A stretch of 64,000 nt of DNA from Escherichia coli (GTDB lineage: Bacteria > Pseudomonadota > Gammaproteobacteria > Enterobacterales > Enterobacteriaceae): NCBI RefSeq assembly GCF_030013205.1, contig NZ_CP122648.1; one strand, given 5' to 3'. The notes below the pieces were generated by a model. That model did not search any database. It was given only the letters and a program-made list of their open reading frames with translations, and had not been told where the DNA came from. The position numbers and the translations under genes were made by a program. Within the stretch, counting starts at the first letter, position 1. Each line of letters begins with the position of its first letter. Shown one piece after another: positions 1 to 64,000 of the stretch.

Positions 1-68
1 TAAACGTTATCCGCTTAGCACCGTAATTTTCAGGCGCGAGGGGGCGCGCCAGCATTACTATTGATAAC

Positions 69-377
69 TTACGCTGCGGGTTGTGCTGCAGGTTTTGCCG
101 GTTGCTGATGGCTGTGTTTCTTGGCGTGTTTCTTCGCTGCCTGCGCTTTTTGTTCAGGAGCTTTCTGTTCAGCTTTGGCATTTTTATGATGCTTTTTAGC
201 CGCCTGCGCTTTCTGGGCAGGTGCTGCTTTATGCTGTTTTTTATGATGTGTGGTTTTCGCCGGCGCTGCTTTGGTGGTCGTCGCAGTCGGAGCAGGTGTG
301 GTCGCAGTCTCTGCAGCAAAGGCAGCAGAAGACAGACCCATAGCAGCGGCAACAACCAGAGCTAATACTTTTTTCAT
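69..377 (-). CDS. asr: acid shock protein Asr (periplasmic, Lys/His/Ala-rich repeats)
   Basis: ORF 69..404 translation has a signal peptide then repetitive [12 protein letters not shown]-type motifs matching Asr; likely start is the internal ATG at 377 (MKKVLAL...). Confidence 0.85.
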
Positions 378-757
378 TGTCATACCCTCAATTTGTTTTT
401 TCATTTAACCCCACTGCGGGGCCGTTGAAATAACTATATCCCTGGGAATGGCAGACTTCCGTGAGTGGTTGGTTTCAGCGTGTAACGATATGTACAAACG
501 CTGAATAAATTACAGCGTTGATAATAACGTATTGTGACTTAAGGGAAATTTAGCTACCAATAATAGTAGTCTTGATCAGGTTAACTATTTTACTACTTAC
601 AAAGCGGTAGAATAACTGCGCATCAGTAATAAATGACACACAGCAAAATGAATCCGTTTATTTGGGTACTTATAATCCTGATGACGCTAGATGCGCTGCG
701 GGAATTGGCTGGCGCTTCGTCTATTTTAGGATGGCTATTAACGTTGGTTTGAGCAGG

Positions 758-798
758 CAATAAGTCCGGATGGGTATTTACCGCAGTCCGGACTTATT
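758..798. other. perfect 12-bp inverted repeat hairpin between ynfM 3' end and asr promoter region
   Basis: aataagtccgga ... tccggacttatt separated by 16 nt, followed by a T-run on the + strand. Confidence 0.35.
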
Positions 799-800
799 TT

Positions 801-2054
801 TCAGGCGTGCAGACGACGATGCAAACGCGTCCCGACCAGCAGAGCAATGACCAGCATCAGAGCAATAAATGCGCCGACGCCGTTCCAGCCATAGTTATGC
901 CAGAAAACACCACCCAGCGTCCCGGCAATACTCGACCCCAGATAGTAACTGAACAGATACAGCGAGGAGGCCTGGCCTTTAGCGCGTTTTGCGCGGGGGC
1001 CGATCCAGCTGCTGGCTACTGAGTGGGCTGCGAAGAATCCGGCTGAGAAGAGTAACATTCCGGCAAAGATCAGCCACAGCGAGCTAAATAAGGTCATCAG
1101 TAAACCAAACAGCATAACCCCCGTCGAAAACAACATCACCGGACCGCGCCCATAGCGGGTGGTCATGGTTCCGGCTTTGGGGGAGCTCCATGTACCGGTC
1201 AAATAGGCCAGCGATAATAAGCCAACCACGGCCTGGCTGACATGCCAGGGAGAGAGCATCAACCGATAGCCGATGTAATTAAACAGCGTGACGAACGACC
1301 CCATCAGCAAAAAGCCTTCTGCGAACAATAACGGTAATCCCCGGTCACGCCAGTGCAGACGAAAGTTGATGAATAACGTCTTAGGGCGCAGTGAAGTCGG
1401 GCGAAAATGGCGTGATTCCGGGAGGATTTTCCAGAACATCAACGCCGAGGCCAGCGCGAAACAACCGATTGCCGCCAAAGCAATTCGCCAGTTGAAAAAG
1501 TCCGTGAAGACACCGCTAATTAAGCGTCCGCTCATACCGCCAATTGAGTTGCCGCTGATATACAACCCCATCGAAAAGGCCACGAAACTGGGGTGGATTT
1601 CCTCGCTAAGATAAGTCATGCCAACAGCTGCCACGCCACTTAACGAAAGCCCAATCAAGGCGCGCATAATCAAAATGCCGTGCCAGCTGGTCATCATTGT
1701 CGAAAGTAACGTACAAATGGAGGCCAACAGTAGCGCCGTGACCATCACTGGTTTGCGACCAATGGCATCGGATAGCGGGCCAGTAAACAGCAAACCGATA
1801 GCCAACATCGCCGTTGAAATGGACAGTGAAATACTACTGTTAGCAGGCGTTAAGCCAAACTCCTGCGAAAGCACCGGAAGGATAGGTTGCACACAATAGA
1901 GAAGTGCGAAGGTTGCCAGTCCGGCAGAGAAAAGCGCCAGGGTGACACGCATAAATTGCGGCGTACCGCGTTTAATAAATTGATTTGGCTGAGAAATGCT
2001 TTGCTTGTCAGTGTCGCTTGCCGGAGCGCCATCAACAGTTGTAGTACGGCTCAC
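801..2054 (-). CDS. ynfM: MFS transporter YnfM
   Basis: 417-aa ORF, multi-TM hydrophobic profile, divergent from a LysR regulator as in K-12. Confidence 0.9.
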   Translation of the reverse strand: MSRTTTVDGAPASDTDKQSISQPNQFIKRGTPQFMRVTLALFSAGLATFALLYCVQPILPVLSQEFGLTPANSSISLSISTAMLAIGLLFTGPLSDAIGRKPVMVTALLLASICTLLSTMMTSWHGILIMRALIGLSLSGVAAVGMTYLSEEIHPSFVAFSMGLYISGNSIGGMSGRLISGVFTDFFNWRIALAAIGCFALASALMFWKILPESRHFRPTSLRPKTLFINFRLHWRDRGLPLLFAEGFLLMGSFVTLFNYIGYRLMLSPWHVSQAVVGLLSLAYLTGTWSSPKAGTMTTRYGRGPVMLFSTGVMLFGLLMTLFSSLWLIFAGMLLFSAGFFAAHSVASSWIGPRAKRAKGQASSLYLFSYYLGSSIAGTLGGVFWHNYGWNGVGAFIALMLVIALLVGTRLHRRLHA

Positions 2055-2160
2055 TTGAAATCCTTGCTAAATATGCCTGTGGATCAGGCTTATGAATAGA
2101 TTAGGAAAATCGAATTGTTCTGTCTAATATATTAATAATCTCAAATAAGATGTTTTAAAT

Positions 2161-3054
2161 ATGAATATTGAACTTCGTCATCTGCGTTACTTTGTTGCGG
2201 TTGCAGAAGAGCTGCATTTCGGGCGCGCCGCTGCCCGCCTGAATATTTCGCAACCACCGCTAAGTCAACAGATTCAGGCGCTGGAGCAACAAATTGGTGC
2301 CCGACTGCTGGCACGGACCAATCGCAGTGTATTGCTGACGGCAGCAGGAAAACAGTTTCTTGTAGATAGTCGGCAAATCCTGTCTATGGTGGATGATGCT
2401 GCCGCTCGCGCTGAAAGGCTGCATCAGGGCGAAGCGGGGGAGTTGCGCATTGGTTTTACTTCGTCCGCTCCTTTTATTCGGGCAGTGTCCGATACGTTAT
2501 CGCTGTTTCGCCGTGATTATCCCGATGTCCATTTACAAACCCGCGAAATGAACACTCGCGAGCAAATCGCTCCGCTCATTGAAGGAACGCTGGATATGGG
2601 ATTGCTGCGTAACACAGCGTTACCGGAGACGCTTGAACACGCAGTCATCGTCCATGAACCGCTTATGGCGATGATCCCGCACGATCATCCCCTGGCAAAT
2701 AACCCGAGTGTAACGCTGGCTGAACTGGCGAAAGAACCCTTTGTCTTTTTTGATCCGCACGTCGGGACAGGGCTGTATGACGATATTCTCGGGCTGATGA
2801 GACGTTACAATTTGACGCCCGTCATCACTCAGGAGGTGGGTGAGGCAATGACCATCATCGGTCTGGTTTCCGCCGGTCTGGGTGTTTCAATTTTGCCTGC
2901 GTCATTTAAACGTGTTCAGCTCAACGAAATGCGCTGGGTGCCGATTGCTGAAGAGGATGCGGTTTCTGAAATGTGGTTGGTCTGGCCGAAACATCATGAA
3001 CAAAGTCCGGCTGCGCGTAACTTTCGTATTCATCTGCTGAATGCTCTCAGGTGA
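2161..3054 (+). CDS. ynfL: LysR-family transcriptional regulator YnfL
   Basis: 297-aa ORF with N-terminal LysR HTH (MNIELRHLRYFVAVAEELHFGRAA). Confidence 0.9.
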   Translation: MNIELRHLRYFVAVAEELHFGRAAARLNISQPPLSQQIQALEQQIGARLLARTNRSVLLTAAGKQFLVDSRQILSMVDDAAARAERLHQGEAGELRIGFTSSAPFIRAVSDTLSLFRRDYPDVHLQTREMNTREQIAPLIEGTLDMGLLRNTALPETLEHAVIVHEPLMAMIPHDHPLANNPSVTLAELAKEPFVFFDPHVGTGLYDDILGLMRRYNLTPVITQEVGEAMTIIGLVSAGLGVSILPASFKRVQLNEMRWVPIAEEDAVSEMWLVWPKHHEQSPAARNFRIHLLNALR

Positions 3055-3188
3055 GGGAAATTTCAGCGAAAAAGCCCGAAAAATGTGCTGTTAATCACAT
3101 GCCTAAGTAAAAATTTGACGACACGTATTGAAGTGCTTCACCATAGCCTACAGATTATTTCGGAGCGCGAAAATATAGGGAGTATGCG

Positions 3189-4409
3189 GTGGTTGCTGAA
3201 AATCAGCCTGGGCACATTGATCAAATAAAGCAGACCAACGCGGGCGCGGTTTATCGCCTGATTGATCAGCTTGGTCCAGTCTCGCGTATCGATCTTTCCC
3301 GTCTGGCGCAGCTGGCTCCTGCCAGTATCACTAAAATTGTCCGTGAGATGCTCGAAGCACACCTGGTGCAAGAGCTGGAAATCAAAGAAGCGGGGAACCG
3401 TGGCCGTCCGGCAGTGGGGCTGGTGGTTGAAACTGAAGCCTGGCACTATCTTTCTCTGCGCATTAGTCGCGGGGAGATTTTCCTTGCTCTGCGCGATCTG
3501 AGCAGCAAACTGGTGGTGGAGGAGGCGCAGGAACTGGCGTTAAAAGATGACTCACCATTGCTGGATCGTATCATTTCCCATATCGATCAGTTTTTTATCC
3601 GCCACCAGAAAAAACTTGAGCGTCTGACTTCGATTGCCATTACCTTGCCGGGAATTATTGATACGGAAAATGGTATTGTACATCGCATGCCGTTCTACGA
3701 GGATGTAAAAGAGATGCCGCTCGGCGAGGCGCTGGAGCAGCATACCGGCGTACCGGTTTATATTCAGCATGATATCAGCGCATGGACGATGGCTGAGGCC
3801 TTGTTTGGTGCCTCACGCGGGGCGCGCGATGTGATTCAGGTGGTTATCGATCACAACGTGGGGGCGGGCGTCATTACCGATGGTCATCTGCTACACGCAG
3901 GCAGCAGTAGCCTCGTGGAAATAGGTCACACGCAGGTCGACCCGTATGGGAAACGCTGTTATTGCGGGAATCACGGCTGCCTCGAAACCATCGCCAGTGT
4001 GGACAGTATTCTTGAGCTGGCACAGCTGCGTCTCAATCAATCCATGAGCTCGATGTTACATGGACAACCGTTAACCGTGGACTCATTGTGTCAGGCGGCA
4101 TTGCGCGGCGATCTGCTGGCAAAAGACATCATTACCGGGGTGGGCGCGCATGTAGGGCGCATTCTTGCCATCATGGTGAATTTATTTAACCCACAAAAAA
4201 TACTGATTGGCTCACCGTTAAGTAAAGCGGCAGATATCCTCTTCCCGGTCATCTCAGATAGCATCCGTCAGCAGGCCCTTCCTGCGTATAGTCAGCACAT
4301 TAGCGTTGAGAGTACTCAGTTTTCTAACCAGGGCACGATGGCAGGGGCTGCGCTGGTAAAAGACGCGATGTATAACGGTTCTTTGTTGATTCGTCTGTTG
4401 CAGGGTTAA
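3189..4409 (+). CDS. mlc: ROK-family global repressor Mlc (DgsA)
   Basis: 406-aa ORF; GTG start at 3189; ROK sugar-kinase-like fold with Zn-binding CxCGxxGC motif (CYCGNHGC). Confidence 0.9.
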   Translation: MVAENQPGHIDQIKQTNAGAVYRLIDQLGPVSRIDLSRLAQLAPASITKIVREMLEAHLVQELEIKEAGNRGRPAVGLVVETEAWHYLSLRISRGEIFLALRDLSSKLVVEEAQELALKDDSPLLDRIISHIDQFFIRHQKKLERLTSIAITLPGIIDTENGIVHRMPFYEDVKEMPLGEALEQHTGVPVYIQHDISAWTMAEALFGASRGARDVIQVVIDHNVGAGVITDGHLLHAGSSSLVEIGHTQVDPYGKRCYCGNHGCLETIASVDSILELAQLRLNQSMSSMLHGQPLTVDSLCQAALRGDLLAKDIITGVGAHVGRILAIMVNLFNPQKILIGSPLSKAADILFPVISDSIRQQALPAYSQHISVESTQFSNQGTMAGAALVKDAMYNGSLLIRLLQG

Positions 4410-4533
4410 CATTTTTTAACTGTTCTACCAAAATTTGCGCTATCTCAATTTGGGCCAGGAAAGCATAACTTAGACTTTCAAGGTTAATTATTTTCCTGGT
4501 TTATATTTGTGAAGCATAACGGTGGAGTTAGTG

Positions 4534-5229
4534 ATGCTGAAGCGTTTCTTTATTACCGGTACAGACACTTCTGTAGGGAAAACGGTGGTTTCCCGCGCAT
4601 TGCTACAAGCGTTAGCCTCCCAGGGAAAAACGGTTGCGGGATATAAACCCGTAGCGAAGGGGAGCAAAGAGACACCCGAAGGGCTGCGTAATAAAGATGC
4701 CCTGGTGTTGCAGAGTGTTTCAACCATCGAACTGCCTTATGAAGCAGTTAATCCTATCGCGTTAAGCGAAGAAGAAAGTAGCGTGGCGCACAGTTGCCCA
4801 ATCAATTACACCCTCATTTCAAACGGCCTGGCAAACCTGACCGATAAAGTCGATCATGTGGTGGTAGAAGGGACTGGCGGCTGGCGCAGTCTGATGAATG
4901 ATTTGCGTCCGCTCTCTGAATGGGTGGTGCAGGAACAACTGCCGGTGTTGATGGTTGTCGGTATTCAGGAAGGTTGCATTAACCATGCACTGCTAACAGC
5001 TCAGGCGATCGCCAACGACGGGCTACCGCTCATTGGCTGGGTGGCTAACCGAATCAATCCAGGACTGGCGCATTATGCGGAAATCATTGATGTGCTGGGT
5101 AAAAAACTTCCGGCACCGCTCATTGGTGAACTGCCTTATCTGCCGCGCGCCGAACAGCGTGAACTGGGGCAATACATCCGCTTAGCTATGCTGCGCAGTG
5201 TGCTGGCGGTAGATAGAGTCACGGTGTAA
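4534..5229 (+). CDS. ynfK: dethiobiotin synthetase paralogue YnfK
   Basis: P-loop GTDTSVGKT near N-terminus; ATG at 4534 inside longer ORF 4522..5229; convergent 48-nt overlap with clcB. Confidence 0.85.
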
Positions 5230-6438
5230 AGTCCGCGAAATTACCGACGCAATTACGCAGGCAATCAATAAACCGGGGAGTAGCTGATACTCCCCGGTCA
5301 TTTCACATATCATCAACGTCGACATAATCGGCGCGTGCGTGGTTGCCGCCAACAGTGTCGCCATCCCGGTCAATCCGAGTAAAAGCGTAATTTCTTCGCC
5401 ATCAGGGAACCATAATCCCAGGCTACGACCATACAACATGCCAATGGCAAGACCGATAAATAGCGTCGGTGTAAAGACACCACCGGGCGCGCCAGAACCA
5501 CTACTCGCCAGCACGGCAAACAGTTTACAGAGGAAGATCCCGGCAATGATCATTAACAGTGGCGGGGCGGTTAAAAAGGATTGTACGGTGCTATAGCCGT
5601 TGCCCCACACTGCAGGTGTGAACAGGGAAAGCAGACCCACGATCAACCCGCCCAGTGCCAGTTGCCAGGGCGGCGCAAGTTTGAGACTTACAAATCCACG
5701 ATGACAGGCGTTCATTAACGTTAACAACAGTGGTCCGCACAGACCTGCCAGCACACCTGTACTGATAATCAGCGCATAGTCACGAGCCTGAACCGTCACT
5801 GAGAGTTGTACGCTGTAGAGTAACGCGTCGCTATGATTAATCAGATTGCTAACCAGCAACGCCACGACGGCGGAAATAATCACCGGGCCGAGAGAGGCCA
5901 ACATCATAGTGCCAAACAGCACTTCGGCTATAAATAAACTGCCAGCAAGCGGGGCGCGATAGGCCGCAGCCATTCCCGCCGCAGCTCCACAGGCGATCCA
6001 TAATTTCCACTCCTGGCGTGGCGTAAAACGTTGGACAAAACAGGAGGCGGCAAGGGCAGCTAAAAGAATCATCGCACCTTCGCGACCAATTGCACTGCCG
6101 CTGGTTACTACCAGCAGAGAGGCAAGCGATTTAACCAGGCTTGCTGCGTAATCAAACTGCCCATCGGTTTGCAACGCTTCCATGTAATCGGTCGGCGCAT
6201 GAGGGCGTTGCTGGGTAAATTTCTGCCAGCCCATCAGCAACAAACCCGCCGCCAGTCCGCCGAGCGCCGGAGTTAGCAGCCGTCGCCACGGGGAAAGATT
6301 TGTCGCTGCATTGACCAGACTGCCCGAGTCATTATTGAGGAACAACCACTCCAGTAGCAGCATTGCATGACGAAACCCGGCAACGGCAAAGGCCGCGAGA
6401 ATACCGACGACTGTTGCGATAAGCAGACGGCGGAACAT
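5182..6438 (-). CDS. clcB: ClC-type voltage-gated chloride channel ClcB
   Basis: ORF 5182..6498; probable start at internal Met ([12 protein letters not shown]...) giving 418 aa; polytopic membrane protein with GSGIP/GxFxP-like ClC motifs. Confidence 0.85.
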
Positions 6439-6631
6439 AGTGCGCAGATCCGGATAGATGTGTAGATGATGCATGAGCAGAAATGGGCAATGAAACACGG
6501 GCGACTATTTTGCGGCAAAAGAAGCCAGACGCAAAAGCAGTGCGTGCTTTAAGAGATAAAAAACGTGACACTGTAACGTATTATTGCCGAATTGCGCGTA
6601 ATCGTCACCATCCGGCAATATTACGGTGATC

Positions 6632-7246
6632 CTATCGAAACAGCGATTTAACCGCGACAGGAATTAACAGTTGTGATTGCCATTGCGCCAGCGTTAAGCG
6701 AGCCAGTTCACCCAGTGCACGGTAGAAAGGGTGTTCTGCTTTTTCGATAAAAACGTCAAGAAATCGTGTTGACCACGGAAAAAGGTGCCATGCCAGCAAT
6801 TCTTCGCATTCTGTCTGGCGACCATTCTCCGCCAACCACGCAGCCATCAACAGCAGTGAACCAAAATGATCTTCCGGTTCGTTTTGCTGCATTTCAAACT
6901 GAATGCCTTTCTCGCGCATCCACTGACGAAGTGCCAATGTTGAATCGCCAAACAGCACAGATTCGCGATCCAGCCAGACCGACCCCCACGGCGGTGATGG
7001 CAGAGCCCACGGACCGACAAACAAACGCTGCCAGGCCTGGGCGCGAGTCTCTTCACTCTGTGCCTGAAAAGCCGTCACCAGCGGCGCTAATGACGCTTCT
7101 GGTAGAGGCCACTGAGTTTCCCAGCCGTCACGGGTGAGTACCGCAACCAGAGGTGCGGCTTCCGCACTCTCTGGAGCGTAATAAAACAGCGCGCCCAACA
7201 CGCGCGCCGCGACAGAAAAATTATCTTGCTGTGAAAAATGGGTCAT
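6632..7246 (-). CDS. dmsD: Tat proofreading chaperone DmsD
   Basis: ORF 6632..7255; start at MTHFSQQDNFSVAARVLGALFYY; last gene of ynfEFGH-dmsD operon. Confidence 0.9.
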   Translation of the reverse strand: MTHFSQQDNFSVAARVLGALFYYAPESAEAAPLVAVLTRDGWETQWPLPEASLAPLVTAFQAQSEETRAQAWQRLFVGPWALPSPPWGSVWLDRESVLFGDSTLALRQWMREKGIQFEMQQNEPEDHFGSLLLMAAWLAENGRQTECEELLAWHLFPWSTRFLDVFIEKAEHPFYRALGELARLTLAQWQSQLLIPVAVKSLFR

Positions 7247-7288
7247 TCCTAACATCCTGAAATGTGCGGGGTGCCCCGCACCAATTTG

Positions 7289-8143
7289 TTAACCTGCAAT
7301 AGCCATTCCTACCGTCATGTGCAGGCCATAAAAGAGCACACGCCCGATCATCTCACCGCCAAGTATGAGGATTAGCCCCAGAATAAGTCCGGCAACGTGA
7401 GGTTCACGGCGACGAATGAGCGGACAAAGCCAGCATCCTAGACCTGTGCATAACAATACCACACGCCAGACCTGTAAGGAGGCGTAATCTGGTACCAGTG
7501 CGCTGGCTTGTTGTACGGATGAGTGAATAGACGCCAGAGACAAACCTTGCAGCACAATCACCCCGGCACAAGCGATCAGCGCCAGAACGCTAATGATGGC
7601 AAATGTTGTGGTATTAAATGTAACGCGGGCTGCCCGCAGAATTGTGGCAGCAAGTATTGGACCGCTCAACAATACTGTCAGGAAGAAAGCCAGCGTAGTG
7701 TAACCGTTATACCAGGTTGGCACTGTGTCGATTTGATACACGCAGGTCATCATCCAGACGAAAATGACGCCGAGCGCCATGCTGACAAGTAACCAGAGTT
7801 TCCCCAACGCTTGCGGCATTTTACCGATGACCGCCACCAGCCACCATAATCCGCCAACGGCAAAAAATATGGAACCGGCAGCAATCTCGTTACTCAGACC
7901 AGAAGCTCCGATTCGATTCAGCGAGTTAAACGCCCGCAGTGGGGATCCCAGGTGCATGACAGAGGCAATAAACCCGATGCCCATCAACAGCCAGAGGAAA
8001 AACATGCCACGAACAATGTGCTGACGGTCTGCGTCATTTTTGGCGGCGAACCAGCCAATTCCGCTAACAATCAGCGCGCCTACTACGCATTGACCCAATA
8101 CGGTAAAGATAACCAGTGGCCATTCATGCCATCCATTTCCCAT
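7289..8143 (-). CDS. ynfH: DMSO-reductase-type membrane anchor subunit YnfH (DmsC paralogue)
   Basis: ORF 7289..8383 but real start is the ATG at 8141-8143 (MGNGWHEWPLVIF...), 284 aa, 8 TM-like segments; 1 nt after ynfG stop region. Confidence 0.85.
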   Translation of the reverse strand: MGNGWHEWPLVIFTVLGQCVVGALIVSGIGWFAAKNDADRQHIVRGMFFLWLLMGIGFIASVMHLGSPLRAFNSLNRIGASGLSNEIAAGSIFFAVGGLWWLVAVIGKMPQALGKLWLLVSMALGVIFVWMMTCVYQIDTVPTWYNGYTTLAFFLTVLLSGPILAATILRAARVTFNTTTFAIISVLALIACAGVIVLQGLSLASIHSSVQQASALVPDYASLQVWRVVLLCTGLGCWLCPLIRRREPHVAGLILGLILILGGEMIGRVLFYGLHMTVGMAIAG

Positions 8144-8144
8144 T

Positions 8145-8762
8145 TTACACTTCCTCCGGATTAGCCAGATAACCAGTGGTATCGCCGGTTGGGCGGCTGT
8201 TGGCGTTAGGTTTGATAACGATATTGGGTTTTGTGAAATGCGCGCGCGGCAGTGGCGCGACGGCAGCCAGAGTGCCGTGCTTCTGGCGCAGCTCTTCAAT
8301 TGGACCGAACTCAAGTGCACGCAGCGGGCAGGATTCGACACATATGGGTTGTTTCCCCTCGGCGACGCGCGAATAACAACCATCGCACTTCGTCATGTGC
8401 CCTTTTTCAGCATTGTACTGTGGCGCGCCGTACGGACAAGCCATGTGGCAGTAGCGGCAGCCGATACAAACATCTTCATCAACCACCACAAAGCCATCTT
8501 CACGCTTATGCATTGCGCCGCTGGGGCAGACTTTTGTACATGCGGGGTCATCGCAATGGTTACAGGAGATGGAGAGATAATAAGCGAACACGTTCTGGTG
8601 CCAGACGCCATTATCTTCCTGCCAGTCGCCGCCAGCATATTCATAAATACGGCGGAAACTGACTTCCGGGCCAAGATCTTTAAAATCTTTGCACGCCAGT
8701 TCGCAGGTTTTACAGCCAGTACAGCGGCTGGAATCGATAAAAAATCCATATTGTGTGGTCAT
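8145..8762 (-). CDS. ynfG: 4Fe-4S ferredoxin-type electron-transfer subunit YnfG (DmsB paralogue)
   Basis: 205-aa ORF with four CxxCxxCxxxCP-type cysteine clusters. Confidence 0.9.
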   Translation of the reverse strand: MTTQYGFFIDSSRCTGCKTCELACKDFKDLGPEVSFRRIYEYAGGDWQEDNGVWHQNVFAYYLSISCNHCDDPACTKVCPSGAMHKREDGFVVVDEDVCIGCRYCHMACPYGAPQYNAEKGHMTKCDGCYSRVAEGKQPICVESCPLRALEFGPIEELRQKHGTLAAVAPLPRAHFTKPNIVIKPNANSRPTGDTTGYLANPEEV

Positions 8763-8772
8763 GGGCTACTCC

Positions 8773-11199
8773 TTAAACCTTTTCGATCTGGACAAGATTG
8801 CTGTGCGACGGGTTTCCCTTTGCCAGCGGTGAAGGGCGGTGAGAGGTCAGAATATTGATACTGCCGCCGTGATCGACCCGGTCACCAAACATATCCGCTT
8901 TAAGCCACGCACCTTGCCCGATGGCGGTAACGCCAGGCAGAATACGCGGAGTCACTTTTGCGGCAATCAGCATTTCTCCATTATTGTTAAATACCCGCAC
9001 GGTATCGCCATGACGGATACCGCGTGCCTGAGCATCAATAGGGTTGATCCACACCTCTTGTGGGCAGGCCTGCTGTAACACATCAATATTGCCGTAGCTG
9101 GAGTGGGTACGCGCTTTGTAGTGGAAGCCCGTTAGCTGCAGTGGATAGGTTTTCCGCAGGGGATCGTCCCAGCCATCAAAACCTGGGGTATACGCAGGAA
9201 GGGGATGAATAATTTCATCTTTTTTCAATTCCCAGGTATCCGCAATCGTCGCCAGTCGTTCAGAATAAATTTCGATTTTCCCCGAAGGTGTTTTCAACGG
9301 GTTTGCCTGTGGATCTTCACGGAATGCGCGGAAAGCGACGTAGTGTTCTTCCGGGCATTTTTTCTTAAAGATCCCGGTCGTTTTCATCTCCTCGTAGTCG
9401 GGCATCTCAGGGTTACGTTCCTTCGTTTTCGCATGGAGATATTTGATCCATTCGTGCTGACTGCGGCCTTCAGTAAAGGTTTGATAAACGTCTGGTCCTA
9501 AGCGTTTGGCGACTTCGCTCAGCATCCAGTAGATGGGTTTGCGTTCAAATTTTGCTGAGGTTGCGGGTTGGGCGAGGATCACATAGCCCATATTCCCGGC
9601 AGATTCATGAGAGATAAGGTCTTCTTGCTCTGTTGGCATCAGGTCGGGCAACAGGATATCGCAATACTTAGCCGAGGCAGTCATGAAGTGGTCAATGCCA
9701 ACAATCATCTCGCACTTGCTGTCATCCTGAAGCACCTCATGGGTGTGATTGATGTCGCCATGTTGATTGATCAATGTGTTACTGGCGTAGCACCATAAAA
9801 ACTTGATGGGGACATCCAGTTTTTCTTTTCCACGAACACCATCACGGGTCGCGGTCATTTCCGTACCGTGGTCGATGGCATCTGTCCATGTAAAGACGGA
9901 AATCTGCGTTTTAACAGGATTCTCGAGCATCGGGAACCATTCTACCCCCAGATCCCAGCTACCTTCGCGTACACCTGAGTTGCCGCCGTTTATGCCGACG
10001 TTACCGGTGAGAACGGAAAGCATGGCAATAGCGCGGGACGTTTGTTCGCCGTTGGAGTGTCGTTGTGGCCCCCAACCCTGACAAATATAAGCAGGTTTTG
10101 CTGAACCGATCTCTCGTGCCAACTGGATAATTTTTTCTGCCGGGATGCTGGTGATTTTTGCTGCCCATTCCGGCGTTTTAGCTATGCCGTCAGGCCCTTC
10201 GCCCAGAATATAGGCTTTATAATGCGCGTTACGTGGTGCGTTGGCGGGCAGCGTTTTTTCATCGTAACCAACACAATATTTGTCGAGAAATGGCTGATCG
10301 ACCATGTTTTCAGTAATCAGTACCCAGGCAATCGCACAGGCCAGTGCGCCATCGGTGCCTGGGCGAATTGGCAGCCATTCATCTTCACGCCCGGCAGCAG
10401 TGTCGTTATAACGTGGATCGATGACGATCATGCGTGCGTTTGAACGTTCTCGGGCTTGCTCGACGTAGTAAGTGACACCACCGCCGCTCATCCGGGTTTC
10501 TGCCGGGTTATTTCCGAACATAACGACCAGTTTCGTATTGGCTATATCATCCGGGCTGTTGCCATCATTGGCACCGAACATATAACTCATTGCGGCACTG
10601 ATTTGAGCGGTACTGTAGCTGCCATAGCGACTGAGAAAACCACCGCAAGAGTTCATCAGACGGTACGGGACGTTCGAGTTGGTGATGTTTCCGCCATCTA
10701 CGCCTGTTCCGTACAGGACATGTACAGCCTCATTGCCGTATTCTTTCAGGATCCGCCGAAGATTATCACTGATGGTATCCAGGGCTTCATCCCAACTTAT
10801 CCGTTCAAATTTACCTTCACCGCGCTTGCCGACGCGCTTCATGGGATATTTCAACCTATCAGGATGATTCATCCGTCGGCGGATAGAGCGCCCGCGTAAA
10901 CACGCTCGAACCTGATGATTACCGTAGACGTCGTCACCTGTCGTATCAGACTCCACCCAGTACACGGTGTCATCTTTCACATGCAAACGTAACAGACAGC
11001 GGCTCCCGCAGTTAACGGTGCAGGAACTCCAGACCGCTTTCTCTTCTACCGGTGCCTCTGCCGCTCGGACCATTTGGGAAAATGGCAGAGTGAAAGCACT
11101 GCTTGCCAGCGCGAGACTGCCAAGTGCGGAGGTTTTCATCAGACTTCTACGGCTGATTTCAGCCTTCATGAGCGCCTCTGTGGTATGGATTTTCATCAT
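8773..11199 (-). CDS. ynfF: molybdopterin oxidoreductase catalytic subunit YnfF (DmsA paralogue, Tat signal)
   Basis: ~807-aa ORF with twin-arginine signal (SRRSLMKTSALG) and N-terminal Cys cluster; tandem paralogue of ynfE. Confidence 0.9.
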   Translation of the reverse strand: MMKIHTTEALMKAEISRRSLMKTSALGSLALASSAFTLPFSQMVRAAEAPVEEKAVWSSCTVNCGSRCLLRLHVKDDTVYWVESDTTGDDVYGNHQVRACLRGRSIRRRMNHPDRLKYPMKRVGKRGEGKFERISWDEALDTISDNLRRILKEYGNEAVHVLYGTGVDGGNITNSNVPYRLMNSCGGFLSRYGSYSTAQISAAMSYMFGANDGNSPDDIANTKLVVMFGNNPAETRMSGGGVTYYVEQARERSNARMIVIDPRYNDTAAGREDEWLPIRPGTDGALACAIAWVLITENMVDQPFLDKYCVGYDEKTLPANAPRNAHYKAYILGEGPDGIAKTPEWAAKITSIPAEKIIQLAREIGSAKPAYICQGWGPQRHSNGEQTSRAIAMLSVLTGNVGINGGNSGVREGSWDLGVEWFPMLENPVKTQISVFTWTDAIDHGTEMTATRDGVRGKEKLDVPIKFLWCYASNTLINQHGDINHTHEVLQDDSKCEMIVGIDHFMTASAKYCDILLPDLMPTEQEDLISHESAGNMGYVILAQPATSAKFERKPIYWMLSEVAKRLGPDVYQTFTEGRSQHEWIKYLHAKTKERNPEMPDYEEMKTTGIFKKKCPEEHYVAFRAFREDPQANPLKTPSGKIEIYSERLATIADTWELKKDEIIHPLPAYTPGFDGWDDPLRKTYPLQLTGFHYKARTHSSYGNIDVLQQACPQEVWINPIDAQARGIRHGDTVRVFNNNGEMLIAAKVTPRILPGVTAIGQGAWLKADMFGDRVDHGGSINILTSHRPSPLAKGNPSHSNLVQIEKV

Positions 11200-11256
11200 T
11201 ACTCACTTATTGCTTTTCAAACAAAATGTCATGCCAGAATTTATGGTTGTAGAGGG

Positions 11257-13683
11257 TTATATTTTTTCGATCTCGACCAGATTAGTGTGCTGCGGGTTTC
11301 CCTTCGCCAGTGGTGAAGGGCGCAGAGTGGTTAGCGTATTCACACAGCCGCCGTGGTCGATTTTATCGCCAGACATATTGGCCTCGTGCCAGGCTCCCTG
11401 GCCCATAGCGCTAACCCCAGGGAGAATGCGTGGTGTTACTTTGGCTGGTAGCCGAACTTCGCCACGATGGTTAAACACCCGCACCATATCGCCGTTGGCA
11501 ATCCCACGTTTCTGTGCGTCTATAGGGTTGATCCACACCTCCTGACGGCAGGCAGCCTTCAGGACATCAATGTTGCCGTAGGTCGAGTGAGTACGGGATT
11601 TGTAATGGAAACCAAACAGTTGCAGTGGAAAGGTACTACGTTCAGGGGAGTCCCAGCCTTCAAAGGTTGAGGCATAAACCGGCAGTGGGCTTATCACTTC
11701 ATCTTTTTCCAGTTCCCAGGTACGGGCAATTTCCGCCAGCTTGCTGGAATAAATTTCAATCTTACCGGAAGGCGTTTTAAGTGGATTTGCCTCGGGGTCG
11801 TCACGAAATGCTTTGTAGGCGACAAAATGACCATTAGGATCTTTACGCTTATAGATACCCATTTTTTTCAGTTCGTCGTAAGACGGTAACGCCGGATCTT
11901 TGGCAAGCATTTTGGCGTACAGATGTTGTAACCATTGTTCCTGCGTGCGACCTTCTGTGAACTTTTGATAGACGTCAGGTCCAAGACGTTTCGCGACCTC
12001 ACTCAGGATCCAGTAAATCGGTTTGCGTTCGAATTTTTCGCTGGTGACTGGCTGAAGGAAAATGAGATATCCCATGTTACCGGCGTAGTCGTTAGGAATA
12101 ATATCTTCCTGCTCAACGGTCATCAGGTCTGGCAGCAGAATGTCGGCATATTTTGCCGATGAGGTCATAAAGTTTTCGATGACCACAATCATTTCGCATT
12201 TCGATTCGTCCTGCAGAATTTCATGCGTTTTGTTGATGTCAGAATGCTGATTAACGAGGGTATTTCCCGCGTAGTTCCAGATGAACTTAATGGGCACATC
12301 CAGTTTATCTTTGCCGCGGACGCCGTCGCGGATTGCCGTCATTTGCGGGCCATGATCGATAGCATCTGTCCAGCTGAAGCAGGAGATTGACGTTTTGACC
12401 GGATTATCAAGCACCGGCAGGCGTTCTATGGTAATGGTATAGGTCGATTCACGCGCGCCACTATTTCCGCCGCTGATGCCGACATTGCCCGTCAGAATAG
12501 GCAACATCGCAATAGCGCGTGCAGTCAGCTCGCCGTTTGCCTGGCGTTGCGGTCCCCAGCCCTGACAGATATAAGCGGGTTTTGCTGTGCCAATTTCACG
12601 CGCCAGTTTGATGATACGGTCCACCGGGATACCGGTAATTTGCGAAGCCCACTGCGGCGTTTTCGCTGTTTTGTCGTCTCCTTCACCAAGAATATAGGCT
12701 TTATAGTGACCATTTTTTGGTGCATCTGCGGGTAAGGTTTTTTCGTCATAGCCGACGCAGTATTTATCGAGAAAAGGTTGATCAACGAGATTTTCGTTAA
12801 TCAATACCCAGGCAATACCCGCAACCAGCGCGGCATCGGTGCCCGGGCGAATAGGTAGCCATTCGTCTTCACGACCAGCAGCCGTATCGGTATATCGCGG
12901 ATCGATAACAATCATTTTTGCGTTCGATTTCTCTCGCGCTTTTTCAAGAAGATAAGTGATGCCACCGCCGCTCATGCGGGTTTCTGCCGGGTTGTTACCA
13001 AACATCACGACCAGCTTGCTGTTTTCAATATCCGTGGTGCTGTTGCCATCATTACTGCCGTAGGTGTAGGGCATGGCACAGGAAATTTGCGCGGTGCTGT
13101 AGGAGCCATACTGGTTGAGTGAACCGCCGTAGCAGTTCATCAGGCGTTTGACCGCCGAGGCTGATGGTGAAGAGCGGGTCATATTGCCGCCAACAATCCC
13201 CGAAGAGTACTGAATATATACAGCCTCATTGCCATATTGTTCGACGGTTTTTTTCAGGCTACTGGCGATAGTATCCAGGGCTTCATCCCAGCTAATCCGT
13301 TCGAATTTGCCTTCGCCGCGTTTGCCCACGCGTTTCATTGGGTAATTCAAGCGATCGGGATGATTAATACGCCGACGGATGGAGCGACCGCGCAAACAGG
13401 CACGTACTTGATGATTGCCATACTCGTCGTTGCCGGTGTTGTCAGTTTCCACCCAGGTCACTTCATTATCTTTAACATGCAGACGAAGTGCACAGCGGCT
13501 ACCACAGTTGACGGAACAGGCACCCCAGACCACTTTCTCGCTGGCCTGTTGTACCGCTGCCGCTGCACTGCGCAGGGTGAACGGTAAAGAAAAACCGCCT
13601 GCAGCCAGCGCCAGAGAACCTATCGCGGTAGATTTAACGAGTGTTCTGCGGCTGATGCCCACCATTTGTTCATTTTTGGACAT
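11257..13683 (-). CDS. ynfE: molybdopterin oxidoreductase catalytic subunit YnfE (selenate/DMSO reductase family)
   Basis: 808-aa ORF, twin-arginine signal (SRRTLVKSTAIG), collinear with ynfF along its length. Confidence 0.9.
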   Translation of the reverse strand: MSKNEQMVGISRRTLVKSTAIGSLALAAGGFSLPFTLRSAAAAVQQASEKVVWGACSVNCGSRCALRLHVKDNEVTWVETDNTGNDEYGNHQVRACLRGRSIRRRINHPDRLNYPMKRVGKRGEGKFERISWDEALDTIASSLKKTVEQYGNEAVYIQYSSGIVGGNMTRSSPSASAVKRLMNCYGGSLNQYGSYSTAQISCAMPYTYGSNDGNSTTDIENSKLVVMFGNNPAETRMSGGGITYLLEKAREKSNAKMIVIDPRYTDTAAGREDEWLPIRPGTDAALVAGIAWVLINENLVDQPFLDKYCVGYDEKTLPADAPKNGHYKAYILGEGDDKTAKTPQWASQITGIPVDRIIKLAREIGTAKPAYICQGWGPQRQANGELTARAIAMLPILTGNVGISGGNSGARESTYTITIERLPVLDNPVKTSISCFSWTDAIDHGPQMTAIRDGVRGKDKLDVPIKFIWNYAGNTLVNQHSDINKTHEILQDESKCEMIVVIENFMTSSAKYADILLPDLMTVEQEDIIPNDYAGNMGYLIFLQPVTSEKFERKPIYWILSEVAKRLGPDVYQKFTEGRTQEQWLQHLYAKMLAKDPALPSYDELKKMGIYKRKDPNGHFVAYKAFRDDPEANPLKTPSGKIEIYSSKLAEIARTWELEKDEVISPLPVYASTFEGWDSPERSTFPLQLFGFHYKSRTHSTYGNIDVLKAACRQEVWINPIDAQKRGIANGDMVRVFNHRGEVRLPAKVTPRILPGVSAMGQGAWHEANMSGDKIDHGGCVNTLTTLRPSPLAKGNPQHTNLVEIEKI

Positions 13684-13881
13684 AACTCACTCCCTGTTCT
13701 TTATCGTTATATAAAAGTTTATATATTGAATATTTAGCGCGCTAACAATAGAGGGGGTCTACCTATTTTGGGTTAAGAATTATTAATCCATATCAATAGA
13801 AGGGTATGAGTAATAAGGTGGGATTATGTTGTATGTTCAAATCGCCGGATGTGTCGTATCCGGCGTGCAGTCGATAATGTA

Positions 13882-14187
13882 TTACTGCGGTTCGGCAGGC
13901 GCGCCATCCTGGGTAGACTGCGCGGGAGCAGAGACGTTACCGCTGGTGGTGCGGGTGTAGAGAATTTTATGCGTATCATTAGCGCAATGCCCGACGACCT
14001 GGGAATCAGGCTGATCAACCTGGTCATTGGGTACAATACTTAACGTGAAGCTGCTTTCGGGAACGCCATTATTGATAATGCGCTGTGATATATCGCTCTG
14101 TATGCGCTCACAGGATCCCGGCGCGGCGAGTACCGCGGGTGAGGCGAGGGCGAGCAGAAGCGCGGCACAGCAGGTTGAGAGTTTCAT
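13882..14187 (-). CDS. ynfD: small secreted protein YnfD
   Basis: ORF 13882..14229; probable start at internal Met-Met (MKLSTCCAALLLALASPAVLA signal peptide); start coordinate accurate to about +/-3 nt. Confidence 0.7.
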   Translation of the reverse strand: MKLSTCCAALLLALASPAVLAAPGSCERIQSDISQRIINNGVPESSFTLSIVPNDQVDQPDSQVVGHCANDTHKILYTRTTSGNVSAPAQSTQDGAPAEPQ

Positions 14188-14294
14188 CATAAGCTCCTTA
14201 CGCGAAGATAACTTCTTTAAGCATAGCATTTAACGTGTAAAGTACTGTATTTGCTACTATGATTGAGAATCATCTCTACTCTCTGGTGACTGTT

Positions 14295-15005
14295 GTGAAA
14301 TACAAATTACTGCCATGCTTACTCGCGATATTCCTCACAGGATGTGACCGCACAGAGGTAACACTTTCATTTACCCCTGAGATGGCCAGTTTCTCTAATG
14401 AATTCGATTTTGATCCGCTGCGTGGTCCGGTAAAAGATTTCACTCAGACATTAATGGATGAGCAAGGTGAAGTGACGAAACGTGTTTCGGGGACTTTGTC
14501 GGAAGAAGGCTGTTTTGATTCACTCGAATTACTGGATCTGGAAAATAATACCGTGGTTGCCCTGGTACTGGACGCCAATTATTACCGTGATGCCCAGACA
14601 CTGGAGAAAAGAGTTCGTTTGCAGGGAAAATGCCAGCTAGCAGAATTACCTTCTGCAGGGGTGAGTTGGGAAACCGATGATAATGGCTTTGTGATTAAAG
14701 CCAGCAGCAAACAGATGCAGATGGAATATCGCTATGATGATCAGGGTTATCCGCTGGGTAAAACCACGAAAAGTAACGACAAAACATTATCTGTCAGCGC
14801 TACGCCATCAACGGATCCGATCAAAAAATTAGATTACACAGCGGTTACTTTACTGAATAATCAACGAGTTGGTAATGTAAAACAGAGCTGTGAATATGAC
14901 AGTCACGCCAATCCGGTGGACTGTCAGCTAATCATTGTTGATGAAGGAGTAAAACCCGCCGTCGAACGGGTTTACACCATCAAAAATACTATCGATTATT
15001 ATTAA
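14295..15005 (+). CDS. ynfC: lipoprotein YnfC (UPF0257)
   Basis: Lipobox LTGC after signal peptide; probable GTG start at 14295 (MKYKLLPCLL); ORF track gives a longer ATG start at 14259. Confidence 0.8.
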   Translation: MKYKLLPCLLAIFLTGCDRTEVTLSFTPEMASFSNEFDFDPLRGPVKDFTQTLMDEQGEVTKRVSGTLSEEGCFDSLELLDLENNTVVALVLDANYYRDAQTLEKRVRLQGKCQLAELPSAGVSWETDDNGFVIKASSKQMQMEYRYDDQGYPLGKTTKSNDKTLSVSATPSTDPIKKLDYTAVTLLNNQRVGNVKQSCEYDSHANPVDCQLIIVDEGVKPAVERVYTIKNTIDYY

Positions 15006-15007
15006 TG

Positions 15008-15568
15008 CTATTGTGCGGTCGGCTTCAGGAGAGTCTGACCCGGTGTTTTGTGCTCTGCCAGATACTGATGCTGGAATATGCACATGCGAATGGCATTCCG
15101 ATATTGACCATTAATAAAGAACTCATGCATCAATTCACCTTCAACCGTAAAGCCAAGCTTGCGGTAAATGTGAATCGCTTTTTCATTCTCTTTATCGACG
15201 ATCAGATACAGCTTATAGAGATTGAGAACGGTGAAGCCATAGTCCATTGCTAATTTTGCAGCACGGGTTGCCAGACCTTTCCCCTGATATTCCGGGGAGA
15301 TAATTATCTGAAATTCTGCGCGGCGATGAACATGGTTAATTTCCACCAGCTCCACCAGACCGGCTTTTTCGCCGTCACATTCCACCACAAAGCGCCGTTC
15401 GCTCTGATCGTGAATATGCTTATCGTACAGATCAGAGAGTTCAACAAAGGCTTCGTAGGGTTCCTCAAACCAGTAACGCATCACACTGGCGTTATTGTCG
15501 AGTTGATGTACATAGCGTAAATCTTCACGCTCCAGCGGGCGTAGCTTAACACTGTGGGCGCTTGGCAT
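15008..15568 (-). CDS. speG: spermidine N1-acetyltransferase SpeG
   Basis: 186-aa GNAT-fold ORF matching SpeG N-terminus [41 protein letters not shown]. Confidence 0.9.
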
Positions 15569-15602
15569 AACGTGTCCTTACATTCCTTAAATCAATAACA
15601 GG

Positions 15603-15944
15603 TTAGGGGGTAATAACGCGGCCAGTTCGACGGTCCAGGCAGCGCAAAGTATTTGGCTCCCAGTAGGCATTGATGTTGGCGCTTTGCTCACATTTATCGC
15701 GGTTATCAAAAGCGGCGTCGGCTTTATCCCACTCTTTTTCAGTGCGTTTATTCACTTTCTGACGCAGATTGCGCGTGTCATTCCATTGCTCTTTTTCCAT
15801 AGCGGCGTGCTGGCGGCTTTGTGCACTGTCGCCAGACTCAATCACCAGTTTGTTAGTTTCGGCATGAACAGTTGTGCTCAATGCCATTGCGCAAGGCAGC
15901 AGAAAAGCGAGCAGGCCAATTCGTTTGCTGAGAGTAATTTTCAT
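15603..15944 (-). CDS. ynfB: UPF0482 secreted protein YnfB
   Basis: 113-aa ORF with signal peptide [28 protein letters not shown]. Confidence 0.85.
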
Positions 15945-16078
15945 AATTCATTCCCTGTATGAATGATTAAAGGTGATTCTACACCATCCACTGCGAACGC
16001 AAAACGTACCAGGAGGATGTTTATATTGATGATATTATGTCGTCCTATAACTATACATGATGTCAATAAGTGACAAAG

Positions 16079-16405
16079 ATGATTAAAACAACGTTACTAT
16101 TTTTTGCTACTGCGCTGTGTGAAATTATTGGATGCTTTCTGCCCTGGTTGTGGTTAAAACGAAACGCCAGTATCTGGCTGTTGCTTCCGGCGGGGATTTC
16201 TCTGGCACTGTTTGTCTGGTTGTTAACGTTGCATCCTGCGGCGAGTGGGCGTGTTTACGCGGCTTATGGTGGCGTTTATGTCTGCACGGCGTTGATTTGG
16301 CTGCGTGTTGTGGATGGCGTGAAACTGAGTCTTTATGACTGGACGGGGGCGTTGATTGCGCTTTGCGGCATGTTGATCATTGTTGCGGGCTGGGGGCGCG
16401 CGTAA
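16079..16405 (+). CDS. ynfA: UPF0060 inner-membrane protein YnfA
   Basis: ORF 16070..16405; start at ATG 16079 ([26 protein letters not shown]), 108 aa, 4 TM. Confidence 0.85.
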
Positions 16406-16610
16406 GGACATAAATCCATTTTATCAATAAGATACAAGGAAGTGTCAGCTGACAAAAGATATTCTATTTCATCTTTTGTCAACCATTCACGGCGCAAATA
16501 TACGCCTTTTTTTGTGATCACTCCGGCTTTTTTTGATCTTTATGCTTGTATGGTAGTAGCTCAGTTGCGTAGATTTCATGCATCACGACAAGCGATGCAA
16601 GGAATCGAAC

Positions 16611-17825
16611 ATGAAGATCGTAAAGGCTGAAGTTTTTGTTACCTGTCCGGGGCGTAATTTCGTCACATTAAAAATCACCACTGAGGACGGTATTACGGGC
16701 CTTGGGGATGCCACCCTCAATGGACGTGAGCTTTCCGTGGCCTCTTATTTGCAGGATCACCTTTGTCCGCAGCTTATTGGTCGCGATGCGCACCGTATCG
16801 AAGATATCTGGCAGTTTTTCTATAAAGGTGCTTACTGGCGTCGCGGTCCGGTTACGATGTCGGCCATTTCAGCGGTTGATATGGCGCTGTGGGATATTAA
16901 AGCCAAAGCTGCCAACATGCCGCTTTACCAGTTACTCGGCGGCGCGTCTCGTGAAGGGGTGATGGTTTATTGCCATACCACCGGTCACAGTATTGATGAA
17001 GCTCTGGATGATTATGCTCGTCATCAGGAGCTGGGATTCAAAGCCATCCGCGTGCAGTGCGGAATCCCTGGTATGAAAACCACCTACGGCATGTCGAAAG
17101 GTAAAGGTCTGGCTTATGAACCCGCAACCAAAGGACAGTGGCCGGAAGAGCAGCTGTGGTCGACGGAGAAATACCTCGATTTCATGCCGAAATTGTTTGA
17201 CGCGGTACGTAACAAGTTTGGTTTTAATGAACATTTGCTGCATGACATGCACCATCGCTTAACGCCTATTGAAGCGGCGCGCTTTGGTAAAAGCATTGAA
17301 GATTATCGCATGTTCTGGATGGAAGACCCGACGCCTGCGGAAAACCAGGAATGCTTCCGTCTCATTCGCCAACATACCGTCACACCCATCGCGGTGGGTG
17401 AAGTCTTCAACAGCATCTGGGACTGCAAGCAACTGATTGAAGAGCAACTTATCGATTATATCCGCACCACGCTGACCCATGCAGGCGGAATTACCGGTAT
17501 GCGCCGGATTGCCGATTTTGCTTCGTTGTATCAGGTACGTACTGGCTCACACGGTCCTTCCGATTTGTCACCAGTCTGCATGGCTGCGGCGCTGCACTTT
17601 GATCTGTGGGTCCCCAATTTCGGTGTCCAGGAGTACATGGGTTATTCCGAACAAATGCTTGAAGTCTTCCCGCACAACTGGACTTTCGATAACGGCTATA
17701 TGCATCCGGGAGACAAACCGGGTCTTGGCATCGAATTCGATGAAAAGCTGGCGGCGAAATATCCCTATGAACCTGCTTATCTGCCAGTCGCACGTCTGGA
17801 AGATGGCACGCTGTGGAACTGGTAA
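16611..17825 (+). CDS. rspA: starvation-sensing protein RspA (mannonate dehydratase/enolase superfamily)
   Basis: ORF 16578..17825; ATG at 16611 preceded by AAGGAA; [24 protein letters not shown] enolase-type N-terminus. Confidence 0.9.
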
Positions 17826-17836
17826 GGAGTAAGATA

Positions 17837-18856
17837 ATGAAAAGCATTTTAATTGAAAAACCGAATCAACTGGCAATTATCGAACGCGAAATACCCACCC
17901 CGTCAGCGGGTGAAGTACGAGTAAAAGTGAAACTTGCCGGAATTTGTGGTTCAGATAGCCATATTTATCGTGGGCATAATCCTTTTGCGAAATATCCGCG
18001 CGTCATTGGTCATGAATTCTTTGGCGTCATTGATGCAGTGGGTGAAGGCGTGGAAAGCGCCAGAGTCGGTGAACGCGTTGCTGTCGATCCGGTGGTCAGC
18101 TGTGGGCATTGCTATCCGTGCTCTATAGGTAAGCCGAACGTTTGTACGACACTGGCTGTATTAGGTGTGCACGCTGACGGTGGTTTCAGTGAATATGCCG
18201 TGGTGCCGGCAAAAAATGCGTGGAAAATTCCTGAAGCAGTGGCCGATCAATATGCGGTGATGATCGAACCTTTTACCATTGCGGCTAACGTAACCGGACA
18301 TGGTCAACCGACTGAAAATGATACCGTTCTGGTTTACGGTGCCGGTCCAATCGGCCTGACGATCGTTCAGGTATTAAAAGGCGTCTATAACGTTAAAAAT
18401 GTGATTGTTGCCGATCGCATTGATGAACGACTGGAAAAAGCGAAAGAGAGCGGGGCAGACTGGGCGATTAATAACAGCCAGACACCGCTTGGCGAGATTT
18501 TCGCTGAAAAAGGCATCAAGCCGACATTAATTATCGATGCGGCTTGTCATCCTTCTATCCTGAAAGAGGCTGTAACGCTGGCTTCTCCGGCGGCACGTAT
18601 TGTATTGATGGGGTTCTCCAGTGAACCGTCTGAAGTGATTCAGCAAGGAATTACCGGAAAAGAACTCTCTATTTTTTCTTCACGCTTAAATGCAAATAAA
18701 TTCCCGGTCGTTATCGACTGGTTAAGTAAAGGGTTAATTAAACCAGAAAAATTAATTACCCATATGTTTGATTTCCAGCATGTTGCTGATGCCATTAGTT
18801 TATTTGAACAGGATCAAAAACATTGCTGCAAAGTCTTACTCACTTTTTCTGAATAA
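17837..18856 (+). CDS. rspB: Zn-dependent alcohol dehydrogenase family protein RspB
   Basis: ORF 17813..18856; ATG at 17837 after GGTAAGGAG; GHEFFG and CGHCYPC zinc motifs. Confidence 0.9.
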   Translation: MKSILIEKPNQLAIIEREIPTPSAGEVRVKVKLAGICGSDSHIYRGHNPFAKYPRVIGHEFFGVIDAVGEGVESARVGERVAVDPVVSCGHCYPCSIGKPNVCTTLAVLGVHADGGFSEYAVVPAKNAWKIPEAVADQYAVMIEPFTIAANVTGHGQPTENDTVLVYGAGPIGLTIVQVLKGVYNVKNVIVADRIDERLEKAKESGADWAINNSQTPLGEIFAEKGIKPTLIIDAACHPSILKEAVTLASPAARIVLMGFSSEPSEVIQQGITGKELSIFSSRLNANKFPVVIDWLSKGLIKPEKLITHMFDFQHVADAISLFEQDQKHCCKVLLTFSE

Positions 18857-18913
18857 TACCAATAACGGCGAGTAAGTAGTACGCATCTTACCTCTTTTTT
18901 AGAGATAACCATT

Positions 18914-19024
18914 ATGACAATAGAAAAACACGAAAGAAGCACTAAGGATTTGGTGAAAGCAGCAGTATCGGGATGGCTGGGCACTGCGCTTGAATTTATG
19001 GATTTCAAGAGTCATGCGTGTTAA
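18914..19024 (+). pseudogene. ydfJ: 5' fragment of ydfJ (first ~29 codons) severed by prophage insertion
   Basis: MTIEKHERSTKDLVKAAVSGWLGTALEFMDF then reads into prophage DNA (KSHAC*); the continuation MDFQLYSLGAALVF... is found at 46503. Confidence 0.65.
18992..19006. repeat. prophage attachment-site core repeat, int-proximal copy (gaatttatggatttc)
   Basis: ttatggatttc is repeated at 46501..46511 exactly where the two ydfJ halves break. Confidence 0.55.
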
Positions 19025-19043
19025 CTATTTGATAAATATTAAA

Positions 19044-20339
19044 TTAATTTTTCATTGCTTCGTTATGGGGCATGGTTGGGGCAAACTCGCTTAACTGTGT
19101 ATTTAACAAAGCTACCTGTGCATTATTGTTTTCAGACATCCATTTTCCGTATACCTGAAATACCATTTGCGCATCTGCATGGCCCATCTGGTTTGCTATA
19201 AATGCCGGGTTAGCACCAGCTGTCAGCGACCAGCAGGCATAAGTATGTCTCGACTGATATGATTTTCGATGGCGGAGTCCGGCACGTTTTATCGCTGCGT
19301 CCCACATCTGCCTTATTGAGTCAACGGTAAAATGGTCACCATAATTTTTTACTCTCGCTGACACTTCAGGTTGAAAAACAAAGGTGCATTTTTGTTTTTC
19401 TGTTCTGCCATACTCTCTGAGGTGAACATCAATGATATGCTCTTTGCTCAGTCTCGTTAATGTCATCTGACTCCGGAGAGCGTCGATTGCTGGCTTAATA
19501 AGATGAATGACCCGATTGGTTCCCGCCTGTGTTTTTGGTACCGTGAAACGGTCTTTTGCTAAATTTCTCCTGATCATCATTGTTCCATTTTTCAGATCTA
19601 TGTCCTCCCATCCAAGTGCACACAGCTCACCAGGGCGAACTCCAGTATAAACAGAAACACACCATAAATTTTTTGCTTGCTGATTTCTGCACGCATCGAT
19701 AAGACGGATAAATTCTTCCCGCGAAAGAGGATCCGGAATGGTTCTTGATTCCTTTAATGGCGAGATCCCCTTAAACGGATTATCTGCCAGGTAACCGTTA
19801 TCAACACCAAACTGGAACACGGCGTTAAGATTTGTCATGTAATTATTTACAGTTACAGCCGATCTCCCTGGTTGTGTAACAATATAGTTACTTTTGGGGA
19901 TCTGGTATCCAGTCAGTAACTCTTTACGAACCTCCAGTAATTTTTCTTTATTAATCGATGAGGCAAGATTTTTTTCACCGATTATGCTCAGGATATTTTT
20001 GATGACGGCACGGTATGTGTTGAGTGATGTTTTGGCGACTTCAGTTTCTTTCAGTGCCAGAAATTTTTCAGCCAGTTCTTTTATGGTTAAATCTTGTCGG
20101 GCCTCACCAAATTTTTCCAGATTGCGTGAGGAGGGAAACTGTTTTGCATAGTCGAAAACACCAGTTTTTATTGCGTAACAAACAGAGGAGCGTAGTTCAC
20201 CTGCAACGCGCCTGTTTTTTGCTGTGTCAGGAACCCCCAGATTTTCCCTGACTCTTACGTCTTTATAAACAAACCAGATACGTAATTTCCCTCCATGGTT
20301 TTCCACGCCTGTCGGATATTTCATTTCAACTTCTCTCAT
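19044..20339 (-). CDS. intQ: tyrosine-type phage integrase (apparently intact)
   Basis: 431-aa ORF adjacent to att core, with C-terminal catalytic R...HxxR...Y-type region (RHRKSYQSRHTYACW); internal ATG at 20324 (MKYPTGV) may be the true start. Confidence 0.85.
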   Translation of the reverse strand: MREVEMKYPTGVENHGGKLRIWFVYKDVRVRENLGVPDTAKNRRVAGELRSSVCYAIKTGVFDYAKQFPSSRNLEKFGEARQDLTIKELAEKFLALKETEVAKTSLNTYRAVIKNILSIIGEKNLASSINKEKLLEVRKELLTGYQIPKSNYIVTQPGRSAVTVNNYMTNLNAVFQFGVDNGYLADNPFKGISPLKESRTIPDPLSREEFIRLIDACRNQQAKNLWCVSVYTGVRPGELCALGWEDIDLKNGTMMIRRNLAKDRFTVPKTQAGTNRVIHLIKPAIDALRSQMTLTRLSKEHIIDVHLREYGRTEKQKCTFVFQPEVSARVKNYGDHFTVDSIRQMWDAAIKRAGLRHRKSYQSRHTYACWSLTAGANPAFIANQMGHADAQMVFQVYGKWMSENNNAQVALLNTQLSEFAPTMPHNEAMKN

Positions 20340-20358
20340 TAGTTAGTGTGGCTTTTAG

Positions 20359-20610
20359 TCAAGTAAGATGACGTCTTGGTCTCGCTGATGCCTGGCGCTC
20401 AATCCAGCGATCAATTTCTTCCAGGTTGTAAAAGCATGGACTGTTATCCCATGGCATACCGTCATGAGCGACATGCTTATATTCCCTTCCTTCCATAAAC
20501 GATTTTTCCCGGGCCTTTTTTAACGTACCTTTTTTTATTCCTTTCAGCGCAATTAACTGCTCTTCGGATACCCATTTGCCGGGAGAGACAATCATGATTA
20601 CTTCGCTCAT
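20359..20610 (-). CDS. excisionase-like small DNA-binding protein
   Basis: 83-aa ORF immediately upstream of int in the same orientation; basic N-terminal region. Confidence 0.7.
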   Translation of the reverse strand: MSEVIMIVSPGKWVSEEQLIALKGIKKGTLKKAREKSFMEGREYKHVAHDGMPWDNSPCFYNLEEIDRWIERQASARPRRHLT

Positions 20611-20682
20611 CGATTTCTTTATCTCTTACATCAGACGAGCGCCGGTTGCAGAATACCAGTCACAACCGGCGACAGTTGAACA

Positions 20683-23154
20683 TTAAGAATCAGCCTGACT
20701 CGGGATCAGTTTTTGCCAGATAACTGAAACGTATTTTGCCTGGTAACGGGCGTCATCAAGTGCATTATGGCGCTCACCTTCGAATGGAATAGCCGTTCTG
20801 GCATCGAAGTCTATGGCTTTCCCCAGCTCAACGATTGTGCGTACATCGCGATCGTTGTAGTAACGCCACGGGCAGGGGATCCCCTGCCGTTCGTATGAAC
20901 GGCGCAAAATCGTGTTGTCGAAGTTGGCTCCATTTCCCCAAACCTGAACAAAAAATTCACCGGAGTTTTCGTCGATAAATTCTCGCAATTGTAACAGTGC
21001 ATCATCTAACGGGATTTCATCGGTCATAATGGCAGATTGCGCTTCGCGTGATTGCTTAAGCCACCATTTAATGGTGTCCCGATCAATGACTCCGCCAGCA
21101 GTTTCCAGATCGATAGTCTTACTAAATTCCGGTCCCATATCTCCGGTTTGCGGATCGAAAAATATTGCACCTATTGAGATGATCGGGGCATCAGGATTTT
21201 TTCCCATGGTTTCAAGGTCGATCATTAGATGGTCACACGTCCTGCTGGTGGATGTGATTTCGTGATGACCGTTCACCTTAATTGGGTGATCTGCCGTCTC
21301 GCCAGTTTCATTATCGCTATTGTGATGCTGATTGCCGCCAGTGTTCTCCTTGTGTGGATGTTCAGCGCCTTCCATTTCCTCCGGATCATCTTCCTGAACT
21401 TCAACCTGATACTCTTCATCGAATGTTTCTTGGTATGTTGCGTCGCCCATCACCGCGCCACAATCAGGGCAGTTGCCGCCGCCGGTCTGACCGCAGGCGG
21501 TGCAGACTTTTTCCACTTCCTGTTGCGCTACTGGTTCAGGCTGTTTCGTTTCTGGCTCGTTTTGTAACGCATTTGGACTGTTTTGTTCCGCTTTTTGGTA
21601 GTTCCGTTCCGATTCATGCTGGTTCTGGTTCACAGAATCGCGGGTCTGGAGCCCCTTAACCCATTTCGGATCATTCGGGTCACTAATCCCTTCAACAAAT
21701 TCACCACGTGATGCAGCAAGCAACTTATCGGCGTCAGGCTGGCTGATATTGGCTGCCTGCATAATTTTGTTTACTTCGTCAGCGGTAACTTTTATCGGCT
21801 CTGGTTGTTCTGAATCTTCAGCGGTATCTACATTTTGCGGTAAGCCCGTGTATGTGCCATTTTTTCGGGCAAAATATTCTTCTTTTGTGATTTCAGTGGC
21901 GCCAGCAGCCAGTGCCTTATCCAGACCAGAGAGTTTGTTTGCGCGACCGTATTTTTCTCCGTCCTTATCTGCGAAGAGGAAATAGAACGGCCCCTCACGC
22001 TCTACAGATGGTTCAGCTTCCGGCGCGGTTTCATTTTTTGGGATATCAGATACCTCAGTTTCCACTGCATCAGTTTGTGTTTCTGATGACTGGAGAACAT
22101 CAACAGTGCCCAGGTCTGTTTCTTCATTCTCAAACACGCCCTTTGTCGTCAGGTATTCGCAGATATATTTGTTCAGTGCTACGGGATCTTTGTGAATGTC
22201 GATCGGACGCTCACGGACAAGGCCAAAAATAGTTTGGCGGTCGTAGCGAAGGGCATCAGGCTGTTTGCGCATTGATGCCGAGATACGCTTCCAGTCTTCG
22301 CGGTCGTTGTCGATAACTTCTTTTTTTGCCCAGCGATGGATGCTGCCGTCAATGTTTCCGGCATCCACATCACTAGGCCAGAGAGCGTAGGCCAGTTCGT
22401 CATCCAGTGTTTTCCATGTCTGCTTGTATTCGCGATGAATGGCAGCAATGACCGGGCTGATTTTTCCTGTTGAATTTTCAGTGTACTGTTGATTGGCTCT
22501 GGCGCGGGCGAGATCAACAACAGACGTGTATTTTCCGGTTTCCTTGCGTTCACCTTCGCGACGTTTTTTCCAGATGCGCATCTCTGCCTGAATTTCGGGC
22601 CATTTAGCACCAGGAATACATTTATGCTTAACCCACCCAATGGCGTGCAACTTAAGCTCCGGATACATGGCGTTAACTTCTGGCATTTTCATCAACGCTT
22701 CAACGATATGTCCGTCGAATGTTGCCATGTCTTCCTGCAACAATTCCTGTGCGCTAATAACCATATCAACGGTGATGTTTTCACATGTGTCGAACTTAAC
22801 CATGACAGCGTTCTGTACTTCAGGGGCCAGCTTGTCAAAAGTGACGTTCATCGGATCGGATTCAGTCTCAACCGGGACAAAAGAAGCAGACTCCTCATCC
22901 CAGCGGTTTTCCTGCATATATTCAGCATCCCATGAATCGAGGGCAGGGCGGGGTATGCCAGGTTTATCCTCGCAGACAATAAATTTATAAGCGCAGTCCT
23001 GAGCAGCCGGATAATGTTCCAGGAATTGCCAGTGAAATTTTGCTCGAGCACGGCGTTCGTCGCCAGCTTCAATGGCTGTGGCTACAGCCACAGCGCCTTC
23101 TTCCCTTGTTGCCAGTTCGTCAGGAATAGCGGCGCAAATAAAGACTTTACTCAT
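20683..23154 (-). CDS. ydfE: large prophage exonuclease: acidic low-complexity N-terminal region, CxxC...CxxC zinc ribbon, C-terminal DEDDh 3'-5' exonuclease domain
   Basis: ORF 20683..23190 has a TTG at its top; likely ATG at 23154 (MSKVFICAAIPDE) with GAGG upstream. Motifs MIDLETMG (Exo I), VWGNGANFDNTIL (Exo II), ERHNALDDARYQAKY (Exo III, H-x4-D); CTACGQTGGGNCPDCGAV zinc ribbon. Symbol by synteny with the K-12 fragment next to ydfD, not by sequence match. Confidence 0.75.
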   Translation of the reverse strand: MSKVFICAAIPDELATREEGAVAVATAIEAGDERRARAKFHWQFLEHYPAAQDCAYKFIVCEDKPGIPRPALDSWDAEYMQENRWDEESASFVPVETESDPMNVTFDKLAPEVQNAVMVKFDTCENITVDMVISAQELLQEDMATFDGHIVEALMKMPEVNAMYPELKLHAIGWVKHKCIPGAKWPEIQAEMRIWKKRREGERKETGKYTSVVDLARARANQQYTENSTGKISPVIAAIHREYKQTWKTLDDELAYALWPSDVDAGNIDGSIHRWAKKEVIDNDREDWKRISASMRKQPDALRYDRQTIFGLVRERPIDIHKDPVALNKYICEYLTTKGVFENEETDLGTVDVLQSSETQTDAVETEVSDIPKNETAPEAEPSVEREGPFYFLFADKDGEKYGRANKLSGLDKALAAGATEITKEEYFARKNGTYTGLPQNVDTAEDSEQPEPIKVTADEVNKIMQAANISQPDADKLLAASRGEFVEGISDPNDPKWVKGLQTRDSVNQNQHESERNYQKAEQNSPNALQNEPETKQPEPVAQQEVEKVCTACGQTGGGNCPDCGAVMGDATYQETFDEEYQVEVQEDDPEEMEGAEHPHKENTGGNQHHNSDNETGETADHPIKVNGHHEITSTSRTCDHLMIDLETMGKNPDAPIISIGAIFFDPQTGDMGPEFSKTIDLETAGGVIDRDTIKWWLKQSREAQSAIMTDEIPLDDALLQLREFIDENSGEFFVQVWGNGANFDNTILRRSYERQGIPCPWRYYNDRDVRTIVELGKAIDFDARTAIPFEGERHNALDDARYQAKYVSVIWQKLIPSQADS

Positions 23155-23246
23155 TTGTTTTAACCTCATGACAGATTTAAGGATGAACAAATCCCTGCCA
23201 TTGCTGGCATATAAGAATGAAACCGGATATTTATTACGGAACTGTT

Positions 23247-23438
23247 TTAAAGACCTGCCGGGATTTCGATATTATCCTGGTGAATAACTTTATCGACCGG
23301 GTAACAGTTACCGGGAATTTTCTGTTCGGTTGCTGCAGTCATACACTCCTGCATTGTCCAGTGAACACTGACTGCAATATCAACTGGCTCTCCGGAAACA
23401 AGAAAAACTGTCAGAACAAGCACAAATGCTGAATTCAT
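23247..23438 (-). CDS. ydfD: small lysis protein YdfD
   Basis: Internal start MNSAFVLVLTVFLVSGEPVDIAVSVHWTMQECM (63 aa) within ORF 23247..23492; 4-nt overlap with dicB. Confidence 0.8.
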   Translation of the reverse strand: MNSAFVLVLTVFLVSGEPVDIAVSVHWTMQECMTAATEQKIPGNCYPVDKVIHQDNIEIPAGL

Positions 23439-23623
23439 TGTGCACATCCTTTTGGCATCAGACGTAAACGAGCCAGCATTGAAACAATGCATATTTTATT
23501 TAATAGCTCCCGTTCTTGTTTTCTCTTGTTAATGGCATCTTCAGTAAATACTGGGTTACTGATAGTGACACCAATTTCAAAACAACCTTCAGACGTATTA
23601 ACGTTTGGTAATAACGTTTTCAT
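23435..23623 (-). CDS. dicB: cell-division inhibitor DicB
   Basis: 62-aa internal ORF MKTLLPNVNTSEGCFEIGVTISNPVFTEDAINKRKQERELLNKICIVSMLARLRLMPKGCAQ inside ORF 23435..23728. Confidence 0.85.
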   Translation of the reverse strand: MKTLLPNVNTSEGCFEIGVTISNPVFTEDAINKRKQERELLNKICIVSMLARLRLMPKGCAQ

Positions 23624-23791
23624 TATCGCGTCCTCAACAATGAATTTTGTGATGCAGTGCCTGGTGCCTCCAGGTGACGTTAACCAGTTAACAATTAACG
23701 CCGGATACAGAGAATCCACCCATAACACTGTTTTTGGTTTTAACTGTTCCGCGTGCGCTCAGCCGCATTCACCACATCACAAAATTCACTT

Positions 23792-23849
23792 TAAAAAGGG
23801 CAGCAGAGCAGTCACGGAGTAAAACTGATACCGCCAAACGTCACCAGAA
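23792..23849 (-). ncRNA. dicF: DicF small RNA (ftsZ-targeting)
   Basis: Reverse complement reads TTTCTGGTGACGTTTGGCGGTATCAGTTTTACTCCGTGACTGCTCTGCTGCCCTTTTT, between ydfC and dicB as in K-12. Confidence 0.75.
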
Positions 23850-24190
23850 AATTGATAACAGAGGGCGTTGCAGCGGGGTTGTCACTTAAGCGTATGGTCA
23901 ACCTGACAACCCGGTGTCCTCAACGGGGAAGGAATAACCCCGCCATACTTACCGCCGCGCCATTTCGCGGGTTGCCACAACCGGAAGCGCACGGTCGACG
24001 AAAATTTAACGACAGGCTATCTATGAACCAGCTACCTCGCCGTGCGCTTTCGCGTTATGGTCTGACTTTTCAGGGAAATATCCTTTCAGTAAACTGTCAG
24101 TTCCGGATGCGCACCCGTGTCCGGCGCACGCACTCCACCTCACCCGTGGAGAACTCCTTAATTACTAACCTTAGCTTTGTTGATTAGCTA

Positions 24191-24409
24191 CTAACGCGGG
24201 TATGTAATCATTCTGGCAATGCTTAATGCCGCTGCTTTTTCCAGATTGGTGATATCCTGCTCCAGAGCGGACAGATTTTCAGCCTGCTTAGCCCTGGCTT
24301 CATTAGCCCATTTCAGATCCTGCGCTGCATTAATTTTCTGGCGCATCCACTCATAAAGTTCATCATCGGTATAGTCTGGCGCGATGATGACGGGTTCTCG
24401 TTTCTGCAT
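24191..24409 (-). CDS. ydfC: Qin prophage protein YdfC
   Basis: 72-aa ORF MQKREPVIIAPDYTDDELYEWMRQ...; position between ydfB and dicF. Confidence 0.75.
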   Translation of the reverse strand: MQKREPVIIAPDYTDDELYEWMRQKINAAQDLKWANEARAKQAENLSALEQDITNLEKAAALSIARMITYPR

Positions 24410-24438
24410 ACTGATTCCTCGCGGTGCTGTTTCGCTTA

Positions 24439-24567
24439 TCAGCCGTTAGATTTTGCCGAACTGGAAAGCGCCTGTTTAAACTCACTGAAGCTGAGAGCTT
24501 CTTCGCCTTCGGCAAGGCCTTCGAAGTATTCTTCGTAAGCCTTTTCCATGATTGTGTCGAAATCCAT
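24439..24567 (-). CDS. ydfB: Qin prophage protein YdfB (42 aa)
   Basis: Manual translation of the minus strand: MDFDTIMEKAYEEYFEGLAEGEEALSFSEFKQALSSSAKSNG; below the ORF-track size cutoff; coordinates +/-1 nt. Confidence 0.7.
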   Translation of the reverse strand: MDFDTIMEKAYEEYFEGLAEGEEALSFSEFKQALSSSAKSNG

Positions 24568-24568
24568 A

Positions 24569-24724
24569 TCACTCACCTGAGTTTCTTTCCAGCCAGCGAC
24601 GGGCACCATTTTCGGTTTTAAACGTTTTGCTTTTGGTATACGTCATTGCGGTGAACGTGCCGTCCTGGTTTGGAAACACGCCGTACACCAGAGATTCGTT
24701 GTTGCCAAGATCGATAGTATCCAT
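24569..24724 (-). CDS. ydfA: Qin prophage protein YdfA (51 aa)
   Basis: Internal start MDTIDLGNNESLVYGVFPNQDGTFTAMTYTKSKTFKTENGARRWLERNSGE within ORF 24569..24802. Confidence 0.75.
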   Translation of the reverse strand: MDTIDLGNNESLVYGVFPNQDGTFTAMTYTKSKTFKTENGARRWLERNSGE

Positions 24725-24890
24725 GCTGACCTCATTTCCCCTTAACGCTGGGGTAGCGGAACTGTTTGCTGAGAACACCGTGCGGTGTGTTGATGCAAAC
24801 AAGATTAGCCATGACTAACATATCGGTCAAGTGATTTTGTATGCTATAGCTAACATAATTGATGTGGTAAAAGATAACTCATTGATGATG

Positions 24891-25298
24891 TTATCTTTTA
24901 TTTGTCCGCTGACGGGCTTTTAGTAATTCTTCAAAGAGTTTATTGAAGTTTTTTACTCGAGCTCGCATTTCGGCGAGCTGGGTATCCTGTTCTGATTCTG
25001 GCAGTGCATTAAACAGCTCAAGGAGCTCTAGTTCTTTGGGGGATAAGGCAACTGGCTTCTCAACAGGTGGTGTTGGTTGCTTGTCTTCATCGCCAAATAG
25101 AATCCATGTTGGTGAGCATTGCAATACTTTGCTGAGGGCAAAAAGGTTCTTCCCTGTAGGTTCACTATCACCCCGTTCCCATTGTGATACAGACACATGG
25201 GAGATTTTCAGGGCTTTAGCAAGAGAGCTTTGGGTGTGTTTGAGGTTTTTCCGACGATACCTGATGCGTTCGCCGATAGTTAAATTTTTTGTTTCCAT
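24891..25298 (-). CDS. dicA: prophage repressor DicA (HTH_XRE, P22 C2-like)
   Basis: 135-aa ORF; HTH LKHTQSSLAKALKISHVSVSQWERG; divergent from dicC. Confidence 0.9.
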   Translation of the reverse strand: METKNLTIGERIRYRRKNLKHTQSSLAKALKISHVSVSQWERGDSEPTGKNLFALSKVLQCSPTWILFGDEDKQPTPPVEKPVALSPKELELLELFNALPESEQDTQLAEMRARVKNFNKLFEELLKARQRTNKR

Positions 25299-25332
25299 AG
25301 TTAGCTAATGCTAAATCGTATTGACTATGTTT

Positions 25333-25367
25333 TTGTTAACATCTATCTTGTTAGTTATGACTAACAA
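25333..25367. promoter_or_regulatory. putative operator in dicA-dicC divergent promoter region
   Basis: Palindrome ttgttagt-tatg-actaacaa (25348..25367) plus a related half-site ttgttaac at 25333. Confidence 0.4.
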
Positions 25368-25381
25368 TAAAGGTGTTTTAA

Positions 25382-25612
25382 ATGCTTAAAACTGACGCTC
25401 TTTTGTATTTCGGTTCAAAAACAAAACTTGCACAAGCAGCAGGTATTCGTTTGGCTTCGCTTTATAGCTGGAAAGGGGATTTAGTTCCCGAAGGTCGCGC
25501 GATGCGTCTACAGGAGGCATCTGGCGGGGAGCTTCAGTATGATCCCAAAGTTTATGATGAATATCGTAAGACGAAGCGGGCGGGGCGGTTGAACAATGAA
25601 AATCACTCCTGA
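25382..25612 (+). CDS. dicC: Cro-like regulator DicC
   Basis: 76-aa ORF MLKTDALLYFGSKTKLAQAAGIRLASLYSWKG... Confidence 0.9.
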   Translation: MLKTDALLYFGSKTKLAQAAGIRLASLYSWKGDLVPEGRAMRLQEASGGELQYDPKVYDEYRKTKRAGRLNNENHS

Positions 25613-25919
25613 ACAGGCTCGTGAGGCTCTGGATGCCTGGATATGTCGACCAGGAATGACACAGGAGCAGGCGACGATATTAATCACTGAAGCATTCTGG
25701 GCTTTGAAAGAGCGCCCGAACATCGATGTTCAGCGTGTCACATATGAAGGTGGCGCGATTGATCAGCGAGCGCTTGGCGTTATCTGGTCATCACCTGACG
25801 GAGAAATACGTCGCTACGACAGTCGCCTAAACATAATCTGTCGCGAGTGCCGGAAGAGCGAAGTTATGCAGCGCATACTGGCTTTCTATCAGGGTAATTT
25901 TCAGGACGTGGCGCAGTGA
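25596..25919 (+). CDS. hypothetical prophage early-region protein
   Basis: 107-aa ATG-initiated ORF overlapping the dicC stop by 17 nt; its TGA overlaps the GTG start of the next gene (GTGAGTG). Confidence 0.45.
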   Translation: MKITPEQAREALDAWICRPGMTQEQATILITEAFWALKERPNIDVQRVTYEGGAIDQRALGVIWSSPDGEIRRYDSRLNIICRECRKSEVMQRILAFYQGNFQDVAQ

Positions 25920-26362
25920 GTGCACCGGCAACCATTCTTGATATGTGCTGTGGCAGCCGCATGTTCTGGTTCGATAAGTCTGACGAACGGGCGATATTCA
26001 GCGATATCAGAAAAGAAGGATACACATTACGCAATGGGAGACGCTTGATTATCAGCCCTGACATTATCGCAGATTTTCGTGCATTATCATTTGCAGACGC
26101 ATCTTTTTCGATGGTTGTATTAGACCCTCCGCATCTTGAGAGTGTTGGTGATAACGCCTGGATGGGAAAGAAATATGGACGGCTGAATAAAGATGCCTGG
26201 CGTGATGATTCGCGACAGAGATTTAAAGAAGCCTTTCGGGGGTTGAGGCCGCACGGCGTTCTGATTTTTTAATGGAATGAAACGCAAATACCGGTAAGCC
26301 AGATTCTGGCACTGACAGACAGAAAACCTGTTATCTGTCAACGAACAGGGAAAAAACGATAA
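25916..26362 (+). pseudogene. small SAM-dependent methyltransferase-like gene interrupted by an in-frame TAA
   Basis: LDMCCGS (motif I-like) then VVLDPPH (motif IV-like, DPPY/NPPY class) and LRPHGVLIF; TAA at 26270-26272; same frame stays open 29 more codons (WNETQIPVSQILALTDRKPVICQRTGKKR) with no start codon of its own. Confidence 0.5.
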
Positions 26363-26694
26363 AACCCACTGGATTATTTTTATGAAAGAGGCATCCAGTG
26401 AGTAGATTCGTAAGGCTACAGATACGTATATCTGAATAATTAAATTCAGTTCTGTAAATAAAATTTAATCCTTAACCGGATGGATTTCTGCACCCTCAGA
26501 ACATCAGGAGGCCGCCCGAAAGGGCGGTAGTGAAATGCGAATGTTCAAAATTATTATTGAAACGGGAATAGCTGGTGGAGATTTTGAGGATGTATTCGAA
26601 GTGGACGATGACGCAACACCTGAGGAAATTCATGACGGAGCATAAGAAATTTTCTTTAACTACTGCAATTACTCATACCACGAAATAAAAGACG

Positions 26695-26886
26695 ATGAGG
26701 AAGAACAAAGTGGCTGATTTTTGTTCAGCTAAATATAACATCAGTTTTGAAGAGCGGGATGAACTATTAATGGACTATGGTGAGTTACGCGGTGGAAGTG
26801 CTGCTGATGTCGAATCCTAGCGTGATGACTATGAAGCGGGAAAAACTCCGGTCGAAGCATATTGTGATGAGTGGGGCGATGAATGA
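26695..26886 (+). pseudogene. short acidic ORF with single in-frame TAG
   Basis: MRKNKVADFCSAKYNISFEERDELLMDYGELRGGSAADVES-TAG(26818)-RDDYEAGKTPVEAYCDEWGDE-TGA; downstream segment has no start codon. Confidence 0.35.
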
Positions 26887-27170
26887 GCGAGATTAATTAT
26901 CAGGAAGGGCATGAAACGGCGGGGCAAGCAAAACCAGTGGCATGGCGATATCGCTACGTGAAAAAAGGCGTTACGGACTTTCAGGGGAAGTAGTGGTCTG
27001 GTGACTGGAAATATGTACCGAAAAAAGAGGATTGTAACGACAGGCCGAACTATCAAATTCAGGCCTTATTCACTGCCTCACCAGTCCCAGTTACATCAGA
27101 AGAACTGGTTAAAGCTGTGCACTTTTATGAACAACTAAAACGCGAAAATCCACCAACATCCGGCAACTAG
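26883..27170 (+). pseudogene. short ORF with single in-frame TAG
   Basis: MSEINYQEGHETAGQAKPVAWRYRYVKKGVTDFQGK-TAG(26991)-WSGDWKYVPKKEDCNDRPNYQIQALFTASPVPVTSEELVKAVHFYEQLKRENPPTSGN-TAG; downstream segment lacks a start. Confidence 0.35.
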
Positions 27171-27424
27171 ATTAATGGATTAACTATGTCGGTTAAACGA
27201 CCAGCCAACTGAAAAAGCGGAAACCTGATTACAGGTTGCCAGATAAGGCAATGAGCTACCTGGCGCGGAACGGACTGATAAGTATGGGGAATGTTTTACG
27301 ATGAACCTTTAGACTAAAGAGTTTGTAACGCTATGTAAGTGATTTTTTCTGGTTTAGATATTTATATGTCCGGCCAAATTGAGGTGTGTTTAAATGTAAT
27401 TGCACATTGATTGTAGGAGGAATA

Positions 27425-27604
27425 ATGAAAAACGCATTGCAGTTTTTGTTTGTTGCGTTCTGGTTGTTCGCATCATGTATGCCCATCATCTTCACAGCAA
27501 GGTATATGGAAAAAGTTGATGTTTTGATATTAATATTTGGATATATAAATGCCCTTTTTTTAGGGGTGTTCATGGCGGTCATGTGCATTGAATACTGGCG
27601 GTAA
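27425..27604 (+). CDS. small two-TM membrane protein (59 aa), function unknown
   Basis: ATG at 27425 preceded by AGGAGG 7 nt upstream; MKNALQFLFVAFWLFASCMPIIFTARYMEKVDVLILIFGYINALFLGVFMAVMCIEYWR; very AT-rich codons. Confidence 0.5.
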   Translation: MKNALQFLFVAFWLFASCMPIIFTARYMEKVDVLILIFGYINALFLGVFMAVMCIEYWR

Positions 27605-27938
27605 ATACAGCGAACTCCATTGGTTTAGTTGGATATTTACTGTGCTGGACAAAAACGGTTTGCGGGGAAATCTTAGTTAAGTAGAATGACTGCGGGTGCT
27701 TGAGGCTATCTGCCTCGGGCATGGACACCAACGGCAGATAGAGAAAAGCCCCAGTTAACATTACGCGTCCTGCAAGACGCTTAACATTAATCTGAGGCCA
27801 ATTTCATGCTAGACACATGTAGGTTAGCCTCTTACGTGCCGAAAGGCACGGAGAAGCAGGCTATTGTTAACACCAAGTTGTAATGTCCCCTTTGAACCAT
27901 TCTAAAATGTCCCCAGACAATTCTCTGGGGGATTTTTC

Positions 27939-29252
27939 ATGATCAAAGAGACTGTTACGATGAGTCATAAGGAACTCCACCGACTTCAGATTATTCAGGA
28001 ACAAGCTGCGGCACGCATTGGCATTTCTATTCGGCAGGTTAAACGTCTGGTGCAACGGTATAGAAATGAAGGGCCTTCTGGTCTGGTTTCCCACCGACGT
28101 GGAAAGCGTCCTAATAATTCCTTTTCTACTGAATTCAGAGCAACAGTAATTTCACTCCTCAAAGGCCGTTACGCTGATTTTGGACCTACGTTTGCGTGCG
28201 AAAAATTGCGCGAGATACACGGTTTATCTTTATCCGTTGAAACTCTCAGAAAGTGGATGATAGAAGAGGGGTTATGGCGTGAACGCCGTCGTAAAATTGC
28301 CCGTATATATCAACGCCGCATGCGACGACCATCTTACGGTGAACTGATCCAGATTGATGGCTCACCTCATGACTGGTTTGAAAATCGAGGCCCCAGATGT
28401 ACACTGATCGTTTTCATTGATGATGCCACCAGTGCGTTGATGGCGTTGCGTTTTGTGCCTGCTGAAACAACCCGGGCTTACATGGAAACCCTCCGGGGTT
28501 ACCTTAATGATCATGGCGTACCGCTCGCTCTCTACTCTGATAGACACAGTATATTCAGGGTAAATAACCCAGAGCGGGAAGGTGAGCTGACCCAGTTCAC
28601 TCGTGCGATAAAGACACTGGGCATCGAGCCAATCCATGCCAACAGCCCGCAGGCAAAAGGGCGGGTAGAGCGCGCCAATCAGACACTACAGGACAGGCTG
28701 GTCAAAGAAATGCGGCTTCAGAATATCAGTGATATTGAAACAGCAAATGCATGGTTGCCGACCTTTATTGAAGCCTATAACAACCGGTTCGCTACGTCGC
28801 CTCGTACTACTGATAATGCTCATCTTGATGTGCACCATTCTGAAGAGGAACTGGGTTATATCTTCAGCCTACAGGCGAAGCGCGTTCTGTCTAAAAATCT
28901 CACTTTCCAGTACAAAAGCAGTGCGTTTCAGGTACGCAGTGAGGGCCGGGGATATCGACTTAGGCATTCGGTTGTTACTGTATGCGAGAACTTTGACGGT
29001 GAAATTAACGTTCTGTATGACGGGAAAGCGCTGGGCTGGGAAAAGTATGTTGATGGCCCGGAGCCTATACCACTGGATGATGAAAAGAGTGTCCATGAAC
29101 GAGTGGATAATGCCCGTATTGATTTACGCTCAAAATACTATGTTAAACCTAAAGCTGACCATCCCTGGCTTACGCGCCGAACGCAAAGTCATCAGCAAGT
29201 TAAGCCCCCGAAGTTACCTAAAAAGAAGCCTGATCCCGATAAAAAAGATTGA
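27939..29252 (+). CDS. DDE transposase with N-terminal HTH and integrase-core (rve) domain, IS481/ISNCY-like
   Basis: 437-aa ORF; HTH IGISIRQVKRLVQRY; catalytic-looking residues in LIQIDGSPHD, LALYSDRHSIF and KGRVERANQTLQD; basic Lys/Pro-rich C-terminus. Confidence 0.8.
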   Translation: MIKETVTMSHKELHRLQIIQEQAAARIGISIRQVKRLVQRYRNEGPSGLVSHRRGKRPNNSFSTEFRATVISLLKGRYADFGPTFACEKLREIHGLSLSVETLRKWMIEEGLWRERRRKIARIYQRRMRRPSYGELIQIDGSPHDWFENRGPRCTLIVFIDDATSALMALRFVPAETTRAYMETLRGYLNDHGVPLALYSDRHSIFRVNNPEREGELTQFTRAIKTLGIEPIHANSPQAKGRVERANQTLQDRLVKEMRLQNISDIETANAWLPTFIEAYNNRFATSPRTTDNAHLDVHHSEEELGYIFSLQAKRVLSKNLTFQYKSSAFQVRSEGRGYRLRHSVVTVCENFDGEINVLYDGKALGWEKYVDGPEPIPLDDEKSVHERVDNARIDLRSKYYVKPKADHPWLTRRTQSHQQVKPPKLPKKKPDPDKKD

Positions 29253-29585
29253 AACCAAGATCGATTCGGTTGAGTGCATATCCATTCATAGGGTAGATTC
29301 TTAAGTCGCGTTTCTGGTGTTCATTTTCGGGTGGTTTGTTACTTGTTTTACCGGGGATATGCCAGAAACGCGCTGAGTCAGTCTGGGCGGTGCGCGTAAT
29401 GAGGCGTTATGGTAAATAGCCTATGCTAATGTCCGCTAAGAGCAAGAAGCGGAAGTTGGCAGTTTTGTGGACTGTCCCCACAAAAGTGACTACAGAAATA
29501 GTTGCAATTCATAATTGATCATGGGTTGTCAGTTAAACTCGTGGCGATTTAAATAGACTAATTGGGAGTGCGTCCATTACTTATA

Positions 29586-29635
29586 TCTTGTAATGTTAAC
29601 TATCAGAAATTCTTGTAATGTTAACTATCAGAAAT
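29586..29635. repeat. perfect 25-bp tandem direct repeat x2 (tcttgtaatgttaactatcagaaat)
   Basis: Read directly; each unit contains a GTTAAC palindrome; lies just downstream of the flxA terminator. Confidence 0.85.
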
Positions 29636-29676
29636 GATACAAAGATAATATGTCTTTAAAGAAAAGGCTGATGGCG

Positions 29677-29699
29677 AAAAGTGGCCCGATGAGGGCCAC
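29677..29699 (-). terminator. rho-independent terminator of flxA
   Basis: Minus-strand hairpin GUGGCCC-ucauc-GGGCCAC followed by UUUU, 15 nt after the flxA stop. Confidence 0.5.
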
Positions 29700-29713
29700 A
29701 ATACGGCTGTCAC

Positions 29714-30046
29714 TTAGACGTAAATATCAATGGTGCCAGCGGTATTTGTATCGTCTTTTTTCTCTTCTTTTTTATCAGGCTGAACTGTCGCGTCTTCATT
29801 CTTTTTCTCTGCCTGCTGCCTTAACAACTGCTCCAGTTGAGCCCAGAGGCTTTCAATTTGCTTCTGTACCAATGCAGCCATTTCTTTTTTCTGCTGTGTC
29901 GTCATCCCCTCTTCCGATGAGATTTTCCCAAGCTTTTCAGTCAGCACCTGAATTTGTCTTGTGATTTTGGCTATTTCTGATGTTCCTTCCGGGGCGGAGT
30001 TGTTTGAAATAACGGTTGAGGTATTTCCCTGAATTGTGACAGACAT
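29714..30046 (-). CDS. flxA: FlxA (FliA-regulated protein, coiled-coil, Lys/Glu-rich C-terminus)
   Basis: 110-aa ORF MSVTIQGNTSTVISNNSAPEGTSEIAKITRQIQVLTEKLG... Confidence 0.9.
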   Translation of the reverse strand: MSVTIQGNTSTVISNNSAPEGTSEIAKITRQIQVLTEKLGKISSEEGMTTQQKKEMAALVQKQIESLWAQLEQLLRQQAEKKNEDATVQPDKKEEKKDDTNTAGTIDIYV

Positions 30047-30069
30047 AGATTTCTCCTTTTAAAAAAGCA

Positions 30070-30096
30070 CTATCGGCATGCACAAAAAAATCTTTA
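30070..30096 (-). promoter_or_regulatory. sigma-28 (FliA) class promoter for flxA
   Basis: Minus strand reads TAAAGATT-N11-GCCGATAG, matching consensus TAAAGTTT-N11-GCCGATAA, about 25-50 nt upstream of the flxA ATG. Confidence 0.6.
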
Positions 30097-30248
30097 ATCG
30101 TATTTCTTGTGTCATTAATTGTTTGATGTTCAGATTGTTTTCCTCGCGGGCTGGCGCGCCTCAGAAAGTAAAGCTTGTTGACAGGGGTAAACGTTCGGCA
30201 ATAATTTTCTGCCGCATGCGGGTGTTGCATAAAACGTGTTACGTTCCT

Positions 30249-30554
30249 TTATCGACAGGTCAGGTCACCGCTCACCCGCCGACGAGAAAGCAACACTGAC
30301 ATGCTAAAGCAAAAAATAGATGAATAAGTTGAGTTGTGCATATGTAGCCTGACCGTCACAAAGTATATGGTGTCTGTACCAGTAAGATGATGGCCGGACT
30401 CTTTAAAAACGAGCTGACCTGCACAATACAGGATGGACTTAGCAATGGCTGCTCCTGGCACAAAGCGGACAGTGATCACCGTTCTTACGACTACTTTCTG
30501 ACTTCCTTCGTGACTTGCCCTAAGCATGTTGTAGTGCGATACTTGTAATGACAT
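30249..30554 (-). CDS. ydfV: hypothetical prophage protein (ydfV position)
   Basis: 101-aa ORF between flxA and relB, divergent from relB as in K-12; symbol by position and length only. Confidence 0.45.
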   Translation of the reverse strand: MSLQVSHYNMLRASHEGSQKVVVRTVITVRFVPGAAIAKSILYCAGQLVFKESGHHLTGTDTIYFVTVRLHMHNSTYSSIFCFSMSVLLSRRRVSGDLTCR

Positions 30555-30578
30555 TTGTAATTACAAGAGGTGTAAGAC

Positions 30579-30818
30579 ATGGGTAGCATTAACCTGCGTA
30601 TTGACGATGAACTTAAAGCGCGTTCTTACGCCGCGCTTGAAAAAATGGGTGTAACTCCTTCTGAAGCGCTTCGTCTCATGCTCGAGTATATCGCTGACAA
30701 TGAACGCTTGCCGTTCAAACAGACACTCCTGAGTGATGAAGATGCTGAACTTGTGGAGATAGTGAAAGAACGGCTTCGTAATCCTAAGCCAGTACGTGTG
30801 ACGCTGGATGAACTCTGA
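30579..30818 (+). CDS. relB: RelB antitoxin (RHH)
   Basis: 79-aa ORF MGSINLRIDDELKARSYAALEKMGVTPSEALRLMLEYIADNERLPF... Confidence 0.95.
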   Translation: MGSINLRIDDELKARSYAALEKMGVTPSEALRLMLEYIADNERLPFKQTLLSDEDAELVEIVKERLRNPKPVRVTLDEL

Positions 30819-31105
30819 TGGCGTATTTTCTGGATTTTGACGAGCGGGCACTAAAGGAATGGCGAAAGCTGGGCTCGACGGTACGTGAACAGTTGAAAAA
30901 GAAGCTGGTTGAAGTACTTGAGTCACCCCGGATTGAAGCAAACAAGCTCCGTGGTATGCCTGATTGTTACAAGATTAAGCTCCGGTCTTCAGGCTATCGC
31001 CTTGTATACCAGGTTATAGACGAGAAAGTTGTCGTTTTCGTGATTTCTGTTGGGAAAAGAGAACGCTCGGAAGTATATAGCGAGGCGGTCAAACGCATTC
31101 TCTGA
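30818..31105 (+). CDS. relE: RelE mRNA interferase toxin
   Basis: 95-aa ORF MAYFLDFDERALKEWRKLGSTVREQLKKKLVEVLESPRIEANKLRG...; start overlaps relB stop (ATGA). Confidence 0.95.
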   Translation: MAYFLDFDERALKEWRKLGSTVREQLKKKLVEVLESPRIEANKLRGMPDCYKIKLRSSGYRLVYQVIDEKVVVFVISVGKRERSEVYSEAVKRIL

Positions 31106-31176
31106 ACCAAAGCATGACATCTCTGTTTCGCACCGAAGGTGACACTTCTGCTTTGCGTTGACAGGAGAAGCAGGCT

Positions 31177-31332
31177 ATGAAGCAGCAAAAGGCGATGTTA
31201 ATCGCCCTGATCGTCATCTGTTTAACCGTCATAGTGACGGCACTGGTAACGAGGAAAGACCTCTGCGAGGTACGAATCCGAACCGGCCAGACGGAGGTCG
31301 CTGTCTTCACAGCTTACGAACCTGAGGAGTAA
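31177..31332 (+). CDS. hokD: Hok-family membrane toxin HokD (RelF)
   Basis: Manual translation: MKQQKAMLIALIVICLTVIVTALVTRKDLCEVRIRTGQTEVAVFTAYEPEE (51 aa); below the ORF-track cutoff. Confidence 0.85.
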   Translation: MKQQKAMLIALIVICLTVIVTALVTRKDLCEVRIRTGQTEVAVFTAYEPEE

Positions 31333-31401
31333 GAGACCCGGCGGGGGAGAAATCCCTCGCCACCTCTGATGTGGCAGGCATCCTCAACGCACCCGCACTT
31401 A

Positions 31402-31430
31402 ACCCGCTTCGGCGGGTTTTTGTTTTTATT
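31402..31430 (+). terminator. rho-independent terminator after relBE-hokD
   Basis: cccgc-ttcg-gcggg hairpin followed by tttttgtttttatttt. Confidence 0.6.
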
Positions 31431-31548
31431 TTCAACGCGTTTGAAGTTCTGGACGGTGCCGGAATAGAATCAAAAATACTTAAGTAGCGCGCAGGGATAA
31501 GAGGGATGGTCCCTTAAAGGGGAGAGCTAATTATCCGGAAGGATTCTG

Positions 31549-31800
31549 ATGATGAACATCGAAGAACTGCGTAAAATTTTTTGTGAAGATGGCCTCTATG
31601 CTGTGTGCGTTGAAAATGGAAATCTTGTTAGTCATTACCGCATTATGTGTTTGCGAAAGAATGGGGCTGCGTTAATTAATTTTGTGGATGCTCGGGTCAC
31701 GGACGGATTTATCTTGCGCGAAGGTGAGTTTGTCACTTCATTACAGGCATTGAAAGAGATCGGAATAAAAGCTGGCTTTTCTGCTTTTTCAGGAGAATAA
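31549..31800 (+). CDS. rem: Qin prophage protein Rem
   Basis: 83-aa ORF MMNIEELRKIFCEDGLYAVCVENGNLVSHYRIMCLRKNGAALINFVDARV... Confidence 0.8.
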   Translation: MMNIEELRKIFCEDGLYAVCVENGNLVSHYRIMCLRKNGAALINFVDARVTDGFILREGEFVTSLQALKEIGIKAGFSAFSGE

Positions 31801-31866
31801 ACTCATCTACAATCTTGCGCGGGGCTGAACTCCCGCTGAGTAACACCGTGCCACCGGAGAAAACCG

Positions 31867-32145
31867 ATGGCACGCAACGCAAAATATTACAATTCTGATA
31901 ATTCGCCCGTTCTTGCCTGCACGCACGGGCGGTATTCTCACGCATTCAAGTCTGAATGGTTCCAGCACCCTCCATGCACTGCAGAACAGGCCGAATGGCT
32001 GATTCATTCTTACCGCAGGCGCGGGTTCGAGGTTAAGAAAGCTCTCAGTCTCGACTATCGGCACTGGATAATCTCTGTCAGGCTGCCTTATTCCGAACGC
32101 CCACCACGTGCGTCCCGCACTTTCCAGCAACGGATCTGGAGGTAA
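31867..32145 (+). CDS. hypothetical small prophage protein
   Basis: 92-aa ORF overlapping the ydfU start by 38 nt; no recognisable motif; may be spurious. Confidence 0.3.
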   Translation: MARNAKYYNSDNSPVLACTHGRYSHAFKSEWFQHPPCTAEQAEWLIHSYRRRGFEVKKALSLDYRHWIISVRLPYSERPPRASRTFQQRIWR

Positions 32146-33196
32146 CGTGCGGGTATTACTTAGACCTGTTCTGGTGCCTGAGCTTGGGCTGGTGGTCCTT
32201 AAGCCGGGCCGTGAATCCATACAGATATTTCATAATCCTCGAGTGCTGGTGGAACCGGAACCAAAAAGCATGCGTAATCTGCCATCCGGAGTCGTTCCTG
32301 CCGTTCGCCAGCCGCTGGCGGAAGACAAAACATTGCTGCCGTTTTTTAGTAACGAACTGGTGATTCGTGCTGCTGGCGGCGTTGGCGCATTGTCCGACTG
32401 GCTATTACGTCATGTTACATCCTGCCAGTGGCCTAATGGCGATTACCATCACACTGAAACAGTCATTCACCGTTATGGTACCGGCGCAATGGTGTTGTGC
32501 TGGCACTGCGACAACCAACTGCGTGACCAGACATCGGAATCACTGGAGCTGCTTGCTCAACAAAATCTGACAGCATGGGTGATTGACGTCATCCGTCACG
32601 CAATAAGCGGTACGCAGGAGCGGGAATTATCTTTGGCTGAATTATCCTGGTGGGCGGTCTGCAATCAGGTGGTGGATGCACTACCTGAGGCTGTATCGCG
32701 TCGTTCGCTGGGATTACCAGCGGAAAAAATCTGCTCGGTGTACCGCGAAAGCGACATCGTACCGGGAGAGCAGACCGCCACCAGCATATTGAAACAACGC
32801 ACAAAAAATCTTGCACCGTTGCCTTACGCCCACCAGCAACAAAAATCACCACAGGAAAAGACGGTGGTAAGAATCACCGTTGATCCAGAGTCTCCGGAAT
32901 CTTTCATGAAGCTGCCTAAACGTCGCCGCTGGGTTAAGGAGAAATACACACGTTGGGTTAAGACACAGCCGTGTGCTTGCTGCGGTATGCCAGCCGACGA
33001 TCCGCATCATCTGATTGGTCACGGGCAGGGCGGAATGGGAACAAAAGCACATGATCTCTTTGTGTTGCCTTTGTGCAGAAAGCATCACAACGAGCTGCAT
33101 ACGGATACAGTGGCATTTGAAGATAAGTATGGCTCCCAACTGGAGCTGATATTTCGTTTTATCGATCGCGCGCTGGCAATTGGCGTACTGGCGTAA
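32108..33196 (+). CDS. ydfU: DUF968-family prophage protein YdfU (Cys/His-rich C-terminus)
   Basis: 362-aa ORF; C-terminal CACCGMPADDPHHLIGHGQGGMGTKAHDLFVLPLCRKHHNELH metal-binding-like region. Confidence 0.8.
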   Translation: MRPALSSNGSGGNVRVLLRPVLVPELGLVVLKPGRESIQIFHNPRVLVEPEPKSMRNLPSGVVPAVRQPLAEDKTLLPFFSNELVIRAAGGVGALSDWLLRHVTSCQWPNGDYHHTETVIHRYGTGAMVLCWHCDNQLRDQTSESLELLAQQNLTAWVIDVIRHAISGTQERELSLAELSWWAVCNQVVDALPEAVSRRSLGLPAEKICSVYRESDIVPGEQTATSILKQRTKNLAPLPYAHQQQKSPQEKTVVRITVDPESPESFMKLPKRRRWVKEKYTRWVKTQPCACCGMPADDPHHLIGHGQGGMGTKAHDLFVLPLCRKHHNELHTDTVAFEDKYGSQLELIFRFIDRALAIGVLA

Positions 33197-33209
33197 GTGG
33201 AGAACGAGC

Positions 33210-33962
33210 ATGAACCTTGAAGCCTTACCAAAATATTACTCCCCAAAATCTCCAAAATTGAGCGATGACGCTCCAGCGACAGGCACCGGTTGTTTAACAA
33301 TTACGGATGTAATGGCAGCGCAGGGGATGGTGCAGTCGAAAGCACCACTTGGGTTGGCCTTATTTCTGGCAAAAGTTGGTGTTCAGGACCCTCAGTTTGC
33401 GATTGAAGGCCTGCTAAATTACGCGATGGCACTGGATAACCCGACATTGAACAAATTGAGTGAAGAAATCCGGTTACAGATTATTCCTTACCTCGTGAGT
33501 TTTGCCTTTGCTGATTACTCCAGGTCTGCGGCAAGTAAGGCTCGCTGTGAGCATTGTTCAGGTACGGGATTTTATAATGTATTGCGCGAAGTGGTGAAAC
33601 ACTACAGACGCGGGGAATCTGTAATCAAGGAAGAATGGGTGAAGGAACTATGTCAGCATTGCCATGGTAAGGGCGAAGCCAGCACAGCGTGCAGAGGGTG
33701 TAAGGGTAAAGGGATTGTTCTGGATGAAAAAAGAACCCGGTTTCATGGCGTACCGGTATATAAGATTTGTGGGCGTTGTAATGGAAACCGGTTTAGTCGT
33801 TTACCGACCACGCTGGCACGACGTCATGTCCAGAAGCTGGTACCAGACCTGACCGATTATCAGTGGTATAAGGGGTATGCGGACGTCATTGGTAAACTGG
33901 TAACAAAGTGCTGGCAGGAAGAAGCATACGCGGAAGCGCAATTGAGGAAGGTGACGAGATAA
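33210..33962 (+). CDS. quuQ: late-gene antiterminator Q
   Basis: ORF 33180..33962 begins at TTG; ATG at 33210 (MNLEALPKYY); Cys cluster CEHCSGTGF...CQHCHGKGE...CRGCKGKG...CGRCNG. Confidence 0.85.
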   Translation: MNLEALPKYYSPKSPKLSDDAPATGTGCLTITDVMAAQGMVQSKAPLGLALFLAKVGVQDPQFAIEGLLNYAMALDNPTLNKLSEEIRLQIIPYLVSFAFADYSRSAASKARCEHCSGTGFYNVLREVVKHYRRGESVIKEEWVKELCQHCHGKGEASTACRGCKGKGIVLDEKRTRFHGVPVYKICGRCNGNRFSRLPTTLARRHVQKLVPDLTDYQWYKGYADVIGKLVTKCWQEEAYAEAQLRKVTR

Positions 33963-33993
33963 ATGATTTTTGCTGAAGATGGCGACATGATGT

Positions 33994-34022
33994 TTGCATT
34001 TTTCAAAAAATATGGATAAAAT
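33994..34022 (+). promoter_or_regulatory. candidate late promoter (PR'-like) downstream of Q
   Basis: TTGCAT-N17-TAAAAT about 30 nt after the quuQ stop. Confidence 0.45.
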
Positions 34023-34070
34023 TTTTTCAACGATGGGCTTTGTATACCCGACGTTAAGAAAAAGTAGAAA

Positions 34071-34091
34071 ACCCGCTGATGAGCGGGTTTT
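34071..34091 (+). terminator. tR'-like rho-independent terminator
   Basis: acccgct-gatg-agcgggt hairpin followed by ttttgtgcttt, roughly 50 nt downstream of the candidate late promoter. Confidence 0.55.
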
Positions 34092-34383
34092 GTGCTTTAA
34101 ATGGGGCAATGGTAATGTTGAATCTCATCCCGGGACTCATGTCTGTTAACTTATTATTTAGCTGGTGACTTGGTTATTTGCCTGATGTTTAAAATGTTTT
34201 CTTCCAGTACAATGTCCCTAAACACAATGAGTCTGCTTATTATATTATTAGCAGAGCTATTACGGCCAAAGTACAGCATAAGCTTTTAAAGCCAATCAAC
34301 CAGTCATCAAGACAGACGGGGTTATTCATAAAAACTCTCCATGTGTGATCCGATGGGGCCTGAAATTAAAGCTTTAATATAGC

Positions 34384-34596
34384 TCATGAAAGGTAAACAT
34401 TGGCAGCTGAAGGGCCACGCAGACCATTTATCCGGCAAAATTCCACGCGTAATCCGGTGGTAATTTCTTCTGCATCGCGGAGATTGAGCGCTGAAACATG
34501 AAGCTGGACATCGATACGACCATCGGATGGGGTGATAAGACCCTTGCCGCTTTTGCCGTCAAAGGTTTTGACAATTCCTGTCATTTTACGGGACAA
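34384..34596 (-). CDS. cspF: cold-shock protein CspF
   Basis: 70-aa [44 protein letters not shown]... Confidence 0.9.
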
Positions 34597-34896
34597 AAAA
34601 ATTCCTTAATACTGATAACTTGGCGCACTATACACACGTTCCTGAAGAAAGCTATAGTTTTTTGATGGGGTTGAAGATGGCTGGATGTCTAAAATAAACA
34701 TTGCTTCATATGTTCAACTATGCGTTAATGATTGCGTCGGTTTGAAGAACAGACGATATACGAAGTAGTTTACTAAAGCAGTTCTCATTTCAGGTGTTAT
34801 TCACTTATTCCTTCTTTGAGTCTCTCCAATTAAGTACGAAGTCGTTTCTGTTATGCAAACCATTTATGCCGAAAGGCTCAAGTTAAGGAATGTAGA

Positions 34897-35112
34897 ATGT
34901 CAAATAAAATGACTGGTTTAGTAAAATGGTTTAACGCTGATAAAGGTTTCGGCTTTATTTCTCCTGTTGATGGTAGTAAAGATGTGTTTGTGCATTTTTC
35001 TGCGATTCAGAATGATAATTATCGAACCTTATTTGAAGGTCAAAAGGTTACCTTCTCTATAGAGAGTGGTGCTAAAGGTCCTGCAGCAGCAAATGTCATC
35101 ATTACTGATTAA
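34897..35112 (+). CDS. cspB: cold-shock protein CspB
   Basis: 71-aa [54 protein letters not shown]... Confidence 0.9.
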
Positions 35113-35475
35113 AATTCATCGCTCGTCTGTATACGATAACGAAGAAGGCTGATGCCTGAGTAGAGATACGGACAGAGTAGTGAATATTGGATCTCTTTAA
35201 TAAAAAGTAAGGAGGTCCAATACATGAAACAATGGCTAGCATATTTGGCAAAATCTTAATCAGGAAAAGTATGCTAACCATTGTGGTGAAGTGCAGGTTT
35301 GCTGAATGAATAGTTTTACAGCAGAAGCTAACTGCTGGCATGGCAAAACAAAGTGCGTAAGTGGATGACTCCCACAAAAAGCACCACAATCTCAAACCCG
35401 CTCAGGCGGGTTTTTTATTATCTGCTTTAAATATATTATTAAAATATAAAAAATACTTGTTACTAATAAAATCAA

Positions 35476-35697
35476 TCAGGCTACAGCTTTAAGATTTGTC
35501 TGGAATACTTTGTTGCAATGAGGGCAGATCAAAAGGGCACCTTTTTGTACTCTTGAAAAACTGTGTTCTGACTCTTGGGTGCAGTTTGGGCAGGAACATT
35601 TAACGAGATAATTACGGCGTGATTTTGAGTTTTTACGTTCTGACATAGGCTTTTCCTGTATAAATGGCCGTATACAGTACACTAAATATGAAAACAT
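35476..35697 (-). CDS. small zinc-ribbon protein (CxxC-x18-CxxC)
   Basis: 73-aa ORF; likely start at internal Met (MSERKNSKSRRNYLVKCSCPNCTQESEHSFSRVQKGALLICPHCNKVF). Confidence 0.4.
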   Translation of the reverse strand: MFSYLVYCIRPFIQEKPMSERKNSKSRRNYLVKCSCPNCTQESEHSFSRVQKGALLICPHCNKVFQTNLKAVA

Positions 35698-35865
35698 TTC
35701 TCGTATTATTATTTTATATATGACTTTCTTTCAAAATAATTACCCACATTTTTAATGTGTATGTTTTTTTAGCGCCGTTGAGAACAACGTGTGCTGTCAA
35801 AACTACCCCGTAGACTCCGATCTTTTCAAACATATTGCACCATCCGTGTACATCGGGGTGAGGAT

Positions 35866-36081
35866 ATGAAATCAATGGATAAGTTAACAACAGGTGTTGC
35901 CTATGGCACATCGGCGGGTAATGCTGGTTTCTGGGCATTGCAGTTACTCGATAAAGTAACTCCGTCACAGTGGGCTGCAATCGGTGTGCTGGGTAGCCTG
36001 GTTTTTGGCCTGCTGACGTATCTGACAAATCTTTATTTCAAGATTAAAGAAGACAGGCGTAAGGCTGCGAGAGGAGAGTAA
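35866..36081 (+). CDS. essQ: class II (pin)holin
   Basis: ATG at 35866 after GGTGAGGA; [71 protein letters not shown] (71 aa, two TM, charged C-terminus). Confidence 0.85.
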
Positions 36082-36085
36082 TCCA

Positions 36086-36393
36086 ATGACTCAAGACTAT
36101 GAACTGGTTGTGAAAGGAGTCCGTAATTTTGAGAATAAAGTTACGGTAACTGTAGCCTTACAGGACAAAGAACGCTTTGACGGTGAAATTTTTGACCTGG
36201 ATGTCGCCATGGACCGTGTTGAAGGAGCTGCGCTGGAGTTTTATGAGGCAGCAGCCAGAAGGAGCGTCCGGCAAGTCTTCCTGGAAGTAGCAGAAAAATT
36301 GTCAGAAAAAGTTGAGTCTTATCTGCAGCATCAGTACTCCTTTAAGATTGAAAATCCTGCCAATAAGCACGAGCGTCCTCATCATAAATATCT

Positions 36394-36397
<4 letters not shown>
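36086..36397 (+). CDS. ydfR: Qin prophage protein YdfR
   Basis: 103-aa ORF between holin and lysozyme genes. Confidence 0.8.
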
Positions 36398-37421
<1,024 letters not shown>

Positions 37422-37782
37422 GGTAATATTAAATCGGAACATTTACATCGCGGAATGTAAAATTTAAATAAAAAGGACTCTTCCATGAGCCAAAATTCCT
37501 GAAATCTTAAGGGTAAGATAAAAGGTCTTAATCAGAATGACACGTTTTATTAATAAATAAAGCTATTCTTTCATTGCTGTGTTTTTCTTTACAAAAGTAA
37601 TCCTTGCTATGGGTGGTTAATCATGCGTTAATGGTGTTCTGGTTTGTTACAAATTTATCTGAAGCAGTCATTGTTATAATTTTATTATTTGTACCTCTTG
37701 AGATTTCCTTGTTGGTTTTTCTCTCTGATATTTTTTTCGGACCATTCTGCCCAAGGGCTAATTTCTTCAAAAGGTAATAATT

Positions 37783-37995
37783 ATGTCTAACAAAATGACT
37801 GGTTTAGTGAAATGGTTTAACCCTGAAAAAGGTTTTGGTTTCATCACGCCGAAAGATGGCAGCAAAGATGTGTTTGTCCATTTCTCAGCAATTCAGAGCA
37901 ACGATTTCAAAACATTAACTGAGAATCAGGAAGTTGAATTTGGTATTGAGAACGGACCTAAAGGTCCTGCCGCTGTTCATGTAGTGGCGCTTTGA
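37783..37995 (+). CDS. cspI: cold-shock protein CspI
   Basis: 70-aa [54 protein letters not shown]... Confidence 0.9.
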
Positions 37996-38197
37996 GGTAG
38001 ACAATATTACAAACCATATTCACTTTAGATGCCCGTGTTGTCATGGTTCCCAGTATAGAACATCATCTTTTGATGTTTCTGACATGAATCCTTTCGGGGC
38101 AAAATGTATCTTTTGTAAATCAATGATGATTACATTTGATAATATTTCACAATACTTAAATGCCAGCCGTCTGTCGTTGGATTTGAAAAAGTGAAAA

Positions 38198-38222
38198 TGA
38201 AGGCTCCTTCGGGAGCTTTTTT
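38198..38222 (+). terminator. rho-independent terminator (UUCG tetraloop)
   Basis: gctcc-ttcg-ggagc followed by tttttt. Confidence 0.5.
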
Positions 38223-38266
38223 GCTTGGTGTCTATTCGATGGATACTCACATACTACGGTAACATC

Positions 38267-38497
38267 ATGAAAAAAATCATAGTTTTTTTTAACTCTGAAC
38301 CAGCAGTGGTAGTGCCAGCGATGACTGGAGTTAACACCATCATGCGTGAATATCCAAATGGCGAAAAAACACACCTTACTGTAATGGCCGCAGGGTTTCC
38401 ATCTCTGACCGGAGATCATAAAGTCATTTATGTAGCCGCGGATCGACATGTTACTTCAGAAGAAATTCTGGAAGCAGCAATAAGGCTCTTGAGTTGA
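38267..38497 (+). CDS. hypothetical prophage protein (76 aa)
   Basis: ATG at 38267 (MKKIIVFFNSEPAVVVPAMTGVNTIMREYPNGEK...) inside ORF 38225..38497. Confidence 0.5.
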   Translation: MKKIIVFFNSEPAVVVPAMTGVNTIMREYPNGEKTHLTVMAAGFPSLTGDHKVIYVAADRHVTSEEILEAAIRLLS

Positions 38498-38665
38498 TTT
38501 GATGCTATTGCATTGATAATTCAGGAAAATTCTCTTTGTCTGTTTGTGTAAAATTTAGACTATCGTATGTTGATTATTGCGATGTTTCATCTTATCTTTT
38601 ACACGTTTGCACCATATAATCGACTTACTGTGTAACTGGAAAGTCATAACAGACTAAAAGAGGAA

Positions 38666-38842
38666 ATGATGAATATTGAAAACTTAAAAACAAAAGCAGA
38701 AGCAGATATTTCTGAATATATAACAAAAAAAATTATTGAACTTAAGAAAAAGACCGGGAAAGAAGTTACCAGTATTCAGTTTACCGCACGGGAAAAAATG
38801 ACGGGTCTTGAAAGCTATGATGTCAAGATTAATTTAATCTGA
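38666..38842 (+). CDS. gnsB: Gns-family protein (GnsB-like)
   Basis: Manual translation MMNIENLKTKAEADISEYITKKIIELKKKTGKEVTSIQFTAREKMTGLESYDVKINLI; AGAGGAAATG start context. Confidence 0.8.
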   Translation: MMNIENLKTKAEADISEYITKKIIELKKKTGKEVTSIQFTAREKMTGLESYDVKINLI

Positions 38843-38993
38843 TGTATTCAATAATAAAATTTATCCATAAACCTCGTTTTTACGGGGTTTTGTTATATTT
38901 GAATGGTTCCGAATATCTAAATCACAATTGTTGATGGTTTTTATTAAACCAATGCAGTCCGGCTCAGGAGTGAGAGAAGCCGGACGTTATGGT

Positions 38994-39404
38994 TTAGCGT
39001 GGTAAGATCTGTGTAGTTTTCTGGATGCTTTCAGTAAATAGTAATGAATTATCAAAGGTATAGTAATATCTTTTTTGTTCGTGGATATTTGTAACCCACC
39101 GAAAAACTCCTGCTTTAGCAAGGTTTCTTCTGTATTCCTGAAATGTGATCTCTCTGGATTTCAGCTTATTAGAGGTCGTTTCTATAAGATGCCTATCCTT
39201 TGAAAATTTGACAGACACAATGTTTTTTAGGCCCTTTAATAACACTGTATTATCATTTTTTAATACAATATGAACATTCTCTGTGGCTAAATAGTAAATG
39301 TAATGTGAGACATTGTGACGTTTTAGCTCAGAATAAAACCATTGATAGTTTAAATCGTTTCGAACTTTATCAAATATTTGTTTAAAAATGACTACCTGAT
39401 CCAT
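38994..39404 (-). CDS. ydfO: DUF1398-family prophage protein YdfO
   Basis: ORF 38994..39419; probable start at [23 protein letters not shown] (136 aa). Confidence 0.75.
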
Positions 39405-39461
39405 AGATAAACCTTCCATGTGATATGAGGGGGCGTAGTCTGCACGATTATCTAAATTGCT

Positions 39462-39695
39462 TCAATCTGGTCTGACCTGTTTTCTGAGCAATTCAGTAAT
39501 GTCACTCTTTTCTTTGTTTGCTTCAGAAGAAACTCTTTTTTCTGAGCACAGTCTCCGGCGGCAGGCTTCAATGACCCAGGCTGAGAAATTCCCGGACCCT
39601 TTTTGCTCAAGAGCGATGTTAATTTGTTCAATCATTTGGTTAGGAAAGCGGATGTTGCGGGTTGTTGTTCTGCGGGTTCTGTTCTTCGTTGACAT
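39462..39695 (-). CDS. small RHH/Arc-like DNA-binding protein (YlcI-like)
   Basis: 77-aa ORF MSTKNRTRRTTTRNIRFPNQMIEQINIALEQKGSGNFSAWVIEACRRRL...; sits just upstream of cos and Nu1. Confidence 0.65.
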   Translation of the reverse strand: MSTKNRTRRTTTRNIRFPNQMIEQINIALEQKGSGNFSAWVIEACRRRLCSEKRVSSEANKEKSDITELLRKQVRPD

Positions 39696-39879
39696 GAGGT
39701 TGCCCCGTATTCAGTGTCGCTGATTTGTATTGTCTGAAGTTGTTTTTACGTTAAGTTGATGCAGATCAATTAATACGATACCTGCGTCATAATTGATTAT
39801 TTGACGTGGTTTGATGGCCTCCACGCACGTTGTGATATGTAGATGATAATCATTATCGCTTTACGGGTCCTTTCCGGTG

Positions 39880-39990
39880 ATCCGACAGGTTACGGGGCGG
39901 CGACCTCGCGGGTTTTCGCTATTTATGAAAATTTTCCGGTTTAAGGTGTTTCCGTTCTTCTTCGTCGTAACTTAATGTTTTTATTTAAAA
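39880..39990 (+). other. lambda-type cos site (cosQ-cosN-cosB), cosN GGGCGGCGACCT at 39895..39906
   Basis: ...acaggttacg|gggcggcgacctcgcgggttttcgctatttatgaaaattttccggtttaagg... reproduces the lambda end-join and left-end sequence; Nu1 ATG follows about 190 nt later as in lambda. Confidence 0.85.
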
Positions 39991-40083
39991 TACCCCCTGA
40001 AAAGAAAGGAAACGACAGGTGCTGAAAGCGAGCTTTTTGGCCTCTGTCGTTTCCTTTCTCTGTTTTTGTCCGTGGAATGAGCA

Positions 40084-40629
40084 ATGGAAGTCAACAAAAA
40101 GCAGCTGGCTGACATTTTCGGTGCGAGTATCCGTACCATTCAGAACTGGCAGGAACAGGGAATGCCCGTTCTGCGAGGCGGTGGCAAGGGTAATGAGGTG
40201 CTTTATGACTCTGCCGCCGTTATAAGATGGTATGCCGAAAGGGATGCTGAAATTGAGAACGAAAAGCTGCGCCGGGAAGTTGAAGAACTGCGGCAGGCCA
40301 GCGAGACAGATCTCCAGCCAGGGACTATTGAGTACGAACGCCATCGACTTACGCGTGCGCAGGCCGACGCACAGGAGCTGAAAAATGCCAGAGACTCCGC
40401 TGAAGTGGTGGAAACCGCATTCTGTACTTTCGTGCTGTCGCGGATCGCAGGTGAAATTGCCAGTATTCTCGACGGGATCCCCCTGTCGGTGCAGCGGCGT
40501 TTTCCGGAACTGGAAAACCGACATGTTGATTTCCTGAAACGGGATATCATCAAAGCCATGAACAAAGCAGCCGCGCTGGATGAACTGATACCGGGGTTGC
40601 TGAGTGAATATATCGAACAGTCAGGTTAA
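40084..40629 (+). CDS. nohA: terminase small subunit Nu1 (full length, lambda-like)
   Basis: 181-aa ORF MEVNKKQLADIFGASIRTIQNWQEQGMPVLRGGGKGNEVLYDSAAVIRWYAERD... Confidence 0.95.
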   Translation: MEVNKKQLADIFGASIRTIQNWQEQGMPVLRGGGKGNEVLYDSAAVIRWYAERDAEIENEKLRREVEELRQASETDLQPGTIEYERHRLTRAQADAQELKNARDSAEVVETAFCTFVLSRIAGEIASILDGIPLSVQRRFPELENRHVDFLKRDIIKAMNKAAALDELIPGLLSEYIEQSG

Positions 40630-42088
40630 CAGGCTGCGGCATTTTGTCCGCGCCGGGCTTCGCTCACTGTTCAGGCCGGAGCCACAGACCGCCGTTGAAT
40701 GGGCGGATGCTAATTACTATCTCCCGAAAGAATCCGCATACCAGGAAGGGCGCTGGGAAACACTGCCCTTTCAGCGGGCCATCATGAATGCGATGGGCAG
40801 CGACTACATCCGTGAGGTGAATGTGGTGAAGTCTGCCCGTGTTGGTTATTCCAAAATGCTGCTGGGTGTTTATGCCTACTTCATAGAGCATAAGCAGCGC
40901 AACACCCTTATCTGGTTGCCGACGGATGGTGATGCCGAGAACTTTATGAAAACTCACGTTGAGCCGACCATCCGTGATATTCCTTCGCTGCTTGCGCTGG
41001 CCCCGTGGTATGGCAAAAAGCACCGGGATAACACGCTCACCATGAAGCGTTTCACCAATGGTCGTGGCTTCTGGTGCCTGGGCGGTAAAGCGGCAAAAAA
41101 CTACCGTGAAAAGTCGGTGGATGTGGCGGGTTATGATGAACTTGCTGCTTTTGATGATGATATTGAACAGGAAGGCTCTCCGACGTTCCTGGGTGACAAG
41201 CGTATTGAAGGCTCGGTCTGGCCAAAGTCCATCCGTGGCTCCACGCCCAAAGTGAGAGGCACCTGCCAGATTGAGCGTGCAGCCAGTGAATCCCCGCATT
41301 TTATGCGTTTTCATGTTGCCTGCCCGCACTGCGGGGAGGAGCAGTACCTTAAATTTGGCGATAAAGAGACGCCGTTTGGCCTCAAATGGACGCCGGATGA
41401 TCCCTCCAGCGTGTTTTATCTCTGCGAGCATAATGCCTGCGTCATCCGCCAGCAGGAGCTGGACTTTACTGATGCCCGTTATATCTGCGAAAAGACCGGG
41501 ATCTGGACCCGTGATGGCATTCTCTGGTTTTCGTCATCCGGTGAAGAGATTGAGCCGCCGGACAGTGTGACCTTTCACATCTGGACGGCGTACAGCCCGT
41601 TCACCACCTGGGTGCAGATTGTCAAAGACTGGATGAAAACGAAAGGGGATACGGGAAAACGTAAAACCTTCGTGAACACCACGCTCGGTGAGACGTGGGA
41701 AGCGAAAATCGGCGAACGTCCGGATGCTGAAGTGATGGCAGAGCGGAAAGAGCATTATTCAGCGCCCGTTCCTGACCGTGTGGCTTACCTGACCGCCGGT
41801 ATCGACTCCCAGCTGGACCGCTACGAAATGCGCGTATGGGGATGGGGGCCGGGTGAGGAAAGCTGGCTGATTGACCGGCAGATTATTATGGGCCGCCACG
41901 ACGATGAACAGACGCTGCTGCGTGTGGATGAGGCCATCAATAAAACCTATACCCGCCGGAATGGTGCAGAAATGTCGATATCCCGTATCTGCTGGGATAC
42001 TGGCGGGATTGACCCGACCATTGTGTATGAACGCTCGAAAAAGCATGGGCTGTTCCGGGTGATCCCCATTAAAGGGGCATCCGTCTAA
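40604..42088 (+). pseudogene. terminase large subunit gpA, truncated after about 494 codons
   Basis: Lambda A-like N-terminal region (Walker A-like region, ...[14 protein letters not shown]) ends at a stop at 42086; full-length lambda gpA is about 641 aa. Confidence 0.85.
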
Positions 42089-42149
42089 GGGACGCTTCCT
42101 GAACAACATTAACGCGGTCAGTAAAACAGACTTTGCTGATAAGCGTGGT

Positions 42150-43904
42150 ATGCGTTATGTGCGGGTTAACGCTCCTGCAGGTGCAACATCTGGAAAATAT
42201 TACCCTGTTGTTGTTATGCGTTCTGCTGGCTCAGTAAGCGAACTGGCATCAAGGGTCATTATCACCACGGCACCGCGAACCGCAGGCGATCCGATGAATA
42301 ACTGCGAGTTTAACGGATTTGTTATGCCTGGTGGCTGGACTGACAGGGGGCGTTATGCTTATGGAATGTTCTGGCAATATCAAAACAATGAACGAGCCAT
42401 CCACTCAATAATGATGAGTAATAAGGGCGATGATTTGCGCTCTGTGTTCTATGTTGATGGCGCTGCTTTCCCTGTTTTTGCGTTTATCGAAGATGGCCTG
42501 TCAATATCCGCACCTGGTGCTGATCTCGTTGTTAATGATACGACCTATAAGTTTGGGGCAACAAATCCAGCGACTGAATGTATCGCGGCGGACGTTATCC
42601 TTGATTTTAAGAGTGGGCGTGGTTTTTATGAGTCTCATTCGTTAATCGTTAACGATAACTTGTCGTGCAAAAAACTTTTTGCCACAGACGAAATTGTAGC
42701 GCGTGGTGGTAATCAGATTCGAATGATAGGTGGGGAGTATGGTGCATTATGGCGTAATGATGGCGCTAAAACTTACCTGCTGCTTACCAATCAAGGTGAT
42801 GTTTATGGTGGCTGGAATACATTAAGACCGTTTGCTATTGATAACGCAACCGGCGAACTGGTTATTGGAACCAAACTGTCCGCAAGTCTGAACGGTAATG
42901 CATTAACAGCAACAAAGCTGCAAACGCCAAGACTGGTTTCTGGTGTTGAGTTTGATGGTTCCAAAGATATTACTTTAACCGCCGCGCATGTGGCTGCTTT
43001 TGCCAGAAGGGCAACGGATACATATGCCGATGCGGATGGTGGCGTTCCCTGGAATGCCGAATCAGGCGCTTACAATGTCACCCGCTCTGGCAACAGCTAT
43101 ATTCTGGTTAACTTCTATACCGGAGTCGGAAGTTGCCGGACATTGCAGATGAAGGCGCATTACAGAAATGGAGGTCTGTTCTACCGTTCCTCAAGAGATG
43201 GCTATGGTTTTGAGGAAGACTGGGCAGAAGTTTATACCTCGAAAAATCTTCCACCAGAAAGCTACCCAGTCGGTGCACCAATCCCGTGGCCATCAGATAC
43301 CGTTCCGTCTGGTTATGCCCTGATGCAGGGGCAGACTTTTGACAAATCTGCTTACCCGAAACTTGCAGCCGCTTATCCGTCAGGCGTGATCCCTGATATG
43401 CGTGGCTGGACGATTAAGGGCAAACCTGCCAGTGGTCGGGCCGTATTGTCTCAGGAACAGGACGGCATTAAATCGCACACCCACAGCGCCAGCGCATCCA
43501 GTACGGATTTGGGGACGAAAACCACATCGTCGTTTGATTACGGCACTAAATCCACGAATAACACCGGGGCGCATACCCATAGTGTTAGCGGTACGGCTGC
43601 TTCAGCCGGTGCACATACCCATTCGATAACATTTGTTTCAGGTGGCACCAAAGGTGCTCCGGGAAGTGGATCACCTGATTATTCTAAATACAGTGTTAAC
43701 ACTTCTTCTGCAGGCGCTCATACGCACTCTGTATCGGGTACTGCTGCAAGCGCAGGTGCACACGCACATACTGTAGGTATTGGTGCGCATACGCACTCGG
43801 TTGCGATTGGTTCACATGGACACACCATCACCGTTAACGCTGCTGGTAACGCGGAAAACACCGTCAAAAACATCGCATTTAACTATATTGTGAGGCTTGC
43901 ATAA
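42150..43904 (+). CDS. side tail fibre C-terminal remnant with HxH repeat tip domain
   Basis: 584-aa ORF; frame is open upstream to 42063 without a start; C-terminal [20 protein letters not shown]... repeats; followed by tfa with ATGA-type overlap. Confidence 0.8.
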
Positions 43905-44479
43905 TGGCATTCAGAATGAGTGAACAACCACGGACCATAAAAATTTATAATCTGCTGGCCGGAACTAATGAATTTATTGGTGAAGGTGATGCATATATTC
44001 CGCCTCATACAGGTCTGCCAGCAAACAGTACCGATATTGCACCGCCAGATATTCCGGCTGGCTTCGTGGCTGTTTTCAACAGTGATGAGTCATCGTGGCA
44101 TCTCGTTGAAGATCATCGGGGTAAAACGGTTTATGACGTGGCTTCCGGCGACGCGTTATTTATTTCTGAACTCGGTCCGTTACCGGAAAATGTTACCTGG
44201 TTATCGCCGGAAGGGGAGTTTCAGAAGTGGAACGGCACAGCCTGGGTGAAGGATACGGAAGCAGAAAAACTGTTCCGGATCCGGGAGGCGGAAGAAACAA
44301 AAAACAACCTGATGCAGGTAGCCAGTGAGCATATTGCGCCGCTTCAGGATGCTGCAGATCTGGAAATCGCAACGGAGGAAGAAATCTCGTTGCTGGAAGC
44401 ATGGAAAAAGTATCGGGTATTGCTGAACCGTGTTGATACGTCAACTGCACAGGATATTGAATGGCCAGCACTGCCGTAG
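43904..44479 (+). CDS. tfaQ: tail fibre assembly protein
   Basis: 191-aa [57 protein letters not shown]... Confidence 0.9.
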
Positions 44480-44576
44480 GGTAAAACATATAAATTCTAT
44501 AATTAGATGTATCTTTCCATTTACGGCAAGGAAGGGGGCTTGGAAGACGTAAAGCATCTCACACCGAGATTATTTT

Positions 44577-45167
44577 TTATATGTCAGGTGTCTGAAGTTT
44601 TGCTTTGGCTCTTAAAATGGTTTGCCGCGAGGTTTTGAATTCCCGGGCAATGGCACTTATACTTACACCTGACTTAATTCGTTCGAATACCGCCTGTTTC
44701 TGTTCTTCATTTAACACAGGTGGTCGACCAAAACGTTTCCCTGCGCCGCGGGCACTTACTATCCCGGAATGAGTGCGTTCAAGTAAAAGGTCTCGTTCAA
44801 ATTCAGCGACTGCTGAAATTACTTGCATCATCATTTTTCCTGTTGGACTGGTCAGGTCAATGCCCCCCAATGCTAAGCAATGCACTCTGATACCTGTTTC
44901 GGTCAGTTGTTCCACTGTTTTCCTGATATCCATTGCATTACAACCAAGGCGATCCAGTTTTGTCACAATCAATTGATCACCACATTTCAGGCGAGCAAGC
45001 AACCGGTTAAAACCAGGACGCTCACTGGTTGCTGCTGAGCCGCTAATGTGTTCTTCGATTATTTGCTGAGGTTTGATTTTAAAACCTGCACTTTCGATTT
45101 CCCGGCGTTGATTTTCGGTGGTCTGATCCAGCGTTGATATCCGACAGTAAGCAAAAATTCGAGACAT
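44577..45167 (-). CDS. pinQ: serine recombinase DNA invertase Pin
   Basis: 196-aa [23 protein letters not shown]... with catalytic Ser in YCRIST and C-terminal HTH. Confidence 0.95.
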
Positions 45168-45483
45168 AGTGAGACTCTATACGAAATTGGTGTTCATATC
45201 ATAATGCATCTCAGAAAATAATTATGATTATTTTTGTGCATATTTGTATGTACACGTTCGAAAATAAACGAATGCGTATGCAACCCCGTAATTTTGGTGA
45301 GACCCAAAATCGATTTTGTGAAAAATGGCTTTAACTCGGTTTGTTTTTCGAGTTCCGGGCGGACTCAAGGAAGAAGAATAGTGTTGCGTGTTATTTTAAC
45401 CAGATTTCAAGTTGTTTGGTCGTGGAAAAGTGGAGCAAAATGTTGTTAAAGTGGAAAAATGATAAAAAAGTAAGTTTATTATA

Positions 45484-45717
45484 TTACATTTTACCATTTA
45501 AATTTTGGTTGTCTTTAAGAACTGATATCGCTGTTTGTAATAATTCTTTGTTATCCAGCCATGATTTTTTCTTTATGTTTCCTTCAATGTAATCAAGCAA
45601 TGTTCTGGTATTGATAGGTCTTCCCTGTTTTGCTACTTCCACTACAGCATCCCCTAGGATAATTCTTACTTCAGGAAGCTGCGCAGGGAACCACTTTAGG
45701 GTGTCTTTTGATTTCAT
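45484..45717 (-). CDS. ydfK: Qin prophage protein YdfK
   Basis: ORF 45484..45750; start at MKSKDTLKWFPAQLPEVRIILGDAVVEVAKQG (77 aa). Confidence 0.8.
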   Translation of the reverse strand: MKSKDTLKWFPAQLPEVRIILGDAVVEVAKQGRPINTRTLLDYIEGNIKKKSWLDNKELLQTAISVLKDNQNLNGKM

Positions 45718-46497
45718 GAAGATATTCCTTAAAATATTATTGATTTTCATTGCGATATTGTATGTCTGATTCAGGATATGTTGACTTATACATCGGTTTT
45801 GTCTGGGTTATTGGATATGCCAATCCCTAATTTTATTAGGGCATGACTAAAAATGCTGAATATGATAAGGAGAGATGTGATTATCAGTATGCTGTTCATA
45901 TAGCCTCGAATTAGTAATGTGTTATATATGATATAGTTGACAATTTTTATCTTGGGTGTTCTTAAAGTTCGTAGATAAACATTGTCGTTTCAGGTATACA
46001 GGAATGCTAACAGGTGGCAGCAAAAATCAGGCGGTTTATGGCGCAAGCTGAAGCGGCAACTGCAAACTATCTTATGCAGAGACTCTACACGGATTGGGTT
46101 TAAAAGTATACATAGATAACAGTTTTTATCTGAAAAAGAAAAATATCAAGGTGATATAGCCTATATGCCTTTGATGCGGAGGAATGAATGTGATGGGAGT
46201 GATGTATCTGAATAGTTGAAAAACCGCAGACACGCCTTATGCAAGAACGTGCTGCGGTTGGCTGGTAAATTTTTCGATAGTGTGAGTATTGAATGATTTC
46301 CAGCCGTTCTTGATTTTACGCATAAATCCATGAAAAAACTACTTATCTGTTGGGGAGTTTTTTTGGGGCATATATGGGACAGAAATAGGCCCCAGATAGA
46401 CACTGAGATCGAACTTAGGATGCTTTTTAAAAAATGCAACTATCTGAAAAAACCTAGAAAACGCCAAGGAAACCACAGGATGGGAAAAAACACCTGT

Positions 46498-46511
46498 GAA
46501 TTATGGATTTC
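46498..46511. repeat. prophage attachment-site core repeat, distal copy (gaattatggatttc)
   Basis: Matches 18992..19006 (ttatggatttc identical); coincides with the start of the ydfJ 3' portion. Confidence 0.55.
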
Positions 46512-47786
46512 CAGTTATATTCGCTCGGCGCAGCGTTAGTGTTTCATGAAATATTTTTTCCTGAATCATCAACGGCAATGGCGTTAATTCTGGCAATGGG
46601 AACCTACGGTGCAGGTTATGTGGCGCGTATTGTCGGAGCATTTATTTTCGGCAAAATGGGCGACAGAATCGGGCGTAAAAAAGTGCTCTTTATTACCATC
46701 ACTATGATGGGGATCTGTACTACCTTAATTGGTGTGCTGCCGACCTATGCACAAATTGGTGTGTTTGCGCCAATTTTGCTGGTGACGCTGCGTATTATTC
46801 AGGGGCTGGGGGCAGGCGCGGAAATTTCCGGTGCCGGCACGATGCTGGCGGAATATGCACCAAAAGGTAAGCGCGGAATTATCTCCTCATTTGTTGCTAT
46901 GGGGACTAACTGCGGAACCTTGAGCGCAACGGCAATCTGGGCCTTTATGTTCTTCATTCTCAGTAAAGAGGAACTGCTTGCGTGGGGATGGCGTATACCG
47001 TTCCTGGCGAGCGTTGTCGTGATGGTCTTTGCTATCTGGTTGCGTATGAATCTGAAAGAAAGCCCGGTCTTTGAGAAGGTTAACGACAGCAACCAACCGA
47101 CAGCAAAACCTGCACCTGCTGGTAGCATGTTCCAGAGCAAATCCTTCTGGCTGGCAACAGGGCTGCGTTTTGGTCAGGCTGGTAACTCCGGTTTAATTCA
47201 GACTTTCCTTGCAGGCTATTTAGTGCAGACGTTATTGTTTAACAAAGCAATTCCAACAGATGCATTGATGATCAGTTCGATTCTCGGCTTTATGACCATT
47301 CCGTTCCTTGGTTGGTTATCCGATAAAATAGGTCGCCGGATCCCGTATATTATTATGAATACCTCTGCGATTGTGCTGGCGTGGCCAATGCTTTCTATCA
47401 TCGTAGATAAAAGCTATGCCCCGAGCACCATTATGGTTGCACTGATTGTGATTCATAACTGTGCGGTGCTGGGATTATTTGCTCTGGAAAACATTACCAT
47501 GGCAGAAATGTTCGGCTGTAAAAACCGCTTTACCCGGATGGCGATTTCTAAAGAAATTGGTGGTCTTATCGCTTCCGGTTTTGGTCCTATCCTGGCGGGT
47601 ATTTTCTGCACCATGACGGAATCCTGGTATCCGATCGCCATTATGATCATGGCATATTCAGTGATTGGTTTAATCTCTGCGCTGAAAATGCCAGAAGTGA
47701 GAGACCGTGATTTAAGTGCACTGGAAGATGCCGCGGAAGATCAACCGCGTGTTGTAACAGCTGCGCAACCTTCAAGAAGTCTGTAA
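46503..47786 (+). pseudogene. ydfJ: MFS transporter YdfJ, 3' portion (427 codons) separated from its first ~29 codons by the prophage
   Basis: ORF begins MDFQLYSLGAALVF..., the same MDF at which the 5' fragment at 18914..19003 leaves the ydfJ frame. Confidence 0.8.
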
Positions 47787-47875
47787 ATCCTCCATCCCTT
47801 CTCTTACCGGAGAGGGGATTTTTTATTCATATAACAAAACATGCAGCTTGCCATATTTAAATTTAAGGAATTGTT

Positions 47876-49336
47876 ATGGGAAATAATTTGTTATCAGCAA
47901 AAGCGACGCTCCCTGTTTATGATCGTAATAACCTGGCCCCAAGAATTGTTCATTTAGGCTTTGGCGCATTTCACCGTGCGCATCAGGGCGTGTATGCCGA
48001 TATTCTTGCTACAAAACATTTCAGTGATTGGGGATATTATGAGGTCAATTTAATCGGCGGCGAACAGCAAATTGCCGATTTACAACAGCAAGATAATCTT
48101 TATACCGTTGCGGAAATGTCGGCCGATGCGTGGACGGCTCGCGTCGTTGGCGTCGTTAAAAAAGCCTTGCACGTACAGATAGATGGCTTAGAAACCGTGT
48201 TGGCTGCGATGTGTGAACCGCAAATCGCGATTGTCTCTCTGACAATCACCGAAAAAGGGTATTTCCACTCTCCGGCGACCGGACAGTTAATGCTCGATCA
48301 CCCGATGGTCGCTGCCGACGTGCAAAATCCCCACCAGCCGAAAACTGCAACAGGGGTGATTGTTGAGGCGCTGGCTCGCCGTAAAGCGGCAGGACTTCCC
48401 GCATTTACCGTCATGTCATGTGACAACATGCCAGAAAACGGTCATGTTATGCGTGACGTTGTCACTTCCTACGCGCAAGCTGTTGATGTAAAACTGGCAC
48501 AATGGATCGAAGTAAACGTGACTTTCCCATCAACAATGGTGGACCGTATTGTGCCCGCAGTGACAGAGGATACGCTGGCGAAAATCGAACAACTTACCGG
48601 TGTGCGCGATCCTGCTGGCGTTGCCTGTGAACCTTTCCGCCAGTGGGTAATAGAAGATAACTTTGTTGCCGGACGTCCGGAATGGGAAAAAGCGGGAGCC
48701 GAACTGGTTAGTGATGTGCTGCCTTATGAAGAGATGAAGTTGCGCATGCTCAACGGCAGTCATTCATTCCTGGCGTATCTGGGGTATCTTGCTGGATATC
48801 AGCACATTAATGACTGCATGGAAGATGAACATTATCGTCATGCAGCGTATGCCTTGATGTTGCAGGAACAAGCGCCGACGTTGAAAGTGCAGGGCGTTGA
48901 TTTGCAAGATTACGCTAACCGATTAATTGAACGCTATAGCAACCCGGCGCTACGTCATCGAACCTGGCAGATTGCGATGGATGGCAGCCAGAAATTGCCA
49001 CAGCGGATGTTGGATTCTGTTCGCTGGCATCTGGCGCATGACAGCAAGTTCGATCTGCTGGCGCTGGGCGTCGCAGGTTGGATGCGTTATGTCGGTGGTG
49101 TTGATGAACAGGGAAATCCGATAGAAATCAGTGACCCACTGTTACCTGTTATTCAGAAGGCTGTACAAAGTAGTGCCGAAGGGAAAGCGCGCGTCCAGTC
49201 ATTGCTGGCGATTAAGGCGATCTTTGGTGATGATTTGCCAGACAATAGCTTGTTTACTGCAAAAGTGACGGAAGCGTACTTGTCTTTATTAGCGCATGGT
49301 GCGAAAGCGACCGTTGCGAAATATTCCGTGAAGTAA
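47876..49336 (+). CDS. ydfI: mannitol-dehydrogenase-family oxidoreductase YdfI
   Basis: 486-aa ORF with N-terminal Rossmann GFGAFHRAH motif. Confidence 0.9.
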
Positions 49337-49371
49337 AAAAAGCAATGCCGCCATCGGCGGCATTCACACGC

Positions 49372-49575
49372 TTAGTTCATGCCGAGACGAATCAGGTCCA
49401 GAGGTGCCAGTTTCTCTTCACAACCTTCAACAACTACGGTTTTTCCGCGGCGGACTTGCTCAGCGGTCAGACCTTCAGTATCAATCGACAGGATCTTGCC
49501 AGTGTGACCGGTGCCGCTAACCATAACACGGCTGCCAGTGGTGATTGCGTTACGGTTACGATCGTAGGTCGTCAT
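49372..49575 (-). CDS. ydfZ: small protein YdfZ
   Basis: 67-aa [54 protein letters not shown]... Confidence 0.85.
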
Positions 49576-49751
49576 AGGTGTTTTCTCCTTTCTGATTTAC
49601 AGTCGAAGCCCACGTAACGGGCGCAATATAAATACTCCTGTCGAGTGAAATATTTTTTGTTTTTGATCAAGCTCACATCTTTTTTGATGCATGCATGAGC
49701 CATAAGGCGGGGGGAGAGACTCTCACCCCGAATGGGATGAGAGGAAATGAA

Positions 49752-50438
49752 TTACTCTTCGCTAAACCAGTCGCTGTTTTCCTGGCGGATCTGGCGCACG
49801 GATTCGCTGATTTCCTGCAAATGTTGCGTCATTGCACGTTCTACCGCATCGCCATCACGTTTTTGCAGGGCAGAGAAAATATCAAGATGCTGGCGTAACA
49901 GCATTTCTGGTGGAGAAACGTGGTCGAAACACATATAGCGCACGCGATCAACGGTCGCTTTCAGGTTCTCAATGGTATCCCACGCCAGTTGACAGTCGGC
50001 AATCTGCGTCAGGAGTTGATGGAAGTTGTCATCAAGTTCAAAAAAATCATCCAGTTGCTTGCGCTCAATGGCAATGCGTTGCTGGTGAAGATTTTGTTCC
50101 AGTTGGTAGCACTGGCTTTCGGTAATCATGCTCGCCGCCCGACGCGCCACCGCGCACTCAATGGCCTGACGGATAAAACTGCCGTTGCGCACCTGGGCCA
50201 TGGAAATTTTGTTGACGTAGCTGCCACGCTGCGGACGAATTTGAATCAGGCCGTTTTCCGCCAGTTTAATAAAGGCTTCACGAACCGGCTGGCGTGACAC
50301 ATTGAAACGAACAGAAACTTCTTTTTCCGACAACGGTGTGCCTGGTGCAATCAGGCAATGGACAATGTCGCGACGAAGAATACGATAAATCTGCTGATTG
50401 ACAGGCTGTGTGGGATTAAGTTGCGTTTCGACGGTCAT
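49752..50438 (-). CDS. ydfH: GntR/FadR-family transcriptional regulator YdfH (RspR)
   Basis: 228-aa ORF with N-terminal GntR HTH and FCD-type C-terminal domain. Confidence 0.9.
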
Positions 50439-50526
50439 TCGTTCTTGCTTGTGAGTGAGTTAACTGCATGAGTCTACCACTTTTTTGTGACAAGCAATAA
50501 CCCGGCAGTTACGCCGGGTATAAAAA

Positions 50527-51273
50527 TTACTGACGGTGGACATTCAGTCCGGCATAGCTTTGGGTAACCGGCATCATTTCCAGGGTATTGATATTGACGT
50601 GAGCAGGCAGCGTTGATACCCACCAGACGGCTTCGCTGACATCTTCTGGCGTCAATGCAACGGTATTTTGATAGGTTTTTTCCGCTTTACCGTCATCGCC
50701 TTTAAAGCGGACATTGGAAAACTCGGTGCCACCCACCAGACCCGGTTCGATGTCGGTGACGCGCACCGCCGTACCATGCAGGTCCGTACGCAGATTCAGG
50801 CTAAACTGACGAACAAACGCTTTCGTCGCACCGTAAACGTTACCACCGGCATACGGCCAGCTACCTGCCGTTGAGCCAATGTTAATAATATGACCATGAT
50901 TACGTTCAACCATACCCGGTAAGACGGCGCGCGTCATATATACCAGGCCTTTATTGTTGGTATCAATCATCGTTTCCCAGTCTTCAACGCTGGCTTTATG
51001 CGCAGGCTCCATGCCCAACGCCAGGCCGGCATTATTTACCAGGATATCAATATTGCTCCACTCGGCAGGAAGCGATGCCAGCATCTCTTCAATAGCGGCG
51101 CGGTTGCGAACGTCCAGTTGGGCGATATAAAGATTATCTCCCAGTTCGTCTTTTAACTCCTGCAACCGCTCCTGGCGACGGCCAGTGGCGATAACTTTAT
51201 GCCCTTGTTGAATAAAACGACGAGTAATGCATTCACCAAAACCTGCCGTTGCTCCAGTTACTAAAACGATCAT
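50527..51273 (-). CDS. ydfG: NADP-dependent 3-hydroxy acid dehydrogenase YdfG (SDR)
   Basis: ORF 50527..51288; start MIVLVTGATAGFGE (TGxxxGxG), catalytic YxxxK (YGATKAF). Confidence 0.9.
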   Translation of the reverse strand: MIVLVTGATAGFGECITRRFIQQGHKVIATGRRQERLQELKDELGDNLYIAQLDVRNRAAIEEMLASLPAEWSNIDILVNNAGLALGMEPAHKASVEDWETMIDTNNKGLVYMTRAVLPGMVERNHGHIINIGSTAGSWPYAGGNVYGATKAFVRQFSLNLRTDLHGTAVRVTDIEPGLVGGTEFSNVRFKGDDGKAEKTYQNTVALTPEDVSEAVWWVSTLPAHVNINTLEMMPVTQSYAGLNVHRQ

Positions 51274-51409
51274 CTCACTGTTCCTCAACGCTTTTGTGTG
51301 TCAATAACATAGCACGTGATGCTTAAGAGCGGGTAATACTGGTTTGCAAGATTGCACTCCGTTATCAGTAAGCCTACGCTATGGAACACCTCGCGTTCAG
51401 GAGAAGAAA

Positions 51410-53455
51410 ATGACAACAATGAATCCTTTCCTTGTGCAAAGCACACTGCCGTATCTGGCTCCCCATTTTGATCAAATTGCCAATCATCACTATCGCCCGG
51501 CATTCGATGAGGGAATGCAGCAAAAGCGGGCAGAAATTGCTGCCATCGCGCTTAACCCGCAAACACCTGATTTCAACAATACTATTCTGGCACTGGAACA
51601 AAGCGGAGAATTACTTACCCGCGTTACCAGCGTCTTTTTTGCGATGACTGCGGCGCATACTAATGATGAATTACAGCGTCTTGATGAACAGTTTTCCGCT
51701 GAACTGGCGGAACTGGCTAATGATATCTATCTGAACGGTGAATTATTCGCGCGGGTAGATGCTGTCTGGCAACGCCGTGAATCCCTGGGACTTGATAGTG
51801 AATCCATCCGCCTGGTGGAGGTCATTCATCAACGTTTTGTCCTTGCCGGAGCCAAACTTGCACAAGCTGATAAAGCAAAATTAAAAGTCCTGAATACAGA
51901 AGCTGCGACCCTGACCAGCCAGTTTAACCAGCGGTTACTGGCAGCAAATAAATCCGGCGGTCTGGTTGTGAACGATTTCGCGCAGCTGGCAGGAATGAGT
52001 GAGCAAGAGATTGCGCTGGCGGCAGAGGCGGCTCGCGAGAAAGGTCTGGATAACAAATGGCTGATTCCGTTGCTGAATACCACCCAGCAACCAGCGCTTG
52101 CTGAACTGCGCGATCGCGCGACGCGTGAAAAACTGTTCACTGCGGGCTGGACGCGAGCGGAAAAAAATGATGCCAATGATACCCGCGCTATCATTCAACG
52201 TCTGGTGGAGATCCGCGCGCAGCAGGCGAAACTGCTTGGTTTCCCTCATTATGCCGCATGGAAAATCGCCGATCAGATGGCAAAAACGCCAGAAGCAGCA
52301 CTCAACTTTATGCGGGAAATTGTTCCAGCGGCGCGTCAACGTGCGAGCGATGAATTAGCCTCCATACAGGCGGTTATCGATAAGCAGCAGGGCGGGTTTA
52401 GCGCGCAGCCGTGGGACTGGGCATTTTATGCCGAGCAGGTAAGACGTGAGAAATTCGATCTCGATGAATCGCAGCTCAAGCCATATTTTGAATTAAACAC
52501 GGTGTTGAATGAAGGTGTATTCTGGACCGCGAATCAGCTCTTCGGTATTAAGTTTGTCGAACGTTTTGATATTCCTGTCTACCATCCTGACGTTCGTGTA
52601 TGGGAAATTTTTGATCATAATGGCGTGGGGCTGGCGTTATTTTACGGTGATTTCTTCGCCCGTGATTCAAAAAGCGGCGGTGCATGGATGGGCAATTTTG
52701 TTGAGCAATCAACGCTTAATGAAACGCATCCGGTAATTTATAACGTCTGCAATTATCAGAAACCCGCTGCCGGTGAGCCTGCGTTGTTACTCTGGGATGA
52801 TGTCATAACCTTATTCCATGAATTTGGTCATACGTTGCACGGCCTCTTTGCCCGCCAGCGTTATGCCACACTTTCCGGCACCAACACGCCGCGTGATTTT
52901 GTCGAATTTCCGTCGCAAATCAACGAACACTGGGCAACGCATCCGCAGGTATTCGCTCGCTACGCCCGGCATTATCAGAGCGGGGCAGCAATGCCTGACG
53001 AACTGCAACAGAAAATGCGTAATGCCAGCCTGTTCAATAAAGGGTATGAGATGAGCGAACTGCTTAGCGCCGCACTTCTCGATATGCGCTGGCATTGCCT
53101 GGAAGAAAACGAAGCAATGCAGGATGTCGATGATTTCGAATTGCGGGCGCTGGTGGCAGAAAATATGGATCTTCCCGCTATACCGCCACGCTATCGCAGC
53201 AGTTATTTCGCCCATATTTTTGGTGGCGGATATGCCGCAGGTTATTACGCTTATCTGTGGACGCAAATGTTGGCCGATGATGGTTACCAGTGGTTTGTTG
53301 AGCAGGGCGGATTAACGCGTGAAAATGGGCGGCGTTTTCGCGAGGCGATTCTTTCCAGAGGTAACAGCGAAGATCTGGAACGCCTGTATCGACAATGGCG
53401 CGGTAAGGCACCTCAGATTATGACGATGCTGCAACATCGTGGCTTGAACGTATAA
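51410..53455 (+). CDS. dcp: dipeptidyl carboxypeptidase Dcp (M3 metallopeptidase)
   Basis: ORF 51344..53455; ATG at 51410 (MTTMNPFLVQ); HEFGH zinc motif. Confidence 0.9.
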   Translation: MTTMNPFLVQSTLPYLAPHFDQIANHHYRPAFDEGMQQKRAEIAAIALNPQTPDFNNTILALEQSGELLTRVTSVFFAMTAAHTNDELQRLDEQFSAELAELANDIYLNGELFARVDAVWQRRESLGLDSESIRLVEVIHQRFVLAGAKLAQADKAKLKVLNTEAATLTSQFNQRLLAANKSGGLVVNDFAQLAGMSEQEIALAAEAAREKGLDNKWLIPLLNTTQQPALAELRDRATREKLFTAGWTRAEKNDANDTRAIIQRLVEIRAQQAKLLGFPHYAAWKIADQMAKTPEAALNFMREIVPAARQRASDELASIQAVIDKQQGGFSAQPWDWAFYAEQVRREKFDLDESQLKPYFELNTVLNEGVFWTANQLFGIKFVERFDIPVYHPDVRVWEIFDHNGVGLALFYGDFFARDSKSGGAWMGNFVEQSTLNETHPVIYNVCNYQKPAAGEPALLLWDDVITLFHEFGHTLHGLFARQRYATLSGTNTPRDFVEFPSQINEHWATHPQVFARYARHYQSGAAMPDELQQKMRNASLFNKGYEMSELLSAALLDMRWHCLEENEAMQDVDDFELRALVAENMDLPAIPPRYRSSYFAHIFGGGYAAGYYAYLWTQMLADDGYQWFVEQGGLTRENGRRFREAILSRGNSEDLERLYRQWRGKAPQIMTMLQHRGLNV

Positions 53456-53819
53456 ACACCACCAATGGCTGGCCTGGATTTATCGCCAGACCAGCCTCGT
53501 TATAGCAGTAATTGCAGCAGCTGGGTGAGGGCAAACTTCACCGCTAATGCGAATGCCGTTTCGCAGTCGCCAGCAAAATTACTTTTTTTGTATACCCTTC
53601 CGTTATAATAATTTTCAAATTTATAAATCTGATTGTTCTGAAATATGTTTAAGACTCTTTAATCTTCTTCTTACTTTAGTGAGTTAAATTCTCTTAATAT
53701 TTGACAGCTAGTTGCCTGATTTTAAATGCCTTATAACAATTGGCAGTATTCTTATTTGTCAATTATAAAAATAGCAACCAGACTTAATAAGTCAAACCAA
53801 ACGCAATTAAGGAGTCAGT

Positions 53820-54212
53820 ATGAAATTTCAGGCCATTGTATTAGCAAGTTTTCTTGTCATGCCTTATGCGTTGGCAGATGACCAGGGCGGATTAAAACAG
53901 GATGCAGCGCCACCGCCGCCTCATGCAATAGAAGATGGCTATCGCGGAACCGATGATGCAAAAAAAATGACCGTTGATTTCGCAAAAACCATGCATGATG
54001 GCGCTTCGGTTTCACTACGCGGTAATTTGATTTCTCACAAAGGAGAGGACCGTTACGTTTTTCGCGATAAGAGCGGTGAAATTAATGTTGTTATTCCTGC
54101 GGCAGTCTTTGATGGACGAGAAGTTCAGCCGGACCAGATGATCAACATTAGCGGTAGTCTGGATAAGAAAAGCGCTCCGGCCGTCGTTCGGGTCACTCAT
54201 TTGCAGAAATAA
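53820..54212 (+). CDS. ydeI: BOF (YgiW/YdeI) family periplasmic stress protein YdeI
   Basis: 130-aa ORF with signal peptide [19 protein letters not shown]. Confidence 0.85.
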
Positions 54213-54251
54213 AAATAAATTAGCCTGATGGCCTGAACTACTGGGCCATTA

Positions 54252-54290
54252 GGTTATTGGGTTATTGGGTTATTGGGTTATTGGGTTATG
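54252..54290. repeat. 8-bp microsatellite (GGTTATTG) about 4.75 units
   Basis: aggttattgggttattgggttattgggttattgggttatgc, 40 nt after the ydeI stop, preceded by an atggcc...ggccat hairpin. Confidence 0.85.
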
Positions 54291-54490
54291 CTATTTGTCA
54301 TCCTTTTAATTGCGATAATGCAGGCTTAATTTACAGAATTAAACACTTTTTTATCTGCTGATTTTGTTTCAAATCACAATGTTATCTCAGAGGTGATTCA
54401 TAACTTCGGATTTCTATGAAAATATTGACGTAATTTTGCTTTTCTCTCGTTAGAATAGCGCGCACAAGGAACTGTGAAAAAGGAGTGGCA

Positions 54491-55381
54491 ATGATCAAGA
54501 AGACAACGGAAATTGATGCCATCTTGTTAAATCTCAATAAGGCTATCGATGCCCACTACCAGTGGCTGGTAAGTATGTTTCGCAGCGTAGTCGCGAGAGA
54601 TGCCAGTAAGCCAGAAATAACGGATAACCATTCTTATGGACTGTGCCAGTTTGGTCGGTGGATTGATCATCTGGGACCACTCGATAACGATGAATTACCT
54701 TATGTTCGGCTAATGGATTCTGCCCATCAACATATGCATAACTGTGGTCGGGAATTAATGCTGGCTATTGTTGAAAATCACTGGCAGGACGCGCATTTCG
54801 ACGCCTTTCAGGAAGGGGTGCTTTCTTTTACTGCGGCATTAACCGATTACAAAATTTATTTGCTGACGATCCGTAGCAATATGGATGTTTTGACGGGATT
54901 GCCGGGTCGTCGGGTTCTTGATGAATCCTTTGATCATCAGTTACGCAACGCTGAGCCTCTGAATCTTTATTTAATGTTGTTGGATATTGACCGATTTAAA
55001 TTGGTTAATGATACCTACGGGCATTTAATCGGCGATGTAGTATTACGCACCCTGGCAACTTACTTAGCCAGTTGGACGCGCGATTACGAAACGGTTTATC
55101 GCTACGGTGGCGAAGAATTTATCATTATTGTCAAAGCGGCTAATGATGAAGAAGCATGTCGTGCAGGTATCAGAATTTGCCAGTTAGTCGATAACCATGC
55201 CATCACACATTCTGAAGGGCATATCAACATTACCGTGACAGCAGGTGTGAGTCGCGCATTTCCTGAAGAGCCTCTGGATGTGGTCATTGGAAGAGCGGAC
55301 CGGGCAATGTATGAGGGTAAGCAAACCGGAAGAAATCGCTGTATGTTTATTGACGAACAAAACGTGATTAACCGAGTTTAA
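54491..55381 (+). CDS. dgcZ: zinc-regulated diguanylate cyclase DgcZ (CZB + GGDEF)
   Basis: ORF 54485..55381; RYGGEEF GGDEF-type active site; N-terminal CZB-type His/Cys residues. Confidence 0.9.
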   Translation: MIKKTTEIDAILLNLNKAIDAHYQWLVSMFRSVVARDASKPEITDNHSYGLCQFGRWIDHLGPLDNDELPYVRLMDSAHQHMHNCGRELMLAIVENHWQDAHFDAFQEGVLSFTAALTDYKIYLLTIRSNMDVLTGLPGRRVLDESFDHQLRNAEPLNLYLMLLDIDRFKLVNDTYGHLIGDVVLRTLATYLASWTRDYETVYRYGGEEFIIIVKAANDEEACRAGIRICQLVDNHAITHSEGHINITVTAGVSRAFPEEPLDVVIGRADRAMYEGKQTGRNRCMFIDEQNVINRV

Positions 55382-55429
55382 GCTCCGTTTAACATTCATT
55401 GAGAAAACTGATGCTACTGTGTCAACGAT

Positions 55430-55527
55430 CCGTTATCAGTGCAGGAAAATGCCTGTTAGCGTAAAAGCAAAACACAAATCTATCCATGCAAGCATTCACC
55501 GCCGGTTTACTGGCGGTTTTTTTTCGC
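55430..55527 (+). ncRNA. candidate small RNA ending at an orphan terminator (possibly MgrR)
   Basis: Strong + strand terminator CCGCC-ggtttact-GGCGG-T8 at 55497..55527 with no upstream ORF in the dgcZ-mgtS intergenic region; 5' end not defined. Confidence 0.4.
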
Positions 55528-55599
55528 CGTCATAAAAATCAGGCCCCTTGTACACAGTTGTAACAAGGGGCCGGTTAGGTGAGGGATTATCTCCGTTCA

Positions 55600-55695
55600 T
55601 TAGTCATCCCATTTGTGGCTGAAATACGCGGCCAGAAAACCAGAAAATAAAATTATTCCCAGTACGGCCATAAAAACATTCATATTACCCAGCAT
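55600..55695 (-). CDS. mgtS: small membrane protein MgtS (YneM, 31 aa)
   Basis: Manual translation MLGNMNVFMAVLGIILFSGFLAAYFSHKWDD with GGAGG 7 nt upstream; below the ORF-track cutoff. Confidence 0.8.
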   Translation of the reverse strand: MLGNMNVFMAVLGIILFSGFLAAYFSHKWDD

Positions 55696-55821
55696 TATTT
55701 GCCTCCGTTTATGGTGTGGTGTGTTTCCTCGCTTACCTTAATTTTCATCTCAATGAGAAAGATATTAGCAGAGGTAACCTAAACGAAGGCTGAATTAAAT
55801 TTTTATTGTGTTCGACTTAAA

Positions 55822-57009
55822 TCAACAAAGCGCGGGCTGCCCCCACGGTCTTGCACGAATTCCTTTTAACATAAGCACCCACGCAGCAATGATCACCAAC
55901 GCTAAGATGATAAACAGCGAGAAAGGCGGCAGACTGGTAAGCACTATGCCACTCACTAATGGGTTAATCGCCGCACCAAGCCAGCCTAAAGACTGGGCGG
56001 AAAAATAGCTGGCTTTCATTCCTGGCGGCGCAATATGGTCAATCAACATATACTCGCCCGGCGCATAAATGATTTCACCGACAGTAAATACCGCAGCTGA
56101 CATACCCCACAATAGCAGGCTGTTGCCGGAAAAAATAAAACCAACCAGACCGATGACGAAACAGAGGGTGCCTGCTGTCATCAGCGCGCGGATGTTAGCC
56201 GGGTTAAGGCGGCGGCCCACGGAATATTGCAACGTAACTACCATGGCAGCATTAACCGGAAGAACAACCGCAACCACCTTTTCGGCAAAATCCCCATCAG
56301 CAATCACCATCACATATTGTGAAATGCACGAGGCAAATGCGCCGCTAACAAAGGAAGCCAGAAAACCAGAGCAGGTAAACCACAACAGTGCTTTATCTTG
56401 TAATAAAACTGTCGGCGACCAGGCACTGCCTGTTTCCGTGGCGATGATTTTCTCGCTGCGCTTTACCCAAATTTGAATGAAAAGCATGGGAAACGCGGAA
56501 CAGATAGCTGCCAGCCAGAAGGGCAGATTGATGCTCTGCATCACCAACAACGTGCCGAGCGGCGGACCGATGGTCCAGCCAATGTTTAGCATGGTGTAGT
56601 TGATTGAGAAGATTTTCGTTTTGCTGGTGGAGGAAAGATTGTCGGCAAACCAGGCTTTCAACACGGTAGCAAAAACGGAATAGGCGCAGTTAATAAGGGC
56701 AAAAAAGAGCACCACCAGCGTCACGTTATTCACTAAAGGAATGGCAATAAAACCGCTGGCGAAGGCGGTAATTGCCAGTAACATATAGCGTTTCTTGTCG
56801 AACTTATCCGCCAGGATACCAAAACCGAGGCTAAAAACGACGCCAATAGTGAGCGCAATTGTCATCGCATAACCGATTAGATCGACACTCAGGCTGTACT
56901 GGCGACTCAAGTAAATGGTCATAAACGGCAGCGTAGCGCCGCGTCCGATGGTTAATAACAACGACGAGGCAAGAAGGGCGCTGGTAGAGCGTCGTAGGGA
57001 TAAGTTCAT
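55822..57009 (-). CDS. ydeE: MFS exporter YdeE
   Basis: 395-aa 12-TM ORF MNLSLRRSTSALLASSLLLTIGRGATLPFMTIYL... Confidence 0.9.
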   Translation of the reverse strand: MNLSLRRSTSALLASSLLLTIGRGATLPFMTIYLSRQYSLSVDLIGYAMTIALTIGVVFSLGFGILADKFDKKRYMLLAITAFASGFIAIPLVNNVTLVVLFFALINCAYSVFATVLKAWFADNLSSTSKTKIFSINYTMLNIGWTIGPPLGTLLVMQSINLPFWLAAICSAFPMLFIQIWVKRSEKIIATETGSAWSPTVLLQDKALLWFTCSGFLASFVSGAFASCISQYVMVIADGDFAEKVVAVVLPVNAAMVVTLQYSVGRRLNPANIRALMTAGTLCFVIGLVGFIFSGNSLLLWGMSAAVFTVGEIIYAPGEYMLIDHIAPPGMKASYFSAQSLGWLGAAINPLVSGIVLTSLPPFSLFIILALVIIAAWVLMLKGIRARPWGQPALC

Positions 57010-57203
57010 TTGTCTGTCCGGCAGTGCGTTTCGTTATGTTTTGTTTTAGAGATGTAAAGAAATAGCATGGCAAAAATCCGAAGTATAGCGACTTATTTGC
57101 GCATTAATGCCGTCGTAATCGCCGACTAACGAATCAACTGTTAAAGAAAAGTAAATTCAGCTAAGTTGATTGCTTACAAAAGATGAAATTCAGAGGCGGT
57201 AGA

Positions 57204-58103
57204 ATGTCGCGAAAAGATGGGGTGTTGGCGCTACTGGTAGTGGTCGTATGGGGGCTAAATTTTGTGGTCATCAAAGTGGGGCTTCATAACATGCCACCGC
57301 TGATGTTGGCCGGTTTGCGCTTTATGCTGGTTGCTTTTCCGGCTATCTTTTTTGTCGCACGACCGAAAGTACCACTGAATTTGCTGCTGGGGTATGGATT
57401 AACCATCAGTTTTGCGCAGTTTGCTTTTCTTTTTTGTGCCATTAACTTCGGTATGCCTGCTGGACTGGCTTCGCTGGTGTTACAGGCACAGGCGTTTTTT
57501 ACTATCGTGCTTGGCGTGTTTACTTTTGGTGAGCGACTGCATGGCAAACAATTGGCGGGGATCGCCTTAGCGATTTTTGGCGTACTGGTGTTAATCGAAG
57601 ATAGTCTGAACGGTCAGCATGTGGCGATGTTCGGCTTTATGTTGACCCTGGCGGCAGCATTTAGTTGGGCGTGTGGCAACATCTTCAATAAAAAGATCAT
57701 GTCGCACTCAACGCGTCCGGCGGTGATGTCGCTGGTAATCTGGAGCGCATTAATCCCAATCATTCCCTTCTTTGTTGCCTCGCTGATTCTCGATGGTTCC
57801 GCAACCATGATTCACAGTCTGGTCACTATCGATATGACCACCATCTTGTCTCTGATGTATCTGGCGTTTGTGGCGACAATTGTTGGTTATGGGATCTGGG
57901 GGACGTTACTGGGACGCTATGAAACCTGGCGGGTTGCACCGTTATCGTTACTGGTGCCCGTAGTAGGACTGGCAAGTGCGGCACTATTGTTGGATGAACG
58001 CTTAACGGGTCTACAATTTTTCGGTGCGGTGCTCATTATGACCGGGCTGTATATCAATGTATTTGGCTTGCGGTGGCGTAAAGCGGTAAAGGTTAGAGGC
58101 TAA
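57204..58103 (+). CDS. eamA: cysteine/O-acetylserine exporter EamA (DMT superfamily)
   Basis: ORF 57183..58103; start at MSRKDGVLALLVVVVWGLNFVVIK; two EamA repeats. Confidence 0.9.
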   Translation: MSRKDGVLALLVVVVWGLNFVVIKVGLHNMPPLMLAGLRFMLVAFPAIFFVARPKVPLNLLLGYGLTISFAQFAFLFCAINFGMPAGLASLVLQAQAFFTIVLGVFTFGERLHGKQLAGIALAIFGVLVLIEDSLNGQHVAMFGFMLTLAAAFSWACGNIFNKKIMSHSTRPAVMSLVIWSALIPIIPFFVASLILDGSATMIHSLVTIDMTTILSLMYLAFVATIVGYGIWGTLLGRYETWRVAPLSLLVPVVGLASAALLLDERLTGLQFFGAVLIMTGLYINVFGLRWRKAVKVRG

Positions 58104-58109
58104 ACCATA

Positions 58110-58140
58110 CGCACAGAATGTGATGTCAGCACTCTGTGCG
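58110..58140. terminator. hairpin between convergent eamA and the GntR gene
   Basis: cgcacaga-(15 nt)-tctgtgcg perfect 8-bp stem, flanked by T/A runs. Confidence 0.45.
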
Positions 58141-58147
58141 TCTGCTT

Positions 58148-58846
58148 TTATCGCGGGAAAAAGTACTTTACCTGGAACTCGAAAATATTGCTGTAAAGTA
58201 ACGAATAATCCAGCGGAATAGAGTTACTGTCCACAGCCTGGGTCTGGATTTTAAGTATGGGATCCCGTGGGCTGATCCGTAAAATACTGGCGATTTCTGG
58301 GGTAGGAAAAGTAGGGGAGAAAGTTTCAAAGGTGCCAATGATTTTGATCCCGCATTCGTTCTCAATATACGAAAATTTGGATTTTTGCATATGTGCTACG
58401 GTTAAATCAGGAAAACGTGCCACTGACATCCACGTTTCTTCTAATTGTGCTGCATTATCCTCAATGAATCGCAGTCTCTTTATGTAATAAACCTGCTCAC
58501 CAGTCACTAAATTCAGCTCAGTCGCAATAGGGGGTGAAGCATCCTGCACTTCAAATTTCATAATCTGACTTCCTGCCTCCTTGCCGCTTTTATGCGCAAT
58601 TTCACTGAAGCTGTTCATGTGATCAATGTGTGCAACAAAATTCTTTTTTTGAATATATGTTCCTGAACCATGCTTTCTATGAATAATTCCTTCGCCTTCC
58701 AGCAAGGATAATGCCTTACGCAGGGTATTACGCGAAACATTATAACGAACAGCGAGTTCAGCTTCTGACGGCAACAAATCACCAACATGCCATGAATAGC
58801 CATTGATCTCGGATTTAAGTAAGCGGGCAATCTTTTGAAAAATCAC
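58148..58846 (-). CDS. GntR-family regulator with UTRA effector domain
   Basis: 232-aa ORF; N-terminal HTH (LPSEAELAVRYNVSRNTLRKALSLLEGEGII); divergent from the PTS genes. Confidence 0.8.
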   Translation of the reverse strand: MIFQKIARLLKSEINGYSWHVGDLLPSEAELAVRYNVSRNTLRKALSLLEGEGIIHRKHGSGTYIQKKNFVAHIDHMNSFSEIAHKSGKEAGSQIMKFEVQDASPPIATELNLVTGEQVYYIKRLRFIEDNAAQLEETWMSVARFPDLTVAHMQKSKFSYIENECGIKIIGTFETFSPTFPTPEIASILRISPRDPILKIQTQAVDSNSIPLDYSLLYSNIFEFQVKYFFPR

Positions 58847-59044
58847 TTTTGCACCTTTTAAGAGCCATTGAAAACAAGGAGTTGAGTCCTGATTGGTTTA
58901 TCGTATGGTCGAGTCGTTTAATTATCACCCTGATGTTGAACAACTTTAGTGCTGTATTACTGTGATCAATGTACCAGGACGTATAGCTACTGCGGGATAT
59001 GATATTTACACAATGTAATCTGTTATATACCAGTAAGGGAAAAT

Positions 59045-59356
59045 ATGAAAAAAATATTGTTAGTTTGCGCTGCGGGCATGTCAACCAGTATGCTGGTTAA
59101 ACGTATGATTGATCATGCTAACGCTATTTCACTTGAAGTTAATATTTCCGCATTGGCGATTGCAGAGGCTAAAGGGAAAATTAAAAATAACGAAGTTGAC
59201 GTTGTTTTACTTGGCCCGCAAGTTCGCTTTCAGAAACCAGAGATTGAAGCTGTTGCACAGGGGAAAATGCCTGTAGCTGTTATCGAGATGAAAGACTATG
59301 GCACCATGAACGGACAGGCAGTTCTTGAATTTGCGATGAAACTACTGCAAGAGTAA
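59045..59356 (+). CDS. PTS lactose/cellobiose-family EIIB
   Basis: 103-aa ORF MKKILLVCAAGMSTSMLV with phosphorylatable Cys in the CAAGMSTS loop. Confidence 0.9.
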   Translation: MKKILLVCAAGMSTSMLVKRMIDHANAISLEVNISALAIAEAKGKIKNNEVDVVLLGPQVRFQKPEIEAVAQGKMPVAVIEMKDYGTMNGQAVLEFAMKLLQE

Positions 59357-59470
59357 GAATCTAATATTATTAAACTATTACCTGAACTAACTTTTCACAC
59401 ATCATAAAATGGCTATGGCATACATGCTTTATTGGGATGTATAAATATCCAGAACAACAGGTATAAAAAA

Positions 59471-60793
59471 ATGGGATTAATGACCTCATTCGAACGTGGA
59501 ATGGAACGTTTTCTTGTTCCAGTTGCTATCAAGTTAAACTCACAAAAACATGTTGCAGCGGTGAGAGATGGATTCGTTTTTACGTTTCCAATTATCATGG
59601 CAAGCTCATTAATTATATTAATAAACTTTGCCATATTATCGCCAGACGGCTTTATTGCCGGACTGCTGCATCTGAACAGCGTTTTTCCCAACCTTGAAAA
59701 AGCACAAGCTATTTTTACTCCGGTAATGAATGGCTCTGTAAATATCATGTCAATTATGATTGCTTTCCTGGTCGCCAGAAATATGGCGATTAGCTATGAG
59801 CAAGATGATCTTTTATGCGGATTAACGGCAATAGGCGCATTTTTTATTGTTTATACGCCATATCAGATGATAGATGGGCAAGCATTCCTGACGACCAAAT
59901 ATCTCGGCGCACAGGGGTTGTTTGTTGCTGTTATAGTTGCATTAATCACAAGTGAAATATTTTGTCGCTTAGCTCGAAACCCAAAAATCACCATAACGAT
60001 GCCGGCAGCTGTACCTCCTGCGGTAGCGCGTTCATTTAAAGTTTTATTGCCAATATTTTTTGTCATGGTGTTCTTTTCCGCACTTAATTATTGCCTGACA
60101 CTGATATCCCCGGCAGGATTAAACGATCTTATTTACACATTAATCCAGACGCCGCTCAAACATATGGGAACGAATATCTTTGCGGTAATTATCCTGGGGG
60201 CTGTGGGTAATTTCCTTTGGGTGCTGGGGATCCACGGACCTAATACCACCTCGGCAATTCGAGAAACTGTTTTTTCTGAGGCTAATCTGGAGAATCTCTC
60301 CTGGGCCGCTCAACACGGCACTACCTGGGGCGCGCCATATCCGATTACCTGGACTTCTATTAATGATGCATTCGCCAACTGCGGCGGTTCAGGTATGACG
60401 TTGGGGTTATTGTTGGCTATTTTTATCGCTTCTAAGCGTGCGGAATACCGTGATCTGGCAAAAATGTCGTTTATCCCCGGTATTTTCAATATCAATGAAC
60501 CGGTAATGTTCGGCCTTCCTATTGTACTTAACCCCATCATGATGGTGCCGTTTATTCTGGTTCCCATTGTTAACTGTGCCATTGGTTACTTCTTTGTTTC
60601 GATGGAAATTATTCCACCGGTTGCTTATGCCGTGCCCTGGACTACGCCCGGACCTTTAATTGCTTTCCTCGGAACCGGGGGAAACTGGCTGGCGTTACTG
60701 GTGGGTTTTTTATGTTTAGGTGTGGCGACAATGATCTATTTACCTTTTGTTATTGCCGCCAACAAGGTCAATAACATGACAACTAACGGATAA
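59471..60793 (+). CDS. PTS lactose/cellobiose-family EIIC permease
   Basis: ORF 59432..60793; likely start at ATG 59471 (MGLMTSFERGMERFLVPVAIKL); polytopic membrane protein. Confidence 0.85.
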   Translation: MGLMTSFERGMERFLVPVAIKLNSQKHVAAVRDGFVFTFPIIMASSLIILINFAILSPDGFIAGLLHLNSVFPNLEKAQAIFTPVMNGSVNIMSIMIAFLVARNMAISYEQDDLLCGLTAIGAFFIVYTPYQMIDGQAFLTTKYLGAQGLFVAVIVALITSEIFCRLARNPKITITMPAAVPPAVARSFKVLLPIFFVMVFFSALNYCLTLISPAGLNDLIYTLIQTPLKHMGTNIFAVIILGAVGNFLWVLGIHGPNTTSAIRETVFSEANLENLSWAAQHGTTWGAPYPITWTSINDAFANCGGSGMTLGLLLAIFIASKRAEYRDLAKMSFIPGIFNINEPVMFGLPIVLNPIMMVPFILVPIVNCAIGYFFVSMEIIPPVAYAVPWTTPGPLIAFLGTGGNWLALLVGFLCLGVATMIYLPFVIAANKVNNMTTNG

Positions 60794-60814
60794 TCCCATT
60801 TACACAGGAAGGAG

Positions 60815-61132
60815 ATGTTGATGTTTGCAGATGAAGAACTTGTTATGGAGTTACTGATCAACGCGGGACAGGCACGTTCTGATGCGATGGAAGCCATACG
60901 TTGTGCCGGGCAAAAAGACTGGCAGGGCGCAACTCAGCTAATGGCCAGTTCGGAATTAGCCTGTCTTCAGGCACATAAGATTCAGACCGCGTTAATTAGT
61001 CAGGATGAAGGTTGTGGCAAAATAGAAGTTAATTTAATTCTGGTTCATGCACAGGATCATTTGATGAATGCAATATTATGCCAGGATTTAGCCAGGGAAA
61101 TTATTTCATTAAGAAAAGAGCTCCATGCCTGA
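60815..61132 (+). CDS. PTS lactose/cellobiose-family EIIA
   Basis: 105-aa helical ORF with conserved His (LILVHAQDHLMNA) typical of EIIA-Lac/Cel. Confidence 0.85.
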   Translation: MLMFADEELVMELLINAGQARSDAMEAIRCAGQKDWQGATQLMASSELACLQAHKIQTALISQDEGCGKIEVNLILVHAQDHLMNAILCQDLAREIISLRKELHA

Positions 61133-61184
61133 TTTTTTCCTCCAGTGCGATAGCTGGAGGAAATTATTACACTCTTAAGGATAA

Positions 61185-64000
<2,816 letters not shown>

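Follow-up and report, generated by a model that had tools for sequence, protein, structure and literature searches.

A conserved hairpin between the convergent ynfM gene and a 34-codon gene of Escherichia coli as a probable bidirectional intrinsic terminator

What purpose is served by a perfect inverted repeat lying immediately beyond the stop codon of ynfM, in the spacer that separates this gene from asr? In a preliminary description of the 64-kb stretch of E. coli DNA analysed here (the window), the gap between ynfM and the asr promoter was regarded as empty, and the repeat was read either as a bidirectional terminator insulating asr from ynfM read-through or as a protein-binding palindrome. 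The gap is not empty; it contains a conserved small gene, transcribed from the + strand, which had been missed, and for this reason the description could not explain why the T-run adjoining the repeat points in the direction opposite to both ynfM and asr: the T-run serves the small gene. The repeat fills the space between the stop codons of two convergent genes, and the properties reviewed below make it quite probable that it represents their shared bidirectional intrinsic terminator, a strong one for the small gene and a weaker one for ynfM.

The two arms of the repeat, AATAAGTCCGGA (759–770) and TCCGGACTTATT (787–798), are 12 nt long, 100% complementary and separated by a 16-nt spacer; the repeat reported earlier is real, apart from the fact that it begins at 759 and not at 758. 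It is the sole perfect inverted repeat of the window with arms no shorter than 12 bp and a spacer of 3–20 nt, the chance expectation obtained from 200 dinucleotide-preserving shuffles being 0.04 such repeats per window, with a maximum of 1. The 16-nt distance between the arms had been correctly measured but does not correspond to an open loop, since the spacer pairs internally, GGU (773–775) with ACC (780–782) and with two more pairs, leaving a tetraloop AUUU at 776–779. The full hairpin (759–798), interrupted by two 1-nt bulges, comprises about 17 bp; its minimum free energy is −21.5 kcal/mol (z −5.2) for the RNA of the + strand and −22.0 kcal/mol (z −6.3) for that of the − strand. The G+C core of the stem is GUCCGGA/UCCGGAC, which in the preferred explanation takes the form GUCCGGA(C)...(G)UCCGGAC; in K-12 the first base of the spacer is C, not T, and a 13th Watson–Crick pair is thereby formed. 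A 14-nt direct repeat of 86% identity has one copy near the end of the small gene (GGATGGCTATTAAC, 729–742) and the other reaching into the spacer of the hairpin (GGATGGGTATTTAC, 768–781); it is probably the product of chance, and its spacer copy is not kept in the other Escherichia species.

The features of the locus are collected in Table 1, the orientation of the window being the reverse of that of K-12, where the coordinate of any position is 1671753 minus its window coordinate.

Table 1. Coordinates of the genes and sequence elements surrounding the hairpin (window positions unless otherwise indicated)
Feature	Position	Strand	Remarks
asr	69–377	−	
RstA-box-like sequence, TGTACATATCGTTACA	481–496	−	about 260 bp past the hairpin in the direction of ynfM transcription
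Candidate −10 element, TAGAAT	608–613	+	some 34 nt ahead of the ATG at 648; putative promoter role
Small gene, KPN_01571 family	648–752	+	34 codons; TGA stop at 750–752
Small gene in K-12	NC_000913.3 complement(1671001..1671105)		
Tail past the G+C core, ynfM strand, UUAUUGCCUG	754–763	−	weaker U-tract
U-rich tail past the G+C core, small-gene strand, TTATTTTTCA	794–803	+	runs into the ynfM stop codon
ynfM	801–2054	−	MFS exporter; TGA stop at 801–803
ynfL	2161–3054	+	

The small gene and ynfM are convergent and their stop codons are separated by a 48-nt gap filled by the hairpin, which is 6 nt away from the small-gene stop (+ strand) and 2 nt away from the ynfM stop (− strand), just past which it had been placed in the preliminary description. 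The element at 481–496 is a putative RstA box by its resemblance to the published RstA consensus. Just upstream of the start region of asr, in what is presumed to be its 5′ leader, there is another, small G+C hairpin (CCCCACTGCGGGG, 410–422) that is invariant across the Escherichia species.

The product of the small gene is MNPFIWVLIILMTLDALRELAGASSILGWLLTLV. It matches the NCBIfam profile NF033695 (“trnsprt_adja_30”, “KPN_01571 family”) over positions 1–29 of 30 with 63.3 bits, the cut-off being 35, and in many E. coli genomes the gene is annotated by PGAP as “KPN_01571 family protein”; it is missing from the RefSeq annotation of K-12 MG1655, though the K-12 sequence is intact. An ATG located further upstream, at 633, is unlikely to be the true start, as judged from the aligned sequences, in which the MNPF start is conserved and position 633 is GTG in E. 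albertii. The distribution of the gene was drawn from ynfM-anchored loci of 80 Enterobacteriaceae species, in which ynfM is itself under purifying selection. Homologues convergent to ynfM, all starting with MNPF, are found in 25 of the 80, including Escherichia, some Citrobacter, Klebsiella, Raoultella, Kosakonia, Phytobacter and Pluralibacter, and in every one of the 25 species having the gene it adjoins ynfM; an enterobacterial survey of small ORFs places the family also in Citrobacter koseri, Cronobacter and Salmonella (PMC11188072 supplement). A word-based protein search with the small protein returned Escherichia and Shigella only, a restriction due to the very short query, and the table of novel small ORFs in the Stringer 2021 preprint holds no entry at the K-12 coordinates. 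The homologues are mostly 30 amino acids long, those of Escherichia being extended by four codons. The entropy at the three codon positions amounts to 0.88, 0.28 and 1.30 bits in 26 small-gene sequences, and dN/dS between Escherichia species lies mostly between 0.03 and 0.3. On the strength of these sequence comparisons the small gene is considered to be real, coding and under purifying selection.

As to its expression, the candidate −10 hexamer is invariant in seven Escherichia sequences and occupies the same place in three Citrobacter loci (L009, L010, L019); no good −35 element accompanies it, and a consensus scan of positions 300–1100 yielded no canonical sigma-70 promoter. Some 95 nt upstream of the start codon, at 554–569 of the + strand, lies a partly palindromic motif, CTACCAATAATAGTAG, having no second copy within the window; related motifs (TACCATAATAG and AGTAGTAGTT) precede the small gene in Citrobacter, Kosakonia, Phytobacter and others, and the motif could be a putative regulator binding site. 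The gene is not uniform within the species: a 13-bp deletion (711–723, GGCGCTTCGTCTA) truncates the protein to ...RELAF in 81 complete E. coli genomes, including those of Nissle 1917, ATCC 25922, clone D i2/i14 and UPEC 26-1, and many other versions, truncated or differently started, are present in the protein databases. In Nissle 1917 (L093, 120–140), the sole strain with the deletion allele that was read, the hairpin is intact, an observation that bears on the alternative in which the small gene alone would require it.

Several properties expected of an intrinsic terminator are found at this position, namely a stable G+C stem-loop, a U-tract 3′ to it on the + strand and a location, in the sense orientation, after a gene. 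The T-run, already recognized in the preliminary description, consists of the T residues at 797–801 and is contained in TTATTTTT (794–801). The corresponding tail of the small-gene RNA (UUAUUUUU / UUAUUUUUCA) has seven U in eight positions, a count repeated in all six Escherichia species, whereas the tail of the ynfM strand (UUAUUGCC), whose first five residues are UUAUU, has a borderline four in eight, rising to five or six in the other Escherichia species. The base of the stem, AAUAA/UUAUU, is symmetric, and past it the run of U continues on the + strand only. A simple terminator scan of positions 300–1100 did not call the hairpin, because its rule requires an ungapped stem and a loop of 3–8 nt.

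From this anatomy we infer that transcripts would be terminated at the hairpin and that the efficiency would differ between the two directions. An RNA polymerase entering from the left on the + strand would transcribe the small gene, form the G+C-rich stem followed by UUAUUUUU, and release its RNA at approximately 800–806, at the point of entering ynfM in the antisense direction. A polymerase arriving from ynfM on the − strand would form the complementary hairpin followed by the tail at 754–763, giving a weaker terminator placed immediately after the ynfM stop codon. The base of the stem (AAUAAG/CUUAUU when extended by one pair) would act as an A-tract in one direction and as part of the U-tract in the other, a layout familiar from bidirectional terminators. 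The element mainly separates the two convergent units. The type of terminator proposed earlier is in keeping with the anatomy, position and covariation of the hairpin, but the insulation of asr, which lies some 270–300 bp further on, would at best follow secondarily from the weaker activity in the ynfM sense.

Bidirectional intrinsic terminators have reportedly been described genome-wide in E. coli by Ju and colleagues in 2019. Like those serving other convergent genes, the present one consists of a single G+C-rich hairpin placed between the stop codons, A-rich on one side and T-rich on the other, and the two transcripts would likewise overlap over a stretch roughly as long as the hairpin; it differs in having unequal sides (as the U counts of the two tails indicate), a long and bulged stem of about 17 bp and unusually close stop codons. 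With canonical Rho-independent terminators it shares the G+C stem-loop, the tetraloop, the tail that follows directly, the location after a stop codon and the covariation, whereas the 16-nt spacer within a perfect repeat and the lower A-U stem doubling as U-tract set it apart.

The structure, its place between two real convergent genes and its conservation as a structure are matters of direct observation. The 13-pair helix was compared in 11 Escherichia sequences, taken from five species-level lineages and from E. coli variants; pairing is retained in 98.6% of the cells of the alignment, and compensatory changes are seen at three pairs (UA to CG; AU to GC, in three lineages; CG to UA, in two); the pairing falls to about 50% when the partner is slid by one column, and the same 13-pair helix is independently recovered by RNAalifold. 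The sequence of the spacer varies freely and its length ranges from 14 to 18 nt. Directly after the stem, on the strand of the small gene, a run of five or six T is invariant in all Escherichia species. In one strain, E. coli Ec-2939 (L089, about 300–551), IS200C is inserted directly after the CTTATT of the hairpin, replacing the T-run and parting the hairpin from ynfM; elements of the IS200 family prefer targets beside hairpins.

The main rival explanation is that the terminator works in one direction only, ending the small-gene transcript while the ynfM RNA is ended by Rho or runs on toward asr. This unlikely reading draws on the restriction of the strong U-tract to the + strand and on an allele common in E. 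coli (L086–L088), in which an A to G change in the 3′ arm leaves the + strand RNA paired, as U.G, whereas the − strand RNA acquires a C.A mismatch and its fold energy weakens from about −26 to between −19 and −22 kcal/mol. Against it stands E. albertii, where the asymmetry is reversed and the mismatch falls in the + strand RNA; indeed, the single-base variants of the stem follow no consistent strand direction and do not single out a functional strand. The UUAUU that opens the ynfM-strand tail and the richer U content of this tail in the other Escherichia species also speak for activity on the ynfM side, as does the fact that in many genera devoid of the small gene ynfM has, at the same position, a canonical terminator of its own in the ynfM sense.

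Outside Escherichia the sequence is replaced, and the conservation across Enterobacteriaceae that had been put forward as a check holds at the level of structure: a G+C hairpin of different sequence lies between both stop codons in 24 of the 25 loci having the small gene (the first 19, all with a hairpin, being scored by script and the other six by eye, with a hairpin in five). The side carrying the U-tract changes with the genus, being that of the small gene in Escherichia and that of ynfM in Kosakonia and Phytobacter, while neither side has one in Klebsiella and Raoultella. These comparisons indicate that selection is on a structure at this position and not on its sequence, and the pattern of Klebsiella and Raoultella could mean that what is conserved across genera is the 3′-end hairpin as such, and not intrinsic termination. 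The latter two genera, together with some others that keep the hairpin without a U-tract on either strand, supply the argument for a second alternative, according to which transcription stops at another place, through Rho or because converging polymerases collide, and the RNAs are then trimmed back to a stem that blocks 3′ exonucleases. For E. coli this is improbable, considering that the block of an exonuclease needs no U-tract, whereas the five or six T after the stem never vary within Escherichia.

The organization of the region past ynfM differs in other genera. In Enterobacter, Leclercia, Franconibacter, Buttiauxella, Cedecea and Dryocola (loci L021, L022, L029, L030, L036, L051, L065, L066, L069, L072, L073, L080 and L082) a long-range stem, GGCCTCGTGTTT ... 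ACACGAGGCC, is found within about 90 nt past the ynfM stop; it encloses a second hairpin, ends at an ATG (MKNNN.../MEKQNY...) and has the look of a structured leader belonging to another gene downstream. In Superficieibacter, Trabulsiella guamensis, Intestinirhabdus and others (loci L032, L056, L067, L070 and L083) a promoter region of the asr type (TGTACAAACGGTTACAC...CTCACGGAAAG) follows ynfM almost directly, with no small gene in between, so that the segment of about 270 bp carrying the small gene represents an insertion/deletion polymorphism among genera.

The other reading of the preliminary description, a palindromic operator bound by a dimeric protein regulating asr, the small gene or ynfM, is very improbable. 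Conservation of the outer half-sites AATAAG.CCGG is good within Escherichia, and the ynfM–asr spacer is bound by regulators such as RcdA, whose box is TTGTnnACA (PMC3535384). However, the distance between the arms is not fixed among the Escherichia species and the centre is free to change, compensating changes in the stem bespeak selection for pairing and not for base identity, unrelated hairpins are swapped in at the same position in other genera, and the repeat is placed where both flanking genes end and not where a promoter is located. Upon inspection, both the RcdA box and the RstA-box-like sequence prove to be outside the hairpin, so that an RcdA or RstA site within it is ruled out.

Finally, the view that the repeat derives from a dispersed element (REP/BIME, MITE or insertion-sequence end), as a copy or a remnant, or is a chance palindrome is scarcely credible, for, in spite of a TCCGGA-containing G+C palindrome superficially resembling REP and of the IS200C found directly beside it in one strain, the 61-nt region has one place per genome (median 1) in 5421 of the 5426 complete E. 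coli genomes, near-matches to the arms number 7 in the window against 4.7 expected, two of them being the arms themselves, and the shuffles leave little room for chance. As in REP elements, an extragenic G+C palindrome is placed at the 3′ end of a gene; unlike them, the hairpin is single-copy and has no REP consensus, and its assignment to REP or to a mobile element was rejected on these grounds. One near match in the window, AATAAGTCCGGC at 7382, was likewise set aside as due to chance, being located inside a coding sequence and forming no hairpin. A search of positions 1–2300 against Rfam 15, with E values up to 10, gave no match at 600–810 and two matches at chance level elsewhere (E 1.6 and 7.4).

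Is there any sign of the predicted transcripts? A paper on Erwinia small RNAs (PMC4070566), with reference to the 2011 work of Raghavan, Groisman and Ochman (Genome Res 21:1487), mentions an E. coli RNA that originates from the ynfM–asr spacer, possesses a Rho-independent terminator and is Hfq-independent. The hairpin is probably the terminator of that RNA, because no other terminator-like structure was found in the ynfM–asr spacer. As far as the citation in PMC4070566 allows a comparison, a + strand transcript extending from about 620 to about 803 would fit the “ynfM-asr” RNA; were the two the same, the RNA would encode a conserved 34-amino-acid protein instead of being non-coding. In the Term-seq tables of Adams et al. 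2021 no 3′ end falls within K-12 positions 1669718–1672076, which may merely reflect low expression and does not speak for read-through, and no 3′ end appears in the ynfM–asr region in the TERMITe 2025 and SMRT-Cappable-seq 2018 tables. ynfM was poorly transcribed under the conditions of a Salmonella study (PMC4330354), and low expression of this gene could account for the absent 3′ ends.

A further step may be contemplated by analogy. AcrZ is known to act on AcrB. The + strand transcript of about 185 nt might be the “ynfM-asr small RNA” of 2011 and at the same time the mRNA of a conserved hydrophobic protein of 30–34 amino acids acting on YnfM as AcrZ acts on AcrB. With both stop codons so near the stem, terminating ribosomes could hinder the formation of the hairpin, and read-through, along with antisense interference between the convergent units, would then depend on translation. 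Taken jointly, these assumptions are speculative and rather doubtful.

The hairpin itself would be a standard ending for two convergent transcripts, belonging to a class that is fully known, and this very instance was probably already noticed in 2011. By its position it would keep the transcript of the small gene from running antisense into ynfM and may cut ynfM read-through toward asr. Of more interest is what emerged as a by-product, namely a conserved 34-codon gene that lies beside a drug-efflux transporter, is unannotated in K-12 MG1655 and probably corresponds to a transcript once listed as non-coding (“ynfM-asr sRNA”, Raghavan 2011). Its recognition slightly amends the map of a model organism and offers a candidate small-protein partner for YnfM.

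Follow-up and report, generated by a model that had tools for sequence, protein, structure and literature searches.

The window, which is the whole 64,000-nucleotide stretch of Escherichia coli DNA that was analysed, contains the ynfE-ynfF gene pair, well-known selenate reductase paralogues at the head of the ynfEFGH-dmsD operon. On the minus strand, ynfE is the right-hand and ynfF the left-hand gene, and ynfG, ynfH and dmsD follow directly downstream of ynfF on the same strand, as judged from the open reading frames, profile models and annotation:

11257..13683, minus strand: ynfE, 808 aa, first gene of the operon, predicted catalytic Mo-bisPGD/[4Fe-4S] subunit of a selenate/tellurate reductase (ORF list, NCBIfam NF041885, Pfam PF04879, PF00384 and PF01568, RefSeq)
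11200..11256, minus strand: ynfE-ynfF intergenic spacer, 57 bp
8773..11199, minus strand: ynfF, 808-aa ORF, tandem paralogue of ynfE (ORF list, NCBIfam NF041884, Pfam, 71% amino acid identity to YnfE, RefSeq)
8145..8762, minus strand: ynfG, four-cluster Fe-S electron-transfer subunit, paralogue of DmsB (TIGR02951, score 264.8 vs cutoff 214.1; Fer4_11; annotation)
7289..8143, minus strand: ynfH, membrane anchor and quinol-oxidising subunit of the DmsC family (PF04976 at 6e-127; annotation)
6632..7246, minus strand: dmsD, Tat proofreading chaperone (NF008632, score 343.7 vs cutoff 162; annotation; PMC5203670)

The two adjacent 2.4-kb reading frames proposed in the original prediction, at 8773-11199 and 11257-13683, match the ORF list exactly and are both 808 aa long, while RefSeq starts ynfF one codon later (window position 11196), giving 807 aa. 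A 100%-identical RefSeq record annotates the pair as ynfE and ynfF, and the curated NCBIfam cutoffs separate the two proteins: YnfE scores 1798.8 with NF041885 (cutoff 1675) and 1399.2 with TIGR02166 (cutoff 777.7), YnfF scores 1774.5 with NF041884 (cutoff 1650) and 1286.1 with TIGR02166 (cutoff 777.7), and each stays below the cutoff of the model for the other. Neither reaches the DmsA-specific NCBIfam cutoff of 1600 (YnfE 1346, YnfF 1321). The Molybdop_Fe4S4 (PF04879), Molybdopterin (PF00384) and Molydop_binding (PF01568) domains are present in both proteins, all above the gathering scores. The gene order matches that of the known E. coli and Salmonella operon (ynfE, ynfF, ynfG, ynfH, dmsD, flanked by ynfD and clcB), and the region is 98-100% identical at the DNA level to RefSeq E. 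coli records, with no difference from the known operon in the window itself. W13-16 carries an extra IS66 relative to the window, and its coordinates stop matching those of the window beyond about 42 kb. The operon has been described previously (Lubitz & Weiner 2003; Guymer et al. 2009; Connelly et al. 2016, PMC5203670; Fujita et al. 2021), and the pairing of ynfE and ynfF as paralogues has been reported before.

Both proteins have a twin-arginine motif followed by a hydrophobic stretch, and a cysteine cluster with identical spacing:

13633..13653, minus strand: YnfE twin-arginine motif SRRTLVK at aa 11, predicted Tat signal peptide
11134..11154, minus strand: YnfF twin-arginine motif SRRSLMK at aa 16, predicted Tat signal peptide, DmsA-like and unlike that of YnfE (see also PMC5203670)
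13396..13518, minus strand: YnfE cysteine cluster C-x3-C-x3-C-x31-C at aa 56-96, predicted [4Fe-4S] site within PF04879
10900..11022, minus strand: YnfF cysteine cluster C-x3-C-x3-C-x31-C at aa 60-100, within PF04879

The reading of the pair as tandem, full-length, Tat-exported molybdoenzymes with Cys clusters is thus borne out by the ORFs, BLASTP, NCBIfam, Pfam and RefSeq, with export being a prediction. DmsD binds the signal peptides of DmsA, YnfE and YnfF, YnfE is the main and YnfF a minor selenate reductase, and in Salmonella, too, the two proteins are 71% identical to each other (PMC5203670). Genetic work in both E. coli and Salmonella connects the pair with the reduction of selenate and tellurate, YnfE contributing most. 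They have been termed 'paralogous selenate reductase isoenzymes', with Se(VI) reduction being lost in a delta-ynfEF mutant (PMC12724226), and have been described as DmsA paralogues with tellurate reduction cited (PMC12096835). Judged from this literature and from family membership, including for selenate and tellurate reduction, YnfE and YnfF would be isoenzymes serving as alternative catalytic subunits of a membrane-bound reductase of the DMSO reductase family which faces the periplasm, and each would be expected to dock on the same module of YnfG (Fe-S) and YnfH (quinol anchor). A search by sequence found no solved structure of DmsA, YnfE or YnfF, the nearest being the Rhodobacter DMSO reductase 1eu1.

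YnfE and YnfF are collinear from end to end, with 568/801 identities (71%), 85% positives and nine gap positions in BLASTP, and a codon-guided alignment of the genes gave 70.0% DNA identity, distributed as 79%, 84% and 47% over codon positions 1, 2 and 3. A repeat search detected the genes as direct repeats of 71-78% identity at 2,484/2,496-bp spacing, with a start-to-start period of 2,484 bp. The Nei-Gojobori (NG86) estimates are pS 0.70, dS 2.06 and dN 0.21; with dS saturated and dN/dS at about 0.1, the pair has the signature of an old tandem duplication under purifying selection, and not that of a recent or collapsing repeat. The longest run of identity between the genes measures 20 nt in the window (17 nt in K-12), and shuffling of the codon columns gave a longest run of 20.8 +/- 3.7 nt (p = 0.63). 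As the observed maximum equals the shuffled expectation, there is no trace of recent gene conversion between ynfE and ynfF in the window by this measure, and we reject that explanation here. Some alleles have scattered ynfE-like sites in their ynfF parts; these resemble ordinary polymorphism, with the exception of a weak cluster at nt 1953-2048 in the B2-type ynfF.

The third paralogue, dmsA, is a single gene elsewhere on the chromosome, whereas ynfE and ynfF form a tandem pair. DmsABC belongs to the same family (TIGR02166) and shares the domain architecture, the DmsD-bound Tat signal and the B and C partner subunits, as well as the C-x3-C-x3-C motif, although in DmsA the spacer before the fourth cysteine is one residue longer than in YnfE and YnfF. 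At the amino acid level DmsA is 68% identical to YnfE and 67% to YnfF, less than the 71% between YnfE and YnfF, and it falls outside the group of YnfE plus YnfF in a neighbour-joining tree. This tree has no support values, and the age and polarity of the ynfE/ynfF duplication across genera are therefore uncertain.

The level of divergence bears on two predictions made for the pair, namely that it is a substrate for unequal recombination and that it is a possible source of assembly collapse. The 70% DNA identity lies above the limit of about 60 percent below which recombination had been considered unlikely. With regard to collapse, no k-mer of 21 nt or longer is common to the two copies and their third codon positions are near saturation, so that the suggestion is not supported, and the genes are too diverged to confuse an assembler. 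Moreover, in 5,126 complete genomes a single place matches at least 80% of the 4.9-kb ynfE-ynfF query. We therefore reject assembly collapse of the pair and consider the window to contain a correctly assembled textbook operon, for which ynfEFGH-dmsD is the fitting annotation.

Unequal recombination is supported by alleles found in public genomes, although the events are rare. A flank-joining query of 5,426 complete E. coli genomes, selecting those with the flanks of ynfE-ynfF less than 3 kb apart, returned 15 genomes, and in ten of the 5,426 (0.18%) both genes are replaced by a single intact 2,427-nt ynfE'-'ynfF hybrid, representing two independent events. Eight of the ten carry an identical 2,427-nt intact ORF encoding WP_104457354.1 (ECONIH4-type); three of these (ECONIH4, CAVP776 and 0H26) were compared over 7.4 kb and do not differ, while the other five were judged by matching hit length, score and product annotation. 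The remaining two (JCC-EE 7 and FELIX_MS533) encode WP_256683566.1 and are of the K-12 type. Two further hybrids are present in draft assemblies (P0020 and P0021), in both cases between ynfD and ynfG at the native locus, and in the NCBI as well as the Logan assembly. The crossovers were mapped to short tracts which are identical in both genes, given here at the equivalent positions of the window:

12980..12993 (ynfE nt 691-704), minus strand: crossover tract of the K-12-type hybrid, AACCCGGCAGAAAC, identical ynfF partner at 10496-10509
12655..12663 (ynfE nt 1021-1029), minus strand: crossover tract of P0020, AAAACGCCG, ynfF partner at 10171-10179
12530..12537 (ynfE nt 1147-1154), minus strand: crossover tract of the ECONIH4-type hybrid (WP_104457354.1), AACGGCGA, ynfF partner at 10046-10053
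12391..12396 (ynfE nt 1288-1293), minus strand: crossover tract of P0021, AAAACG, ynfF partner at 9907-9912

All 747 diagnostic sites of the K-12-type hybrid fit a single crossover from ynfE to ynfF in its tract when K-12 genes are taken as parents, and the same is true for 688/688 sites of the ECONIH4-type hybrid with AW1.7 parents. The four tracts measure 14, 9, 8 and 6 nt, and all four crossovers are exactly in register. Every hybrid has an intact 808-aa ORF with the three Pfam domains, and in two of the four an arginine of the invariant CLRGRSIRRR motif is replaced (R103W and R99C), which may inactivate the enzyme. The data thus support at least four independent recombinations of ynfE and ynfF into in-frame hybrids within E. 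coli, as predicted from the arrangement of the genes, even though the pair looks like a poor substrate for RecA.

Tandem paralogues in general give reasonable cause for concern about collapse, and P0020 and P0021 are known from drafts built with short reads. The hybrids could in principle be artefacts of assembly or annotation in which the two genes were merged by the assembler and no recombination took place. We consider this very improbable. With no exact word longer than 20 nt there can be no de Bruijn merge at k of 21 or more, nor would long-read overlaps form at 70% identity, and the single-place coverage in complete genomes described above also speaks against collapse. The ECONIH4-type hybrid recurs in closed genomes of different submitters and origins (USA, Virginia, Alberta) and its protein is found on 68 contigs, the NCBI and the independent Logan assemblies of P0020 and P0021 agree with each other, and each hybrid has one clean switch over all diagnostic sites and no mosaic.

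Other candidates found in the searches were rejected as hybrids. The genome class with 83% coverage of the query has two deletions within ynfF only (nt 718-1297 and nt 2072-2345), which have no microhomology of note; AZ 191 contains a pseudogene created by an out-of-register deletion from ynfE nt 834 to ynfF nt 282, and FDAARGOS_1285 one created by a deletion from ynfE nt 1070 to ynfG. The generically annotated genes of NT1F34, STEC388 and AW1.7 are copies of ynfE disrupted by foreign DNA, IS110 and IS5.

Several Citrobacter species have one gene at the syntenic locus, in which an E-type upstream region and signal peptide precede an F-type body with 90% identity to the YnfF of E. coli. The YnfF proteins of Pseudocitrobacter, E. 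albertii and Salmonella retain the DmsA-like signal (see also PMC5203670). Based on these sequence features we read the Citrobacter single gene as an older ynfE'-'ynfF hybrid which has become fixed. Klebsiella, Enterobacter and others have single genes of the E type, which may be ancestral or may be late-junction hybrids or the outcome of losses.

As neighbouring, collinear genes of the same orientation, ynfE and ynfF can pair out of step, shifted by exactly one period of 2,484 bp. An exchange in this configuration deletes one unit and leaves a single in-frame ynfE'-'ynfF hybrid, which is expressed from the ynfE promoter and has the YnfE signal peptide. Such hybrids have arisen at least four times within E. 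coli and, by our reading, once earlier in a lineage of Citrobacter that has kept no other copy. Taken together, we put the probability at about 0.9 that the locus is explained as the ynfEFGH-dmsD pair of old paralogues, from which in-register deletions of one unit give rise to hybrids.

The register of the deletions is informative about how they arose. Four of the six small deletions starting in ynfE are exactly in register, with a chance of about 1/2,427 for each. It could be argued that deletions occur at random microhomologies, and that mostly in-register, in-frame products are seen because selection for a working reductase purges the rest; the out-of-register deletions of AZ 191 and FDAARGOS_1285 demonstrate that such events do occur, and the intact ORF and domains of every hybrid would be expected under such selection. 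This is nevertheless improbable, since selection on the operon appears to be weak: a ynfF pseudogene with two internal deletions is found in 546 of the 5,426 complete genomes, the segment from ynfE through part of ynfH (ynfE-ynfH') is deleted in a further class of 89/5,426, and IS insertions in ynfE are also tolerated. At a chance of roughly 1/2,400 for being in register, a ratio of four in-register to two out-of-register deletions would require near-total purging.

We favour homology-guided misalignment of the diverged repeats, which may be resolved at short identical tracts either by RecA-independent template switching between sister copies or by homeologous recombination that evades mismatch repair. 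In E. coli, RecBCD and RecA are reported to need at least about 23-27 bp of identity for efficient recombination (Shen & Huang 1986). The identical tracts of the pair (maximum 20 nt, and 17 nt in K-12) are below this minimum, and with the events located at tracts of 6-14 nt, a route through ordinary RecA recombination, which uses long identical tracts, is not obvious. Homologous (homeologous) unequal crossing-over by RecA and RecBCD between misaligned sister chromosomes, perhaps in mutator backgrounds, is still a serious alternative to RecA-independent template switching, albeit one we hold to be somewhat doubtful. All events, the four in E. coli and the one in Citrobacter, are exactly in register over a diverged repeat of 2.4 kb, as extended pairing would give, and the junction of the K-12-type hybrid falls within one of the longest stretches of identity, where local identity ranks in the top percentile (0.86-0.90 within +/-25 nt). 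However, the junction tracts are far shorter than the known minimum for efficient RecA-dependent exchange, and there is no consistent siting of the junctions in windows of locally high identity, as three of the four are in average-identity surroundings. Furthermore, the reciprocal duplication product was not seen, and template switching in post-replication gaps is known to cause deletions between closely spaced direct repeats of E. coli without RecA (PMC7145654).

The reciprocal product would be a ynfE - F'/'E - ynfF triplication, and none was identified with a query for the spacer region, which matched 5,304 places in 5,293 genomes, with at most two per genome. The genomes with two copies of the spacer region number at most 11 and are more simply explained by matches split by IS elements; these 11 extra places are comparable in number to the 14 genomes in which the best match covers less than 80% of the query, in line with split or truncated matches. 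An F'-'E triplication array would hold long perfect repeats and be unstable, and a lack of such arrays would therefore not discriminate between the candidate mechanisms.

The favoured misalignment resembles systems described elsewhere. Lepore-type fusions of tandem paralogues such as delta/beta-globin, CYP11B1/B2 and CYP21A1P/A2 (e.g. PMC4041002, PMC8750845) also arise from misalignment of adjacent co-oriented paralogues by one unit, and likewise give an in-frame chimera with the promoter and N-terminus of the 5' gene and the C-terminus of the 3' gene, recurrently and with differing breakpoints. By contrast, ynfE and ynfF share just 70% identity and their hybrids have junction tracts of 6-14 nt, the exchange takes place in a haploid bacterium between sister chromosomes or within one replicating molecule, and the reciprocal 'anti-Lepore' product was not seen with the spacer-region query. 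The human Lepore-type pairs are more than 90% similar. The RecA-independent deletion of direct repeats studied by the Lovett laboratory shares with ynfE/ynfF the precise loss of one unit between closely spaced repeats, but those assays used perfect plasmid repeats of 101-787 bp, whereas the ynfE/ynfF repeats are 2.4 kb long, 30% diverged and chromosomal (PMC7145654).

While the operon and the paralogous pair are known, no ynfE'-'ynfF hybrid alleles were found in the searched literature mentioning both genes, which covers few subscription journals. The presence of the hybrids has modest consequences for genome annotation, as single genes at this locus labelled only as 'DmsA/YnfE/YnfF family' or 'YnfF' can be hybrids, and pipelines for pangenomes or metabolic models with separate ynfE and ynfF orthogroups will mis-score them. 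In addition, some 12% of complete E. coli genomes have either no intact ynfF or no ynfEFG segment at all, and strain background therefore matters for work on the reduction of S- and N-oxides, selenate and tellurate.

In broader terms, we suggest, tentatively and at slightly less than even odds, that chromosomal tandem paralogues of 30% divergence recurrently lose exactly one unit in register at tracts of 6-14 nt, giving rise to viable domain-swapped molybdoenzymes that combine the YnfE signal and N-terminal part with the C-terminal part of YnfF, and that one of these has replaced both parents across several Citrobacter species. If so, the locus would be a ready chromosomal reporter, in natural populations, of homology-guided recombination that either does without long identical tracts or escapes mismatch repair. 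The hybrid enzymes may be active, and if they are, they represent natural chimeragenesis which maps the segments that YnfE and YnfF can exchange. In nature, they exemplify Lepore-type fusion between strongly diverged paralogues in a bacterium, and their junction spectrum could be used for studying such exchanges.

The original prediction that ynfE and ynfF are tandem full-length paralogues was confirmed by the ORF list, protein and DNA alignments and repeats. These genes (located from the ORF list and the annotation of matching records), the rest of the operon and two genes of a neighbouring prophage are as follows:

11257-13683, minus strand: ynfE, the right-hand gene, 808-aa ORF
8773-11199, minus strand: ynfF, the left-hand gene, 808-aa ORF
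8145-8762, minus strand: ynfG, after ynfF
7289-8143, minus strand: ynfH, after ynfG
6632-7246, minus strand: dmsD, after ynfH, with clcB next
19044-20324: prophage integrase
~44577-45167: prophage pinQ

Over the 4.9 kb of ynfE and ynfF, the sequence matches E. coli O139:H1 W13-16 at 100% identity and thousands of other E. coli chromosomes at 98-99%, in which the genes are annotated ynfE and ynfF. The two ORFs are separated by 57 bp, and their products align end-to-end with 71% identity (568/801 residues), 85% positives and gaps at 9 positions. Codon-guided DNA alignment gave 70.0% identity (79% at first, 84% at second and 47% at third codon positions), above the limit of about 60% below which recombination had been considered unlikely, and the repeat search detected the pair as direct repeats of 71-78% identity with a spacing of 2,484 or 2,496 bp. 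The longest exact run common to both genes is 20 nt; with this and the 70% identity, the suggested collapse of the pair during assembly is not credible, and in 5,126 complete genomes a single place matches 80% or more of a query spanning both genes. The predicted Tat signals and Cys clusters are present in both proteins, as twin-arginine motifs (SRRTLVK in YnfE, SRRSLMK in YnfF) and a C-x3-C-x3-C-x31-C cluster. Both have the Fe4S4/molybdopterin/dinucleotide-binding Pfam architecture and exceed the cutoff of the DmsA/YnfE family model, and each scores above the cutoff of the NCBIfam model specific to it but below that of the other's. A PDB sequence search found no DmsA, YnfE or YnfF structure, the closest solved relatives being Rhodobacter DMSO reductase and TMAO reductases. 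The ynfF ORF opens with two consecutive ATG codons (window 11196-11199), of which RefSeq uses the second (807 aa), and the dmsD ORF with its upstream ATG is 207 aa versus 204 aa in RefSeq.

Upstream of ynfE are ynfD, ynfC, speG, ynfB and ynfA. Judging from the literature and the protein family, the operon would produce a membrane-bound reductase facing the periplasm, with either YnfE or YnfF as predicted Tat-exported catalytic subunit, YnfG probably transferring electrons, and YnfH probably serving as membrane anchor and in quinol oxidation. DmsD is a binding partner of the DmsA, YnfE and YnfF signal peptides, and selenate reduction is mostly due to YnfE, with little from YnfF (PMC5203670); Se(VI) reduction is abolished in E. 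coli without ynfEF (PMC12724226), and the pair has likewise been linked to tellurate reduction (Fujita 2021, as cited in PMC12096835). Earlier publications already describe this gene pair, what it does and its paralogy with dmsA, and this feature of the window is a known, ordinary, textbook locus. Further along, a Qin-like cryptic prophage (~19044-45800) adjoins rspAB and ends at a truncated ydfJ, and also contains excisionase, dicB/dicA/dicC, relBE, hokD, cspB/F/I cold-shock and lysis genes. Over the parts compared, the window and W13-16 are collinear at 99.9% identity or more, except that the window lacks the 2.7-kb IS66 insertion which W13-16 has at window position ~41960.

Nei-Gojobori analysis of ynfE and ynfF gave a pS of 0.70, an effectively saturated dS of ~2.1 and a dN of 0.21, a combination which argues for long purifying selection on both copies. 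There was no sign of recent gene conversion, since the longest common run matches the expectation from shuffled codon columns (20.8 ± 3.7, p = 0.63). In B2-type alleles, several ynfE-like bases cluster within ~100 nt of ynfF (nt 1953-2048, window ~9152-9247), which reflects either an old, short patch of conversion or polymorphism that happens to coincide. YnfE and YnfF are nearer to each other than to K-12 DmsA (68% for YnfE, 67% for YnfF), and the Salmonella pair has the same 71% identity (PMC5203670). A single degenerate-pattern scan of species-representative genomes gave the following arrangements at syntenic loci:

Tandem ynfE and ynfF: Escherichia, E. albertii, Pseudocitrobacter
One E-type gene: Klebsiella, Enterobacter, Kluyvera, Kosakonia, Lelliottia, Cedecea, Mangrovibacter, some Citrobacter
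One F-type gene: other Citrobacter
E-type gene followed by DmsA-type gene: Serratia, Rahnella

A neighbour-joining tree groups the E and F clades as sisters and places DmsA outside them, but as support values are absent, the tree was not relied on for polarity. In the Yersiniaceae (Serratia, Rahnella) the next gene after the ynfE-type one is of dmsA type (81-82% to E. coli DmsA), with B/C/D genes after it, and Budvicia has two complete units in tandem (E-B-H and A-B-H-D); hence tandem arrays of DmsA-family catalytic genes are widespread, with differing partners. The draft assembly of the E. albertii type strain NBRC 107761 breaks within ynfE (contig ends at ~codon 506 and ~codon 620), and its ynfF frame is interrupted, giving two ORFs. 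YnfF-like genes away from the ynf locus were seen in Serratia sp. H1w (78% to E. coli YnfF) and on a 4.9-kb Deferribacteraceae MAG contig (70%), the latter contig, short and assigned by binning to a distant phylum, suggesting either a binning error or horizontal transfer.

The pair was also predicted to be a substrate for unequal recombination, and this proved right, albeit rare. Using a query of 2.5 kb from each flank joined together, where a full-length single match requires flanks within 3 kb, 15 of 5,426 complete E. coli genomes were found, ten of which carry an in-frame ynfE'-'ynfF hybrid. Eight share WP_104457354.1 (ECONIH4 from the USA, CAVP776 from Virginia and six Alberta isolates), encoded by a single intact gene of 2,427 nt that lies between ynfD and ynfG; the three fetched (ECONIH4, CAVP776, 0H26) are identical across 7.4 kb, and the remaining five agree with them in hit length, score and product annotation. 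Compared with the parent genes of the related strain AW1.7, all 688 diagnostic sites fit one ynfE-to-ynfF switch, within the 8-nt tract AACGGCGA (nt 1147-1154). The second hybrid, WP_256683566.1 (JCC-EE 7 and FELIX_MS533), fits one switch relative to the K-12 parents at 747/747 sites, within AACCCGGCAGAAAC (nt 691-704). Two further hybrids, P0020 (junction tract AAAACGCCG, nt 1021-1029) and P0021 (AAAACG, nt 1288-1293), were present among the 40 members read of the WP_104457354.1 protein cluster; each is the sole gene between ynfD and ynfG, with agreement between NCBI and independent Logan assemblies. All four hybrids have an exact one-period (2,484-bp) deletion and an 808-codon ORF retaining all three domains. 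No published report of such hybrids was found, either in papers naming both genes or through a broader search by term, subscription journals being mostly outside the search. They are alike in kind to Lepore-type fusions (globin, CYP11B1/B2), but have much more diverged parents and occur in a bacterium.

The motif CLRGRSIRRR, identical in YnfE, YnfF and DmsA, is substituted in two of the four hybrids (ynfE codons 99-103, window ~13375-13389), the ECONIH4 type having R103W and the K-12 type R99C. R99C is confined to the two hybrid genomes; R103W also occurs in 23 non-hybrid genomes, and ynfE was independently disrupted in all three examined, by IS110 (STEC388), IS5 (AW1.7) or truncation (NT1F34). 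This may mark prior loss of YnfE function.

Two other short alleles were rejected as hybrids: in AZ 191, ynfE nt 834 is joined to ynfF nt 282, and in FDAARGOS_1285, ynfE nt 1070 is joined to ynfG, both being pseudogenes with essentially no microhomology at the junction. Decay of the locus takes several forms. In 546 of the 5,426 complete genomes (10%; e.g. AR_0089, L001 3001-4570) ynfF is a pseudogene with ynfE intact, with internal deletions at nt 718-1297 (580 bp) and nt 2072-2345 (274 bp), which matters for studies of ynfF expression or function in such strains. A 6.37-kb deletion (window 7476-13842) in 89 complete genomes, including UPEC 536, removes ynfE, ynfF, ynfG and the 5' part of ynfH and keeps dmsD, the flanks overlapping by 12 nt at the junction. 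IS insertions were also seen in the operon.

Of the six small deletions anchored in ynfE, four are precisely in register, against a random expectation of about 1 in 2,400. Selection cannot easily account for this excess, as the operon decays freely through ynfF pseudogenes, ynfE-ynfH' deletions and IS insertions, which argues for misalignment guided by whole-copy similarity: the overall similarity of ynfE and ynfF would bring the copies into register, and the exchange would be resolved within very short tracts of identity. The junctions were not consistently placed in windows of locally high identity. Efficient RecA/RecBCD exchange needs tracts far longer than those at the hybrid junctions. 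RecA-independent template switching deletes nearby direct repeats in E. coli (PMC7145654), and the pathway could be either this or homeologous recombination by RecA that escapes mismatch repair. A search for the reciprocal triplication identified none, 11 genomes being the upper bound.

Finally, Citrobacter werkmanii, C. youngae CCUG 30791 and three further Citrobacter species have one gene at the syntenic locus, of which the upstream region and signal peptide match ynfE of Citrobacter and E. coli (within the first ~180 columns of the DNA alignment, identity is 73-90% to Citrobacter ynfE versus 41-52% to E. coli ynfF), and which is F-type from ~codon 50 (90% amino acid identity to E. coli YnfF versus 71% to YnfE). 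The YnfF proteins of E. albertii and Pseudocitrobacter have a DmsA-like signal peptide, as does Salmonella YnfF (PMC5203670). With an E-type start, an F-type body and a DmsA-like signal in other YnfF proteins, the Citrobacter gene is, from its sequence, best read as an older ynfE'-'ynfF fusion with its junction just past the signal peptide. Recurrent natural hybrids, one of them apparently fixed in Citrobacter, are a small, testable addition to a textbook locus.

Follow-up and report, generated by a model that had tools for sequence, protein, structure and literature searches.

The stretch of Escherichia coli DNA analysed here (the window; 64,000 nucleotides) carries, in the order dicC, dicA, dicBp, ydfA, ydfB, ydfC, dicF, dicB and ydfD, the genes and control elements of a dicBF operon, followed by genes for an exonuclease, an excisionase and an integrase (Table 1). 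Small minus-strand ORFs run in series across 22400-24800 in the ORF listing. Positions 22388-25782 (minus strand) align with 1,647,450-1,650,844 of K-12 MG1655 with five mismatches in 3,395 nt and no gaps (99.85% identity), and the frame is intact throughout the operon, with no frameshift, stop codon or insertion relative to K-12. A first-pass annotation had recognised dicF, dicB and ydfD as a cluster at 23247-23849, and it proves correct in names, limits and order: Rfam, Pfam and the K-12 alignment all agree on the three members, its outer limits are the stop codon of ydfD and the 5' end that Rfam gives for dicF, and it lies canonically 3' of dicA, dicBp and ydfABC, with the exonuclease gene next in the sense of transcription.

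Table 1. Features of the dicBF locus and of neighbouring prophage genes in the window
Feature	Position	Strand	Remarks
integrase, 426 aa, intact intQ counterpart	19044-20324	-	Arm-DNA-bind_2 and Phage_integrase; K_EC180 annotation
excisionase, 83 aa	20359-20610	-	Pfam DUF1233, 108 bits; K_EC180 annotation
exonuclease, full-length, 823 aa, intact ydfE counterpart	20683-23154	-	ORF; K_EC180 WP_000048342.1
terminator-like hairpin (23209-23196) and T-rich tail, 3' of ydfD	23186-23209	-	consensus scan; probable end of the 1,608-nt transcript
ydfD, predicted lysis protein/IspG inhibitor, 63 aa	23247-23438	-	62/63 vs K-12; 4-nt overlap with dicB
mismatch to K-12 in ydfD	23360		R27W
dicB, predicted MinC-dependent division inhibitor, 62 aa	23435-23623	-	62/62 vs K-12 DicB
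dicF-dicB spacer and dicB ribosome-binding site	23624-23797	-	K-12-identical
dicF sRNA, 53 nt	23798-23850	-	K-12 annotation transfer, 52/53 identical; U-tail to 23793
mismatch to K-12 in dicF	23802		C49U
5' leader of 190-nt DicF precursor, RNase III cut to RNase E cut	23851-23982	-	probable coordinates; K-12-identical
mismatch to K-12 in ydfC-dicF spacer	24042		no known effect
ydfC, 72 aa	24191-24409	-	identical to K-12
ydfB, 42 aa	24439-24567	-	identical to K-12
ydfA (DUF1391, Pfam PF07151), 51 aa	24569-24724	-	identical to K-12
dicBp promoter and overlapping operator-like sites	24795-24860	-	K-12-identical; read from sequence
dicA, predicted P22 C2-like dicBp repressor, 135 aa	24891-25298	-	134/135 vs K-12; HTH_3, 60 bits
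mismatch to K-12 in dicA	25131		silent
mismatch to K-12 in dicA	25227		R24S
dicA-dicC intergenic operator region, OR-like	25299-25381		K-12-identical
dicC, Cro-like regulator, 76 aa	25382-25612	+	identical to K-12 DicC; Pfam P22_Cro, 44.1 bits
relB	30579-30818	+	exact K-12 DNA
relE	30818-31105	+	exact K-12 DNA
hokD	31177-31332	+	exact K-12 DNA
rem, DicA antirepressor	31549-31800	+	exact K-12 DNA; function per PMC10448788

The chromosomal site, gene order and strands are those of the dicBF operon (dicA b1570 to ydfD b1576) in the cryptic prophage Qin of K-12 MG1655, and the alignment of the window with K-12 reaches the flank past intQ. Compared with the chromosome of the swine strain K_EC180, the window is 99.98% identical across 42.6 kb. 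The RefSeq annotation of that chromosome reads, from rspB, integrase, excisionase, a 2,472-nt 'exonuclease', ydfD, dicB, ydfC, ydfB, ydfA, dicA and dicC, and beyond dicC come relB, relE, hokD and rem, with a fusion of a truncated terminase gene to a tail-fibre gene after them. Integration by rspB/ynfP, the Qin gene order and the loss of morphogenesis genes are thus all found, by way of the K_EC180 locus annotation. A different DicF-bearing lambdoid prophage, such as those of the O157 type, is excluded by the ungapped identity with K-12 Qin and by the rspB flank.

The segment 23100-25700 is widely carried: megablast recovers it, at a coverage of at least 80%, in 852 of 5,426 complete E. coli genomes, where RefSeq names the matches dicA, dicC, ydfC, dicB and ydfD. 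There is no second copy of dicA or dicF inside the window. Elsewhere in the genome, a second locus matching the dicF probe was seen in K_EC180, and one matching the dicA probe in all 14 listed genomes; a second DicA-like repressor located elsewhere could cross-regulate dicBp.

The products fall squarely into their families. DicB scores 136.8 bits against Pfam PF05358 (cut-off 27) and is in all likelihood the MinC-dependent inhibitor known from K-12, and YdfD scores 88.7 bits against DUF1482 (PF07358; cut-off 25). A whole-window Rfam scan places DicF (RF00039) at 23798-23849 on the minus strand with 71.1 bits (E 1e-13; gathering score 48), and the alignment covers the full model (1-52) with no non-canonical pairs flagged. 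The dicF-dicB spacer also resembles the Salmonella sRNA STnc100 (RF02076) at 23646-23786 on the minus strand, a sub-threshold match (34 bits, gathering score 47; E 1e-5 in a 651-nt search) that may reflect homology to a Salmonella prophage region.

Control and transcription of the operon

The dicF-dicB-ydfD module of Qin has already been thoroughly characterised, and the mechanism worked out in K-12 (PMC5069750, PMC10448788, PMC8835842) is carried over to this copy on the strength of the identical sequences. Nothing in the data suggests a new mechanism; what is new consists of an intact left arm of the prophage and three clonal SNPs that are rare and probably neutral. For the strain itself, expression, repression and toxicity are predicted from the sequence as follows. 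DicA, a short P22-C2-like repressor, would occupy operators overlapping dicBp and keep the operon off, until repression is lifted by the antirepressor Rem, heat, urea or stochastic switching. In K-12, deletion of dicA raises dicBp activity 22-fold, and Rem derepresses the promoter 165-fold (PMC10448788). A polycistronic RNA would then be made from a start upstream of ydfA, and RNase III and RNase E would release DicF species of 190 and 53 nt, with the 3' end formed by a hairpin and U-tail. Together with Hfq, DicF would act on the ftsZ ribosome-binding site to block translation, and likewise on xylR, pykA and manX. Read-through past the DicF hairpin would allow DicB and YdfD to be made. DicB would send MinC to the septum, and YdfD, by analogy with the K-12 protein, would bind and inhibit IspG and so lead to lysis. 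In K-12, DicB acts via MinC, and ManYZ-dependent phages are blocked as well (PMC5069750, PMC10448788, PMC8835842, cited jointly for mechanism).

The helix-turn-helix (HTH) domain of DicA aligns with that of P22 C2 (E 5e-20). As in other members of the DicA/P22 C2 type, a Cro/C1-type HTH is combined with cognate operators flanking the gene, and related near-palindromes occur in both intergenic regions. One of these, TGTTAGTCATAACTAACA, was read in the dicC-dicA region and is shared with the dicBp region; three operators have been reported in the dicA-dicC intergenic region (PMC10448788). Between dicA and ydfA lie two operator-like near-palindromes, TGTTAGTCATGGCTAA and TGTTAGCTATAGCATACA, the latter inside the 17-nt spacer that separates the -35 box of dicBp (TTGACC, 24830-24825) from its -10 box (TAATCT, 24807-24802). 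DicA in its S24 form is expected to repress dicBp in this strain. A consensus promoter/terminator scan passed over both dicBp and the DicF terminator, which were located by reading the sequence and by folding; the -10 box matches at only 3/6 positions and the hairpin has an internal loop.

Transcription from dicBp probably starts near 24795. With such a start, the RNase III cut at 813/814 would fall at about 23982, the 190-nt DicF species would extend to the last nucleotide of the U-tail (23793), and the 3' end of the 1,608-nt transcript would come at about 23188, just beyond the terminator-like hairpin. In K-12, Northern blots reveal a transcript terminated at dicF and a longer, 1,608-nt ydfABC-dicF-dicB-ydfD read-through transcript, and species extending to ydfE were not detected there, in agreement with the geometry proposed here (PMC5069750, PMC10448788, PMC8835842, cited jointly for mechanism). 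The sequence of the DicF precursor is that of K-12 except at nucleotide 49, and its processing is known from K-12 experiments alone.

Three derived alleles and their likely consequences

Not all five mismatches belong to the lineage sampled by the window. Those at 25131 and 24042 are peculiarities of K-12, since E. coli W agrees with the window there. Within the operon the window departs from E. coli W only at 25227, 23802 and 23360, and because DicA R24S, dicF C49U and YdfD R27W differ from both K-12 and E. coli W, these three are derived in the lineage. DicB, DicC, YdfA, YdfB, YdfC and both operator/promoter regions show no difference from K-12. The first-pass annotation had taken all three members of the cluster to be apparently intact and had named alignment to K-12 as the check; identity holds for dicB (62/62) but not for dicF, with C49U at window 23802, or for ydfD, with R27W.

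All three alleles are rare. The exact 76-nt dicF allele occurs in 17 genomes, compared with 3,053 for the K-12 allele, among 5,426 complete genomes. The exact ydfD allele is likewise present in 17 complete genomes, every one of them from pigs (K_EC180, O139:H1 strains, EC556/571/581 and an ETEC series), and 14 of these 17 carry the exact dicA allele as well. In a collection of 15 billion proteins, 106 contigs encode DicA R24S and 168 encode YdfD R27W; the K-12 form of either protein is on at least 1,000. By this distribution, the three derived alleles are a clonal signature of a small swine lineage comprising O139:H1 and ETEC strains.

Each of the three changes is judged, on sequence comparison, to be functionally conservative. 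Residue 24 of DicA aligns with Ala22 of P22 C2; it lies one position past the conserved Gln that opens helix 2 and is not in the recognition helix. R24S looks tolerable in this setting, and the positive charge lost from helix 2 of the HTH could affect a DNA backbone contact. Position 27 of YdfD is variable, with R, S, G, N, D or C among 36 aligned family members. Trp occurs there in none of the 35 aligned homologues and is found in the window allele alone. The residue sits at the boundary between two predicted domains, both of which must be intact in YdfD (PMC5069750, PMC10448788, PMC8835842, cited jointly for mechanism), and all 18 invariant columns of the 36-member alignment, including C32 and C45, are retained. 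R27W, too, looks tolerable.

The dicF substitution deserves a closer look. Nucleotides 1-48 are those of K-12, and in the Rfam consensus model positions 15-21 pair with 45-51, so that the G19-C49 pair of K-12 numbering becomes G19.U49 here. Two helices contain this nucleotide, the stem of the 3' terminator and, in the duplex predicted with ftsZ, the outermost (distal) one, and in each of them a G-C pair becomes G.U. Both alleles fold into one terminator structure by ViennaRNA, at -13.7 kcal/mol for U49 and -15.9 kcal/mol for C49. Measured against shuffled sequence, the fold has a z of -1.43 with U49 and -2.32 in K-12, and the U49 fold no longer stands out. Termination, Hfq binding or stability may be somewhat altered, because C49U costs the terminator stem 2.2 kcal/mol and the shuffle score drops; a small residual effect on termination and read-through is a possibility raised by these folding calculations.

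Could such an effect change the polarity of the operon? A weaker DicF terminator would send more read-through into dicB and ydfD, with stronger DicB-dependent phage exclusion or greater toxicity upon induction as the consequence. The hairpin is indeed 2.2 kcal/mol less stable, and since the published Northern blots show both terminated and read-through transcripts, the balance struck at this point matters. All seven outer pairs and the UUUUU tail are nevertheless retained, the sole alteration being one G-C pair turned G.U, and a single such change in a 12-pair structure would usually be modest in its effect. We therefore regard an appreciable shift of polarity as unlikely. The rare C49U allele is a natural G-C to G.U variant of the terminator stem, and it could be used to test the share of that stem in DicF biogenesis and in read-through into dicB and ydfD.

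The pairing of DicF with ftsZ appears little disturbed. With the K-12 ftsZ leader, RNAduplex finds one register for both alleles, joining ftsZ -29 to +26 with DicF 4-53, at -36.8 kcal/mol for U49 and -38.5 kcal/mol for C49 (a cost of +1.7), with nucleotide 49 opposite G-25 of ftsZ. The leader itself, from -80 to +40, is unchanged in 5,388 of the 5,426 genomes (99.3%). As judged from the supplementary oligonucleotide list of PMC5069750, from which we took the mutated DicF positions while computing the duplex independently, the dicF9 mutant, which no longer represses ftsZ, has nucleotides 32-34 changed; dicF23 carries G36C, and a compensating mutation in ftsZ rescues it; and dicF3 alters nucleotides 6-8, affecting xylR and not ftsZ (PMC5069750). 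The computed register is slightly off the published one near G36, in that the published compensatory ftsZ change, C to G, falls at -17, a nucleotide unpaired in the computed duplex. Nucleotides 32-34 and 36, shown by mutation to be required for ftsZ pairing, are unaltered here, and the complementarity to ftsZ is preserved. Divergence of dicF within its ftsZ-pairing region had been named at the outset as the observation that would overturn the assignment. C49U does formally touch that region, in the distal helix, but function is not thereby refuted, since repression of ftsZ depends on nucleotides 32-34 and 36 and position 49 is not among them.

Duplex prediction for the other validated targets manX and pykA revealed no meaningful change. 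Nucleotide 49 faces a mismatch in the manX duplex with either allele (-46.7 and -46.8 kcal/mol), and the pykA optimum shifts by 0.4 kcal/mol between alleles.

Taking these results together, we conclude with a probability of about 0.92 that the locus represents the dicBF operon of Qin, a lambdoid cryptic prophage, in its customary place by rspB in a swine-associated lineage, and that it is most likely both intact and under repression, like its K-12 counterpart. Intactness and repression are the most likely state of the module because each of the three changes is judged conservative. One might instead suppose that the operon is present but attenuated, with repressor, sRNA and lysis protein all weakened in a decaying or detoxified module. 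In support of attenuation, each of the three derived substitutions is non-silent and lies in a functional element, C49U lowers the stability of the hairpin, and W27 is absent from other members of the YdfD family. Against it, the changes themselves are mild (G.U for G-C, a variable YdfD position, and a DicA position held by Ala in P22 C2), the operon is free of frameshifts, stop codons and insertions, and the alleles are limited to one clonal swine lineage, as drift predicts. Moreover, three non-silent changes out of three have a chance of about 0.13, a rough estimate of our own that counts roughly one site in two of the 2.6-kb segment as non-synonymous or part of dicF. On balance, attenuation seems very improbable.

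We give equally little weight to the proposal that the three clonal substitutions have adaptively retuned the Qin toxin module of a swine-pathogenic lineage, whether by more dicB read-through and stronger ManYZ-dependent phage exclusion or by a softened YdfD, the alternative being neutral drift. An argument for selection from the three non-silent substitutions is unsupported, given the chance just estimated and the clonality of the alleles. An intact and repressed dicBF operon thus remains the preferred reading: the toxic module of Qin has been retained almost base-for-base in a swine ETEC/O139 lineage, a result whose value lies mainly in annotation.

The prophage arms and other toxin genes

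An intact exonuclease gene 3' of the cluster, as the first-pass annotation had described it, is present at its full length of 823 aa, while K-12 ydfE is an IS2-truncated pseudogene. Its C-terminal part, about 170 residues, matches a known domain, the Rv2179c-like 3'-5' exonuclease (Pfam, 226.5 bits), and the first 640 residues or so are without a Pfam match. Exonuclease, excisionase and integrase are cut by IS2E in K-12 Qin and intact here; ydfE and intQ are pseudogenes in K-12 because the region corresponding to window 20203-22388 was lost there to IS2E. The window therefore displays an un-truncated Qin left arm. The Qin-like prophage of E. coli W (NC_017635) resembles the window in combining the same dicBF operon with an intact exonuclease/excisionase/integrase arm, although its exonuclease gene is 2,478 nt long and that of the window 2,472 nt, or 6 nt shorter.

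In its immunity functions Qin invites comparison with the P22 immC and Gifsy-type regions. The N-terminal domain of DicA resembles P22 C2, and DicC resembles P22 Cro; like the repressors of those regions, DicA is short, is without a RecA cleavage site and is opposed by an antirepressor, Rem. Unlike those phages, Qin is defective, as seen in the truncated terminase-tail-fibre fusion of the K_EC180 annotation, so that DicA governs host-toxic genes and no productive lytic cycle.

Further toxin genes lie to the right, where relE and hokD were correctly placed in the same prophage, as exact K-12 DNA within 30579-31800. The suggestion that the prophage is unusually rich in host-lethal functions does not hold: by the K-12 annotation this is the ordinary, published gene content of Qin, since relBE, hokD and rem agree with K-12 base for base. 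Set against K-12 Qin as a whole, the window is identical in relBE, hokD, rem, dicBp and the operators, and differs by the three derived point changes.

To the right of dicC the two prophages diverge in length, with about 90 bp in K-12 and 3.3 kb in the window (a methyltransferase remnant, a hok/sok remnant and an ISNCY element). About 1.6 kb with ydaT, replication and DUF977 genes is present in E. coli W and has been lost from the window. In the alignment of 25596-26300 with E. coli W, the 1.6 kb missing to the right of dicC corresponds to a ydaT-like toxin gene, a 321-aa gene and DUF977; what remains is fused fragments together with a degraded SAM-methyltransferase gene, and K-12 ydfX is a different fusion at this place.

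At 27694-27939 an Rfam match to the sok/hok 5' region (RF01794, 104 bits) abuts an insertion sequence of the ISNCY family, and no intact hok ORF remains in that interval. This is a second hok/sok locus of Qin, disrupted by the insertion sequence; K-12 is without it because about 90 bp replaces the 3.3-kb stretch. The adjoining transposase ORF is continuous for 437 aa (27939-29252), and the K-12 gene ydfW, present as exact DNA at 29103-29252, is in frame with it and shares its stop codon, so that ydfW appears to be a 3' remnant of an ISNCY transposase gene and not an independent gene. RefSeq, in K_EC180, calls the transposase C-terminally incomplete and gives ydfW as a separate gene.

Other above-threshold Rfam matches lie at 34736-35128, 37638-38022, 44247-44445 and 55393-55606 and comprise two cspA-type thermoregulator leaders, IS009 and STnc560. 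Judging by their position, the cspA-type leaders are probably those of cspB and cspI, the cold-shock genes of Qin.

Follow-up and report, generated by a model that had tools for sequence, protein, structure and literature searches.

A perfect palindrome between dicA and dicC in an Escherichia coli Qin prophage is identical to the published DicA operator Oc

The DNA analysed here is a 64-kb stretch of Escherichia coli sequence (hereafter referred to as the window), which shows a 100% match to E. coli ETEC1748 and, up to about position 25782, a 99.9% match to E. coli K-12. According to the RefSeq annotation, it carries the Qin prophage at its K-12 position with the genes int, xis, exo, ydfD, dicB, ydfCBA, dicA, dicC, relBE, hokD and rem. 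The immunity genes dicA and dicC diverge from an intergenic gap of 83 bp (25299-25381) that is 100% identical to that of K-12. The features of this region that are central to our analysis are the following:

24891..25298, minus strand: dicA, encoding a 135-aa repressor with an N-terminal HTH_3 domain (open reading frame, annotation, Pfam and K-12 match)
25382..25612, plus strand: dicC, encoding a Cro-like protein of 76 aa with the same sequence as K-12 DicC (open reading frame, annotation and Pfam)
25321..25349, plus strand: dicC promoter, with -35 TTGACT (25321-25326), a 17-bp spacer and -10 TATCTT (25344-25349) (promoter scan)
25348..25367, no strand assigned: operator Oc, TTGTTAGT-TATG-ACTAACAA (sequence, published assays, Reg-Seq, conservation and a weight-matrix score of 31.2 bits)

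Pfam assigned DicA to HTH_3 (E = 2e-16) and DicC to P22_Cro (E = 2e-11). Moreover, residues 7-71 of DicA align to solved structures of the N-terminal domain of P22 C2 (E = 5e-20). Compared with its K-12 counterpart, DicA differs by one substitution within the helix-turn-helix, R24S. Codon 24 (25227-25229, minus strand) belongs to the first turn of helix 2 of this motif, where the protein reads HTQSSLAKAL here and HTQRSLAKAL in K-12. Among 62 DicA-type viral-contig loci, residue 24 is Arg in 61 and Lys in a single one (L240), and the aligned residue of P22 C2 is Ala. Downstream of dicC, we observed an ORF of 107 aa (25596-25919), in which an N-terminal YdaT-like piece is fused to a C-terminal DUF977 piece and which the RefSeq annotation gives as two pseudogene fragments. 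The homology to K-12 stops near 25782, at a deletion or recombination junction in the prophage replication region.

The -35 hexamer of the dicC promoter, TTGACT, is invariant across 8 immunity types. Setting the annotated -8 at 25348 places the inferred +1 at 25356 and assigns the -11 A to 25345, in agreement with the 5'RACE statement of Yun et al. (PMC3441716). For dicA, the promoter scan returned nothing convincing by sequence, as was likewise the case for Yun 2012 (PMC3441716) and Reg-Seq.

The palindrome at 25348-25367 reads TTGTTAGT-TATG-ACTAACAA (TTGTTAGTTATGACTAACAA as a whole) and consists of two perfect 8-bp arms around a spacer of 4 bp (TATG), as judged from a direct reading of the sequence and a pattern search. 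An earlier note on this DNA had described such a perfect 8-bp-arm palindrome, and arms, spacer and coordinates are all borne out. The range considered there (25333-25367) takes in both the palindrome and a half-site upstream of it. The palindrome had, however, also been described as centred in the divergent promoter region, whereas it lies off-centre at positions 50-69 of the 83-bp gap, on the dicC side, with 14 bp between its end and the dicC ATG. The palindrome includes the final 2 bp of the dicC -10 hexamer. Oc is located between the divergent dicA and dicC genes, over the -10 and the start site of dicC (-8 to +12).

Symmetry by itself is unremarkable at the scale of the window. The window contains 24 inverted repeats whose 8-bp arms pair perfectly across spacers of 0-8, compared to 11.3 ± 4.4 in dinucleotide shuffles, with roughly 0.015 expected per 83-bp gap. 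The palindrome pattern itself has a single match in the 64 kb, even with 3 mismatches permitted. The significance of the palindrome comes from its context, because the paired core is confined to the dic immunity region and because the weight-matrix score, determined with the window's own sequence left out, is high (see below). The core TTAG-N6-CTAA is found three times in 64 kb, each time inside the dic immunity region, at an expectation of 0.69. In contrast, TGTTAGY as a lone half-site shows no enrichment in the window (16 matches at 13.5 expected); it is the paired core, unlike such a count, that is informative.

The reverse complement of 25348-25367, TTGTTAGTCATAACTAACAA, is letter for letter the 20-bp inverted repeat that Yun et al. 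2012 cloned as the DicA operator Oc (PMC3441716). The comparison with published dicA operator sequences, proposed as a check in the earlier note, therefore ends in full identity on the reverse strand. Several lines of published evidence connect this repeat to DicA. High-copy cloning of the promoter fragment was possible only with point mutations, which clustered in Oc and indicate titration of DicA (PMC3441716). Placed before rpsL, Oc conferred DicA-dependent repression in vivo, read as streptomycin resistance, and a single A-to-C change (Oc*) abolished this operator activity (PMC3441716). The base altered in Oc* corresponds to T25352, whose column is invariant among 34 distinct DicA-type sequences. 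In electrophoretic mobility shift assays (EMSA) with crude extract, a shift was seen only with DicA induced, next to bands that were independent of DicA (PMC3441716). The same study used 5'RACE to map the start of the dicC promoter, with an invariant A at -11, and reported that the -10 of this promoter is overlapped by Oc; that a 10-fold decrease of dicA goes along with a 700-fold increase of dicC; and that a dicA promoter-aph fusion requires DicA for activity (PMC3441716). Furthermore, the DicA site at dicC served as a gold standard in the Reg-Seq study of Ireland et al. 2020 and was recovered. A Reg-Seq preprint of 2025-26 annotates the DicA site at -8 to +12 of the dicC promoter and found excess mutations exactly there in its plasmid libraries, reflecting the titration effect already seen by Yun et al.

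Most of the binding experiments suggested in the earlier note are already in print, in the form of the in vivo operator assay, the point mutant and the crude-extract EMSA. A footprint or binding assay with purified DicA has apparently not been published; DicA was insoluble, and the EMSA relied on crude extract, which also gave DicA-independent bands. Direct and unaided binding of DicA thus falls short of strict proof, and another factor may be involved, as suggested by Gagarinova et al. 2022. The proposal of a C2-type repressor operator gains support from the identity with Oc, from the homology of DicA to P22 C2 and from the position, which is that of P22 OR1. A true operator was correctly recognised from sequence alone, but it is already known and not new; existing knowledge is unchanged and the proposed experiments have largely been done. 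The DicA operator Oc at dicCp of the Qin prophage in E. coli K-12 reportedly goes back to Béjar et al. 1986/1988. Relative to K-12 Oc, the site analysed here comprises the same 20 bases on the opposite strand, within an identical gap and with the same flanking genes and promoter position. The locus differs in its ETEC1748-like host, in a Qin prophage with intact int, xis and exo, and in the R24S substitution of DicA.

To place the palindrome in a comparative frame, we gathered immunity regions homologous to this one from phages and from the genomes of E. coli. A palindrome is positioned just after the cro-side -10 in 9 immunity types (Qin, UTME-2, EA7, MEI7, BUCT708, HSP425, FORC44, mEp460 and P22). 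The half-sites are type-specific yet related, e.g. TGTTAGA, CCTTAGG and ATTGAGA, with ATTTAAG in P22. In Qin as well as in UTME-2, EA7, MEI7, HSP425, FORC44, mEp460 and BUCT708, the type's own half-site recurs downstream of the repressor gene at a PL-like promoter. Across seven of these loci (L003-L009, i.e., EA7, MEI7, HSP425, FORC44, P22, mEp460 and BUCT708), changes in the half-site track the N-terminal arm and helix 2 of the repressor. Among sibling types, TQR occurs with TGTTAG, SQA with CTTAGG, and SQN together with a changed helix 3 with TTGAG. Together, the sibling immunity types form a small natural set of variants in which specificity switching of C2-type repressors can be studied.

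For the analysis of conservation, 80 loci were fetched through the protein and not through the site; 62 of them were DicA-type and yielded 34 distinct intergenic sequences. Searching viral contigs with TTGTTAGTNNNNACTAACAA gave 47 hits, 25 of them beside a DicA gene; these were left out of the conservation analysis because they had been selected for intact arms. A scan of genome contigs for TTGTTAGTNNNNACTAACAA was discarded as uninformative, because chance matches dominate when 16 specified bases are sought in 298 Gb; the matches listed were all in unrelated taxa, and none of 80 loci checked had a DicA-like gene nearby. Across the 34 distinct sequences, the arms show essentially no variation at positions 2-7 (TGTTAG and CTAACA). 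At position 8, variation is symmetrical (T/C left, A/G right), and the outer spacer bases vary too. From these natural variants, we derived the DicA-type operator consensus TGTTAG-Y-YATR-R-CTAAC, which may help annotators. Such a conservation pattern is what a site bound by a dimer would be expected to show, unlike an RNA stem. Moreover, the 8+4+8 dyad has the form expected of a P22/lambdoid-type operator, i.e., a dyad-symmetric site of ~17-20 bp whose central bases are not contacted. Conservation together with the published genetics excludes a chance origin of the palindrome.

The symmetry around Oc stretches to arms of 18 nt with 83% complementarity (25338-25377). We rejected this extended symmetry as probably coincidental: nowhere in the region do the 34 sequences vary more than past the right arm, a stretch that also carries the dicC ribosome-binding site.

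A weight matrix was then built from the homologous loci, leaving out the window's own sequence, and scored over the 64 kb in comparison to shuffles. Oc (25348-25367) ranked first with 31.2 bits, and the best score in any shuffle was 8.9 bits. Beyond three Oc-type sites, nothing in the window exceeds this value. The two sites other than Oc are both located at the dicB-operon promoter:

24802..24821, minus strand: proximal Oc-like site, ATGTTAGT-CATG-GCTAATCT (whole ATGTTAGTCATGGCTAATCT), identified by its match to Oc; 22.0 bits, rank 2
24837..24856, minus strand: distal, upstream Oc-like site, ATGTTAGC-TATA-GCATACAA (whole ATGTTAGCTATAGCATACAA), identified by its match to Oc; 14.8 bits, rank 3

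The proximal site is conserved in DicA-type loci, and the distal site is conserved in its left half. From the sequence we infer a -35 TTGACC (24825-24830) and a -10 TAATCT (24802-24807) for the dicB operon, hexamers that the promoter scan did not call. The two Oc-like dyads flank this putative -35, with the proximal one sitting between the -35 and the overlapped -10. One Reg-Seq paper listed the location of the DicA site at dicB as unknown, and DicC sites flanking dicA have been inferred from ChIP-seq. Annotators may benefit from the exact coordinates of the two strong Oc-like sites. An AT-rich inverted repeat, AAAAGATAAC-N11-GTTATCTTTT (24869-24899), runs across the dicA stop codon and is followed by a short T run on the dicA strand. 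Located just upstream of the operators of the dicB operon, this repeat may act as a weak terminator of dicA.

Two further positions in the dicA-dicC gap resemble operators:

25323..25342, no strand assigned: degenerate middle site with TTGTTAAC (25333-25340), overlapping the -35, at the position of P22 OR2
25299..25316, no strand assigned: site abutting the dicA start codon, AGTTAGCTAATGCTAAAT, with the core TTAG-N6-CTAA, at the position of P22 OR3

The half-site in the middle of the gap had also been pointed out in the earlier note, as a related half-site 15 bp upstream of the palindrome. This much is real: TTGTTAAC matches the left arm at 7/8 positions, lies 15 bp upstream of the palindrome (start to start) and is conserved, with a mean entropy of 0.14 in the 34 DicA-type sequences. 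Because it is conserved although it resides inside the promoter spacer, TTGTTAAC is probably not neutral. As GTTAAC is self-palindromic, the half-site reads equally as GTTAACAT on the other strand, which is of the right-arm type. However, a proper partner arm is missing in either orientation. With TTGTTAAC as the left arm, the partner would be ATCTTGTT (1/8) and the site would overlap Oc; with GTTAACAT as the right arm, i.e., in the OR2 register, the partner would be GACTATGT (3/8). The half-site at 25333-25340 is also absent from the top weight-matrix hits in the 64-kb window. Judging from position and homology to P22, 25323-25342 is probably the published 'Om' and AGTTAGCTAATGCTAAAT at 25299-25316 is probably the published 'Oa'. 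For Om and Oa, two further operators predicted from sequence, DicA binding was not observed in vivo, the result for Om alone being given as data not shown (PMC3441716). This half-site is the single weak point in the earlier reading. The dicA-adjacent site AGTTAGCTAATGCTAAAT is identical to P22 OR3 in 13 of 18 positions, occupies the same position and is highly conserved (entropy 0.11); its DicA weight-matrix score is 3.8 bits (20-bp scan window 25298-25317). It could be a site preferred by DicC or part of the translation start region of dicA. Among the sibling types, HSP425 and mEp460 retain a recognisable OR2-like dyad, which Qin has lost.

With this information at hand, we conclude with a probability of about 0.93 that the palindrome is Oc from the immunity region in the Qin cryptic prophage and the primary binding site of the DicA repressor. 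DicA, a short homologue of P22 C2, occupies Oc, presumably as a dimer. The 20-bp dyad spans -8 to +12 and takes in the transcription start as well as the end of the dicC -10, so that RNA polymerase would be excluded by bound DicA and dicC kept off. The same Oc-bound DicA is needed for transcription of dicA, a positive autoregulation like that of lambda CI at PRM. The Cro-like DicC probably acts at the same sites to turn off dicA, and this would make a bistable switch. The sites at the dicB-operon promoter would serve to repress ydfABC-dicF-dicB. DicA is released via the antirepressor Rem, heat or urea, not via RecA (PMC10448788).

A different assignment would make the palindrome mainly a site of the Cro-like DicC, which would repress dicA from there while the effects of DicA were indirect. 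DicC ChIP-seq has its strongest genomic peak at this promoter, the palindromic motif obtained, TT(A/C/T)G ... C(G/A/T)AA, fits TTAG-N6-CTAA, and induction of DicC lowers dicA 48- to 84-fold. Binding of DicC, however, does not exclude DicA. Repressor and Cro share operators in lambdoid switches. Since the DicC ChIP-seq peaks flank dicA and come with a matching motif, DicA and DicC probably share their operators as CI and Cro do, and DicC probably also binds Oc. What speaks for DicA as the primary occupant is that operator activity in vivo needs dicA, returns when dicA is supplied on a plasmid and disappears upon one base change, and that the EMSA shift requires induction of DicA (PMC3441716). 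The half-sites also co-vary with the type of the DicA-like repressor, yet the N-terminal halves of the DicC-like proteins differ too, so that this co-variation does not separate the two proteins. We consider a site mainly devoted to DicC highly unlikely. Still less credible to us is that a host factor (the TetR-type YjdC or a Cnu/H-NS complex) occupies the site and that DicA acts only through it. Gagarinova et al. 2022 reported ChIP-qPCR of YjdC at the dic locus and its binding to the dicC operator region, and both the DicA-independent shifted bands and an antagonism by CnuK9E-H-NS (PMC3441716) point in the same direction. A host factor, on the other hand, does not predict that the site changes its sequence with the phage repressor type within the same E. 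coli host, and DicA is a close homologue of a repressor with a solved DNA complex.

The inverted repeat might finally be thought to act not as DNA bound by a protein but as an RNA hairpin, serving in attenuation or as a stability element. Assuming that the whole region is transcribed, its folding energy is indeed -10.6 kcal/mol (z = -3.35) for the plus strand and -8.1 kcal/mol (z = -3.3) for the minus strand. The dicC transcript, however, starts inside the palindrome at ~25356, and from there no significant structure was detected (z = -0.31). Moreover, variants at arm position 8 often break the pairing, e.g. TTGTTAGT...GCTAACAA, which is fine for a protein site and not favoured in a stem. We rejected the hairpin on the grounds that the dicC transcript begins within the palindrome, and give it next to no credence. 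A DNA operator for DicA, occupied in vivo in a DicA-dependent manner, remains our reading of the palindrome.

With respect to the other sites, we lean slightly towards Qin having kept a complete P22-like operator set, of which Oc would be just the strong member. The dyads at the dicB promoter (24802-24821 and 24837-24856) would then be DicA/DicC sites, and 25333-25342 and 25299-25316 would be weak sites used only cooperatively, or preferentially by DicC, in turning dicA off. A sequence-based proposal of 1988 is said to have placed three operators at each promoter. This proposal and the DicC ChIP-seq peaks flanking dicA largely anticipate the idea of a P22-like set.

Among the closest known systems is that of P22. 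The DNA-binding domains of P22 C2 and DicA are homologous, with 58.7% identity over DicA residues 8-70 (tblastn). The c2-cro gap of P22 can be aligned to the Qin gap with the invariant TTGACT -35, making Oc the positional equivalent of OR1. Both OR1 and Oc are dyads with a 4-bp central spacer and an equal TTA-N8-TAA spacing, whereas the half-sites differ (TTGTTAGT in Qin and ATTTAAG in P22). The three Qin positions align with P22 OR3, OR2 and OR1 at a 25-bp spacing. While P22 has three good dyads, only Oc is strong in the Qin gap; the middle position holds only a half-site, the dicA-adjacent one scores 3.8 bits, and both reportedly do not bind DicA alone. With its 135 aa, DicA does not have the C-terminal half of the 216-aa P22 C2. 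Unlike P22 C2, it also does not have the Ala-Gly bond that RecA-mediated cleavage requires, and its relief comes from the antirepressor Rem (PMC10448788). The arrangement further resembles OR1-OR2-OR3 of lambda, with divergent repressor and cro genes and three operator positions about 25 bp apart. As in lambda, the repressor acts negatively on the lytic promoter and positively on its own, and a second operator set is found at a PL-like promoter. In contrast to lambda, cooperative occupancy of the middle site is not in evidence for Qin, and the Qin operators share no sequence similarity with the lambda operators. Moreover, the Qin prophage is cryptic, and the output of its switch is cell-division inhibitors.

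Follow-up and report, generated by a model that had tools for sequence, protein, structure and literature searches.

Ordinary neutral pseudogene decay of dispensable early-operon genes in a defective prophage very probably accounts for the run of in-frame stop codons downstream of dicC. Within the window (the whole 64-kb stretch of E. coli DNA that was analysed), the decayed block carries five nonsense codons within 1.4 kb (two TAA and three TAG), two frameshifting indels, one 90-bp in-frame deletion, one start-codon change and one 1.6-kb deletion. Intact homologous genes run past the stop positions, so the stops arose by nonsense mutation and do not mark where the genes naturally end.

The early-right block and its lesions

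The block lies in a Qin-like defective lambdoid prophage, located between rspB and ydfJ on this chromosome segment. Its markers are dicA/dicC/dicB/DicF, relBE, hokD, cspB/F/I, and a truncated terminase and tail fibre. Positions 25300-27400 of the window are 100% identical to strain ETEC1748 (NZ_CP122719.1), in which PGAP annotates the other prophage genes as intact or deletion-truncated. The decayed genes belong to the rightward early operon, immediately past dicA (- strand) and dicC (+ strand). This block (25596-27304) represents the accessory early-right region 3' of dicC. Active relatives have genes for four proteins there: a small DNA methyltransferase, a DUF7167 protein, an acidic protein of 58 aa, and one of 171 aa whose function is unknown. 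Similarity to K-12 records is confined to window 25300-25782 (dicC, ydfX), and the methyltransferase/DUF7167/58-aa/phrog_660 part of the block is unmatched there. The genes concerned are listed below.

25382..25612, + strand: dicC (cro-like), first gene of the rightward early operon, as annotated by PGAP at the 100%-identical ETEC1748 locus
25596..25919, + strand: chimeric 107-codon ORF, with 62 ydaT/cII-like N-terminal codons joined in frame to 46 C-terminal codons of DUF977 (LygF)
25916..26405, + strand: phage DNA methyltransferase pseudogene (class I SAM-dependent, DPPH motif), 162 codons when intact
26535..26717, + strand: DUF7167 family pseudogene (phrog_1997, E=1e-28), 60 codons when intact, labelled "internal stop" by PGAP
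26710..26886, + strand: pseudogene of a 58-codon acidic protein (phrog_519), with intact 58-aa homologues (WP_000753058.1 and others)
26883..27304, + strand: pseudogene of a protein of unknown function (phrog_660), 171 codons when intact, labelled "frameshifted; internal stop" by PGAP

Three-frame translation of the + strand reproduced exactly the stop positions and tail lengths given by the sequence-only reading. TAA at 26270 is followed by 29 in-frame codons, TAA at 26643 by 23, TAG at 26818 by 21, and TAG at 26991 by 58, up to TAG at 27168. We estimate the chance that four random tails of these lengths are all open, at (61/64)^n per tail, as about 0.002. The impression that these tails look coding was also correct: the post-stop segments are true remnants that align residue for residue with intact homologues. 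The alignment proposed as a check of the stops revealed sense codons at these positions, namely AAA (26270), AAA (26643), TGG (26818) and ATG, CTG or CCG (26991), in the homologous loci L002, L003, L007-L010 and L013. Intact homologues do not end at these stops, which disposes of the alternative that these are short genes ending there naturally.

The description of the pattern as nonsense-only and frame-preserving did not hold. An inserted G, deletions of 4 bp, 90 bp and 1,607 bp, and an ATG to GTG start-codon change are also present. Frameshifts thus occur in the block, and the premise that their lack makes the pattern unusual is false.

The chimeric ORF at the 5' end of the block originated from the 1,607-bp deletion, with its junction at 25780-25782 in a TTA microhomology. 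When the region was aligned to PhiR42_1 (L015), a more complete Qin-like prophage, positions 7761-9367 of the latter proved to be absent from the window. Lost in the deletion were the 3' portion of ydaT, replication gene O and the greater part of the DUF977 gene. The predicted fusion protein matches CII-like PHROGs with residues 1-49 and Ren-like/DUF977 PHROGs with residues 48-106, and PGAP labels the region as two partial pseudogenes. The K-12 ydfX locus matches the window no further than the fusion junction (window 25782).

We used the intact 162-aa gene of O145:H28 RM13514 (L010, 1203-1691; WP_000145667.1) and the homologue of M7638 (L003, 1503-1976) as references for the methyltransferase. 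DNA alignment with intact homologues revealed an AAA to TAA change at 26270-26272 and one extra G in the G-run at 26348-26350. Because of this +1 G frameshift, the 29 in-frame codons past the TAA end at TAA 26360. The original stop, TAG 26403-26405, lies in the shifted frame, as does the true C-terminus (…GKNDKTHWIIFMKEASSE). With the stop replaced by Lys and the extra G removed, the repaired protein matches phrog_954 (DNA methyltransferase) with E=2e-78 over residues 5-161. This full-length match was obtained from the reconstruction only; the encoded product ends at residue 118, and the 118-aa fragment retains motifs I and IV. Neither the repaired methyltransferase nor the 171-aa homologue of the last gene had a significant Pfam match, and the five proteins submitted to NCBIfam gave none either. 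The informative assignments are those from PHROGs and the PGAP names.

PGAP calls the methyltransferase locus "frameshifted; internal stop" in AL.H8, NCCP 15734 and isolate 12. Its treatment of the truncated gene (25916-26272) is inconsistent: the gene is an ordinary 118-aa CDS (WP_126750418.1, WP_001310834.1) in L001, L005 and L019, and a "frameshifted; internal stop" pseudogene in L012, L017 and L018.

The DUF7167 gene carries an AAA to TAA change at 26643-26645, upstream of its natural stop TGA 26715-26717. Intact 60-aa homologues have AAA at this position in five of five cases (L002, L007, L008, L009 and L013). The 36-aa fragment is labelled as a normal protein (WP_001224658.1) by PGAP in one genome. 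The start of the 58-codon gene and the stop of the DUF7167 gene overlap (as ATGGCTGA where both are intact), and the natural stop of the 58-codon gene is TGA 26884-26886. Its lesions are an ATG to GTG change of the start codon at 26710 and a TGG to TAG change at 26818-26820. The sequence-only reading had started this acidic ORF at ATG 26695; that ATG is a derived substitution and not the ancestral start, which is at 26710 (ATG in homologues, GTG here).

A strong hairpin with a GAAA tetraloop (GCCGCCC-GAAA-GGGCGGT) was identified at 26505-26537, where it separates the DUF7167 start codon (ATG) from an AGGAGG motif resembling a Shine-Dalgarno sequence. The predicted fold of the surrounding region (26490-26550) has an energy of -20 kcal/mol and z=-2.8. 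The hairpin may draw the Shine-Dalgarno motif near the DUF7167 start codon or stabilise the mRNA. No covariation support was found for it: a G to A change breaks the stem in L009, and the change in L007 is compatible with wobble pairing.

To define the lesions of the last gene, we aligned it with its intact 171-aa counterparts in L007, L009 and L013. The first stop, TAG 26991-26993, falls at a variable codon that is ATG, CTG or CCG in homologues. A 90-bp in-frame deletion at 27154/27155 lies between AATCCACC direct repeats. It is followed by a CAG to TAG change at 27168-27170, a frameshifting 4-bp deletion (TGGT) at 27201/27202, and the natural stop TGA 27302-27304. The earlier description of one stop per gene, with the last gene ending at TAG 27168, therefore needs correction, as 27168 is a fifth nonsense codon.

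An Rfam scan of window positions 20000-32000 at the gathering threshold returned DicF (23798-23849, - strand) and a sok-type RNA (27694-27865) alone. Both are outside the decayed block, and no recoding signal or structured RNA was found inside it.

Just past the block, positions 27386-27604 (+ strand) hold an ORF of 59-72 codons for a very hydrophobic small predicted protein (MKNALQFLFVAFWLFASCMPIIF…). The ORF is unannotated by PGAP in the carrier genomes inspected, phage records annotate an ORF on the opposite strand, and its DNA is 96.5% conserved with B18271. The hokD locus farther downstream is split (window 27647-27864 and 31163-31373), with the leader about 3.3 kb from the hokD coding sequence (31177-31332). 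The leader, which includes the sok match at 27694-27865, is 89-97% identical to the region just 5' of hokD in L013 and L002 (B18271). The insert comprises an ISNCY-family transposase gene (27939-29252), ydfW, flxA, ydfV and relBE; relatives that lack this insert have a contiguous hokD leader and coding sequence.

Distribution of the lesions and the test of neutrality

We compared the block with copies from 10 further E. coli genomes of RefSeq (ATCC 8739 among them), the GenBank phage PhiR42_1, and 28 IMG/VR contigs retrieved by a 21-mer spanning TAG 26818. Each of the five stops is identical in every copy that covers the site (32-39 copies per stop). Among the 5,426 complete E. coli genomes in RefSeq, 374 (~7%) contain 80% or more of 25916-27310, and the block is matched at 99% identity or more by 424 records. 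The stops are found in a clade with at least 98.8% identity and, for the last gene, also in B18271, whereas more distant homologues have sense codons.

The lesions are nested in their distribution. B18271 (L002) shares all the lesions of the last gene and has intact DUF7167 and 58-aa genes, which are on a diverged (~89%) upstream segment. PhiR42_1 has all five stops yet keeps ydaT, O and DUF977, and most other carriers keep DUF977. Because B18271 and PhiR42_1 carry subsets of the lesions, we conclude that these arose stepwise and were shuffled by recombination, a history in keeping with decay. PhiR42_1 (PV340562.1) is a 48.7-kb Qin-like prophage of ECOR13 with an IS insertion, deposited in GenBank as a "complete genome". 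The record probably represents a prophage prediction rather than a demonstrably viable phage; a literature search on PhiR42_1 for inducibility found no publication.

Stops are not more frequent in this block than chance would provide. For 26535-27152, with intact homologues as outgroups, we applied a codon-based mutation spectrum in which transitions were weighted twofold. Thirty-four substitutions are specific to the lineage of the window. With 5.2% of random substitutions creating a stop, 1.76 stops are expected. Two were scored (P(>=2)=0.53), with the two-step change at 26991 scored as two non-synonymous substitutions. Counting 26991 as a stop gives three observed, with P(>=3) ~0.26 by a binomial hand calculation. 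An excess of nonsense mutations over chance was accordingly rejected (2-3 observed vs 1.76 expected).

Decay has continued within the clade. Lesions newer than the clade include a CGA to TGA change at 26213 and indels at 26347, 26779, 26960 and 26967 (the last in 8 copies), and strain 1303 has an additional 5' deletion in the block. Singletons in the clade comprise 12 non-synonymous changes and one stop vs 3 synonymous changes, close to the neutral ratio of ~3.2.

Variable sites in the stop-bearing clade are synonymous-rich past the stops (6 synonymous vs 2 non-synonymous), whereas the pre-stop segments have 7 vs 19, a contrast that on its face may point to residual constraint. However, five of the six post-stop synonymous sites divide whole copy groups (8 to 16 sequences each), so they are few and non-independent, and they may represent older polymorphism or recombination with, or import from, intact alleles. 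The post-stop singletons, three only, are two non-synonymous changes and one synonymous. On the lineage branch, a hand tally gave non-synonymous to synonymous ratios of 6:4 post-stop and 12:8 pre-stop, the same ratio. The synonymous-rich signal is the only hint toward read-through. We provisionally treated it as noise and did not take it as evidence of read-through, because the sites are few and group-dividing and the singletons are neutral-like.

Neutral decay and its alternatives

Inactivation of these genes could itself have been selected during domestication of the prophage. Nonsense mutations would then be favoured since a leaky methyltransferase or small acidic proteins harm the host, and the loss would be adaptive. 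The M7638 homologue of the methyltransferase fits this explanation, as it was knocked out independently by a different TGG to TAG change, which turns codon 95 into a stop, whereas the RM13514 copy is intact (162 aa). O157:H7 records match the window at the same identity as M7638 and have the same PGAP product name. On sequence comparison, this suggests that the methyltransferase gene family may have been inactivated recurrently. The presence of the stop-bearing allele in ~7% of complete E. coli genomes also favours selected loss. However, the number of stops is at the neutral expectation, and the same genes have collected lesions of every type, more than selection for inactivation would require once a first hit had occurred. 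Intact copies of all four genes are, moreover, common in other E. coli prophages. We therefore consider selected inactivation unlikely, and the loss of toxic genes is not needed to explain the data.

In functional low-level read-through, by near-cognate or suppressor tRNAs, the stops would attenuate expression and not abolish it. Such attenuation has been put forward for numerous bacterial genes that contain internal stops, on the basis of post-stop purifying selection (Belinky et al. 2021, PMC7918605). The genes of that study resemble those of the block in having single in-frame nonsense codons in otherwise open frames, with homologous coding sequence downstream. Here, the frames are open for 21-58 codons past the stops, and the post-stop sites that divide the copy groups are mostly synonymous (6 vs 2). 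Unlike those genes, however, the block has neutral-like recent mutations, frameshifts, and stops and indels that are still accruing. The stops are not conserved, as divergent homologues carry sense codons. In two of the four genes a frameshift would have to be corrected as well, and full translation of the last gene would require read-through of two stops plus a -4 shift. Suppressor-dependent expression, which the sequence-only reading had raised, is further opposed by the tRNA content and the stop types: ARAGORN identified no tRNA or tmRNA gene within the 64-kb window, and the mix of TAA and TAG would require an ochre suppressor. The singletons that arose in the stop-bearing clade, mostly non-synonymous, argue against it as well. 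Phages with suppressor tRNAs or reassigned stops likewise have in-frame TAG or TAA inside phage-derived genes. The block differs from them in having no suppressor tRNA in the window, two stop types, and stops confined to one decayed block, and its close phage relatives have sense codons at the stop positions. Taken together, we regard functional read-through as highly improbable.

A sequencing or assembly artefact in a single genome, also among the earlier suggestions, has practically no chance of being the cause. All five stops recur in 10 RefSeq genomes that come from different laboratories, in 28 IMG/VR contigs and in one GenBank phage record, identical in all 32-39 independent copies, and no evidence in support of an artefact was found among the copies compared. 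The remaining suggestion of the sequence-only reading, recent inactivation, agrees with the sense codons at every stop position in homologues and with the further disabling lesions. The cryptic prophages Qin, Rac and DLP12 are elements of the same type with the same mix of lesions (nonsense mutations, frameshifts, deletions and IS insertion), and nothing essential differs here.

Probable neutral decay of accessory early genes in a Qin-like prophage

Under neutral decay, the accessory early genes of this prophage lineage would no longer be under selection. In the lysogen, DicA presumably silences the operon, and the element would have no further need of lytic growth. Nothing then maintains the genes, and therefore disabling mutations of every kind accumulate. 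The open post-stop frames would belong to recently inactivated genes, in which too few later mutations have occurred to close them. We infer that the truncated products are without function and that transcription is silent.

There is a slim chance that the stop-bearing ORFs are expressed weakly by near-cognate read-through, or that N-terminal fragments (the 118-aa methyltransferase core, the 36-aa peptides) are functional. If so, a retained or new function would explain why the allele is common in E. coli, and the synonymous-rich post-stop variation would reflect real constraint.

PGAP/RefSeq already labels these loci "internal stop" or "frameshifted; internal stop". The significance of neutral decay in this block is mainly one of annotation hygiene: young pseudogenes look like this, with successive in-frame stops and open tails, and comparison with homologues exposes the frameshifts and deletions that a reading of the sequence by itself misses. 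The nested distribution of the lesions could also mark the descent and recombination of Qin-like prophages.

Follow-up and report, generated by a model that had tools for sequence, protein, structure and literature searches.

A probable gene for a 59-residue two-helix membrane protein beside a split hok locus in defective Escherichia coli prophages

The open reading frame and its predicted product

Does a short hydrophobic reading frame with a strong ribosome-binding site, lying in a prophage where no gene is annotated, encode a protein, and of what kind? The question is raised by a 64,000-nt stretch of an Escherichia coli genome (assembly GCF_030013205.1, contig NZ_CP122648.1), designated here as the window, for which a preliminary description made from the sequence alone had proposed an orphan membrane protein gene at 27386–27604. 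The features concerned are as follows, with positions counted in the window.

27425–27604, plus strand: ORF of 59 codons and stop, branch A of a two-branch family, coding for a predicted two-helix inner-membrane hairpin protein
27415–27420, plus strand: Shine-Dalgarno sequence AGGAGG, separated from the ATG by four bases (AATA)
27386–27424, plus strand: GTG-initiated extension of 13 codons, yielding the 72-aa form of some GenBank records
27555–27561, plus strand: homopolymer of seven T in codons 44–46, the position of frameshifted variants in protein databases
27331–27588, minus strand: antisense ORF of 85 aa, called by phage annotators ("hornerin", hypothetical protein)
27605–27650, plus strand: 3' flank alignable between the two branches in MAFFT, with identity roughly that of the ORF

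In the ORF list of the sequence, the frame occupies 27386–27604 on the plus strand and encodes 72 aa from GTG, while its 59-aa form runs from ATG at 27425 to TAA at 27602–27604 and has the product MKNALQFLFVAFWLFASCMPIIFTARYMEKVDVLILIFGYINALFLGVFMAVMCIEYWR. The conserved start is ATG 27425, because in the second branch of the family an in-frame TAA precedes the ATG by 18 nt. The GTG extension is absent from that branch and is probably untranslated. Support was found for what the preliminary description proposed, a hydrophobic prophage ORF of small size with two helices and a strong ribosome-binding site; the 59-aa frame and its AGGAGG stand, but the start had to be moved from the non-conserved GTG at 27386. 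The consensus AGGAGG is present in the window but not everywhere, as AGGGGG was found in 47 of 110 sampled loci (43%; site 27418 is A in 63 and G in 47). Also, the patch described as very AT-rich is only moderately so, with G+C content of 36–38% around the ORF against 46.7% for the window. The adjoining transposase (ORF 27939–29252) and the upstream pseudogenes were found as stated. The host element is a Qin-like lambdoid prophage of E. coli.

Two hydrophobic stretches, at about residues 4–25 and 33–55 with a charged loop between them, were recognized in the Kyte-Doolittle profile, and AlphaFold placed two helices at residues 2–26 and 31–58 as a helical hairpin with pLDDT of 72.5, in agreement with the two transmembrane segments expected earlier. 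Hydrophobicity is frame-specific, with GRAVY of 1.27 in the ORF frame against 0.04 and 0.64 in the other frames. Helix 2 carries a glycine-zipper-like motif, G39-x3-A43-x3-G47, and only four residues, EYWR, follow it. The Met start is single. According to these predictions, the protein is with good probability a membrane hairpin.

No gene is annotated by PGAP/RefSeq at the ORF in any sampled genome. The 59-aa protein had no match in Pfam, PHROGs, NCBIfam, PADLOC, or PDB sequences, and Foldseek against viral structures returned generic hairpins alone (E>1), none of them significant. A literature search for the peptide gave no matching paper. K-12 does not contain the ORF segment and the gene is unannotated in RefSeq, so small-protein surveys have not met it.

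Coding signal and the second branch

The chance of such a frame was estimated in 20,000 dinucleotide-preserving shuffles of positions 27300–27659. A plus-strand ATG-initiated ORF of at least 59 aa arose in 6.4% of them, such an ORF with two transmembrane-like segments in 0.46%, and two such segments together with a Shine-Dalgarno sequence in 3 of 20,000 (0.015%). Base use differs among the codon positions, with T at 52% in the second and 23% in the third (chi-square p=0.015). ORF length was rejected as evidence by itself, as ORFs of 59 aa or more turn up on one strand or the other in 28.5% of shuffles of 27200–27699. That the hydrophobicity simply follows from a T-rich strand was ruled out by its frame specificity and by the rarity in shuffles. 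The antisense 85-aa ORF was also rejected as a gene: its product is N/K-rich with low GRAVY, branch B has no overlapping minus-strand equivalent, and the polymorphisms are synonymous in no minus-strand frame.

A word-indexed protein search recovered only copies at least 92% identical from E. coli and Shigella, together with many truncated forms, and first suggested that the ORF is not a gene. This view was reversed because an exhaustive HMMER/phmmer search found a second branch, B (P0037/P0042), located in another E. coli prophage remnant. Its protein also has 59 aa and is 41% identical over residues 1–59 (E=1e-8). The alignment of the two branches is gapless, with 22–23 invariant columns including W13, S17, C18, P20, G39, N42, G47, E56, W58, and R59. 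Over the ORF, DNA identity is 58.9% (0.58, 0.70, and 0.48 by codon position), and 14 of the 24 residues identical between the branches are encoded by different codons. The dN of 0.47 and dS of about 2.0 give dN/dS of about 0.24, an approximate value, as dS is saturated. When 74 random substitutions were simulated under neutrality, 0.25% of runs preserved an open frame in the original register, and 0.3% retained at least 24 of 59 identities. Homology begins at the ATG, and the upstream 120 nt are just 27.5% identical. The 3' flank of about 45 nt is about as conserved as the ORF, so conservation at DNA level explains part of the similarity between the branches; since this flank is alignable and the upstream region is not, the module shared by both extends downstream and not upstream. 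The Shine-Dalgarno sequence of branch B is weak (AGGGA).

The preliminary description had named conservation of the DNA but not of the ORF as an argument against the gene; what was found is a gapless paralogue of the same length with substitutions of coding type, which shows constraint on the protein between the branches. Its designation of the protein as an orphan is true insofar as curated families give no match, but not beyond, as about 1,045 of 5,426 complete E. coli genomes carry the second branch. A real protein-coding gene family is strongly favoured over a chance ORF.

Branch A was identified in 1,568 of the 5,426 complete genomes and branch B in about 1,045–1,214, and thus a large proportion of the complete genomes carry one or the other, although the gene is invisible in RefSeq annotation. 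Carrier strains include ATCC 8739 and ECOR13 for branch A and EcPF14 for branch B. The family was found only in lambdoid prophages of E. coli/Shigella and their remnants, and consists of two branches only, both in one species. In a scan of one genome per GTDB species, the sole match was 100% identical and lay on a contig of a "Collinsella" MAG, which is most likely misbinned E. coli DNA.

The hok/sok/mok locus downstream

The preliminary description saw no recognisable partner gene. This was not upheld, as a hok/sok/mok leader starts, with its promoter, about 90 bp downstream of the ORF, and in phage vB_EcoS-640R1 the same ORF is followed by an intact hok. In the window, the locus is composed as follows.

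27660–27687, plus strand: inferred hok promoter, with −35 TTGCGG at 27660–27665, a 16-nt spacer, and −10 TAGAAT at 27682–27687
27694–27864, plus strand: orphaned hok mRNA leader with tac stem and the mok start ATG at 27806 (Rfam RF01794, 104.1 bits)
27865–31162, no strand assigned: transposon-like insert of 3.3 kb splitting hok, with an ISNCY-family transposase ORF, ydfW, flxA, ydfV, relB, and relE
31177–31332, plus strand: coding sequence of hokD, the 3' half of this ancestral hok locus, now displaced

The leader match spans model positions 1–157 and is well above the gathering score of 59; over 27200–28000 it is the sole significant Rfam match, others being weak and below threshold. The promoter was read from the sequence directly ahead of 27694, where the Rfam model has its 5' end, and was missed by the consensus scan. 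By analogy with the sokW/mokW/hokW layout of phage 933W, the sok antisense gene may be placed on the minus strand at about 27744–27814. A cis-antisense RNA, which the preliminary description had suggested looking for, was not found specific to the ORF, and the one nearby would, by the analogy with sokW, belong to hok. No terminator was detected between the ORF and the hok promoter.

The leader breaks off inside the hok start codon (..GGCTAT/TGTTAAC, with the break at the slash). In the window, no hok coding sequence is contiguous with the leader; it resumes at 31177, past the insert. The transposase ORF of the insert, at 27939–29252, belongs to the ISNCY family according to the ATCC 8739 annotation. 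The insert is flanked by 15-bp direct repeats GGAGAAGCAGGCTAT at 27850–27864 and 31163–31177, and its ends carry imperfect terminal inverted repeats (21/30). Positions 4051–4314 of locus L003 match window positions 31163–31427 at 98%. The leader with sok at 27694–27864 and hokD made up a single locus, of which each is one half; a transposon-like insert carrying relBE has split it, which would explain the origin of the relB-relE-hokD arrangement. In branch B, a hok remnant lies 58 nt past the ORF and matches hokD coding sequences at 77–82%. An upstream ORF of this kind was rejected as a general trait of prophage hok loci, as 933W has a different neighbour.

The ORF is located between the replication/nin genes and hok-rem-ydfU-rusA-Q, and the Qin lysis genes essQ and rrrQ lie elsewhere. 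Its inherited place beside hok/sok is a concrete link to a classic membrane toxin.

Possible role and alternative explanations

Positions 27425–27604 very probably represent a real gene, missed by annotation, for a tiny two-helix membrane protein of defective E. coli prophages. The gene is co-oriented with the early-right operon of the prophage (dicC to Q), and consensus promoter scans found no plus-strand promoter-like site upstream of branch A or of branch B. It would most likely be transcribed with this operon and translated from its own Shine-Dalgarno sequence. The 59-residue protein would insert in the inner membrane as a helical hairpin, with a probable N-in/C-in topology suggested by the basic N-terminus, the short acidic or neutral periplasmic loop, and the conserved C-terminal I-E-x-W-R. 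The helices may pack through invariant small and polar residues, S17-C18-x-P20 in helix 1 and G39-x3-A43-x3-G47 with N42 in helix 2, and such packing could serve self-association or the binding of a host inner-membrane protein. The gene seems to be the 5' part of a small accessory module, of which the hok/sok/mok type I toxin-antitoxin locus would be the second part; in branch B, hok is decayed and the ORF intact, so the protein is independent of hok. A membrane-directed phage accessory factor is proposed, with exclusion of incoming phage DNA and membrane perturbation as leading candidates, because of residue patterns and context entirely. Any specific role is at best tentative. The explanation as a whole, comprising gene, hairpin, module, and candidate role, is considered moderately probable.

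Two bolder versions can be formulated. The hairpin protein and hok/sok could form an unrecognised two-gene membrane module of lambdoid prophages, in which the protein would assist or oppose Hok at the inner membrane, for instance as a protein-level modulator, immunity factor, or second pore-forming component. Or the protein alone could represent a new family of superinfection-exclusion or abortive-infection effectors that occurs in about one third to one half of E. coli strains. That one or the other of them holds is quite improbable.

Present-day variation has to be weighed against a working gene. The gene may have belonged to an active phage, from which the coding signature between the branches would stem, and may now be neither expressed nor selected, remaining open as its copies are young and near-identical. 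All polymorphisms in the ORFs are nonsynonymous, 8 in branch A and 4 in branch B with no synonymous one in either, so that the 12 changes, small in number and from young copies, give no sign of purifying selection within a branch. Neighbouring control genes in the same loci as branch A have pN/pS of 0.13–0.46, and branch A differs from the two upstream genes (Fisher p=0.02) and from all controls (p=0.0007). A nonsynonymous excess is, however, usual among very close bacterial genomes. The ORF was intact in 118 of 118 branch A copies in IMG/VR and in 29 of 29 branch B copies from a metagenome scan (the IMG/VR scan gave one branch B locus), and thus in 147 of 147 sampled copies. DNA copies are 95–100% identical, so this intactness is weakly informative, but the small genes next to the ORF are disrupted in roughly one in four of those same loci (up1 intact in 78 of 104, up2 in 81 of 103). 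The ORFs are about half as densely polymorphic as their flanks (p=0.02), and the ORF of branch B has outlived all its neighbours, which are pseudogenes. The polymorphic Shine-Dalgarno sequence, the empty promoter scans, the missing PGAP call, and the surroundings of pseudogenes, IS, and split or decayed hok are in line with a relic. Protein databases also contain frameshifted and truncated versions of the ORF; a frameshift in the run of T was found in none of the 118 IMG/VR copies. On balance, a relic is unlikely.

The ORF could also be a type I toxin itself, a hydrophobic killer peptide silenced by an antisense or 5'-UTR RNA and thus a second toxin gene beside hok. A small hydrophobic product, a strong Shine-Dalgarno sequence, and the glycine-zipper-like motif in helix 2 would suit such a peptide, with toxicity as a candidate property, and the site is rich in toxin-antitoxin genes, with hok/sok adjoining and relBE near. 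The conserved 3' flank could hold an antisense element, and a minus-strand terminator-like hairpin lies at 27237–27222, but the promoter scan found no minus-strand promoter-like site and Rfam gave no significant match over the ORF. No long 5' UTR is conserved, the region upstream being unrelated between the branches, and every sampled copy of the ORF remains open, with no sign of inactivating mutations, even in branch B, where a partner, had there been one, would have decayed. Most of the known type I toxins have a single helix. Like the Hok/Gef toxins (RF01794; hokW/sokW/mokW of phage 933W), the protein is a small hydrophobic membrane peptide borne by a prophage and ancestrally co-inherited with the adjoining hok. 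It is not a homologue, however: it has two predicted helices where a single one in about 50 aa is expected, lacks the Hok cysteine pattern, and has no Pfam or NCBIfam match to this family, and its ORF has neither a mok-like coupled frame nor a detected antisense RNA of its own. A second toxin gene is judged very unlikely. Slightly less probable still is that the ORF belongs to the hok locus, as an upstream frame whose translation or transcription influences hok/sok expression or by way of a protein modulating Hok at the membrane. It lies immediately 5' of hok in both branches, the homology between them runs from the ATG toward hok, and nothing resembling a terminator separates it from the hok promoter. 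But unrelated genes precede other prophage hok loci, such as that of 933W, genomes matching the query that includes the hok leader number 4,323 against 1,568 with the ORF, and the ORF remained intact where hok was split (the window) or destroyed (branch B). No upstream partner of this kind is mentioned in a recent survey of hok (10.1101/2025.08.07.668861). For a class II holin or pinholin acting in lysis timing, the size would be right. As in S21-68 of phage 21, two transmembrane helices are predicted within about 60–70 residues, and the small-x3-small-x3-small motif of helix 2 resembles the glycine zipper in TMD2 of that pinholin. However, EYWR alone follows helix 2, hence there is no charged cytoplasmic C-terminal tail, and no dual-start motif is present. 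With these two defining features missing, the holin reading is disfavoured; moreover, the gene is placed among the early/nin genes that precede Q and not in a late lysis cassette, and neither a PHROG or Pfam holin family nor any fold matched significantly. It is highly improbable.

Among the closest known systems are also the small prophage inner-membrane accessory proteins ("morons"), such as T4 Imm, HK97 gp15, and the exclusion activity of Qin DicB. Small membrane proteins of prophages frequently control the exclusion of phages, the integrity of the membrane, or transporters of the host. Similar to morons, the product is very small, predicted to be membrane-directed, encoded by a (defective) prophage, and dispensable for core phage functions, and its gene is patchily distributed among strains and sits amid accessory and toxin genes. 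It differs by having no sequence or profile similarity to any of these proteins, and no match to PADLOC and PHROGs models of defence/exclusion proteins. Also, no promoter of its own was detected, while exclusion genes expressed in lysogens usually have one. If expressed, the protein would represent a new family among the few small membrane proteins known from prophages; if not, it would be a caution that a textbook ribosome-binding site and a clean two-helix ORF can persist as a relic. The small regulatory membrane proteins of E. coli (AcrZ, MgrB, MgtS, and SgrT) are similar in size and in conserved polar helix residues, and the modelled hairpin would likewise probably act by binding within the membrane. 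They are, however, single-helix products of chromosomal genes with known partners and regulators, while here a two-helix protein is encoded by a prophage gene.

The 59-codon ORF and its prophage setting

The ORF is located in a Qin-like lambdoid prophage of E. coli, which within the window also carries nin-type small genes, flxA, ydfV, relB, relE, and hokD, and the gene layout matches that annotated for the E. coli ATCC 8739 chromosome. The reading frame noticed in the preliminary description is real and is open from GTG 27386. The main features are as follows:

24891-25298, minus strand: dicA
25382-25612, plus strand: dicC
27415-27420, plus strand: AGGAGG, Shine-Dalgarno sequence (SD), four bases 5' of the ATG
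27425 (ATG) to 27602-27604 (stop TAA), plus strand: the 59-codon ORF

The ORF product has two hydrophobic stretches with a short charged loop, R-Y-M-E-K-V-D, between them. With the family alignment as input, AlphaFold predicted a hairpin of helix-turn-helix type, with helices at residues 2-26 and 31-58 (mean pLDDT 72.5), and the product is probably a membrane hairpin. The surroundings, described earlier as very AT-rich, are AT-rich only moderately (36-38% GC in the patch vs. 46.7% in the window). A transposase and pseudogenes do lie beside the ORF: the transposase ORF (27939-29252) comes after it, and the upstream small genes are pseudogenes according to PGAP in ATCC 8739. These nin-type genes at 26442-27174, 5' of the ORF, are disrupted by an internal stop and a frameshift both here and in ATCC 8739, and their intact forms are present in phage vB_EcoS-640R1. 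A terminator-like hairpin with a T-run (27222-27237, minus strand) coincides with the place where haplotype groups lose homology (27227-27273), apparently the left mosaic boundary of the module. In Rfam, a DicF sRNA (23798-23849, minus strand) scored 71 bits, above threshold, and adjoins a sub-threshold STnc100 match (23591-23800, minus strand, 34 bits); both are to be expected in a Qin-like prophage, from its dicBF operon.

The length of the ORF alone is not significant, as an ORF of at least 59 aa occurred on some strand in 28.5% of local 500-bp shuffles. The combination of its features is unusual. In 20,000 dinucleotide-preserving shuffles of 27300-27659, a plus-strand ATG-ORF of at least 59 aa was present in 6.4%, one with two TM-like segments in 0.46%, and one with both these segments and an SD in three (0.015%). 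Hydrophobicity is confined to the ORF's own frame (GRAVY 1.27 vs. 0.04 and 0.64 in the other plus frames), and base use differs among codon positions (chi-square p=0.015), with T at 52% in position 2 and 23% in position 3 and GC3 of about 50%. The AT-richness of the patch thus stems from amino-acid composition and not the reverse.

Annotation and the first homology searches pointed toward the ORF not being a gene. DNA of the ORF, designated as branch A, was found in 1,568 of 5,426 complete E. coli genomes with 95-100% identity, and nothing is annotated under it by PGAP/RefSeq in ATCC 8739, nor in the 40 genomes drawn from across the ranking. Two phage records have an 85-aa ORF annotated on the opposite strand instead ("hornerin" and hypothetical protein). 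No match to the product was found in PHROGs, NCBIfam, PADLOC, Pfam, or PDB sequences. A word-indexed protein search returned only copies from E. coli/Shigella at least 92% identical, together with many truncated or frameshifted versions. Several of the latter (P0019, P0022, P0024, and P0025) are shifted at a T7 run at 27555-27561; since this frameshift is in none of 118 IMG/VR copies, they may be sequencing errors or rare slippage mutants. The product has been deposited in GenBank many times as a hypothetical protein, and public records for it, which come from E. coli, S. dysenteriae, and S. flexneri, give it no name other than "hypothetical protein," "uncharacterized membrane protein," or "membrane protein." It is absent from the literature searched and, by sequence, matches no described family.

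Second branch of the family

The result that changes this verdict is a match found by exhaustive HMMER search of 1.84 billion representative proteins. P0037, a protein of 59 aa, is 41% identical to the ORF product over residues 1-59 (E=1e-8), and the ORF is therefore not the orphan it was taken for. A profile search revealed P0042, the main form of P0037, which is carried by at least 1,000 contigs, complete chromosomes of E. coli among them. This second branch, designated as branch B, aligns with branch A without gaps. There are 23 invariant columns in a three-sequence alignment and 22 among eleven sequences, including M1, L5, L8, W13, S17, C18, P20, I21, I22, T24, L36, F38, G39, N42, A43, L44, G47, V48, F49, E56, W58, and R59.

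The ORFs of the two branches are 58.9% identical in DNA, with identity by codon position of 0.58, 0.70, and 0.48, the classical order of coding sequence, and of the 24 residues that are identical, 14 have different codons in the two branches. The Nei-Gojobori estimates are dN 0.47 and dS about 2.0 (saturated), giving dN/dS of about 0.24. The 120 nt 5' of the two ATGs are unrelated (27.5% identical). When 74 random substitutions were placed on the window ORF in a neutral simulation, 0.25% of runs preserved an open frame with its start and stop still in register, and 0.3% had at least 24 of 59 residues identical (mean 16.7, sd 2.5). The comparison shows a two-branch family under long-term constraint at the protein level. 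The ORF product very probably belongs to a real gene family, which appears to be an undescribed one of small phage membrane proteins. In branch B, an in-frame TAA 18 nt 5' of the ATG indicates that the conserved product is the 59-aa form and not the 72-aa form starting at GTG. The antisense 85-aa ORF was ruled out as a gene, as no minus-strand ORF overlaps branch B.

Branch B is on the chromosome of about 1,045 of the 5,426 complete genomes and is also left unannotated by PGAP. In E. coli EcPF14 (NZ_CP054230.1, about 8100-10300), it lies at a decayed prophage end next to sitABCD. It is preceded by tail-fibre genes, sitABCD, an integrase fragment, and a DUF1627 fragment, and after it come a hok remnant, a frameshifted (second) metal-ABC permease, uspF, and ompN. 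The branch B ORF is the sole element still intact at this prophage end.

The hok neighbour and the insert

No partner gene had been recognized beside the ORF, but a hok leader downstream was missed. The Rfam sok/hok-leader model RF01794 matches 27694-27864(5) on the plus strand with 104 bits (gathering score 59), and the whole model is covered. Two putative elements of this region are:

27660-27687, plus strand: candidate hok promoter (TTGCGG, 16 nt, TAGAAT), 55 nt after the ORF stop; plausible as read from the sequence
about 27744-27814, minus strand: candidate sok antisense gene, by analogy with phage 933W

Phage vB_EcoS-640R1 has the same ORF region and, behind it, an intact hok with the product MKQQKAMLIALIV...EPEE. 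The leader in the window breaks off at ...GGAGAAGCAGGCTAT/TGTTAAC, within the hok ATG, and phage homology picks up again at 31163 with hokD (98% identity). The 3,298 bp between them (27865-31162) carry an ISNCY-family transposase ORF, ydfW, flxA, ydfV, relB, and relE. The 15-bp direct repeat GGAGAAGCAGGCTAT stands on either side of this insert, whose ends form imperfect inverted repeats (21/30). The insert resembles a transposon-like unit that duplicated 15 bp of its target. The leader with the mok start and sok region (27694-27864) and hokD (31163-31332) are two halves of one ancestral hok locus; such a split would account for how relB, relE, and hokD came to lie together and for the lack of sok and mok at hokD. 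By analogy with the annotated sokW/mokW/hokW of 933W, the mok start (27806), the sok gene, and the sok promoter are left of the junction and so would survive as an orphan: probably a hok leader with an intact sok antisense gene and promoter but no toxin gene. PGAP leaves it unannotated in ATCC 8739. A weak Rfam match to isrK just 3' of hokD (31341-31422, plus strand) is sub-threshold (25 bits vs. gathering score 50).

The branch B remnant of hok, K-K-D-L-H-Q-V-R-I-stop, begins 58 nt after the ORF stop and matches hokD coding sequences elsewhere at 77-82%. Homology between the branches runs from the ATG to about 45 nt past the stop. As hok follows the ORF in both, the two were inherited together, as one module with the ORF translation start at its 5' edge. 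This link is not universal, as the gene upstream of hokW in 933W is unrelated to the ORF, and a 751-bp query including the hok leader matches 4,323 genomes vs. 1,568 for the ORF. The ORF outlives hok in both branches.

Present-day variation and proposed role

Sampling independent of gene calling, by a 28-nt pattern in the 3' flank, gave 120 IMG/VR loci of branch A. The ORF is intact in all 118 full copies (nine haplotypes), while the two upstream nin-type genes are intact in 78/104 and 81/103. Segregating changes in the ORF are eight nonsynonymous (including A16V, M28I, V31I, I37M, Y40H, and V48G) and zero synonymous. Its neighbours vary like ordinary genes, with pN/pS at the same loci of 0.26 and 0.34 for the upstream genes, 0.46 for hok, 0.21 for rem, 0.13 for ydfU, and 0.15 for rusA; the ORF differs from the two upstream genes (Fisher p=0.02) and from all controls (p=0.0007). 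For the ORF, omega of 0.25 or less was rejected (P=0.005). The SD is polymorphic, being AGGGGG in 47 of 110 loci. Taken alone, this variation says that no purifying selection on the amino-acid sequence is visible today. The copies are very young, with zero synonymous diversity vs. 14-15 synonymous changes per upstream gene, and the selection test has therefore little depth. In 29 metagenome loci of branch B picked by flank pattern, the ORF is intact in all, with four nonsynonymous and zero synonymous changes, and it is less polymorphic per base than its own flanks. With both branches pooled, polymorphism density in the ORF is about half of that in the flanks (p=0.02), and the excess of nonsynonymous changes, 12:0, does not depart significantly from neutrality (p=0.077).

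This 12:0 pattern would fit a relic ORF that has lost its expression, as would the decayed surroundings and the missing promoter, but such a relic is unlikely. A type I toxin paired with an RNA antitoxin of its own is a poor candidate, no antisense element having been detected, and a component of the hok locus is also hard to credit, given that the ORF survives without hok and other hok loci are without the ORF. The least probable is a holin or pinholin, since the C-terminal tail, the dual start, and the location do not fit.

A scan upstream of both branches found no consensus promoter. Transcription probably comes from the prophage early-right operon; the ORF is co-oriented with this operon (dicC, replication genes, and nin genes, then hok, rem, ydfU, rusA, and Q). 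The protein would insert N-in/C-in, as suggested by the basic N-terminus (K2, or R2-K3), the neutral to acidic loop, and the conserved C-terminal I-E-x-W-R. Helix 1 contains the invariant small and polar residues S17-C18-x-P20, and helix 2 contains G39-x3-A43-x3-G47 with N42. The probable function of these residues is helix packing, be it through self-association or through binding of an inner-membrane protein of the host. The usual activities of small membrane proteins from prophages are exclusion and membrane perturbation, and the ORF product resembles such proteins in kind only. From this prior, which is not a result, it would most likely be a membrane-directed accessory factor excluding incoming phage DNA or perturbing the membrane; any specific role is doubtful.

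K-12 MG1655 is without the ORF, as the whole segment is deleted in Qin. At 1647174-1647636, ydfX (a YdaT-family gene remnant) directly abuts ydfW, and the deletion took the replication and nin genes, the 59-aa ORF, the hok leader, and most of the IS. Among one genome per GTDB species, the sole match is a 100% identical copy on contig JAIJJM010000167.1 of a "Collinsella sp." MAG, most likely E. coli DNA that was misbinned with this actinobacterium. Branches A and B are carried together in one genome, NZ_CP120633.1.
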